A stretch of 32,820 nt of DNA from Candidatus Micrarchaeota archaeon (GTDB lineage: Archaea; Micrarchaeota; Micrarchaeia; Norongarragalinales; SBBD01), in the NCBI GenBank assembly GCA_043813365.1, contig JBDRLB010000072.1:1-32820 (forward strand), in the 5' to 3' direction. Position 1 is the first letter of the stretch. Each line of letters starts with the position of its first letter. The notes under the pieces are model-generated. The model saw nothing but the letters and a program-made list of their open reading frames with translations, searched no databases and was not told the origin of the DNA. Below, in pieces: positions 1-32,820 of the stretch. The translations under genes and the position numbers were made by a program.

Positions 1-1
1 A

Positions 2-583
2 GCTGCGCTTGTATTGTGGTATGGAATGGGATTCCTGCTGCAGACGGATACTCCCATAAACGTAATCACCTCATGCTCCATGCTTCCCAGCTTCGACAGG
101 GGGGACCTGATTTTCCTGCAGGGAGGGGAAGTGAACACGAAGGAGATTACGATTACAAAACCCATTGATCTTGCCGACTTTATAATGGAGGATTGCACCG
201 TGAAGGAGATTGCAACCGGAATCACCAGAAAAGGGAGCTGCACTTATGCGCTGAAGGCAAATAACCAGACAATAGAATTCGATGAAACCGGCGATGTGGT
301 TGTTTACGACCCGAAAAACCCGCTTCGGGATTACGGCTTGATTGTGCATCGCGCTGTTTTGAAAGTAAATTACCGGAATGCCACTTATTACCTTATCAAG
401 GGGGATAACAACCCGCAGCAGGATGTGCCGGTGATTTCCCCGGATCTGGCGAAGCAGGAGCAGCTGAAGGGGAAAGTAATCCTCCGGGTGCCGTGGGTAG
501 GCTACCTGAAACTATTCCTTTCCCTGCAGTTTGAGGAGCCCACGAACTGCAAGCTGCTTGTCGAGAGGAGTAAAAACGGCTAA
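2..583 (+). CDS. Signal peptidase I, archaeal Sec11-type (5' partial)
   Basis: Motifs SCSMLP..RGD (catalytic Ser), IVHR and KGDNN, then RVPWVG. The frame is open to the window edge. Confidence 0.9.
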   Translation, partial: AALVLWYGMGFLLQTDTPINVITSCSMLPSFDRGDLIFLQGGEVNTKEITITKPIDLADFIMEDCTVKEIATGITRKGSCTYALKANNQTIEFDETGDVVVYDPKNPLRDYGLIVHRAVLKVNYRNATYYLIKGDNNPQQDVPVISPDLAKQEQLKGKVILRVPWVGYLKLFLSLQFEEPTNCKLLVERSKNG

Positions 584-646
584 TGAATATAATTGGATTT
601 TCCTTCGAATCGCAGGATTTTTAACCTTCATTAAATTATTCTAATT

Positions 647-1225
647 ATGCCTAATGCGGAAGGATTATACGAAAAGGAATTCAAGCCCATAGTTGACAGG
701 TATTTGTACAACGTGCGAAGGGCACAATTGCTAGCTACAAGCCATGTGCGCATAGAAAATTTTTTGATCCATGAGTTTGATGTTAGGGCCCCCGATCAGC
801 AGATCAGCGTAGGCTTGGTGGACGATAGACAGAAAAAGATCGAGATGAGAGAGCTTCTGAATTGGGGCATGGTCGATATGCATGCCCGGGACGCAGTCTA
901 TACGAGCGGCCACCAATGGATAACAGTAACCGATGCAAGATTCAGGGAAGCCTCGAAATCGCGAGGTGCACAACTTATTCAGCAGCTTGAAGGAATCCAT
1001 GATATTTTGTTCAAATTACGCCAAAAAATGTTATTGAAATACAAAGAACTTGCAAAAAAAAGAGCCAGTAATAAAATCCCTAGGGAAGAAAGGGCACAGA
1101 TCCATACCGCCCTCGATAAATTCTGGGAAAATCATTCAATAATTGAAGGAGCCCTTTCCCCCGCCCTTACCCGGGCCCTAATTGTCAATTTGGGGAAGAA
1201 CCTGCGCAACCAGACCGGCGACTGA
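647..1225 (+). CDS. Orphan hypothetical protein, basic, probably helical
   Basis: 192-aa ORF filling the gap between Sec11 and rpe. AT-rich upstream region with TTTTTAA about 25 nt before the ATG. No family recognised. Confidence 0.7.
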   Translation: MPNAEGLYEKEFKPIVDRYLYNVRRAQLLATSHVRIENFLIHEFDVRAPDQQISVGLVDDRQKKIEMRELLNWGMVDMHARDAVYTSGHQWITVTDARFREASKSRGAQLIQQLEGIHDILFKLRQKMLLKYKELAKKRASNKIPREERAQIHTALDKFWENHSIIEGALSPALTRALIVNLGKNLRNQTGD

Positions 1226-1282
1226 CGGCTGCAAACAATACCAATAATAACATTCTGAGAGAAACCCTTGGTGTGATCCGGG

Positions 1283-1951
1283 ATGAGGACGCTTGTTTTT
1301 CCGTCGATTTTATCCGCTGATTTCTCCAATTTCGAGAGGGATTTGAAGCTCGCTGAGGAGGCCGGGGCGGACGGGGTGCAGCTGGATGTGATGGATGGGC
1401 ATTTTGTCCCCAATATTACATTCGGATGGACGCTGATTGAGGCGCTGCGCCCAAAAACGAAATTATTCCTCGATGCGCACCTGATGATAGAAAACCCCCT
1501 GAAATACGCGGAAAAATTCGCAAAAGCCGGCTCGGATAATGTGATTTTCCATTATGAGGCGTGCAAGGATGATGCGGAAGTGAGGGAAGTGATTGAAAGC
1601 ATAAGGAAGGCGGGATCCAAACCGTCCATTGCAATCAAACCCAACACCCCCGCAGAAAAAATAAAGCCTTTTTTGGATGATAACCTTTTTCTCGTTTTGG
1701 TGATGACAGTAGAGCCGGGGTTCGGGGGGCAGAAGTTCATGGGGAACATGATGCCCAAAGTGAGGGAAATCAGGGGTTGGATAACGGAAAAGAAGCTGGA
1801 AACGCATATCCAGGTGGATGGGGGGATCGACCTTCAGACTGCTGAAATTGCGAAAAAAGCCGGAGCGGACATTTTGGTTGCCGGAAGCTCGCTTTACAGA
1901 TGCAAGATGCCGATTGAAATGGGAGATGCAATCAAACTAATGAGGAAGTGA
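1283..1951 (+). CDS. rpe: Ribulose-phosphate 3-epimerase
   Basis: PSILSADF, DVMDGHFVPN, DAHLM, MTVEPGFGGQ, VDGG and VAGS motifs. Confidence 0.97.
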   Translation: MRTLVFPSILSADFSNFERDLKLAEEAGADGVQLDVMDGHFVPNITFGWTLIEALRPKTKLFLDAHLMIENPLKYAEKFAKAGSDNVIFHYEACKDDAEVREVIESIRKAGSKPSIAIKPNTPAEKIKPFLDDNLFLVLVMTVEPGFGGQKFMGNMMPKVREIRGWITEKKLETHIQVDGGIDLQTAEIAKKAGADILVAGSSLYRCKMPIEMGDAIKLMRK

Positions 1952-1952
1952 C

Positions 1953-2489
1953 ATGGAATTCATTCACTTTGACGCCCGCCGAAGGCCTGAAACGCCGCAG
2001 GATGTTGCACTTTGGAACCGTTATATAGATGCCAGATCCGAGGCATTTTACGGATCCAAGCCAGTAAAAAGACTGGAGAATTTTTCGGATTCGAAGGCAG
2101 ACCACATCCTTGCGGTTGACAATAATCAAGTCATAGGCGGAATGAGATTCGAGGATGCAATAGCTCCATTAAGCGCAAGGAAGATCGGACTGGGTAAAAT
2201 ACCGATTAACGTTAAGACCGCATTATGGCTGAATCATTTTTTCGTGGCGCCAAAATTGAGGGGAGAAACCAGAAGGATGGTTGTGAACGGCATTTTGAAA
2301 AAAGCAGGCGTTTGGGCGCATGAGCATGGGAAAACAAGCGTCGTATTCGGCGTATCGGAGAAAAATAAAGTATTGCAAAGAGTATATTCACTTCGCGGAG
2401 CCAAGGATACGGGCGTTGTGGTTTTAGGACTGAACAATGAATATAATCGGATTTTTACGGCAGAGATTAAGGATATTAAGTTAAAGTAG
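1953..2489 (+). CDS. GNAT-family acetyltransferase-like orphan
   Basis: HILAVDNNQVIGGMRF strands, a motif-A-like HFFVAPKLRG and N...VYSLRGA. Starts 1 nt after the rpe stop. Confidence 0.6.
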   Translation: MEFIHFDARRRPETPQDVALWNRYIDARSEAFYGSKPVKRLENFSDSKADHILAVDNNQVIGGMRFEDAIAPLSARKIGLGKIPINVKTALWLNHFFVAPKLRGETRRMVVNGILKKAGVWAHEHGKTSVVFGVSEKNKVLQRVYSLRGAKDTGVVVLGLNNEYNRIFTAEIKDIKLK

Positions 2490-2517
2490 CATTAACAAAT
2501 AATTGTTGGTGGAGACT

Positions 2518-3303
2518 ATGTCCTTCCTTGCAAAATATTCTGAAGTGAAGAAGCAGAAGAAGAGCACATTGTGCATCGGGCTGGACCCGGCGAGCATATT
2601 CTTCAAGGAGAGGGAAAGCATCCCGAGGGAGTATTTTGAGAAGGGGTCGGAAGCGGACGGGATGAAACGCTTTTGTGCGGACATAATCAATAAAACGGCC
2701 GAATATGCATGTGCGTTCAAAATCAATTCACAATTTGTCATCCCATTTTCACTCAATGACCTCCAGGAAATCACTTCCTTGATTGAAAAGAAGGGCTGCA
2801 TCTCCATTTTTGATTTGAAACTCTCGGATATAGGAAGCAGCAACGAGAGCGCAATTTACTGGATGAAGAAGGCGGGCTTCGATGCGTTCACATTCTGCCC
2901 CTTTGCGGGCAACGTGGAGGAGACGGTAAGGCAGGCGCACGAAGCGAAACTGGGAGTGATCGTGCTGACGCTCATGAGCAATCCTTCTGCGAGGTATTTC
3001 ATGAAGGAGTCGCAAATAGAGGGTATGCGGGGGTACGAATTCATTGCAAAGGAAGTTGAGAAATTCTCAGCTGACGGCGTGGTTGTCGGCGCGACCAATT
3101 TGGAACGGGAAATGGTCGAGATCAGGGAGATGATCGGGGAGGAAAAAATCATACTGATTCCCGGAATCGGCAAGCAAGGCGGTGATATGGAGGTTGTGAA
3201 GCAGGCGGGCGCGAACATCCTTGTGAATGTGGGGAGGGACCTCATCTACTCGGAAGATCCGGAAGGGAAGGCGAAGGATTACTTCAAGATGCTGAGGAGA
3301 TGA
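2518..3303 (+). CDS. pyrF: Orotidine-5'-phosphate decarboxylase
   Basis: LCIGLDP, FKIN, DLKLSDIG (DxKxxD), LMSNP, PGIGKQGG and VGR motifs. ATG 2518 follows a GGTGGAG RBS. Confidence 0.95.
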   Translation: MSFLAKYSEVKKQKKSTLCIGLDPASIFFKERESIPREYFEKGSEADGMKRFCADIINKTAEYACAFKINSQFVIPFSLNDLQEITSLIEKKGCISIFDLKLSDIGSSNESAIYWMKKAGFDAFTFCPFAGNVEETVRQAHEAKLGVIVLTLMSNPSARYFMKESQIEGMRGYEFIAKEVEKFSADGVVVGATNLEREMVEIREMIGEEKIILIPGIGKQGGDMEVVKQAGANILVNVGRDLIYSEDPEGKAKDYFKMLRR

Positions 3304-3313
3304 AAAAAAACAA

Positions 3314-6172
3314 CTACTTATTTTCCCTCATTTTCTTGAACTCCTCGCTGTTGAATATCGAATTTTCCGATGGCCTCGAATCTGATTCCGATTTCCCCAA
3401 ATCCGGCAGCAGGTCTTCCACGTCTTCCTTTTCCTTGGCATCCCGGGGCTCGTGGGAGGGCTCGGCTTTCTCAGCGGCCTTCATTTCAGCCTTTTCAGCA
3501 GGGCCCTCGAGTGTTTGGTCATCGCCGGGAGGCGCTTCCAGTTCCTTCTCGTGCTTTTTCAATTGGTAATAGTAAAAGCCGCCGATCCCAAGGATGGCGA
3601 ATATGAACAAGCCAACAGAGAACCAGGCAATGCTTGCCTTCTTGTCCTTGTTACTGCTTAGCGCTTCCTCTGCATACCTTTTCGCATTGGAATAAACGAC
3701 AAACGCCTGCTCCATCTTGCCCTGCTTCCTAAGCAGTTCCGCCTCCTCGAGCATCTTTTCAACAGTGATCTTATCCTCATCGGCAAGGAGGCTCATATCC
3801 AATGAAGCGAATTCGTCGGAAATTTCCTCCACCTTCACCTCCGCGCTTACGGATGCGGAAGGCGAAATGGATGCTGTTCCGCTGGGCCTTGGCGTTGCCG
3901 AACCAGACGGCCCTGCACTTGCTGAAGGGCTCGGATTGCCAACATTCCCTCCGGGGACGTAATTGCCGGGCGAGCCGCCCGTGTAATCCGAAACGCATGC
4001 ATTGTTGCTGCAATGCGTGCCTGCTGAGCATGCAGGGTTGCTGTATGCGCAACCAGCAGGCGTTGCAGTTGTATTGAATGTCCTAATTGTGCTGGAGTTG
4101 CATCCGCCAAGTGTGCAGCTCATAACATAATAGAAATATTGGGTGCTGGCAGCCAGCCCGGGAAGCAGAATTGAATGGCTCTGAACGTTGTCAGTGGAGT
4201 TGACTGCATTTGCCAGGGCCGTCGCGTTTAGCCCGTAAATTACTGCAGAATTGCTGTTGATGTTCGGCGTGTTCCAGCGGATGGTAGCGGAATCATAGCT
4301 CGGTGTTGCAGCTACATCAGCTATTGGAGGTATGGGATTGAAAGGAGTGGTGGAAACGTTGACAAAAGCCCAAGCCGTTTTTGTGGAAACATTCGCTGCG
4401 GAAAAATGCAACCGGACAAGGTAAACATCGATCAGCAAACCGCTTGTGTCGAACGAAGCTATTATGGATGCGTTTGAGCCTACGGCCAACCCCGCCGGGC
4501 AATTGTATATTCTTGCCCATGGGTAATCGGGCGAGCAGCTCAGGCCGGAGAGCGGCATGTTGCCGGTATTTCCGAGCGTGAAAGTGCGGTTTGTAATTGA
4601 GCCGGTCGCATTGGATGCGCCAAACAGGTCCTGGCTCGGCGAGATTGAAAAGCCATATGTCGGTACGAATACCTGGAAACTGAAATTGCTGGGCGAATAG
4701 GAAGTTTGGGACGAATTGTCAGTTGCGGCACAGTACCAGTTATAATTGCCAGGAACAAGGTTGACGGCATTGAAAACGGTTGTGAAGGACGTGCCGGTTG
4801 CCGTGCCGCCGCCTCCCGAATTGATGGGCCCCCTGATGTAAATTACGATGCTGCTCAGCCTGATGTCGTCCGTTGCCGTGCAGCTGAAATTAATGCTTGT
4901 TGAGGAGGTGATGAATCCATCCGGAGGCGAATTGAGAGTTACTTGCGGGGTGTTGTCTACAACGGAAGAGGGAATGATGAAATTGATCAAGTAATATGCA
5001 GGATTGATGTTGCCCTTCGAGTCATTGCATTTGATGTAAACCGAGTAATTATCCGGAATGGATAGGGGACCAATATTTGCGGAGTGATGGAGGGATTCAG
5101 TCCATTCGAATTCCATCATCGAGGTAAATTGTGCGTTAGGATTGTTACTCATCCTGCAAATCGCGTTCTCGTCCGTATCAAAGCTGATGAAGGAAACGGT
5201 TGTGCCAATTGGCAAAATCCCCGAGGGCTGGCCGTTGCTGATTACCGGCGGGGATGTGTCTCCCGGTAAAATGAAGAAACTAAAAGCATAGGGAGTCGGG
5301 TTGATTATTCCGGCCATATCGGCGCATTTCACGTAAATTGTGTAATTGCCAGGGGTTGTCAAGGGACCTACTGAAGAATAATGGTAGGTGTAATTAAGGG
5401 TGTTCATTTCAATCATCGACCCATAGGAAAGTGTGGGAATCACATGAAATCTGCAGGTTGCAGCCTCGTTAGTATCCACGCCAATGAGGGAAACAGATGA
5501 ACCTGCAGGAAGGGTTCCGATTGGGAAGCCGCTGCTTATTACTGCCGGGGTTGTGTCGGGCAGCGTAGTGAAGCTGTTTTCGGAAGAGAGGGCGCACCCG
5601 CCGGATGTGCACGCACGGACCATGTAATAATAGGTTTTCAATGGGGTGAGGGGGGAAAGGCCGAAAACGTGGTTGCTCCAGACCGAGGAATCGTTGTTGA
5701 AATTCGAGTAGGAATTGGTAGCGGTTCCCCACATAATGGAGCCATCGGCATTAGGAGCAACGTCAAAGGTGATTTGGGCAAATGTGGCCCCTATTACAGC
5801 TGGTTTGACATTCGTGATTGTTGGCAGGCTGAGGGAACCGGTCCTGCAGGAATATGTGAGGCTCGTGCCACATCCGGATGAGTCGCATGATGTGGCATTG
5901 AAGTAATAACGGTAGTTCTGCTGAGTGAGGCCCGATATGACAACTGTATGCAGAAAAACATTGTCATTCTGGCCGGCGGAATTTGGCAAATGGGTGCTAT
6001 TGATCCCCCAAAGCACAGTTGAATTGCCGGCATCATTCGTATCAAAAGTCACGGTTATTGAATTGTATGTGGTGGAAGGGCAGTTGACATTTGTAATAAC
6101 TGGTGCAGCGGATATGATGGGAAGGAATGCCAGGAATAAAAGCACCGAAACCAACCGGAAGGGGGTTGCCAT
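3314..6172 (-). CDS. Large membrane-anchored surface protein with FN3/Ig-like repeats
   Basis: N-terminal signal peptide, three FN3-like units, two tandem ~99-aa DTxPxVIS..G repeats, a Ser/Pro/Gly linker, a C-terminal TM helix (IAWFSVGLFIFAILGIGGFYYY) and a charged tail. Confidence 0.85.
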   Translation of the reverse strand: MATPFRLVSVLLFLAFLPIISAAPVITNVNCPSTTYNSITVTFDTNDAGNSTVLWGINSTHLPNSAGQNDNVFLHTVVISGLTQQNYRYYFNATSCDSSGCGTSLTYSCRTGSLSLPTITNVKPAVIGATFAQITFDVAPNADGSIMWGTATNSYSNFNNDSSVWSNHVFGLSPLTPLKTYYYMVRACTSGGCALSSENSFTTLPDTTPAVISSGFPIGTLPAGSSVSLIGVDTNEAATCRFHVIPTLSYGSMIEMNTLNYTYHYSSVGPLTTPGNYTIYVKCADMAGIINPTPYAFSFFILPGDTSPPVISNGQPSGILPIGTTVSFISFDTDENAICRMSNNPNAQFTSMMEFEWTESLHHSANIGPLSIPDNYSVYIKCNDSKGNINPAYYLINFIIPSSVVDNTPQVTLNSPPDGFITSSTSINFSCTATDDIRLSSIVIYIRGPINSGGGGTATGTSFTTVFNAVNLVPGNYNWYCAATDNSSQTSYSPSNFSFQVFVPTYGFSISPSQDLFGASNATGSITNRTFTLGNTGNMPLSGLSCSPDYPWARIYNCPAGLAVGSNASIIASFDTSGLLIDVYLVRLHFSAANVSTKTAWAFVNVSTTPFNPIPPIADVAATPSYDSATIRWNTPNINSNSAVIYGLNATALANAVNSTDNVQSHSILLPGLAASTQYFYYVMSCTLGGCNSSTIRTFNTTATPAGCAYSNPACSAGTHCSNNACVSDYTGGSPGNYVPGGNVGNPSPSASAGPSGSATPRPSGTASISPSASVSAEVKVEEISDEFASLDMSLLADEDKITVEKMLEEAELLRKQGKMEQAFVVYSNAKRYAEEALSSNKDKKASIAWFSVGLFIFAILGIGGFYYYQLKKHEKELEAPPGDDQTLEGPAEKAEMKAAEKAEPSHEPRDAKEKEDVEDLLPDLGKSESDSRPSENSIFNSEEFKKMRENK

Positions 6173-6326
6173 ATGGATCACGTATTGTTGATAAAAACCC
6201 TCATTTTAAACCCTGCCTTTTTCAGCCTTGCGGGAAGATGGCTTTAAATAATTATCTTTCCTTAACTCTTCCTTAAAATTCTGCTAATTTTATTCATATA
6301 TTAGCTGTAAAGCGAAGTGCATATTT

Positions 6327-7031
6327 ATGGGTTTGAGGCCAGCAAGGACCGTGAGGGTTTCACAGGGGCAGCCATGGGCAAGGATGTCGAATAGGGTCCC
6401 CCGCAAGAGCTATGTGAAAGGAGCGCCCAGGCCCAAAGTCAGGCAGTACAACATGGGCGTTGACCGTTTTTATGAGAGCGAGGTCTCTTTGAGCGCGGAC
6501 AAGGACGTCCAGCTGAGGGACAATGCGCTCGAGGCAGCGAGGCAGGTTGCGGTCAAATTCCTGGAAAAGCATCTTCCTGCACAGTACTATTTTGGAATAT
6601 TAAAATACCCCCATCTGGTTATCAGGGAACATTCCGCATTGGGGGTTGCAGGGGCGGACCGTATTTCAAAGGGAATGAAGCGCGCGTTCGGAAGGCCGAA
6701 AGGAAGGATGGCACGCATCAAGCATGGGGGGGCACTATTCGTCGTGAGGGTGAGCACTAAGGATTTGGCAGTAGTCCACGATGCGTTGAGGAGGGCAAAG
6801 CAGAAGATGTCAGGCCAATTCTCAGAGAAGGTTCGGGACATCAGGGAGGATCCCAAGAACCGCGCGAAAATAGGGAAGGAAATCGTCATGAAGGTAAAGG
6901 TCACGGAAGAGAAGAAGAAGGAAGAGGTGCCCGTAGCAAGTGCAGTTGTTGCAGCTGAGGGCGCCGAAGCAGGCAAGGAGCCTGCAGCGGAAGCGAAGCC
7001 CGAAGCAAAGAAGGAAGAAAAGAAAAAATAG
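6327..7031 (+). CDS. rpl10e: 50S ribosomal protein uL16 (L10e)
   Basis: MGLRPAR, LEAAR, YPHLVIREH and GADRISKGMKRAFGRP motifs, followed by a long Ala/Glu/Lys tail. Confidence 0.96.
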   Translation: MGLRPARTVRVSQGQPWARMSNRVPRKSYVKGAPRPKVRQYNMGVDRFYESEVSLSADKDVQLRDNALEAARQVAVKFLEKHLPAQYYFGILKYPHLVIREHSALGVAGADRISKGMKRAFGRPKGRMARIKHGGALFVVRVSTKDLAVVHDALRRAKQKMSGQFSEKVRDIREDPKNRAKIGKEIVMKVKVTEEKKKEEVPVASAVVAAEGAEAGKEPAAEAKPEAKKEEKKK

Positions 7032-7040
7032 TTGGTAGGA

Positions 7041-7289
7041 ATGGGCAAAGTAATGACCGTGCTGAAGGTATTCCCTGAAGAGGGTATGAAGCTGGAGGAC
7101 CTTCAGGCTGCAGTTGCAAAAGTGGAGGGATGCAACACCTGCAAGATCATCGATTTCGTATTCGGGTCGAAAGTGATACAGGCGTCGTTCATCTGCGAGG
7201 ATGCGGAAAGCAAGGACTTCGAGGAGATCGTCCGCAAGGTTGCAGGAGTGAACGAAGTGCAGGTTGAGGAAGTGGGACTGATTAGCTGA
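7041..7289 (+). CDS. ef1b: Archaeal translation elongation factor 1-beta
   Basis: MGKV...LKVFPE, FVFG and V..V.EVQV pattern; 82 aa. Confidence 0.85.
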   Translation: MGKVMTVLKVFPEEGMKLEDLQAAVAKVEGCNTCKIIDFVFGSKVIQASFICEDAESKDFEEIVRKVAGVNEVQVEEVGLIS

Positions 7290-7325
7290 ATTGAGTTTTA
7301 TTGCAAAACTGCTTACTAGTGCAGC

Positions 7326-8627
7326 TTAGCCCTTGAAAGCCTCATCATTGCCAAGGTTGTCATACACATACGCTGCAGGGGAAATGCGGCAGTTTTCCCC
7401 GATGAGCACGCCACAATTGATCGAGACGTTTATTCCGGTCTTGGTATTCTTTCCTACAACGGCACCGAGCTTGTCCCTTCCGGAGATAACCTTTCCGTCC
7501 GGATTGCGGATCGCTATTGCGGAATGGTCGAATTTCAGGTTTGCAATTTTTGTGCCGGCTCCGAAATTCACGTTCTCGCAGATTATCGAATCACCGATGT
7601 AGGAGAGGTGCGCAGCATTGGAGTTGTGCATTATTATGGAGCTTTTCACTTCGGTGGAATTGCCTACATGGCAGTTGTCCTCGATTACCACGCCCTTGCG
7701 CAGGTATGCATTTGGGCCCACTACGGAATTCTCCCCTATGAATACATTTCCTTCTATGTAGGTGCCGCTCTTTACAACCGATCCCTTTCCGACTCGCAGC
7801 TTGCCCTTCACAACAACAAATTCCTCCACCTTTCCCTCAAGTTTTGGAAGCAATAGCTTTTCCAGCGCATATTCGGATGCCGAGAGATAGTTCCAGAAAT
7901 AACCCACATCGGTCCAGTAGCCGCCGAACTCAAGCGCCTTCAGCGGCTGCTTTTTCGCGAATTCAAGAACCGCATCGGTGATTTCAAATTCTCCCCTTTT
8001 TGAAAGTTTCACATCCTTCAGGAAGGAGAAAAATTCCCGGGGCATGAAGAGCGTTCCCGTTGAAATCAGCTTGTTCTTCGCATCAAGCGGCTTCTCCACC
8101 AGCCCTTTGAGGTTGCCGCCCTCCACTTCCACGACGCCGTATGAGGAAGCGTCCTCTTCCCTCTTCGTAACTATGAACGGCCCGCTGCCGGCGTTTTCCT
8201 TAAGCAGCTTGAAGAAGGAGGGATCAGAGAAAGTATCCGCATTCAGGACGAAGAAATGCCCTGCGTCAACGATTTTTTCCGTGCACGCAACCGCATCCGC
8301 CGTGCCCTTCTGCTCGTTCTGCTCCACGAAAAGGATTTTCCCCGTGGGAGCATGCTTCCCGAAATATGCAGTTATCCTGTGCTTCTCGAAACCGACCACG
8401 ATTATGATCTTCCCCAGCGAATCCCCGAAATTTTCCACTATCCCTTCGACCATCCATTCAAGCAAGGGCTTGTCCAGGATCCTTACCATAGTTTTGGGGT
8501 AGGAGTTCGTTATCGGGCGCAGCCGCTTTCCCTGGCCCGCAGCAAGGAGCACAAAATCGAATTTTTCAACACCTCTAGGGAGGGTACCCTCCCTACTCGT
8601 GTTGCCTCTACCCTCCTTAATTTGCAT
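7326..8627 (-). CDS. glmU: Bifunctional sugar-1-phosphate nucleotidylyltransferase/acetyltransferase (archaeal GlmU)
   Basis: LAAGQGKRLRP, PK, YGVV, VEKP and RGEFEITD motifs, hexapeptide repeats, HLSYIGDS and NFGAGT. Start is ATG 8627 or GTG 8636. The N-terminus includes the hairpin element. Confidence 0.93.
   Translation of the reverse strand: MQIKEGRGNTSREGTLPRGVEKFDFVLLAAGQGKRLRPITNSYPKTMVRILDKPLLEWMVEGIVENFGDSLGKIIIVVGFEKHRITAYFGKHAPTGKILFVEQNEQKGTADAVACTEKIVDAGHFFVLNADTFSDPSFFKLLKENAGSGPFIVTKREEDASSYGVVEVEGGNLKGLVEKPLDAKNKLISTGTLFMPREFFSFLKDVKLSKRGEFEITDAVLEFAKKQPLKALEFGGYWTDVGYFWNYLSASEYALEKLLLPKLEGKVEEFVVVKGKLRVGKGSVVKSGTYIEGNVFIGENSVVGPNAYLRKGVVIEDNCHVGNSTEVKSSIIMHNSNAAHLSYIGDSIICENVNFGAGTKIANLKFDHSAIAIRNPDGKVISGRDKLGAVVGKNTKTGINVSINCGVLIGENCRISPAAYVYDNLGNDEAFKG
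8567..8614 (-). repeat. 48-bp palindromic (REP-like) element, copy A, inside the 5' end of glmU
   Basis: Minus strand reads AGGGTAGAGG-CAACAC-GAG-TAGGGAGGGTACCCTCCCTA-GAG-GTGTTG. Perfect 20-bp core palindrome at 8576-8595; 38/48 identical to copy B. Confidence 0.9.
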
Positions 8628-8632
8628 ATTTA

Positions 8633-9322
8633 TCACTTTTTGTTCTCAATCACATCGATTATTTTCCTCAAATCCCTTTCCGGATCGCCCTGCTTGAAGA
8701 GAAGGTGCCCGCAATGCGGCCCAAGGTCCTGCTGGTAATTGAATGCAACTGAATTTTCCTTCCCTACAAACTCGAACATCGGAACCTCCGAGAACGAATC
8801 GCCCACAACAAGGCATTCGGCGGGCTTGAATTTATTTGACCGGAGCAGCGACTCCAGCTCCCTCCGCTTGGTTTCGGGGGAGACCACTTTCGTGAGCTTA
8901 TGCAAACGGCCTTCCTTAATGGTGCATTCCGATGCTATGAGCGCATCAGGGGAGATATTGCGGCTCGAGAGCGACCAAGCGAGGATCGGCTTTATTGTCG
9001 CAGACAGGATGGCAGTTATGATGCCATTTTCCCTGCAATAATTGAAAATTTCCTTCGAGCCCGAAATGTATTGCAGCTTCCTGGAAGTCTCCCTCAATTT
9101 CCTTATTGGGAACTGCTGGTAGAGTGCGAAGGATTTTTCCCAAACTTTCCCGGGAACCAAATCCCTTTCCTTCGCGTTTTTCGCGCCAGCTAGCCCGGAA
9201 TAGAATTCCCTTGCAAGCGCATCCGATTCCTGCTTCTTCCCCAATTGCTCGAACAGGAAAAGCGGCGACTCCTCCACCGGTATGACGCCGTCAAAATCGA
9301 ATGCGATGAGTTTAATGCTCAT
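8633..9322 (-). CDS. HAD-superfamily phosphatase (phosphoserine phosphatase-like)
   Basis: FDFDGV motif I, ILSAT motif II, Lys motif III and VGDSFSE motif IV. Confidence 0.85.
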   Translation of the reverse strand: MSIKLIAFDFDGVIPVEESPLFLFEQLGKKQESDALAREFYSGLAGAKNAKERDLVPGKVWEKSFALYQQFPIRKLRETSRKLQYISGSKEIFNYCRENGIITAILSATIKPILAWSLSSRNISPDALIASECTIKEGRLHKLTKVVSPETKRRELESLLRSNKFKPAECLVVGDSFSEVPMFEFVGKENSVAFNYQQDLGPHCGHLLFKQGDPERDLRKIIDVIENKK

Positions 9323-9834
9323 TTTTTACCACTTTGCGGAGCCCAAATCAAGTCTCCTTTCAGATTGTAAACCGGAAACTTGAACTTCGTCAAAATTTTC
9401 AAAACCATTTTGTGCGCATTATTCTCTGGCTCATTTTCAGGGATACAAACAGCCAATATGTCCCTTGGAGGAACCCTAAACTTCATGGAGAAATGAACCT
9501 CCCCCTTTGTTTTTTTTCTTGGTCTTATGATAAAACTTATAACGGGATTGATAGAAATGAGATGGAGAAGCTCGGCCTCCGCATTCCTGCGAAACATATA
9601 CACGTTCTTATTTGATTCGTAGTCATAGTCCCAACCATATCTTAATGCGCCCGGGGCTAATTTTATCCCTATTCTTCCGGCTAGTGCTTGAGAGAGCAAA
9701 CCACGGGATAAAATACTACGAAAAAAATCAATTTGTTTCAAACCCAGTTGATGAACATATACTTCGCCATGAGTACTGATGAATTCGCCCAACTTTCGCG
9801 GAGGTTGTTTCTCTAAACGATCGCCCATATTCAT
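9319..9834 (-). CDS. Orphan protein, possible ADP-ribosyltransferase fold
   Basis: 171 aa, AT-rich. Starts 1 nt after the glmS stop and overlaps the HAD start (ATGA). H..SILSRGLLS, VYMF and GEV...VPPRDILAV motifs. Confidence 0.6.
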   Translation of the reverse strand: MNMGDRLEKQPPRKLGEFISTHGEVYVHQLGLKQIDFFRSILSRGLLSQALAGRIGIKLAPGALRYGWDYDYESNKNVYMFRRNAEAELLHLISINPVISFIIRPRKKTKGEVHFSMKFRVPPRDILAVCIPENEPENNAHKMVLKILTKFKFPVYNLKGDLIWAPQSGKK

Positions 9835-9835
9835 T

Positions 9836-11617
9836 TCACTTTACAGTTACGCTTTTTGCGAGGTTGCGGGGCTTGTCCGGGTCGTAGCCACGGAGAACCG
9901 CAAGATGGTATGCGAGAAGCTGCAAGGGGATGACGGAAAGCAACGGGTAGAAATCCGGCTCCGCATCCGGAATTTCAAGCAGCTCGTCGTAAACGGGATT
10001 GCTTTCATTGCTAACTGCAATTATCCTTGCACCCCTTGCTTTTGTTTCCACCTCGTTGCTCAGAGTCTCATGGAAGAGGTAATCCCGGGGGCTGATTGCG
10101 ATAACGGGGGTGTTTTTTTCTATGAGTGCAAGGGTGCCGTGCTTCAGCTCCCCAGCTGCCATGCCTTCCGCGTGGATGTAGGAGATTTCCTTCATCTTCA
10201 GGCTGCCCTCAAGCGCTATCGGGTAATTGATGCCCCTGCCGATGAAATAGACATCATGCACCCCTTTGAGGGAGGCAGCCAATTTCTGGGTTTTTTCGGC
10301 ATTAATATCCATGGCGATTTTCATCAGCGCAGTAATTTCGGACAATTTTTTCCTGCCCTCCTCAAGTTTCCCGTTCAATGCGAATGCGATCTGGTAGAGG
10401 ACGCTCAGCTGGCAGACGAATGCCTTGGTGCTTGCGACTGCGATTTCGGGGCCTGCATTGATGTAAACCGCTTTTTCGCTCGCGCGGGCAATGGAGCTTC
10501 CCTGCACATTTATGATGGAAAAAACCCGCGCGCCCTTTGATTTTATCGTCTTGATCGCATTGAGCACGTCGGCAGTCTCCCCGCTTTGTGAAATTGCAAT
10601 GACGAGCGAGTTTTTCTGCAGGCTTGTTTCCAAATAGGGGAATTCGGACGCGTTGATGACATTCACATGCTTCCCCGCGACCTTGTCCAGCAGGTATTGG
10701 CCGGCCATTGCGGCGTGAAGCGCCGTGCCGCACGCGATCAGCATAACTCCCTGTGCGGAATGAATTGCCTTTGCAAACTCCTCAACAGCCCCGTACGGCT
10801 GCTGCAGGGAATTTTTCAGCGCCTGGGGCTGCTCGAAAATCTCCTTCAGCATGTAATGCGCAAACATCCCCTTGTCAGAAGAGGAAGCGCTCCAATTGAT
10901 TTTTGAAATTTTCTTGATGACGGGCTTCCCATCCGAAATGCTGAAAACGGAAAATGAGTTTCCCTCAATTACGCCATATTCCCCATCATCGAGGTAAATC
11001 ACTTCGTCAGTATGCTTCAGCAGGGGCATGGAATCGCTCGCAGCGAACATTTTCCCGTTCGCCTTCCCCAAAATCAAGGGGGATTCGTTCTTCGCAAAAA
11101 ATACCTTCCCCTTCTCCTCCGAAAAAATCACCAGGAGAGCATAGGAGCCCTTGAGCATTTTCAATGCGGATGAAAACGCGTCTTTTGGCGCCAATCCCTT
11201 TTCCCTGAAATCCTCAATCAAATGGGCAATGACTTCGGTATCCGTCTCGGAAGTAAATTTATGCGATTCACCGAGCGATTTCTTCAGCTCCTGAAAATTC
11301 TCGATTATCCCGTTGTGCACAACCGCTATCTTCCGGTTGCACGAGAGCTGCGGATGCGCATTGTTTTTTGTGACGCCGCCGTGGGTTGCCCATCGGGTAT
11401 GGGATATTCCAGAAAATCCATAGATGTCCGAGAGGTCAACTGCCTTTTCAAATGCATCGAGGGAGCCCACCTGCTTTTCAATGCGGAAATCGCCGCCGTT
11501 CGTTACGGCCATGCCGGCGGAATCGTACCCGCGGTATTCGAGCTTTTTGAGCCCATCAAAAAGCAATTTGCCCGCATTCTCCTCCTCAGCCGAAACGAAT
11601 CCGATTATCCCGCACAT
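9836..11617 (-). CDS. glmS: Glutamine--fructose-6-phosphate aminotransferase
   Basis: N-terminal MCGIIG, LEYRGYDSAG, HTRWATHG, HNGIIEN, SQSGETAD and C-terminal PRNLAKSVTV. Confidence 0.98.
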   Translation of the reverse strand: MCGIIGFVSAEEENAGKLLFDGLKKLEYRGYDSAGMAVTNGGDFRIEKQVGSLDAFEKAVDLSDIYGFSGISHTRWATHGGVTKNNAHPQLSCNRKIAVVHNGIIENFQELKKSLGESHKFTSETDTEVIAHLIEDFREKGLAPKDAFSSALKMLKGSYALLVIFSEEKGKVFFAKNESPLILGKANGKMFAASDSMPLLKHTDEVIYLDDGEYGVIEGNSFSVFSISDGKPVIKKISKINWSASSSDKGMFAHYMLKEIFEQPQALKNSLQQPYGAVEEFAKAIHSAQGVMLIACGTALHAAMAGQYLLDKVAGKHVNVINASEFPYLETSLQKNSLVIAISQSGETADVLNAIKTIKSKGARVFSIINVQGSSIARASEKAVYINAGPEIAVASTKAFVCQLSVLYQIAFALNGKLEEGRKKLSEITALMKIAMDINAEKTQKLAASLKGVHDVYFIGRGINYPIALEGSLKMKEISYIHAEGMAAGELKHGTLALIEKNTPVIAISPRDYLFHETLSNEVETKARGARIIAVSNESNPVYDELLEIPDAEPDFYPLLSVIPLQLLAYHLAVLRGYDPDKPRNLAKSVTVK

Positions 11618-11719
11618 ATGAATCACGAAGGAAGAAGAGACGCAAACGAGGTTTATAAGCCTTTCTAAATTATTCGTATGGATTTATTAATTTTTTCATA
11701 ATAGTAATAAATGATTTGA

Positions 11720-12619
11720 ATGAAGGGAAAGCTGGTTGTGGAATCAAAATCGCTGGAGAGCGAGATCATAGACCAGAGGCAGCTTTCCATATTATCCGAG
11801 GAGCGCATCAAAATACTGAAAATGCTTTCAAAGGAGCCGAAATATCCCGCCGAGTTGGCGCGGGAGCTGAAAATGCCCGTCCAATCGCTGTATTACCACT
11901 TCAAGCAGCTGGAAGGGGCGAAATTGATCGAATTGGAGGGGTATTCGGAACAACGCGGGGCGATTGCAAGGAAATACAAATGCAATCTCGAGGCGCTAAG
12001 CGTAGTAATAAGGGAGCACTGGCACCCCTTTTCATCAGCTGCTTTCAAGAAGCCCCCGGCATTCATCCAGAATTTCATTTCAGGAAGCCATTTCGAGGGG
12101 AAAATCGTTCTGGGATCGCCTGACCCGCACGGTAAATTCAGGGCGAGGGCGTCGGAATTCTGCGCATCGGAATTCGCAATGTTCCTCGGGAATTATGCGA
12201 CTTTCGATTACCCGCTTTATTTGCTGGACACGGAGCTGAAGGAAAGCCACCGGAAGGGGAATTTGGTGCTCTTTGGCGGGCCGAAGGTGAACATGCTGAT
12301 AAATGAGATCAATCCGTATTTGCCCATCTATTTTGAGGAGAAGGCATTCGGCATTTCAAGCAAATTATCCGGCAAGAAATACACGGAGAATTTCGGCGTG
12401 ATCGAGCTCATCGAGAACCCGTTCGCGAAGGGGAAGAAAATACTGGTGCTGGCAGGAAGCGACCATGAGGGCACGAGGGCAGCAGTGCTTACCCTGCTGA
12501 AGGAAAGGGATAAAATCGAGAAGGGGAATAATTACGACGGGAAGCAGCTTGCGAAGGTTGTGCAGGGCTTCGATGACGACGGGGACGGGATAGTTGATGC
12601 GGTTGAGATATTGGAATGA
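11720..12619 (+). CDS. ArsR-like wHTH transcriptional regulator with a large C-terminal domain
   Basis: ERIKILKML..YPAELARELK..SLYYHFKQLE HTH; GSPDPHG and GGPKVN motifs; terminal DDDGDG. Divergent from glmS. Confidence 0.8.
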   Translation: MKGKLVVESKSLESEIIDQRQLSILSEERIKILKMLSKEPKYPAELARELKMPVQSLYYHFKQLEGAKLIELEGYSEQRGAIARKYKCNLEALSVVIREHWHPFSSAAFKKPPAFIQNFISGSHFEGKIVLGSPDPHGKFRARASEFCASEFAMFLGNYATFDYPLYLLDTELKESHRKGNLVLFGGPKVNMLINEINPYLPIYFEEKAFGISSKLSGKKYTENFGVIELIENPFAKGKKILVLAGSDHEGTRAAVLTLLKERDKIEKGNNYDGKQLAKVVQGFDDDGDGIVDAVEILE

Positions 12620-12726
12620 TTTGTAATTAGAAGGGTAGAGGCGACACGAGTAGGGGAACTAGTTCCCCTAGAGGTGTCGATGACGACGGGGACGGGATAG
12701 TTGATGCGGTTGAAATTTTGGAGTGA
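12570..12726 (+). repeat. 50-bp direct repeat of the regulator's 3' end (12570-12619 and 12677-12726)
   Basis: 47/50 identical. The differences GAG>GAA, ATA>ATT and GAA>GAG are all synonymous in the DDDGDGIVDAVEILE* frame. Confidence 0.95.
12632..12679 (+). repeat. 48-bp palindromic (REP-like) element, copy B
   Basis: AGGGTAGAGG-CGACAC-GAG-TAGGGGAACTAGTTCCCCTA-GAG-GTGTCG. Perfect 20-bp core palindrome at 12651-12670. Confidence 0.9.
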
Positions 12727-12730
12727 GAGC

Positions 12731-13405
12731 ATGCATTTTTCTGTCAATGGAAAAAAGGGGGTATACGTAATTAATTTGGGTCCGCATTCGGAACCCATAT
12801 CAATACCCGAAAAAATATCGGTTGCTATCGTAGAAGCAATATTGCCCGCAAAATACCACACCGAATTGCAGCGGAGGATAAATGAAGGGGAAGCGGACCC
12901 TAGGCTCAATAGGATGTTTAGCGATCCTGCAAATAGGAAAAAGGAAATCTGGCTTTCGGACGTGCACTCCACCGCATTTTCCTATTTTAAGGGATTGCTC
13001 CTCGATAGCCTGAAACTCTGGGAAGTCAACCCCGTTTCCATGAATCCCAAATCGGAAAAACGCAGGAGAATCTCCAGCTGGATGGAACGCAGGCTCCTGC
13101 CGACAATTTGGGGAGCGGGAAGGAGTGCTTACATTGCTGCAGGTGCCGAAGGCTATATTTCCGATCACGTTAGGAGGCAACAGAAGCTTCCCGAAAAGCC
13201 CCTCATTTGGATTAATATGGGCAACAAGCATGCCGCAATCGCGGAATACTTGAAAAAACCGGAAGAAGCGAGGGAATTCATTTTGAAAAGGGAAAAAAGG
13301 TTCAGGAGGAATTTCAGGGATGTTGGCATGATTTATAGGTGCACGTACAAAGATCATCTAAGGCGATGGGTTGTCGAGCCCCACCAATTTAATTTAGGAA
13401 AGTGA
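12731..13405 (+). CDS. Orphan protein, possible TraB/TIKI/EreA-like hydrolase fold
   Basis: ATG 12731 follows GGAGTGA. Motifs NLGPHS, AIVEA, GRS and WINMGNKH. The stop overlaps the next GTG. Confidence 0.55.
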   Translation: MHFSVNGKKGVYVINLGPHSEPISIPEKISVAIVEAILPAKYHTELQRRINEGEADPRLNRMFSDPANRKKEIWLSDVHSTAFSYFKGLLLDSLKLWEVNPVSMNPKSEKRRRISSWMERRLLPTIWGAGRSAYIAAGAEGYISDHVRRQQKLPEKPLIWINMGNKHAAIAEYLKKPEEAREFILKREKRFRRNFRDVGMIYRCTYKDHLRRWVVEPHQFNLGK

Positions 13406-14172
13406 GCTATATGGATATAAAATTCGCATGCATTGTGGGCGGAGTGGAGAACATTTATCCGGGGAAAACGGCAGTAATGGTGGTGCTGGGAGGGTCGGAG
13501 CTGAAGACGGAGTTCGGTTTCTTCGGTCCGCTTGCGATACCGGCGGAGGATTGCTCCGAAATGGCCGTTGAGTCCATGGTTGCGCATTTGAACTCCCAGA
13601 AGGCGAACAACGATGCGGTTGTGATAACCGGCTCGGAGCCGCTGCAGCAGATGGAAGCGGTATTCTCAGTTTGCCAGCAGCTGAAGGAAAAGGGGTTTGC
13701 GGTAAAGATCGAGACTACCGGCTTTTACGCGGATCACCTTGAAAAGATACTTCCGCTCGTCGATTATGTCGCCATGGATTTGAAAACCGAATTCGATGCG
13801 GACAAGCTTGCCGCCCTTACGGGTTTCCGGGGGGAGCCAGCTACGCTGATGCAGGATACATTGAGGAGCATAGGGATACTGAAAAACTACAAGGAAAAAA
13901 AGCCGGAATTTCAAGTGGAGTTTCGGACTACGATAATACCCAAAGTCAATGATACCGAGGAGATAATTGAGAAGATGGCCAAGGAAATCCCTTTTGCGGA
14001 TGTTTACGCATTGCAGCAGTTCATTGCAGAATCGAAACTCGCGGATCCGGAATTGAGGAAGCTGGGAACGACTTCCAAACCTCTTATGATCCAGCTTGCG
14101 GTTATAGCGAAAAAATACGTTAAAAAGGTTGTTGTCCGTACAAAAGATGAGGGGGAGCAGGAAGTAGAATAG
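13402..14172 (+). CDS. Radical-SAM glycyl-radical activase (NrdG/PflA-like) homolog lacking CxxxCxxC
   Basis: YPGKTAVMV, VVITGSEP, VKIETTG, DYVAMDLK, EFRTTIIP and YALQQF match anaerobic RNR-activase-like proteins. The cysteine motif reads SELKTEFG. Start is GTG 13402 or ATG 13411. Confidence 0.8.
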   Translation: MSYMDIKFACIVGGVENIYPGKTAVMVVLGGSELKTEFGFFGPLAIPAEDCSEMAVESMVAHLNSQKANNDAVVITGSEPLQQMEAVFSVCQQLKEKGFAVKIETTGFYADHLEKILPLVDYVAMDLKTEFDADKLAALTGFRGEPATLMQDTLRSIGILKNYKEKKPEFQVEFRTTIIPKVNDTEEIIEKMAKEIPFADVYALQQFIAESKLADPELRKLGTTSKPLMIQLAVIAKKYVKKVVVRTKDEGEQEVE

Positions 14173-14194
14173 TTTTTTTAAAGTGGGTGTGGGA

Positions 14195-15349
14195 ATGGAA
14201 AACTTGAAGGAAAAAGCACTAGAGCTTCACCGCAGGACGAAGGGAAAAATCACCATAATGCCAAAAGTCGCCGTGACAAACAGGGAGCAGCTTTCGCTTG
14301 CGTACACTCCCGGTGTTGCCGAAGCGTGCTTGGAAATAAAGCGGAAGCCGGAGGAAATTTACAATCTCACTGGGAAGGGGAATCTCGTCGCAATAGTCAC
14401 CGATGGGACAGCTGTTTTAGGGTTGGGGGACATCGGGCCGGAAGCTGCACTTCCCGTAATGGAAGGGAAGGCGGTGCTGTTCAAGGAATTTGCGGGCATT
14501 GATGCGTTCCCCCTGTGCCTGAAAACCAAGGATGTTGATGAGATTGTCGACACAGTTGTGCGCATATCCCCGGTTTTCGGCGCAATCAATCTGGAGGACA
14601 TTTCCGCCCCACGTTGCTTTGAAGTGGAGAGGAAGCTCAAGGAAAGGCTGGGGATTCCGGTGATGCATGATGACCAGCATGGAACCGCAATCGTTGTGCT
14701 CGCAGCGCTGAAAAACGCATTGAAACTGGCGAAAAAGAAAATTGACGAGGCAAAAATAGTCGTGAACGGCATTGGGGCGGCGGGCACCGCAATTTCCTAT
14801 TTGCTGCTTGCTGCGGGGGCCAAAAACATCATCCTTTGCGACAAGCGGGGGGTGGTGGAAGAGGAAAGCTTTGATGATGCACACCGGAAAACACTCATAA
14901 AAAAAACCAATCCGGATAAAGTGGCCGGCGGATTGGAGGAAGCCTTGAAAGGGGCAGATATTTTCATAGGCGTTTCGGCAGCGAATATCGTTTCAAAGGG
15001 GATGATTGCCAGCATGGCTGGAAAACCCATTATATTTGCAATGGCAAATCCGGACCCCGAAATATTGCCGGATGAGGCGAGAAAGGCCGGCGCATTCATC
15101 GTAGGAACAGGTAGAAGCGACTTCCCCAACCAAATCAACAACGCGCTGGGTTTCCCGGGCATTTTCAGGGGGCTTCTGGATGCAAGGGCAACTGAAATCA
15201 ACGAAGGAATGCTGCTTGCTGCTGCGGAAGCACTGGCAAAATGCATAAAGGAGGAGGATTTGAAGCCGGATTACATCATACCTTCCCCTTTTGACAAATC
15301 GGTTGTGAAGGGCATTGCAAAAGCAGTTATGGAATCTGCGAAAAAGTAA
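14195..15349 (+). CDS. NAD(P)-dependent malic enzyme
   Basis: LSLAYTPGVA, TDGTAVLGLGDIG, INLEDI, HDDQHGT, GIGAAG and GRSDFPNQINN motifs. Confidence 0.96.
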   Translation: MENLKEKALELHRRTKGKITIMPKVAVTNREQLSLAYTPGVAEACLEIKRKPEEIYNLTGKGNLVAIVTDGTAVLGLGDIGPEAALPVMEGKAVLFKEFAGIDAFPLCLKTKDVDEIVDTVVRISPVFGAINLEDISAPRCFEVERKLKERLGIPVMHDDQHGTAIVVLAALKNALKLAKKKIDEAKIVVNGIGAAGTAISYLLLAAGAKNIILCDKRGVVEEESFDDAHRKTLIKKTNPDKVAGGLEEALKGADIFIGVSAANIVSKGMIASMAGKPIIFAMANPDPEILPDEARKAGAFIVGTGRSDFPNQINNALGFPGIFRGLLDARATEINEGMLLAAAEALAKCIKEEDLKPDYIIPSPFDKSVVKGIAKAVMESAKK

Positions 15350-15375
15350 TTTTTTTGGTTTAGGGGGGAGCGTCA

Positions 15376-16152
15376 CTATAATATTTGGGGCATGCTGCGC
15401 TTGTGCCCGCTTTTCCCATTGAGCTCGGCGATGCGCTGGACTTTTTCAGCCTTGAAATAATTTTCCAGCTTATCCCAGCCCAATTTAAGGTCGAAATGTG
15501 CGCACAAAATTTTATCTATTTCCGAATAAGTAACTCCGATTTCCTTCTCATCCGTCTGGCCTTCCCACATGCCCGCGCTGGGAACCTTGTTTATTATGTG
15601 CTCGGGGAGGCCGCTCAATTTGGCCATTTCCCAAACTTGCGTTTTGTAATAATTCCCGATCGGGAGCACATCGCATCCTCCGTCGCCGAATTTTGTGAAA
15701 TACCCGAGCAGCAATTCGGTGCGGTTGCCGGTGCCGATAACGAGGCCCTCATGCATATGTGCAAACGTGAACAGTGCCATCATGCGGGCACGTACCCTGA
15801 TGTTGCCGGAAGCTATTCGCGTGCTCGGCTTGTAAGTATCGGTGAGCGTATCCACCGCCCTGCGGATATCTATTTGCTTGAAGTTGGCGCCAAGCATTTT
15901 TGCAAGGTTTTCCGCGTCGCGCCCATCCCTCTCGTTTTGAACATAGGGAAGATGGTACGCAAAAACGTTTTGGGGCCCGAGCGCTTTGCATGCAAGGTAG
16001 CACACAAGGGCCGAATCAACTCCGCCGGAAATTCCAATGACCGCCTTCTTTTTCCCTGCTCCATGGAAATATTTCCTGATTGAGGAAACTAGCTGCTGCT
16101 CATCCTTTTTGGAAACGGCGAATTTTTTCTTCAGCGCTGCATCAAGGTCCAT
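15376..16152 (-). CDS. nadE: NH3-dependent NAD+ synthetase
   Basis: GISGGVDS, GNIRVRARM, GTGNRTE, GYFTKFGDG and PSAGMWEGQTDE motifs. Start taken at MDLDA, with TTTTATAA upstream. Confidence 0.96.
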   Translation of the reverse strand: MDLDAALKKKFAVSKKDEQQLVSSIRKYFHGAGKKKAVIGISGGVDSALVCYLACKALGPQNVFAYHLPYVQNERDGRDAENLAKMLGANFKQIDIRRAVDTLTDTYKPSTRIASGNIRVRARMMALFTFAHMHEGLVIGTGNRTELLLGYFTKFGDGGCDVLPIGNYYKTQVWEMAKLSGLPEHIINKVPSAGMWEGQTDEKEIGVTYSEIDKILCAHFDLKLGWDKLENYFKAEKVQRIAELNGKSGHKRSMPQIL

Positions 16153-16263
16153 TGAAGGTGTAAGGGCGGGCCGGTTATAAAATGTTGCTAAAAAGTCGTC
16201 ATCTGTGCGGGGGCAGGACTGGCAAAAAGCAGGGGAAGGGCGCGGGAAGCAGGGGCGCATTTC

Positions 16264-17265
16264 CTATCCTATTGCCGCCTTCAGTATCAGGAAGGTAACA
16301 GCGCCGCAAATTGCCGTAACGGGTATTGTAAATAACCATGCAAAAAGGATCTGGCGTGCGATCCCCCAATGCACCGCAGAAGTGCGCCGAGTGAGGCCAA
16401 CGCCGCCAATGGAGCCCGCAATAACGTGCGTAGTGCTCACGGGAATGCCAAAAATGGTGCAGCCGATAATCGTTGCTGCCCCGGCGGTTTCCGCGCAGAA
16501 GCCCTGGATGGGCCTAAGTTTGGTGATCTTCATTCCCATCGTCTTGATGATTGTGGAACCGCCGGTGAGCGTCCCCACCGCTATAGTAAGATGGGAAATT
16601 ATCACGACCCAGAAGGGCACGTAGAATTCAGAACCGAGCAGGCCGCCGCTGAACAGCAGGATGGATATGATGCCCATCGTCTTCTGCGCATCATTCGTCC
16701 CATGTCCGAGGCTGTACACGGATGCTGAAATCAGCTGGAGCTTGCGGAAATAATCGTTGATATGGGAGGGAGTAATGCCTCGCACCACCCACAATATGAT
16801 GGCTGAAAAAACAAGCGCGCCGATCATTCCGAGAAGGGGCGCGATGAAGATGAAGGAGAGGACCGTAAACATGTTGGTTAATTGGATCGCAGACGTGCCT
16901 GCCCCCACGATGCCCGCTCCGATCAGGCCCCCGATCAACGAATGGCTGGATGAAACGGGCATGCCTATGAAGGCGGTCCAGTATACCCAGATTATCGCGC
17001 CAACAAGTGCGGAGAGTACCATTACGGGCGTAACTGCAGTGGGAGTCACAAGCCCACTGCCTATTGTATGCGCGACTGCGGTGGTAAAAACGAAAGCCGC
17101 AATAAAATTGAAAAATGCGGAAAGTGCAACTGCCTGGCGCAGTGTCAGGACGCCAGTAACGACTACTGTTGATATCGCATTGGAGGCATCATGCATGCCG
17201 TTCCCGAAATCAAATGCCAATGCCAACAATATGCCGATAACGACAATTGTGAACGGGTCAAGCAT
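16264..17265 (-). CDS. Inorganic phosphate transporter, PiT family
   Basis: GMHDASN, PVSSSH, GHGTNDAQK and PVSTTH signatures; multiple TM helices. Confidence 0.96.
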   Translation of the reverse strand: MLDPFTIVVIGILLALAFDFGNGMHDASNAISTVVVTGVLTLRQAVALSAFFNFIAAFVFTTAVAHTIGSGLVTPTAVTPVMVLSALVGAIIWVYWTAFIGMPVSSSHSLIGGLIGAGIVGAGTSAIQLTNMFTVLSFIFIAPLLGMIGALVFSAIILWVVRGITPSHINDYFRKLQLISASVYSLGHGTNDAQKTMGIISILLFSGGLLGSEFYVPFWVVIISHLTIAVGTLTGGSTIIKTMGMKITKLRPIQGFCAETAGAATIIGCTIFGIPVSTTHVIAGSIGGVGLTRRTSAVHWGIARQILFAWLFTIPVTAICGAVTFLILKAAIG

Positions 17266-17899
17266 TTTTTACCACAATCCCTTCAATCAGCACTGCGACC
17301 GCCTGGCAATTGTCGGAAATTGCCTCGGTGGTTTCGAAGATGTCCTTGAACTTGATCACTTCGATTGGATCAGTGCCTTCCTTGAATAAGTCCCTAATTG
17401 CTTCTGCGAAAACAGCATCAGCTTCCTCCTCCAGGTCATGGATTTTCACCAGAAGGCCCTTGACCTTCCCATGGTTCCTTAGCTGCTTAATCGCCTCATT
17501 GACCTCGAGTACCGAGGTTATTGCCACATCCACCTGCTTTACAAGCACCTCGGGGATCTTGCGCACATTGAATACGAGCAGCTTCCTAGAGACGTTATCC
17601 AGGTAATCGATTTGGTCATCAAGCAGCACTGTTAGTTCGTGGATGTCCTCCCGGTCAATTGGCGTGATGAAGGATGAATGAAGCTTGTCAATAATTGCAT
17701 GGGTTTCCCGGTCGCCGCGGTGCTCAAGCTCATGGATGACCCTGATACGCCTGTGGCGCTCCTCCTGGGAAAGGGAATTGTATTTATGGACCAGATCGCC
17801 GAGCTCCTTTGCAGTCAAGACGCTCGTTTCGGTCTGTTTAAGCAGCATTTCGTAAAATTTCTCCTCCTTGGGGAGGAAGAAATCAATAACTCGGGACAT
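17258..17899 (-). CDS. DUF47 / PhoU-like phosphate transport regulator
   Basis: LEHRGD, FITPIDREDI and LEEEAD motifs; overlaps the PiT start. Confidence 0.93.
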   Translation of the reverse strand: MSRVIDFFLPKEEKFYEMLLKQTETSVLTAKELGDLVHKYNSLSQEERHRRIRVIHELEHRGDRETHAIIDKLHSSFITPIDREDIHELTVLLDDQIDYLDNVSRKLLVFNVRKIPEVLVKQVDVAITSVLEVNEAIKQLRNHGKVKGLLVKIHDLEEEADAVFAEAIRDLFKEGTDPIEVIKFKDIFETTEAISDNCQAVAVLIEGIVVKNA

Positions 17900-17995
17900 G
17901 GGTTTTTTAGTGAAGAATAGGTTAAAAAGACGGATGGATGATGGGAAAAATATGCCATTCCACGAGGAGGGGCCAGGGTAGGATCGGGAAAAATC

Positions 17996-18823
17996 TCATG
18001 CGAATGCGGCCCTGTTCGCAAAAAGGAATTCGTGGACAATTGCGGCATCCTTCCCGAATTTTTTTCGGGCGAAATTTGCGATTTTCTTTTCAGGCGTAAC
18101 TTTGCCTTTGAAATACAATTTCTCCATTATCCTTTTTATCCAGACATCGACGGGAAAAGCCTCAGTGAATCCGAGAGAGAATAGCAATATGCAATCGGCA
18201 ACCTTCTCGCCTATTCCGGGAAGCATGAGGAGCGCTTTTTTCGCGTGAACATAGTCGAATTCCCGCAGCTTTCCGAAATCATACCCTCTTGAAACCGCCT
18301 TGGCCGCCTGAACGAGGTAATATTCCCTGTAGCCTAAGCCGCATTTTGCCAGTATTTCAGGCTCCGCATCGGCAAGCTGCTTCGGCGTAGGGAACAAATG
18401 GAATTTCCGCCCATCATATTCCACTTCGTCCCCCAAATTTTGCGATAGCAACCTGACCATCTTCCTGATGCGCGGCATATTGTTCATTTGGGAGCATATG
18501 AAGCCGATCGTGCATTCCCAGGGATCGAGCTGGCAGATTTTCACCCCGGAATATTTTTCGTATGAGCGGAGGATGCGCTTGTCGGAGAAATATTTTTTGA
18601 CTGCAGGAAGATAATCCGCATAAAAATTAAGGAGATCCCTTGCCAAACGAGCATTATTTTTGTTCGGGAATGTGAACACTTCCAATCCATCCCCGGTTTG
18701 GCGGATTTTAATGACGGATCGCGAATGGATGATGAAGTACCAGCCGTCCGCCTTTTCGTAATTGAAAATCTGGCCGCCTTCAACCGTATCCCTGAGTTCG
18801 AAATTTGGCGTTTTTACAATCAT
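17996..18823 (-). CDS. 8-oxoguanine DNA glycosylase (Ogg1-type, HhH-GPD)
   Basis: GQIF N-domain, FICSQMNN, FPTP, GLGYR and LPGIGEKVADC..FPVDVW motifs. Confidence 0.9.
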   Translation of the reverse strand: MIVKTPNFELRDTVEGGQIFNYEKADGWYFIIHSRSVIKIRQTGDGLEVFTFPNKNNARLARDLLNFYADYLPAVKKYFSDKRILRSYEKYSGVKICQLDPWECTIGFICSQMNNMPRIRKMVRLLSQNLGDEVEYDGRKFHLFPTPKQLADAEPEILAKCGLGYREYYLVQAAKAVSRGYDFGKLREFDYVHAKKALLMLPGIGEKVADCILLFSLGFTEAFPVDVWIKRIMEKLYFKGKVTPEKKIANFARKKFGKDAAIVHEFLFANRAAFA

Positions 18824-18897
18824 GCCCCTCCCCAAAACAAAAATCGGGCGCAAAGTAAATAAGCATTCGGTTTAAGGCCCGGCTCCCATTCCCGCGA

Positions 18898-19608
18898 TTA
18901 TAAGCCGGCCTCCAGCTCGTATAGGTTGATCGCCGTGCCAACAAGCGTCCAGACCGTGAGCTGCCTGTTTCCGAAACGGATTTCCGTTGCGCCGGATTTC
19001 AGGAGGGCGGACCGGTTCTCATCAGCAATCATCCCATGGGGGAAGCACCCAAAAACAAGGAGAATTGGGGAATTCCCCTTTGAGGAAAGTGCCTTCCTTA
19101 AATCTGAGGAAAAATCGGCGAGATTCAGCCCTTTCCCTTTTTCATTGAAGAAGTATATTTTGGGTTGATGGCTTCCGATTGCCTTTTCCAGCGCTTTTCC
19201 GAATGCCACGCCCCTCTCCATTTTTATGAACTGGCTGCTCCCTCCGAAGAGCACCTGCTCCATTATCCCGACAAAGCGGTTGTATACCCTCGGAAGCCGC
19301 GTTTCGGGCAGGATTTCAAGCAGGTTGTTGTCGCATGTATGCACATAAACCTTCCAGATGAGATTTTCCTTGTTCGCAATTGATTCGAGTGCGGTTAGGA
19401 GGGAGAAATGGATGATGTCCGGCCGGCCGCGCTTTCCATGCATAGGCAAAGAACGCATCAGCATGTCGTGCTTGTTGGAATCCAGAAGGATATTATCGGG
19501 CTTCAGGTGCCTCTTTTTCGCCTCCTGCCTGATGATGCCGTTGCCAATGAGCTCCTGCGGCACCAATTCAAGCGCTGTTTCGGCGAATAGCAAAATAATT
19601 TTTCTCAT
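18898..19608 (-). CDS. nep1: rRNA small-subunit pseudouridine methyltransferase Nep1
   Basis: LELVP, LLDSNKH, RGRPDIIH, RLPRVYNRF and GCFPHG motifs. Confidence 0.93.
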   Translation of the reverse strand: MRKIILLFAETALELVPQELIGNGIIRQEAKKRHLKPDNILLDSNKHDMLMRSLPMHGKRGRPDIIHFSLLTALESIANKENLIWKVYVHTCDNNLLEILPETRLPRVYNRFVGIMEQVLFGGSSQFIKMERGVAFGKALEKAIGSHQPKIYFFNEKGKGLNLADFSSDLRKALSSKGNSPILLVFGCFPHGMIADENRSALLKSGATEIRFGNRQLTVWTLVGTAINLYELEAGL

Positions 19609-19639
19609 GGCCCCACCCGATACTTTGGGCAGGATGGTT

Positions 19640-20401
19640 TTAATCGGTTGCGGCAATGGAGGTTTTCCTGGCAATCATTGTTTTCCCGGCGTGCTTGAGG
19701 AGGATGTACGGTGAGAAGTATTTTTTCACAACGGCATTTGCGGGTTTTGAGAATACATCGATGGGCGATCCGTATTGGAGCACTTTTCCATTATGAATGA
19801 GGTAAACCCTGTCCGAAAGATAGAACGCCTCCTCCACATCATGGGTAACGTATAAGGCCGTAATGTTCAGCTTCCTTTGGAGGCGCTTAAGCTCGACCTT
19901 TATCTGCTCCTTCATGACCGCATCAAGCTCCTTCAACGGCTCATCCAAAAGCAGAAGGCGCGGCCTGAATGCGATTGCACGCGCAATTGCAACCCGCTGC
20001 CTTTCCCCGCCGGATAGGGCGGAGATATCCCTTCTTGAAAATTTTGACAAACCCATGATTTTCAATGCGCCTGCAGCAAGTGACGGGTCCATGCCGTGCA
20101 TCCTCAGCCCGAAAGCGACGTTTTCAAAAACATTGAGGTGGGGGAAAAGCAGCTTCTCCTGGAATACCATTCCGAAATTCCTTTTTTCAGGCGGCAGGGA
20201 AGACAAATCCCTTCCCTTTACGGATATTTTCGATCCGTTCCCGGAAAGCAGGCCTGCTATGAGATGGAGCATCGTAGTTTTGCCGCTCCCCGATGGCCCC
20301 AGCAGTGCGATAAACTCGCCTTCCTTCGCCTCGAGAGTTGCAGACACTTTGAATTCGGGGAATTTTTTCCTCAGGACCGCTTCCAGGAACACCATAATCA
20401 C
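19640..20401 (-). CDS. ABC transporter ATP-binding subunit (ThiQ-like)
   Basis: GPSGSGKT, LSGGERQR, LLLDEP and VTHD motifs. Confidence 0.92.
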   Translation of the reverse strand: MIMVFLEAVLRKKFPEFKVSATLEAKEGEFIALLGPSGSGKTTMLHLIAGLLSGNGSKISVKGRDLSSLPPEKRNFGMVFQEKLLFPHLNVFENVAFGLRMHGMDPSLAAGALKIMGLSKFSRRDISALSGGERQRVAIARAIAFRPRLLLLDEPLKELDAVMKEQIKVELKRLQRKLNITALYVTHDVEEAFYLSDRVYLIHNGKVLQYGSPIDVFSKPANAVVKKYFSPYILLKHAGKTMIARKTSIAATD

Positions 20402-21804
20402 GCCCCTCTTGCCTCATGGCTGAAAATATGCAGCCCTTCCATCAGGAATGCGAAAATCATCGCTATGAGGATCAATAATGCGGAATAGAAATACCCCTCG
20501 GCAAACCTATATGAGGAAAAAGCCTGAAGGAGAACCGTCGACATCGTCGGGAAGCCCTGTGAGAGGGAAGTGAGGAAGGCAGTTTCCCCTAGGGAGAACG
20601 CAAACGAGAATGAGAATGCAAGGAGAAGCGGGCGGACCATCAGCGGCAAGTAGATGTGGCGGAAATTCTGCAACCCATCAGCCCCGAGACCGGAGGCAGC
20701 TGCCTCATACTTATCAAGCGAATCTGAGAAAGGGAGGAGGATGGAGGAGACGAGTGCGAATGATAGGATCGCATGCCCTATTGGTAGCAGCCAGAACGTG
20801 TAGGGAAGGAAAAAGTATGAAACTGCAAGCACAGCTGGGGAGATGCCGAATAATAGGAAGGATTGGTGGGAAAATTTCCGTCCAACAAGCAGCCAAAGGA
20901 TTACGCAGAGGATGGCGGAAATTGCCCCCAGGTAAATCGAGTTGAAAATGGGTGAGAGGCTGGAGTCGAAAAGCTTCATATGGCAAAGTGGGGGAAGGAG
21001 GATGAGGCTGAAAATTGCGAGGTAAATAAGCGACAGCGCGTCCGCAATTTTGCTTCCGCTTTCCTTTTTGGGGAAAAGCTCCCACCTGAATCCCGACCAG
21101 AAAGCCGCAAGCGGCAGGAATGCCATAATCTGCAGCAATGCAAGGAATGCGCCCTTCTGGAAATTGAAGTCCCTGAAGAACGTCCTGAAAATTTCCACCT
21201 CTATTGTGGAGTTGGCGATCCCCCCGAATACGAGGGGTATTGAAAAGCTGGTGAATGAGAACGCAAAAACAACTGCGAACGCGGAAGCGATGGGATTCCT
21301 GAGGGAGGGGAGGGTGACGAATAGGAAAGCGCGGAAAGGATCCGCACCGAGGACGCGGCCAACCGGCTCCAGATTCGAAACACGGGCCCACCCGGAAGAG
21401 ATTATTTTCGCTGCTAGGGGGAAATTGTAAAGCATGTGGGCGAGCACGATCCCTTCTATTCCATAAAGCGAAAACGGGAGGTCGAACAAGCCGTTGTTCC
21501 CGAATAGCAGAACCAAGGAAAGGATCATTACTGGTTGGGGAAGCACCAGCGGCACAAGGGAGAGGGAATTCAGCAGTCTTGAGAATGGCGTCTTATGGAG
21601 GAGTGCGTACGAAAGCGGTAAACCCAGCAGGATCGCAAGCGCTGCGCTCAGGGATGCCTGGAAGAGATTGCGCAAAATGAGGTTTGCCGGCAGGGGAAAT
21701 AGCTGCAAATTGAATAGGAGCATTGCTAGGGGGAAAACCATGAAGGCGAGGAAAAATGCCCCCGCGCCTAGCCGGAAAATGCTCCTTCCCATATTCTCAG
21801 CCAT
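20398..21804 (-). CDS. ABC transporter permease (ThiP-like, two fused TM domains)
   Basis: Hydrophobic; two EAA-like loops (RVLGA..VTLP and EAAASGLGA..IYLP); LAHMLYNFP. Confidence 0.88.
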   Translation of the reverse strand: MAENMGRSIFRLGAGAFFLAFMVFPLAMLLFNLQLFPLPANLILRNLFQASLSAALAILLGLPLSYALLHKTPFSRLLNSLSLVPLVLPQPVMILSLVLLFGNNGLFDLPFSLYGIEGIVLAHMLYNFPLAAKIISSGWARVSNLEPVGRVLGADPFRAFLFVTLPSLRNPIASAFAVVFAFSFTSFSIPLVFGGIANSTIEVEIFRTFFRDFNFQKGAFLALLQIMAFLPLAAFWSGFRWELFPKKESGSKIADALSLIYLAIFSLILLPPLCHMKLFDSSLSPIFNSIYLGAISAILCVILWLLVGRKFSHQSFLLFGISPAVLAVSYFFLPYTFWLLPIGHAILSFALVSSILLPFSDSLDKYEAAASGLGADGLQNFRHIYLPLMVRPLLLAFSFSFAFSLGETAFLTSLSQGFPTMSTVLLQAFSSYRFAEGYFYSALLILIAMIFAFLMEGLHIFSHEARGA

Positions 21805-22844
21805 TTTTCATCATCAATCAAGACGGGGTAAATTTTTTCGGGTTCTTCAGCAAGATCGAATGCATCTGGAAGCGGAACATCACTCCTTACGGGGTACATG
21901 TAATTCCCAAGCGGAATTTCCTCCTGTGCATTTTTTGAAATCATGAACTCGATGAACTTTTGGGATAGCTGTTTGTCCGTCGAGCCTTTCACTATCCCCA
22001 CATACTCTACCTGCCGGAACATGTTCGGGAATATCGCTGCTTTGTACTTTGTTGTGTTCTCATTGATCATGTGGTAAGCGGGGGATGTCGAATAGCTGAG
22101 CACAATTGGCGCCTCCCCTGCCAGGAAAAGGTTGTATGCTTCCGACCAGCCGGGCGCAATTGTCAGCAAATTGGGCTTGAGCCGTTGAAGGTAAGCGCCG
22201 GTGCCTTCGCCATATTCGTTCACTACCCAATGGAGGAAAGCCTTTCCTGGGGAGGAGGTCCTTGCATCCTCCAATATGATTTTTTTGGAAAATTCAGGTT
22301 TGGTGAGATCCTCCAGCGATGAGGGTGGATTCGCGATTTTTCCGGAATCATAAACGAATGCCATATACCCCCAATCGAATGGTGTGGAGCGGAAATCATC
22401 CTTCTGGAGTGAAAGCATAATTTCGCCGTAATTTCCGGGTTTGAAGGGCTCCAGCAAATCCTCGGAAATCATTTTTTCCAGGAAAGTATTGTCGAATCCG
22501 AGCGCAATATCCGCTTTTGGGGAATTTTTTTCAAATATCAGCTGGGAGACGAACGCGCCGACATCGCCTTTCGCAACAACCTTCAATTTGCAGCCGCACT
22601 CATTTTCGAATTCGGGGAAAATTTTCGGCCCAAGCCCCCAATCGGCGGTGATGCCGTCATATGTATAAACCACAAGCTCGGGGATTTGCTGCTGCGCAAA
22701 TGGTGCAGAGGGAATTGCATCTGAAGGGGCAATAGTCGCAACAACAAGATTATCCCCGAATGATCCCGAGTACTTGTCCAGCAGGTACGCAAAAAGGAGG
22801 AGTGCTACAATGGCAACGGCTACCTTGAGTATGTCCTTTCCCAT
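21768..22844 (-). CDS. thiB: Thiamine ABC transporter substrate-binding protein
   Basis: VYTYD...WGLGP, FE.ECGC, PFDWGY, RTSSPG, GWSEAY and LSYSTSPAYH motifs, typical of ThiB/TbpA. Confidence 0.88.
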   Translation of the reverse strand: MGKDILKVAVAIVALLLFAYLLDKYSGSFGDNLVVATIAPSDAIPSAPFAQQQIPELVVYTYDGITADWGLGPKIFPEFENECGCKLKVVAKGDVGAFVSQLIFEKNSPKADIALGFDNTFLEKMISEDLLEPFKPGNYGEIMLSLQKDDFRSTPFDWGYMAFVYDSGKIANPPSSLEDLTKPEFSKKIILEDARTSSPGKAFLHWVVNEYGEGTGAYLQRLKPNLLTIAPGWSEAYNLFLAGEAPIVLSYSTSPAYHMINENTTKYKAAIFPNMFRQVEYVGIVKGSTDKQLSQKFIEFMISKNAQEEIPLGNYMYPVRSDVPLPDAFDLAEEPEKIYPVLIDDEKWLRIWEGAFSG

Positions 22845-22910
22845 GCCGGGAATATGGGGAAAAAAGAATTAAAGCAGCTCGGAAATTAATAAAGGGTATT
22901 TATATGCAAT

Positions 22911-23891
22911 TCATTTTTCCATGATGCAATGGACGCGGTTGATGAATATGCGCGCCTTCCGGAGGAAATCGGGTTTGCTGAAATATGCCTTGGAATGATG
23001 CCGGGAGGGAAGGAAATCGTCGTGTATCCAGTCCAAGAGCATCGAATTGTAGGAGAGCCAATACGCGTCGGCTGCCCTCAAGAGAAGGTCCGCCTCGTAT
23101 TTAGGGAAATGGCGCAGATATGCCTTAAGGAATACTTCAGCATCCTCGGGCTTCAATATCATCCTCGAAGTCCAGGATGTCGTAAACGGGGAAAGAACGT
23201 TGCAAATGTCTATCGCAGCAGAGGAATACATCGCCCACCCCCAGTCGATCAAGTAGCATTTTTTCCTTGAAATGAGCAGGTTCTCCTGCGTAAGGTCGTT
23301 GTGCACAAGGCAAAGGTAATCCTTCCTTATTGGATGTTTCCGGAGGTATGCCAGGCCCTCCTCCCGAAGTTCTGCCAATAGCGGCTCAACGGCCTTATCC
23401 GCTTTTTCGCCTTTTTTTGAACTCGCTTTGTTCTCCAAATATGCATGCGTATGGATCATGCGGTAATCCGTAATGGAAGCCTTTCCGCGCGTATGCGAGT
23501 GGAGGAATGCAAGTGTCGAGGCGATCTTCTTCAGGTCCCTCCGGTAATCCGGCATCTTGCCATCGATGAGTTCCTGTATGGTGTACGGGAATATCCTTCC
23601 GGATATCTTTATGCGGCCGAATGCGAAAATGCGGGGGGAAATCCCGAGGCTGCGCACTCGTTCGTAAATCCTTTTCTCATAATCCGCCTGGATGAATACG
23701 GATGGCTTGCTGGCCGGTGCTACGGCATATTTTACGAGGTAAACCTTTCCGCCGTGCTGCGCCCTTATGGCGATGTTCGCGAGCCCTTTCCGGAAGAATT
23801 CCGCTTGCGCTTCCCCCCGAAAAAAAGGCAGCTTTGCAGTCTGCTCGATCAATAGTCTGGGTAGCTTGCCCACATTTTGAAAATTGCCCAT
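22911..23891 (-). CDS. APH/choline-kinase-like phosphotransferase
   Basis: YLVK, E-helix, QELIDG, HNDLTQENLL and LIDWG kinase motifs. Confidence 0.8.
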   Translation of the reverse strand: MGNFQNVGKLPRLLIEQTAKLPFFRGEAQAEFFRKGLANIAIRAQHGGKVYLVKYAVAPASKPSVFIQADYEKRIYERVRSLGISPRIFAFGRIKISGRIFPYTIQELIDGKMPDYRRDLKKIASTLAFLHSHTRGKASITDYRMIHTHAYLENKASSKKGEKADKAVEPLLAELREEGLAYLRKHPIRKDYLCLVHNDLTQENLLISRKKCYLIDWGWAMYSSAAIDICNVLSPFTTSWTSRMILKPEDAEVFLKAYLRHFPKYEADLLLRAADAYWLSYNSMLLDWIHDDFLPSRHHSKAYFSKPDFLRKARIFINRVHCIMEK

Positions 23892-23924
23892 AAGCGTAAA
23901 AGTATCAGAAAAACAAAGCCCCTC

Positions 23925-24491
23925 CTAATGCAGCCTTAGCATTTCACTTCTGGCTTGTTCCACCTGCGCCCGCATCATATCTTGCTTGTGCTTCAGGCTG
24001 CCGACCAATGAACCGGAGTACTTCAGGATCATCAGGTCATCGTAGATCTCGTTCATCACCTTGAAATAATATTCCGCATCGGTTTTGTTGCCCTCGCGGA
24101 GCGAAAGCTGCAGCGCCCTCCTCAGTTCGCCGGAAACATCCGCAAGGCCGGAAAGCCACGGCTGGTACTCTACGCCCAAATCCTCGAAATCCGGGATTTC
24201 CTTGCGCTTGTAGATCGCATCAAGCACTTTTATTTCCACGATTTCCTGGTAGCATTGCTGGGAAATGTGCCTGAATTCGGCATCATGTGCCTTCAGGTCG
24301 GTTACTTTGGCATCGATCTGCTTGATGAGCGCATCGGCTTCTGCAAAATCCTTCGTGTGAATGCTCCGGATTGCCTTCGCGCAATCGCGGATTATCTCGC
24401 GCGACATCCTAAGAACCACATCCTGGTCCTTCTCCCTCCCGTCAAGCATTTTAACAAGCTTCATCACTGCATCGTGCAATTTCGTACCCAT
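23925..24491 (-). CDS. Translin/Trax family protein (archaeal C3PO-like)
   Basis: SREIIRDCAKAIRSIH, QEIVE and GLADVSGELRR motifs, including the acidic catalytic residues. Confidence 0.88.
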   Translation of the reverse strand: MGTKLHDAVMKLVKMLDGREKDQDVVLRMSREIIRDCAKAIRSIHTKDFAEADALIKQIDAKVTDLKAHDAEFRHISQQCYQEIVEIKVLDAIYKRKEIPDFEDLGVEYQPWLSGLADVSGELRRALQLSLREGNKTDAEYYFKVMNEIYDDLMILKYSGSLVGSLKHKQDMMRAQVEQARSEMLRLH

Positions 24492-24641
24492 TTTGATCCC
24501 TCATGTCATGCGGCAGAAGTGATTGAAATCCGGAATGCAAAAGGACTCCCCCAAGCAGCAAAATTCCCCCCTGCCGCAGATTTTTCCTATAAGCGGTATT
24601 ATTAAATAAGGGGAATTAATAACCGTTTTGGAAGTGGGGAC

Positions 24642-25337
24642 ATGGAAAAAATCGTAATTTCGCTGGGAGGTTCGCTGCTGCTCAACGCGGAAGGGAGGCT
24701 GAGCCATGCATTCGTGAACAGGATAGTTGATGCGTTCCATAAAGCGAAGTCGAAGAGAGTGCAGATGGTGCTCGTAACAGGAGGGGGGAGAAAAGCAAGG
24801 GAATATGCAAAAGCAGCAAGGGAAAAAACCGGCAGCGAATTCTTCGCGGACAGAGAGGCGATTGTTGCCACGCGCGAGAATGCGAGGGAGCTTATTAGAA
24901 TGCTGGGGAAGGACGCGCATCCGCACACTATAACTGAATTCGACATGGTTAACGAGGCGCTAAGGGCAGGAAAGATCCCCGTTGCAGGAGGCATGCTGGA
25001 AGGGCTCACCACGGATGCAGTAGCGGTCCTTATCGCGGAAATGGTCAAAGCAAATGCCGTGATCAACCTCGGGGACACTGACGGGGTTTATACGGCCGAT
25101 CCGAAGAAGGACAAGGGAGCGAAGAGGATACCGATCATGAGGCATGCGGACTTGGTCAAATTAGCTATCAAGAGCGACCAACGGAAAGCGGGCACTCATT
25201 TCGTATTCGATTTGGTTGCATCGAAACTGGCCGCAAGGAGCAATATTGAGCTGCGCTTCCTGGATGGAAGGGACCTTGCTAATGTGGAGAAGGCACTGAT
25301 GGGAAGGGATTTCCAGGGGACCATTGTCAGGGATTAG
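24642..25337 (+). CDS. pyrH: Uridylate kinase
   Basis: ISLGGS, VTGGGRKAR, TTDAVA, DGVYTADPKKD and FDLVA motifs. Confidence 0.94.
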   Translation: MEKIVISLGGSLLLNAEGRLSHAFVNRIVDAFHKAKSKRVQMVLVTGGGRKAREYAKAAREKTGSEFFADREAIVATRENARELIRMLGKDAHPHTITEFDMVNEALRAGKIPVAGGMLEGLTTDAVAVLIAEMVKANAVINLGDTDGVYTADPKKDKGAKRIPIMRHADLVKLAIKSDQRKAGTHFVFDLVASKLAARSNIELRFLDGRDLANVEKALMGRDFQGTIVRD

Positions 25338-25774
25338 ATTAGGCAGATCCGCAAAATTGCACTTTTTCCCTCCAAAATGACAGGCCTATTTATGCAGATC
25401 CCCCCGGAAAGCCGGTCACCGAATGAAAAAAGTTGCCTGCCTTCCCGCATAATTGCGATGCCCAATTTCCTACCGCTAATTCCAAAATATTCACTGAAAT
25501 AAGTTAAATTAACGAATGAGAACTCATGGACGGAGCTCGCGGAGAGGACATTATTATGCGCTCCACTTGAATCGCAAAAAGATAACCCCACCCCTTCCTT
25601 GCAAGAATGCAATAGATGGTCTGAAATCAGGAGTGCCTTCTGCTCCGCCAGGATTATTGAAGACTGGGATGCTAGATCGGCCGAAAGCAGGAAGAATGCG
25701 GAGAGCAGGCACACAAATGAAATAGTAGAGAGGAAAACGGATGTTGCTAAATCGGTCGCTAGGAATGATGCCAT
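25334..25774 (-). CDS. Hypothetical membrane-anchored protein
   Basis: N-terminal hydrophobic helix; GAGGTG RBS upstream; fills the gap. Confidence 0.65.
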   Translation of the reverse strand: MASFLATDLATSVFLSTISFVCLLSAFFLLSADLASQSSIILAEQKALLISDHLLHSCKEGVGLSFCDSSGAHNNVLSASSVHEFSFVNLTYFSEYFGISGRKLGIAIMREGRQLFSFGDRLSGGICINRPVILEGKSAILRICLI

Positions 25775-25914
25775 TATTGCCCACCTCCCCCGCGACTAAT
25801 AAGAAATGCGGGGAAAAGGTTTTAATAGCAACGCGACAAGTAATTTAGATAACATTTAAATAGCTCAAACCGCGTATAGTATCACGGCATAACAGCTTAA
25901 AACGGTGATAAAGC

Positions 25915-26724
25915 ATGTACGGAGTATCTGGAAAATCGACTCATCTGGAGAGCTCGATACCCCTGATTCTGATAATCATACTTGCAATCTTCATTGCAGG
26001 CAACTTCGGGCTGGTGAACTTCTCGGACATCCCGATACTGAACCAATTCTTCGGAGGGAAGAATATCAAGGTCACCGTCATTGGGAAGCCGTCCAGCAAC
26101 CTTATTTCTGTTTTAACGAGCAAGGATGCAAGGGACCCGCCCCAAATATTCTATGCTGGTTCCGGCTTGAGGCAGGAGCTTCTTACAGAGGGCACGCTCA
26201 AGCAGTTTGATGTCGTGATCCTCCAGAACATCCCGACCTGTGATCGCAATGCGAGAAGAGTGATTGCGAACTGGGTGAAGGGCGGAGGAAAACTGATCGT
26301 TGTAGGGGATGCATGCGTAAAAGTTGACGGCGACCCGGCGGCATTCGGCTGGGACATTGGCGGCCTTTTGAGTGATGTGATTCCCGCGAAAATAGGCGGA
26401 GTGACTCCTGAAAAGGAACCGATAAGGTACGGCTGCTCAAGCGGGACATTCAGGACAGTTGAATACGGCTCGCCAATAATGGCCGGAATAAAGGATTACC
26501 AGTTCTCCGGAAGGACAATAGAGGTCTATCCCACGAGCAACTCGAAAGTTATCGCAGCAGTTGACTGCTCCGATGCAAGCAAGGGAAACCTTCCCTCGAC
26601 TTATGCAATTCTGGAAAGCTCCGGGATGTTCAGCGGGAAGTCCGTTTACTTCGCATACGACCCCGGCCTGAAACCACAGCTTTTCCTGAACACTCTCAGG
26701 TACCTGAAGGGATTGAAAGGTTAA
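25915..26724 (+). CDS. Membrane-anchored protein with a class I GATase-like domain
   Basis: N-terminal TM helix; LKQFDVVIL and WVKGGGKLIVVG pattern; GGTGA RBS. Confidence 0.7.
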   Translation: MYGVSGKSTHLESSIPLILIIILAIFIAGNFGLVNFSDIPILNQFFGGKNIKVTVIGKPSSNLISVLTSKDARDPPQIFYAGSGLRQELLTEGTLKQFDVVILQNIPTCDRNARRVIANWVKGGGKLIVVGDACVKVDGDPAAFGWDIGGLLSDVIPAKIGGVTPEKEPIRYGCSSGTFRTVEYGSPIMAGIKDYQFSGRTIEVYPTSNSKVIAAVDCSDASKGNLPSTYAILESSGMFSGKSVYFAYDPGLKPQLFLNTLRYLKGLKG

Positions 26725-26752
26725 ATTTTCCCCTTCCTTTTCTTATTTTTTT
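26725..26752 (+). terminator. Pyrimidine/oligo-T tract, archaeal terminator-like
   Basis: TTTTCCCCTTCCTTTTCTTATTTTTT directly after the stop codon. Confidence 0.5.
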
Positions 26753-26784
26753 AGGATCAGCGAAAGCAAGGATTGGAGGCATAC

Positions 26785-27309
26785 ATGCGAAAATGCCAAC
26801 CTCAACACTTAAATTATTATTCCGCTTCCCCATCAATCATTCCGGGGTGTTTTGCAATTATCATCGGGATTGATGCGGGCGCGACTTTCGCGTTCGCTGC
26901 GCTGAATTTCAACGGGGAGCTTATTGCCATCAGGAGCAAGAGGAATGTGAAGAAGGAGGAGATCATCCGGATGCTGGAGCCGCTTGAACCCGTTATTATA
27001 GCGAGCGATACGAACCCGCCCTCCAAACTAGCGAAGGCACTTGCCGCAACCTTCAAATGCCGGCTTTCATTTCCCCTGAAATCACTCACCCAGATTGAGA
27101 AGCAGAGGATGACGAGGGAGCGCAGGTACGGGAACGTGCATGAGAAGGATGCGCTTGCAGCAGCATTGAAAGCGTACCATAAGATAGAAAACAAGATGCG
27201 GCAGGTGGAAAGGCATTTTAGGAGAGGCGGCACTGCGGAACTGGAAAAATCGAGGAAATCAGTTGCAAGCGGGGAGAGAATACGGGATTCCGCCTATTTT
27301 TTCCCATAA
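26785..27309 (+). CDS. DUF460 domain protein (RNase H-like fold), short form; start uncertain
   Basis: IIGIDAG..FAALNFNG, PVIIASDTNP, SL...EK and HEKDALAAA motifs. Confidence 0.8.
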   Translation: MRKCQPQHLNYYSASPSIIPGCFAIIIGIDAGATFAFAALNFNGELIAIRSKRNVKKEEIIRMLEPLEPVIIASDTNPPSKLAKALAATFKCRLSFPLKSLTQIEKQRMTRERRYGNVHEKDALAAALKAYHKIENKMRQVERHFRRGGTAELEKSRKSVASGERIRDSAYFFP

Positions 27310-27704
27310 CGCCGTTGCGCCAGTTTGGTGAGCACCCTGCTTTTTCGCGAAAGCGCTGCCTCGCAAAGCATATTGGATTTCCCGAGTGCCTCCAGAAGCA
27401 GTAACCTATGCTCCGTGACCATAGGGTAATTTTTAGCAAGATAAGACCATTTCTCAAAGATTGCGTCATGAACTGACTCCGCGAGGCTCGGATGCACCCT
27501 CAATTTAGGCAAATTTTTAGAGCTAAGGTCGCGGTCGATAGATTCCTTCAAAAGCCGGGCGATGAACGCGATTTCTGCGGTATTCCTCGAAGAGTTCAGC
27601 CTGTCGACAAGTCCACCGTATTTCTTTTTCGGATTGACCTGATCAGCAATAGTTTTCAACTGGTACTCTTCCTCAGGAAGCAATGTTTCCTCGTAGGGCG
27701 CCAT
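27294..27704 (-). CDS. Orphan hypothetical protein
   Basis: 136 aa. Begins 2 nt after the nop5 stop; basic C-terminus; no family recognised. Confidence 0.6.
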   Translation of the reverse strand: MAPYEETLLPEEEYQLKTIADQVNPKKKYGGLVDRLNSSRNTAEIAFIARLLKESIDRDLSSKNLPKLRVHPSLAESVHDAIFEKWSYLAKNYPMVTEHRLLLLEALGKSNMLCEAALSRKSRVLTKLAQRRYGKK

Positions 27705-27706
27705 CG

Positions 27707-28489
27707 CTATCCCTCGCGGATTTCCTTAAGCCTCTTCTCCATGCCCTCCTTGAGCTTTTCAGCTATGAAATGATGTGAGTAGTAATCCGCTTTCGCAGCA
27801 ATTGCTAGTTTGGTTGCAAGCGCACGTGCGACCTTGCCCCTTTGCTTCAGGGGGGCGGTGCTGATCAGGGGAGACTGGAAAATCACGCCGTGCTTCGGGG
27901 GCTTGGTGCCCATGCGGAGGTGCTTGAAAAGCGCCTTCTCCGCCCCAATGACCTGGAGGGTGGAGGCTGGCATCTTAGCGAGGTTCTGCAAACTTCCTGC
28001 TGTTGAGACAAGCCGGGCTGCAACAACCGCATCAGTCAAGTAAGCAAGGTTGCGGAATGCCTTATTGCCTTCCTTCTCAATGTAGGAGGTGATTTCCTTT
28101 CTGAGAAGGAAAAGTTCGAGCAGCCTTTTTGCGTAAATTGAGATGATCTTCGAATCCTCGTCATCGAAAGGTGCGCCCATGCTTCCATTTGAGAAGGAAA
28201 TGATTTTTTCAGTCCGATCCGCCCCCAAAAGCTCCGAAATCCTCTCTTTGGAGATTTTTTCCTTGCTTCCTGCAATTTCAAGGAATTTCAGGTAGAGCTC
28301 CTCATTCTGTATCTCCAATTCTGGAAAATTCAGCTTGGACCATTCGGTGAGCCTTTCAAAGAGCAGCGCCTTCGCCTTGTCGATGTCGTCCAGCGAGCGT
28401 ATTGCCTGTATGAGCAGCAAATCCTTGCGCGTGAGCTCCTCCCTCACATGCTCCTTGGCCTTGCTGATGAACTGTTCGCGCTTGTCCAT
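27707..28489 (-). CDS. nop5: Nop5/Nop56-family C/D-box RNP protein, short form
   Basis: D.LLIQAI..LDDID, ERLTEW...FPE, LAKMPASTLQVIGAEKALF and PKHGVIF motifs. Confidence 0.93.
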   Translation of the reverse strand: MDKREQFISKAKEHVREELTRKDLLLIQAIRSLDDIDKAKALLFERLTEWSKLNFPELEIQNEELYLKFLEIAGSKEKISKERISELLGADRTEKIISFSNGSMGAPFDDEDSKIISIYAKRLLELFLLRKEITSYIEKEGNKAFRNLAYLTDAVVAARLVSTAGSLQNLAKMPASTLQVIGAEKALFKHLRMGTKPPKHGVIFQSPLISTAPLKQRGKVARALATKLAIAAKADYYSHHFIAEKLKEGMEKRLKEIREG

Positions 28490-28529
28490 AAAAATTACCC
28501 CACAAATTGTATTGCAACAAATTTTCTTA

Positions 28530-29750
28530 TCATATGAAATTGAGCATGTGGTCGCAGAAATGCTTTGCAACCGTGCCGCTCTTGTCCTTCTGCTTGGAAA
28601 CTACCAAACTAACGCGTTGTCCTTTTATATAATCGTCCTTGAGCTTCACAACCAGCTCAATTGGCATTTCAGGAAGGTTGCGCAGCTGCAGTATTTCCAG
28701 CGCCTGCCTTCCCTGGAACTTCACGGGGACGTTAATCTCATCATGTATGTCCGCCTCCACAAACAATTCGGAGCCCTTCATTTCCGCCTTGTTGATCTTC
28801 GAGAGCGTGGCCTTTACAATGCCCTTGCCGCCAGCTTTGAGGTCGAGGATGCGCATAGTCGGCAAACTCTCCCGGAGCATTTCCTCCTCCTTCTTCAGGC
28901 CGTGGTCCTTCGGGTTGATGATGAGATGCGATGACCAGTTGAGATGGAGCTCGAAACCTGCCATTGATTTCTTCACAACGGCATTCTCGGCTTTCACCGC
29001 GTCCCCGATGCGCAGGTTCCTTGAGCCCCAATCCGCGTAATAATCCCATAAAACCATCGGATAGGAAACGTTCTGAATATCCGTCACGAGCACATTGAGC
29101 ACCTTCCCTATGCGCTTTTCCCTCTGGAATTCGCGGAGTTCTGAAAGCTGGATGACCCGGCCGTAAAAATCAACCGTTTCGGCTTCCTTTAAGGAATCGA
29201 ACCTGCCTATTTTTGCAGGCTGCTGGGGAAGCGGCCTGGAAAGGGAGGAGGAGAGGAAGTCATTGGGCCTTATCAGTGTAAGCTCGGTCAGCAAGGTGGA
29301 GTGCATTTCAAGCGGGTTGAAGGATTTCACCTGGGCGCCGACAACAAACAGCACATCGTCGCGTTCAAGCCCGCCCTTTTCCATCCATTGCACGTCCTCA
29401 TCCCAAAGCACGAGCAACGCCCTTCCGGTATTATCCGCAACCTCCACATTGCACACCTTGCCCCTCTTGCGCTCGGTCTCGAAATATTTCGGCGAGTTTA
29501 TGTTCATCACGCGGGCTATGCAATTTGCCTCAGCAGGTTTTTGGAGCTGGATGTCCGAGAGCGGCATGTAAGCAGCGGGCTCCTCTTCCCGGGTAGGAAT
29601 GCCCAGTTCCTTGGCAATCAGCTTTGCTGCAGACTCCTCATCAATAAGCTCCTCGTATTCCTTCTGCTTCATCCTGATGTTGTGAAGCACTTCCTCCCCC
29701 GGAAGCTGCGTCTGTTCTATGATCTTTGCGATAATTTCCTGCAGCTCCAT
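28530..29750 (-). CDS. Replication protein A-like OB-fold ssDNA-binding protein
   Basis: N-terminal I.EESAAKLIAKELG and repeated OB folds (GKV.NV.V.D...LVLWD). The longer ORF call runs over the tRNA, so the start is set at MELQE. Confidence 0.85.
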   Translation of the reverse strand: MELQEIIAKIIEQTQLPGEEVLHNIRMKQKEYEELIDEESAAKLIAKELGIPTREEEPAAYMPLSDIQLQKPAEANCIARVMNINSPKYFETERKRGKVCNVEVADNTGRALLVLWDEDVQWMEKGGLERDDVLFVVGAQVKSFNPLEMHSTLLTELTLIRPNDFLSSSLSRPLPQQPAKIGRFDSLKEAETVDFYGRVIQLSELREFQREKRIGKVLNVLVTDIQNVSYPMVLWDYYADWGSRNLRIGDAVKAENAVVKKSMAGFELHLNWSSHLIINPKDHGLKKEEEMLRESLPTMRILDLKAGGKGIVKATLSKINKAEMKGSELFVEADIHDEINVPVKFQGRQALEILQLRNLPEMPIELVVKLKDDYIKGQRVSLVVSKQKDKSGTVAKHFCDHMLNFI

Positions 29751-29816
29751 GTGTACCACTGCCTTGCCCCCTTCTTTCGAAAAGAAGGTGGCGATGGCTC
29801 CGCCGCCAAGAAACGA

Positions 29817-29836
29817 GTTTGATTTGCAAATCAAAC
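29817..29836. repeat. Perfect 20-bp palindrome in the tRNA-RPA spacer
   Basis: GTTTGATTTG|CAAATCAAAC. Confidence 0.85.
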
Positions 29837-29888
29837 AGAGGGGAGCGAAAACTTTTTTCAAGGGGGGATGTGCCCCCCGACGAAAAGA

Positions 29889-29993
29889 TGGGGATGCCGA
29901 GATTTGAACTCGGATCAACAGCTTTTCCTGCCCGCCTTGCTTTGCAAGGCAAGCGCCCGAAGCTGCCAGCATACCAGGTTGGCCCACATCCCC
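29889..29993 (-). tRNA. tRNA-Pro(CGG) with a 32-nt intron at 37/38 (intron 29924-29955)
   Basis: Acceptor stem GGGGATG/CATCCCC-A, anticodon arm GCAGC-TTCGGG^A-GCTGT, T arm CCGAG-TTCAAAT-CTCGG. The intron forms an 11-bp hairpin. CCA is not encoded. Confidence 0.93.
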
Positions 29994-30154
29994 GAAAGAT
30001 GAGAAGTAGTTATTGATAGATTACGAATTATAAGCATATCTTTGGACCATTCGGCTGCTAGTGGGGAAACGGATGGGCCCATATTGGAGGGTGCAATGAG
30101 GTCAGCAGTCTTTATGGAAACGCCAACTAAGTTGCCTTAAACGCAACTTTCCTG

Positions 30155-30170
30155 CGAAAAGCTTATATAT
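30155..30170 (+). promoter_or_regulatory. BRE-TATA promoter candidate
   Basis: CGAAAAGCTTATATAT upstream of the ORF at 30261. Confidence 0.55.
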
Positions 30171-30260
30171 GACCTCTGATTTACCAATTTGGAAAGTTTT
30201 TTTACGCAGATTCCGCAAAATTGCTGCGTTTTCCGTACCCACCCAACAGAGCGTGATGCA

Positions 30261-30860
30261 ATGAATAGTAGATTTTGGCTATTGGTAGTATTACTGGTAG
30301 CAATCGGTTTTGTGAATTTGGTAACGTCCTCAGTATACCTGTCAGGCAATCAGGACGTTGCAGTCCCAGCGGATAACGGCACCTCGAGCAATACTAACAT
30401 ATCTGCAAGGATGCAGCAATATGTAGGCTTCTTCGGAGAGATCAATGCGACAATCATTTTGGGATTCGCAAATAACAACACGAGGATTTACCAGAAACCA
30501 GTGACTTCTGGAAAAATATTCTTCGTAAAAGTCGGAGCGGCACTGACGGGAGCCATCCAAGCAGCGGATGCAGACACGGATACGGATGCGAACTTTTCCT
30601 TGACGGGCTACTACATAACAGCCAACCACTTCACACTCAGCTCCACAGTGGCGGGAGTTGCTTCCGTAAACCACTTGAATACTACGGACAACTTCATGGT
30701 CGGCATCTTCAAGGACTCTGCAGCAGCCCCGAACTATTTCGTGGGAACTGACATCCGATCCATTACATCAGCTAACGGCATGGGCGATGTGTCGTACGAA
30801 GTGATTGTGCCGAAAACCGGAACGTACACGGCGTATGATGTCTTCATCGACCTCGAATAA
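30261..30860 (+). CDS. Secreted or cell-surface beta-rich protein
   Basis: Signal peptide MNSRFWLLVVLLVAIG; Thr/Ala/Asn-rich with several NxS/T sequons. Confidence 0.75.
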   Translation: MNSRFWLLVVLLVAIGFVNLVTSSVYLSGNQDVAVPADNGTSSNTNISARMQQYVGFFGEINATIILGFANNNTRIYQKPVTSGKIFFVKVGAALTGAIQAADADTDTDANFSLTGYYITANHFTLSSTVAGVASVNHLNTTDNFMVGIFKDSAAAPNYFVGTDIRSITSANGMGDVSYEVIVPKTGTYTAYDVFIDLE

Positions 30861-30875
30861 GCATCTGAATAAAGA

Positions 30876-30907
30876 CCGGGCAATGCGCCCGGCTTGTTCT
30901 TTTTTTT
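30876..30907 (+). terminator. Hairpin plus T-tract terminator
   Basis: CCGGGC-AATGC-GCCCGG followed by CTTGTTCTTTTTTTT. Confidence 0.55.
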
Positions 30908-30919
30908 AAAGGTGTTGGA

Positions 30920-31396
30920 ATGGATGAGACAGATATCAAACTACTGAAATTGCTGCAGGCGAATTCAAGGCAGAAGCTGCAAGCGCTTGCTAAAGAGTTA
31001 GGAGTGAGCGAGGGAACCGTAAGGAACCGCATAGCAAAGCTGGAGGAAGAGAAAGCCATACTCCAATACACCGCGCTGGTGGATCCGAAGAAGCTGGGAT
31101 ACAATGCGGTTGCATACGTGGGTGTGAGCGTGGAGCCGTTGAAGTTCCTTTCTGTTTTGGAGGAGCTTTCACGGGTAGAGGATATCCATTCGCTTTCCAC
31201 ATGCACAGGGGAGCACACCATCATTTTTGAGGTGTGGAAGAAGGATGCGGAGGAGATCACCAAATTCATGGAAGAGAAAATCTCCAAAATCGGCGGGATC
31301 TCAAAACTCTCCCCAAATATAGTTGTTGAGCAATTACGGCCGGGAAGGAAAGCGGTTGTGCCCGGAGGCTTCCAGACAACACTGGCGCTTACTTAA
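30920..31396 (+). CDS. Lrp/AsnC family transcriptional regulator
   Basis: MDETDIKLL..LQANSR..LAKELGVSEGTVRNRI, VDPKKLG and TGEH motifs. Confidence 0.94.
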   Translation: MDETDIKLLKLLQANSRQKLQALAKELGVSEGTVRNRIAKLEEEKAILQYTALVDPKKLGYNAVAYVGVSVEPLKFLSVLEELSRVEDIHSLSTCTGEHTIIFEVWKKDAEEITKFMEEKISKIGGISKLSPNIVVEQLRPGRKAVVPGGFQTTLALT

Positions 31397-31787
31397 GCAT
31401 GCCCAGTGGAACGTTCGCGGCATCACGGCGGACATGCACGTGGCGGCTGCTCCGGGGGGGTAGGAGTTTGCCGCTTTGTGCAGCTTTTAGCACCTCCCCT
31501 TTGCTAATTTTCTTATTTTTCCTCCTTGAGAATACAACAACCTCCTCATTATTGTAATCAACCAGATTCGCAGGCACCCTGGAAAAGCCCAGTTCCCTCA
31601 AGCTTTCCACCCTATGATGGCCGTCGAGGATGGTGAGGCTGTTTCCATCAACCAAAATGGGGTTGCGCACCAGACCGTCCTTCGATATGGCTCCTCGTAC
31701 CGATGCAAGTCGTTTAGGATCGGTTTTTTCATGGGGCTTCAGGGAACTTATTTCCAGGAGCTTCACATCAATGCGCCCCTTTTTCAA
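31389..31787 (-). CDS. ParB/Srx-domain protein, minimal SerK-like
   Basis: LKPHE, NPILVD, ILDGHHR and LLPPRSSRH motifs; TTG start 18 nt after the trpB2 stop. Confidence 0.8.
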   Translation of the reverse strand: MKKGRIDVKLLEISSLKPHEKTDPKRLASVRGAISKDGLVRNPILVDGNSLTILDGHHRVESLRELGFSRVPANLVDYNNEEVVVFSRRKNKKISKGEVLKAAQSGKLLPPRSSRHVHVRRDAANVPLGMLK

Positions 31788-31805
31788 TGAATAGATTTTT
31801 GAAAT

Positions 31806-32819
31806 TCATGTTATTTTGCCCTGCAGGTATTGCTCATAGCCGTTGAGGTCGAGAAGCCCGTGGCCGGAGAGGTTGAATACTATTGTTTTTCTCTCCGAAT
31901 TGCGCTTCGCTTCCAACGCCTCATCAATCGCAACCCGGATGGCATGGGAGGATTCGGGTGCTGGCACAATTCCTTCGGTGCTGGAGAAAATTTGTGCTGC
32001 CTCGAAAACCGCCTTCTGCTCTACTGCTTTTGCCTCAATTAAATCCGCATCCTTCAACGCGGAAACAAGCGGCGCCATTCCATGGTAACGCAGCCCGCCC
32101 GCATGTATTTTCGGAGGGATGAATTCATGCCCGAGCGTATGCATCTTGAGGAGGGGAGTCATGCCCGCAGTATCGCCAAAATCATATTCATACTTCCCTT
32201 TAGTGAGCGATGGTGTTGCGGTGGGCTCAACTGCTATGAACCGCGCATCCAACTTTCCCTTTATTTTCTGTTCCATGTAAGGGAATGCAAACCCCCCGAA
32301 ATTGCTACCTCCGCCAACGCACCCTAAGAGCACATCGGGTGATTCGTCAAGAAGCTGCATTTGAAGCATCAGCTCCTGACCGATTATGGTCTGGTGCATC
32401 AGAACATGGTTGAGCACGGAACCGAGGGAATATTTCGTATTCCTTGATGTGACCGTTGTTTCAATTGCCTCCGAAATAGCAATTCCCAAACTGCCGGGAT
32501 GGTCCGGATCCTGGGAAAGGAATTTCCTTCCAGCATTTGTCAATTTGCTTGGGGAGGGGGTTACTTCAGCACCGTAGAGGTTCATCAGCGTTTTCCGATG
32601 GGGCTTCTGGTCATAGCTTACACGCACCATGAACACCTTACATTTCAGGCCGAACATCATCGTCGCATAGGCAAGCGCTGTTCCCCATTGGCCCGCGCCT
32701 GTTTCCGTAGCAAGTGCCTCCACCCCTTCCTTCATCGAATAATATGCCTGCGCAATAGCCGTATTCGGCTTGTGTGAGCCGCAGGGATTGACGTCCTCCC
32801 TTTTGTAATAGATCCGTGC
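31806..32819 (-). CDS. trpB2: Tryptophan synthase beta chain, TrpB2 type (5' partial)
   Basis: GSHKPN (PLP lysine, read upstream of the ORF call), [33 protein letters not shown] and NLSGHG motifs. Confidence 0.96.
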
Positions 32820-32820
32820 G

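Follow-up and report, generated by a model that had tools for sequence, protein, structure and literature searches.

A hairpin element with directly repeated gene ends behind a regulator gene and elsewhere in a family of Micrarchaeota

The stretch of DNA analysed here (the window; 32,820 nt) carries an intact regulator ORF (11720..12619, + strand; 299 aa) that combines an HTH_20/ArsR-type helix-turn-helix with an S_layer_C-like domain (Pfam matches: HTH_20, E 5.5e-13; S_layer_C, 3.9e-12; HTH_5, 5.9e-9) and whose C-terminus reads ...VVQGFDDDGDGIVDAVEILE* in the list of ORFs. Orthologues of this regulator occur in 33 of the 40 genomes searched, G000 counted, and the tail is kept at the protein level in 8/8 orthologues examined. 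The 50-nt end of the gene, stop codon included, recurs downstream (12570-12619 and 12677-12726; 47/50 identical), with a start-to-start spacing of 107 nt and 57 nt between the copies. As an earlier, sequence-only reading of this DNA had stated, the first 37 nt are identical and all three differences (GAG/GAA, ATA/ATT and GAA/GAG) are third-position changes that are synonymous in the regulator's frame. Between the copies lies a hairpin element (12623..12678, +; match to family model R1, 75 bits, E 3.7e-20). That reading let copy 2 begin within the last bases of the hairpin, and bases are indeed shared there, but the target proper begins after the end of the element, which comparison with 42 family members places at 12678 (...GGTGTC). 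The duplicated target is 48 nt long and starts on a codon boundary with the GAT at 12679; the TC that adds two bases to the match is a coincidence of TTC in the gene with GTC in the element. Copy 1 (12572..12619, +) comprises the regulator's final 15 codons and stop and is the functional tail, while copy 2 (12679..12726, +) is an orphan tail whose first base, at a codon boundary, adjoins the 3' foot of the element.

Copy 2 closes with its own TGA, and 4 nt further an ATG opens a 224-aa ORF (12731..13405, +), for which copy 2 does contain the RBS-like site that had been proposed (GGAG, 8-11 nt ahead of the ATG). The ORF matched no Pfam family, and its only relative behind the regulator, a weak one (31% identity), is in one same-genus genome. 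Comparison with related genomes bears out the idea of a variable slot behind the regulator: the element is absent there in 8/8 relatives examined, and the four relatives of the same genus each have a different small ORF. The second copy of the element in the window (8568..8623, - strand) is without a flanking repeat. Inserted in frame just after the start ATG of a nucleotidyltransferase ORF of 436 aa (7326-8636), it would add ~18-19 translated residues; the element is absent from the five same-genus orthologues.

In the element, a 5' flank, TAATTAG, that contains stop codons is followed by the GTAG-tagged sequence GGGTAGAGGC, which is invariant in 42/42 aligned copies (the pattern used to collect them included the tag), and then by a 14-bp hairpin in two parts. 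Its fold has a basal stem of 5-6 bp, a GAG/GAG internal loop and an apical stem of 8-9 bp, and its 3' arm, GAGGTGTC, is Shine-Dalgarno-like and reads (G)GAGGTG. The hairpin in the window (12642-12679) has a predicted RNA MFE of -23 kcal/mol (z -4.2), a value matched by 0/200 shuffles. In the alignment of the family (A2), 95.9% of cells are paired and both sides have changed in 97 cells, compared with 36.8 in shuffles; compensatory changes maintain the hairpin. A bulge-helix-bulge intron was rejected as an identity for the element, as the GAG loops face each other in a 3x3 internal loop and are not staggered, whereas the bulge-helix-bulge motif needs loops staggered by 4 bp. The exact 22-nt core occurs in 8/67 genomes of the order, all of one family, and a covariance model gave 262 matches distributed over 10/10 genomes of this Micrarchaeota family, corresponding to ~5-70 copies per genome of 1.2-1.6 Mb. 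A search of the whole window against Rfam at the gathering score returned a tRNA as the sole match, and a search of 12500-12800 at E up to 10 returned one chance-level hit. By its sequence, the element resembles REP/MITE-type repeats, as a gene-less, GTAG-tagged palindrome of ~50 nt that is mobile, now or in the past, within a single family of Micrarchaeota (DPANN archaea).

The sequence-only reading also asked whether other copies of the element abut duplicated gene ends, and they do. When a repeat was called if it started <=6 nt from the 3' foot of the element, 61 of the 145 copies examined carried one, against 1/145 in a control with mismatched partners; weaker repeats add eight further copies, compared with 0 in the control. 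Three changes alone cannot exclude chance behind the repeat in the window, as that reading conceded, but the family-wide count does, because of the difference between these copies and the control. Compared across copies, the sequences confirm that the tail-hairpin-tail repeat in the window is real and belongs to a family-wide pattern in these tiny archaea. About half of the copies (75/145) are without a repeat, and in this genome repeats were found at four of the eight loci detected by nhmmer. Repeats are 14-99 nt long (median 35) and different at every locus; the longest, on contig C53 of this genome, spans 99 nt with one differing base. The repeated sequence is that just upstream of the element, mostly the last codons of a gene; targets are protein tails, tRNA 3' ends from the T-loop, and gene heads. 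Inserts between the repeat copies at other loci are ~50-60 nt, and copy 2 starts at offset 0 from the 3' foot in 40 of the 70 called pairs. The downstream copy thus begins next to the final base of the element (...GGTGTY), and at its right end the upstream copy reaches a stop codon or just beyond. The TAA/TAG-rich 5' end of the element often provides the stop of the upstream gene, and at three loci (G005:C11, L026 and L056) either the stop or the final codon's last base comes from the element. The upstream gene thus remains whole, with the orphan tail behind the element. On inspection by eye, copies occur singly, or are nested or in tandem in the same orientation, and locus L038 of genome G003 holds an element-tail-element-tail-element-tail array. 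In G003 and G002, one gene has insertions at two different in-phase sites, therefore insertion recurs. In-gene junction sites lack a clear recognition sequence on their upstream side, and downstream they show just a loose R-W-S-G-A-R-W-W-S trend; microhomology between the element end and the gene is not enriched at positions -1 to -3. In the literature outside subscription journals, no account was found of a hairpin element that is associated with long, in-phase repeats of archaeal gene ends.

Could the repeat be an assembly artefact, in which one contig was stitched together from two strains living side by side, of which one carries the hairpin behind the gene and the other elsewhere? The genome is a metagenome bin of 78 contigs with 3% contamination that holds two versions of at least one gene, a sister bin has matches at identical contig coordinates, and contig C128 of the sister bin begins inside the C57 repeat, a type of break typical of repeats. 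Three public runs contain parts of the window (shares 0.29, 0.20 and 0.14), in contigs of 150-560 nt at a depth of 2-4, and no public contig spans 12493-12762. A chimera is nevertheless very improbable. The junction of hairpin and mid-gene sequence must exist in reads, because just 2-3 bases are shared there; the layout recurs at 61-70 of 145 copies in ten bins, five of which are named as different isolates; and pairs with identical copies need no second strain.

To ask how the two copies of a tail differ, we compared 21 ungapped gene-tail pairs with 293 sense codons, in which 235 codons are the same, 47 differ synonymously and 11 non-synonymously (pS 0.32, pN 0.027, pN/pS about 0.09). The position of the stop is kept in 18/21 pairs, although the stop codon itself differs in 11 of those 18, and differing codons are enriched towards the tail end, with 24/58 in the last three codons. 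The excess of synonymous over non-synonymous codons and the kept stops uphold the proposal that both tails evolved as coding DNA. A diversity-generating retroelement was rejected as the source of the differences, which are not adenine-specific; housekeeping genes are among the targets and no reverse transcriptase was found in this genome. The further proposal, that the tails are two alleles and not a target-site duplication, holds for the family as far as alleles are concerned, but its exclusion of a duplication was a false choice. The coding copies are identical in two of the 21 pairs (G002:C2, 51-53 nt, and G003:C55:24878) and the C53 copies differ at one base, so a duplication can arise or spread with no foreign allele involved. 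In two further pairs the stop codon is the sole difference.

Comparison with orthologues gave no consistent answer, over four loci, as to which copy is foreign. At a ribosomal locus of this genome (P1; 39 nt), where three relatives have an empty site, comparison with three orthologues gives 5, 5 and 7 differing sites for copy 1 and 7, 6 and 12 for copy 2. The copies differ from each other at 8/39 sites, a divergence on the level of orthologues from other species in the genus. Here, it is the upstream, functional copy that is nearer to the relatives. The other three loci show no clear difference between the copies in this respect. For one gene head, G003 carries an orphan copy that is more similar to the copies in G002 than to its own partner.

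A striking regularity concerns the junctions, since 24 of the 28 clean ones fall on a codon boundary. Codon phase is not predicted by insertion at the DNA level, and the rule counts against a duplication linked to insertion. A preference for targets that mimic codons accounts for it in part at best: sites with the full motif are in phase 0 in 71% of cases, but just 11/29 junctions match that motif, and with a looser motif phase 0 falls to 46%. Together with the kept orphan stops (18/21), the codon-boundary junctions speak for an alternative in which the duplication arose in place and both copies have been under selection since the orphan tail is still read, for example as a mini-ORF started from the Shine-Dalgarno-like 3' arm, with its (G)GAGGTG, or in a relay of ribosomes to the next gene. 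Individual loci would suit such reading: at C53 and C71 of this genome G-ATG-GNN is inserted at the junction, its ATG sharing the reading frame of the orphan tail, a copy on C20 abuts the ATG of a purS-like gene, and the window has its orphan stop 4 nt ahead of the next ATG. Even so, most orphan tails are without a start codon at the junction, and several are frameshifted near it or have lost their stop. Translational coupling as a general cause was rejected, as a co-directional ORF starts from -10 to +20 nt of the orphan stop in just 4/28 cases, and so was translation of the element in the frame that ends at its last base, which is stop-free in just 76/145 copies and so fares no better than the other frames (64 and 91). 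Selection for a relay would not conserve amino acids. We regard selection in place as quite improbable.

Searches with profiles for Y1_Tnp, Phage_integrase and RVT_1 linked no transposase, integrase or reverse transcriptase to the element. Y1 (IS200-type; PF01797) transposases are present in five of the ten genomes of the family, leaving five of the ten element-holding genomes without one. Six Y1 loci scanned with the model have no flanking element, the nearest copy being >1 kb away, and hairpins near the Y1 gene on C8 of this genome are unrelated to the element; a Y1 transposase was accordingly rejected as the mobiliser. No RVT_1 match was found in this genome, which is 88.6% complete, and therefore an RNA route would be without its enzyme. 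Phage_integrase (PF00589) gave one generic match in this genome, at a contig end.

How, then, might the repeats have formed? We lean, by a modest degree, towards a target duplication linked to insertion, with subsequent reshuffling of the copies between lineages by recombination or transfer, and favour insertion-linked duplication because some pairs are identical. The repeat would form upon insertion of the element, for example from two nicks 14-99 nt apart, or alternatively by strand-displacement synthesis from a nick followed by ligation of the element. Element and repeats would then spread and reshuffle among related lineages through homologous recombination, for which the two repeat copies and the conserved element would provide the homology. 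An exchange would leave the donor allele in one copy and the recipient allele in the other, and differences would therefore be almost only synonymous and the stop kept. In the window, 37 identical nt by the hairpin, three silent changes in the distal 11 nt and variable DNA downstream fit a crossover inside the 48-nt repeat. Against an insertion-linked duplication stand, besides the codon-boundary rule, the copies without a repeat; moreover, we know of no transposition chemistry that yields target repeats of 14-99 nt, and the model would require frequent crossovers within repeats of 20-50 nt.

The sequence-only reading had instead proposed joining directed by the hairpin on one side. This is a live rival, yet an ordinary crossover in the repeat fits the window equally well. 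Put in general terms, the proposal would make a module of gene tail, 3' UTR and hairpin the mobile unit, cut or closed exactly at the 3' foot of the hairpin and joined under the direction of the element. Its carrier might be a mini-circle that a hairpin-specific recombinase or a rolling-circle nuclease produces, or a fragment of foreign DNA. Entry into the orthologous gene of another cell could combine homology on the left with site-specific attachment of the hairpin foot to a position within the gene on the right, or use a single crossover of a circle. In support of such transfer, almost every pair has an exact junction at the 3' foot (offset 0 in 40/70), tails are often divergent at the species level though the insertion is lineage-specific, and the L038 array is as expected of repeated entry at one site. 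Its tRNA targets begin in the T-loop, where many integrase sites in tRNAs also start. The module would parallel the replacement tails brought by endonuclease ORFs in fungal mitochondria or by prophages at gene ends, and in the mitochondrial case, as far as the sections used describe it, the layout is alike, with an inserted C-terminus that is in phase, foreign and mostly synonymous (PMC3630166). However, in-gene junctions have no clear recognition sequence upstream, this genome has one Phage_integrase match and no enzyme is linked to the element, four of the 21 ungapped pairs have no differing sense codon, the P1 upstream copy is nearer to the relatives, opposite to the mitochondrial case, and the initial entry into a new gene requires another mechanism. 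We hold transfer of a module to be rather unlikely. A further reading, for which we see a possible but doubtful case, is that the hairpin is a self-homing cassette that makes, or arrives with, a copy of the last codons of its target gene, the repeats acting as homology arms. If so, the hairpin enters the same gene across species whatever lies downstream and never breaks the gene, and the codon-boundary rule would imply a step that senses the reading frame, such as an RNA intermediate whose 5' end is set by a ribosome, or early translation of the element; to our knowledge, no prokaryotic mobile element has such a step. Overall, the earlier interpretation is partly supported, and a duplication linked to insertion and followed by reshuffling is the reading that we prefer.

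Ultra-small archaeal genomes are tightly packed, and almost any insertion should strike a gene. The element may have a way round this in that it rebuilds the gene end at its landing site, and can therefore reach ~5-70 copies per genome. Its repeats would be dated, allele-level footprints of DNA exchange between co-existing species, and such footprints could trace recombination in organisms that cannot be cultivated. For annotation, orphan tails and in-frame copies lead to spurious small ORFs, spurious N-terminal extensions and broken contigs. Should the codon-boundary rule be mechanistic, it would represent a new kind of target choice.

Several known systems share features with the element. 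The attC sites of integrons have paired R''/R' core sites with the consensus GTTRRRY, cut as G|TTRRRY, and the 3' end of the element (GTGTY/GGGTY plus purine) is just loosely similar. REPs have been described in bacteria. The element does not flank any RAYT-like gene, and its copies, as far as inspected by eye, appear mostly single and not in inverted pairs as in REPINs. REP/REPIN sequences are short imperfect palindromes preceded by GTAG, present in high copy number and associated with RAYT (Y1) transposases, and the REP paper does not contain the word "duplication" (PMC3733652). As described there, REPs, like our element, lie mostly just 3' of co-oriented genes and can give a stop codon at their end, G-U pairs suggest a role in RNA, and some copies are in frame inside genes (PMC3733652). 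Rickettsia palindromic elements are inserted in frame in protein genes, according to the same paper (PMC3733652). The copy at 8568-8623 (-), in frame behind a start codon and translatable, is similar to these, whereas most copies lie behind a stop codon, out of frame and with stops at the 5' end. MITEs are described, in the parts of two papers considered here, as small non-autonomous repeats whose arms are inverted repeats and which have a direct repeat of the target on either side (PMC10969869, PMC11602168). The element shares the small size, the non-autonomy, the inverted-repeat arms and a direct repeat of the target alongside. MITE duplications are short and of fixed length per family (2-10 bp), in contrast to repeats that are 14-99 nt long, locus-specific, start on codon boundaries and can be different alleles.

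Closer in layout are prophages and islands at the 3' ends of genes that carry a replacement end, such as e14 and phage 21 at icd of E. coli. Shared with these are a direct repeat of the gene end on both sides, silent changes in the element-borne copy, a functional gene and tRNA 3' halves as targets. Unlike elements that integrate at att sites, the hairpin (57 nt in the window) is all that lies between the repeats, without integrase or cargo, and in place of a single att core the repeat at each locus is of the local gene end. In fungal mitochondria, mobile endonuclease ORFs make carboxy-terminal duplications (Glomus atp6, atp9, cox2 and nad3; Allomyces atp6), the upstream tail being the in-phase replacement and the downstream one the native tail, and the insert is a homing-endonuclease gene of 0.4-1 kb that explains both cut and homing, as set out in the sections used of PMC3630166. 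Our element, by comparison, is a non-coding hairpin of 50-57 nt (no ORF fits the 57 nt in the window), has hundreds of copies in many genes, tRNAs and gene heads, and has repeats of 14-99 nt. The order of parts is the same in both, with a gene core, an in-phase tail, a mobile insert and a second tail downstream, and in both the tails differ mostly synonymously, with one ascribed to another lineage in the mitochondrial case as those sections give it (PMC3630166).

The regulator locus carries every feature that a sequence-only reading had described: a repeated gene tail with silent differences, a hairpin between the copies, and an orphan TGA ahead of an ATG. The 299-aa regulator (11720-12619; HTH_20/ArsR and S_layer_C-like domains by Pfam) ends in a stretch, 12570-12619, that recurs at 12677-12726 with 47/50 nt identical; the initial 37 nt are unchanged and the differences (GAG/GAA, ATA/ATT and GAA/GAG) are all synonymous. 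An imperfect palindrome (12642-12679), which as RNA folds at -23 kcal/mol (z -4.2), separates the copies, and the orphan tail ends in its own TGA, 4 nt beyond which the ATG at 12731 begins a 224-aa ORF without a Pfam match. Neither hairpin nor repeat stands behind the regulator in any of eight relatives examined (four congeners, two others from the family and two from elsewhere in the order), and the regulator's tail peptide is conserved in these eight. Since each of the four same-genus genomes carries a different small ORF there, starting 0-15 nt past the stop (loci L007-L010; window slot 12620-13405), the element borders a variable slot. The regulator of one more distant relative is directly followed by a radical-SAM-like gene (window 13402-14172). 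Elsewhere in the window, Rfam reports a 105-nt tRNA at 29889-29993 (-) with 44.6 bits, probably an intron-bearing archaeal tRNA; ARAGORN finds no tRNA in the window.

The hairpin belongs to a family. Related copies lie on three contigs of the genome that contains the window (G000; 1.34 Mb in 78 contigs, 88.6% complete), and another lies inside the window, where the search placed it at 8566-8622 on the minus strand; nhmmer gave about eight element loci in G000. Exact matches to the 22-nt core number 27 in five public bins (Candidatus Micrarchaeota or Norongarragalinales archaeon) and 22 in metagenome contigs, the latter leaving five further element loci once 13 that repeat the five bins, two pairs of mutual copies and the non-hairpin loci L051 and L054 are accounted for. 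Within the order, 8/67 genomes hold the exact core, all in one family. An alignment of 42 distinct copies shows basal and apical stems of 5 and 9 bp around a GAG/NAG internal loop, with 95.9% of cells paired and both-side changes in 97 cells versus 36.8 in shuffles. At one stem pair 22 sequences have U-A and 17 have U-G, an alternation that therefore favours a role for the element strand as RNA or single-stranded DNA. A covariance model built from this alignment has 262 matches in 10/10 genomes of the family (5-72 per genome, 10 in G000), and Rfam contains no family resembling the element. At C20:20405-20505 and C71:15322-15427 of G000, one element is nested inside the 5' arm of another, without a long repeat.

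Duplication of gene ends is tied to this element. In G000 the upstream gene's end is repeated directly behind the hairpin at 4/8 loci: the regulator (C72, the window; 48-50 nt), a gene that we take from its peptide to be deoxyhypusine-synthase-like (C53; 99 nt, one base differing), a ribosomal stalk P1-like gene (C71, ...EEAAAGLASLFG*; about 41 nt of coding sequence and about 45 nt of 3' UTR that has diverged) and an unnamed gene (C57; about 83 nt). We then tested 145 copies, comprising the 139 full-length covariance-model matches listed for nine relatives and six from G000, for a local alignment scoring at least 30 between 330 nt upstream and 200 nt downstream and starting at most 6 nt from the element's last base. 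Such a repeat is present at the 3' foot of 61/145 copies, versus 1/145 in a control that paired the upstream of each locus with the downstream of another. The check proposed by the sequence-only reading, whether other copies also abut duplicated gene ends, is thus answered positively, and chance, which it had left possible for the window, is excluded by the same family-wide counts: the window repeat is real. Eight more copies have weaker repeats (control 0), and three further repeats begin farther from the foot, two of them within an array. Repeats measure 14-99 nt (median 35), and copy 2, the orphan, starts at offset 0 in 40/70 called pairs.

The targets are mostly co-oriented gene tails, the others being tRNA 3' parts from the T-loop onward, other RNA-like sequences and gene heads on either strand. 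In 65/145 copies an open frame on the element's strand, 80 codons or longer, ends within 60 nt of the element's 5' side, and in 33/145 an opposite-strand gene ends within 60 nt of its 3' side. The upstream repeat copy terminates at the stop codon or shortly past it, and at several loci the stop, or even the last base of the final codon, is provided by the element's TAA/TAG-rich 5' end. Behind the orphan tail of C53 (L002, ~1655-1715) stands another hairpin of this architecture, though diverged (GGGTAAGGCAACCC...), so the layout there is tail, element, tail, element. One array (L038; G003:C73:31382-31827, in a relative's genome) has at least three elements, each with a further synonymous variant of the 18 terminal codons of one gene (DYK.WVD.YLAKPLLKK*) behind it.

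The junctions fall with regularity on codon boundaries. Among pairs whose copy 2 starts immediately behind the element and whose same-strand frame upstream is open for 100 codons or more, 24/28 junctions do so, or 22/26 with two genes seen twice merged (p ~1e-7 versus one third, 3e-4 versus one half); at the four exceptions both strands carry long open frames, and unfiltered 'tail' calls are in phase 0 in 29/47 cases. As a cause, a target preference at +1 to +9 mimicking codons is insufficient, as are a ribosome relay to the downstream gene (4/28 loci only) and translation of the element in the junction frame, which is stop-free in just 76/145 copies. In the same gene (..VKY.R.E.K..), the junctions of L293 (G002:C2) and G003:C34, from two species, lie at two codon boundaries six codons apart; the element entered this gene tail twice independently. 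Two G000 junctions have an extra G-ATG-GNN whose ATG shares the reading frame of the orphan tail, and the C20 element copy adjoins the ATG of a purS-like gene; both arrangements may be due to chance. The second window copy (8568-8623, minus strand) lies inside ORF 7326-8636, a 436-aa nucleotidyltransferase gene, as an in-frame insertion of 54-57 nt immediately after the ATG that would add about 18-19 residues (..EGRGNTSREGTLPRGV..). Five same-genus orthologues have no insertion and start M-x-(E)K(F/Y)DFVLLAAG, and no repeat flanks this copy, which obeys the codon-boundary rule in another way.

Both tail copies bear the marks of coding DNA. Among 293 sense codons in 21 ungapped tail pairs, 235 are the same, 47 differ synonymously and 11 non-synonymously, a crude count giving pS 0.32, pN 0.027 and a ratio of ~0.085. 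The orphan stop holds the same position in 18/21 pairs, in 11 of those as another stop codon; the last three codons are enriched in differences (24/58), and two- or three-step changes within a codon family occur (AGA/CGC, CTT/TTG). At the P1 locus of G000 the copies differ at 8/39 coding sites, about as much as either does from the orthologues of three same-genus species (5-12 sites), where the site is empty; a fourth has an inverted element there. Every changed codon of the orphan P1 tail (L003, 1540-1585) ends in G or C (GCG GGC TTG GCG TCG CTG TTC), in contrast to the functional copy and three orthologues. At one gene-head locus the G003 orphan copy is nearer to G002 copies than to its own partner. 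Coding copies are fully identical in 2/21 pairs, and the stop codon is the sole difference in two more. Because of these codon, stop and orthologue comparisons, the proposal that the two tails are alleles with a history of selection as coding DNA holds for the element family; the window's three changes alone are insufficient to support it.

Some caution remains as to whether such loci are assembly chimeras of strains. Public-run contigs of the organism are short and of low depth, and none spans the window junction; in a comparison of C45/C16 and C54 of G000 with C40, C75 and C128 of the sister bin G001, at least one gene is present in two versions in the G000 bin, G001 has matches whose contig coordinates are identical, and a G001 contig begins within the C57 repeat with the orphan-copy allele. 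These observations suggest that closely related populations share one sample and that repeats caused contig breaks. Against a chimera, the hairpin-to-gene junction has only 2-3 shared bases, some tail pairs have identical copies, and the tail-hairpin-tail layout occurs in ten bins, five of them from different isolates by record title.

Judged from sequence, the loci combine a conserved hairpin, a precise 3' end, a target direct repeat starting there and preserved gene integrity; insertions recur at many genes, among them one with two distinct in-phase sites in two species, and the two repeat copies carry alleles of different origin. The repeat probably formed upon insertion of the element, and its variable length could reflect two nicks far apart, or a nicked 3' end extended before the element was ligated in. 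Element and repeats may later have been moved or reshuffled among lineages via homologous recombination, for which the repeats and the element's conserved 50 nt would provide homology. In the window, 37 identical nt stand beside the hairpin, the three silent changes fall in the last 11 nt, and the sequences beyond are unrelated (TTTG plus element versus GAGC plus ATG). This pattern is exactly what homologous exchange would produce if the crossover fell within the 48-nt repeat, and an incoming tail and hairpin with the left crossover inside the tail would produce it too; comparison with orthologues, here and at other loci, singles out neither regulator tail as the incomer. The main rival to repeat formation upon insertion, the sequence-only reading's own idea, is that the unit of tail, UTR and hairpin itself travels and a hairpin-specific enzyme joins it at the hairpin foot. 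This candidate mechanism has a parallel in the endonuclease-ORF cassettes of fungal mitochondria (PMC3630166). No enzyme could be linked to the element. An IS200-type Y1 transposase gene in G000 (C8:44-562, L067) is bordered by hairpins that bear no relation to the element; the gene is GC-rich relative to the genome and sits on a ~2 kb contig. Y1 genes occur in only 5/10 element-holding genomes, none flanked by the element, a tyrosine recombinase search in G000 gave one generic match, and RVT_1 has no match in that 88.6% complete genome.

Prophages and islands integrate into gene ends, as e14 and phage 21 do at icd, and MITEs make short duplications of fixed length. In the carboxy-terminal duplications by endonuclease ORFs of fungal mitochondria, the inserted C-terminus is in phase, foreign and mostly synonymous, and the native carboxy-terminus stays downstream of the insert (PMC3630166). 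GTAG-tagged REPs are associated with RAYT transposases, and the word 'duplication' is absent from the paper describing them (PMC3733652). Literature outside subscription journals yielded no description of a hairpin element that duplicates gene ends. The window locus is one instance of an apparently undescribed family of gene-end-duplicating hairpin elements, whose nearest known kinds are these mitochondrial duplications, gene-end prophages, REP/RAYT systems and MITEs, each of which fails to match it in at least one defining feature tested.
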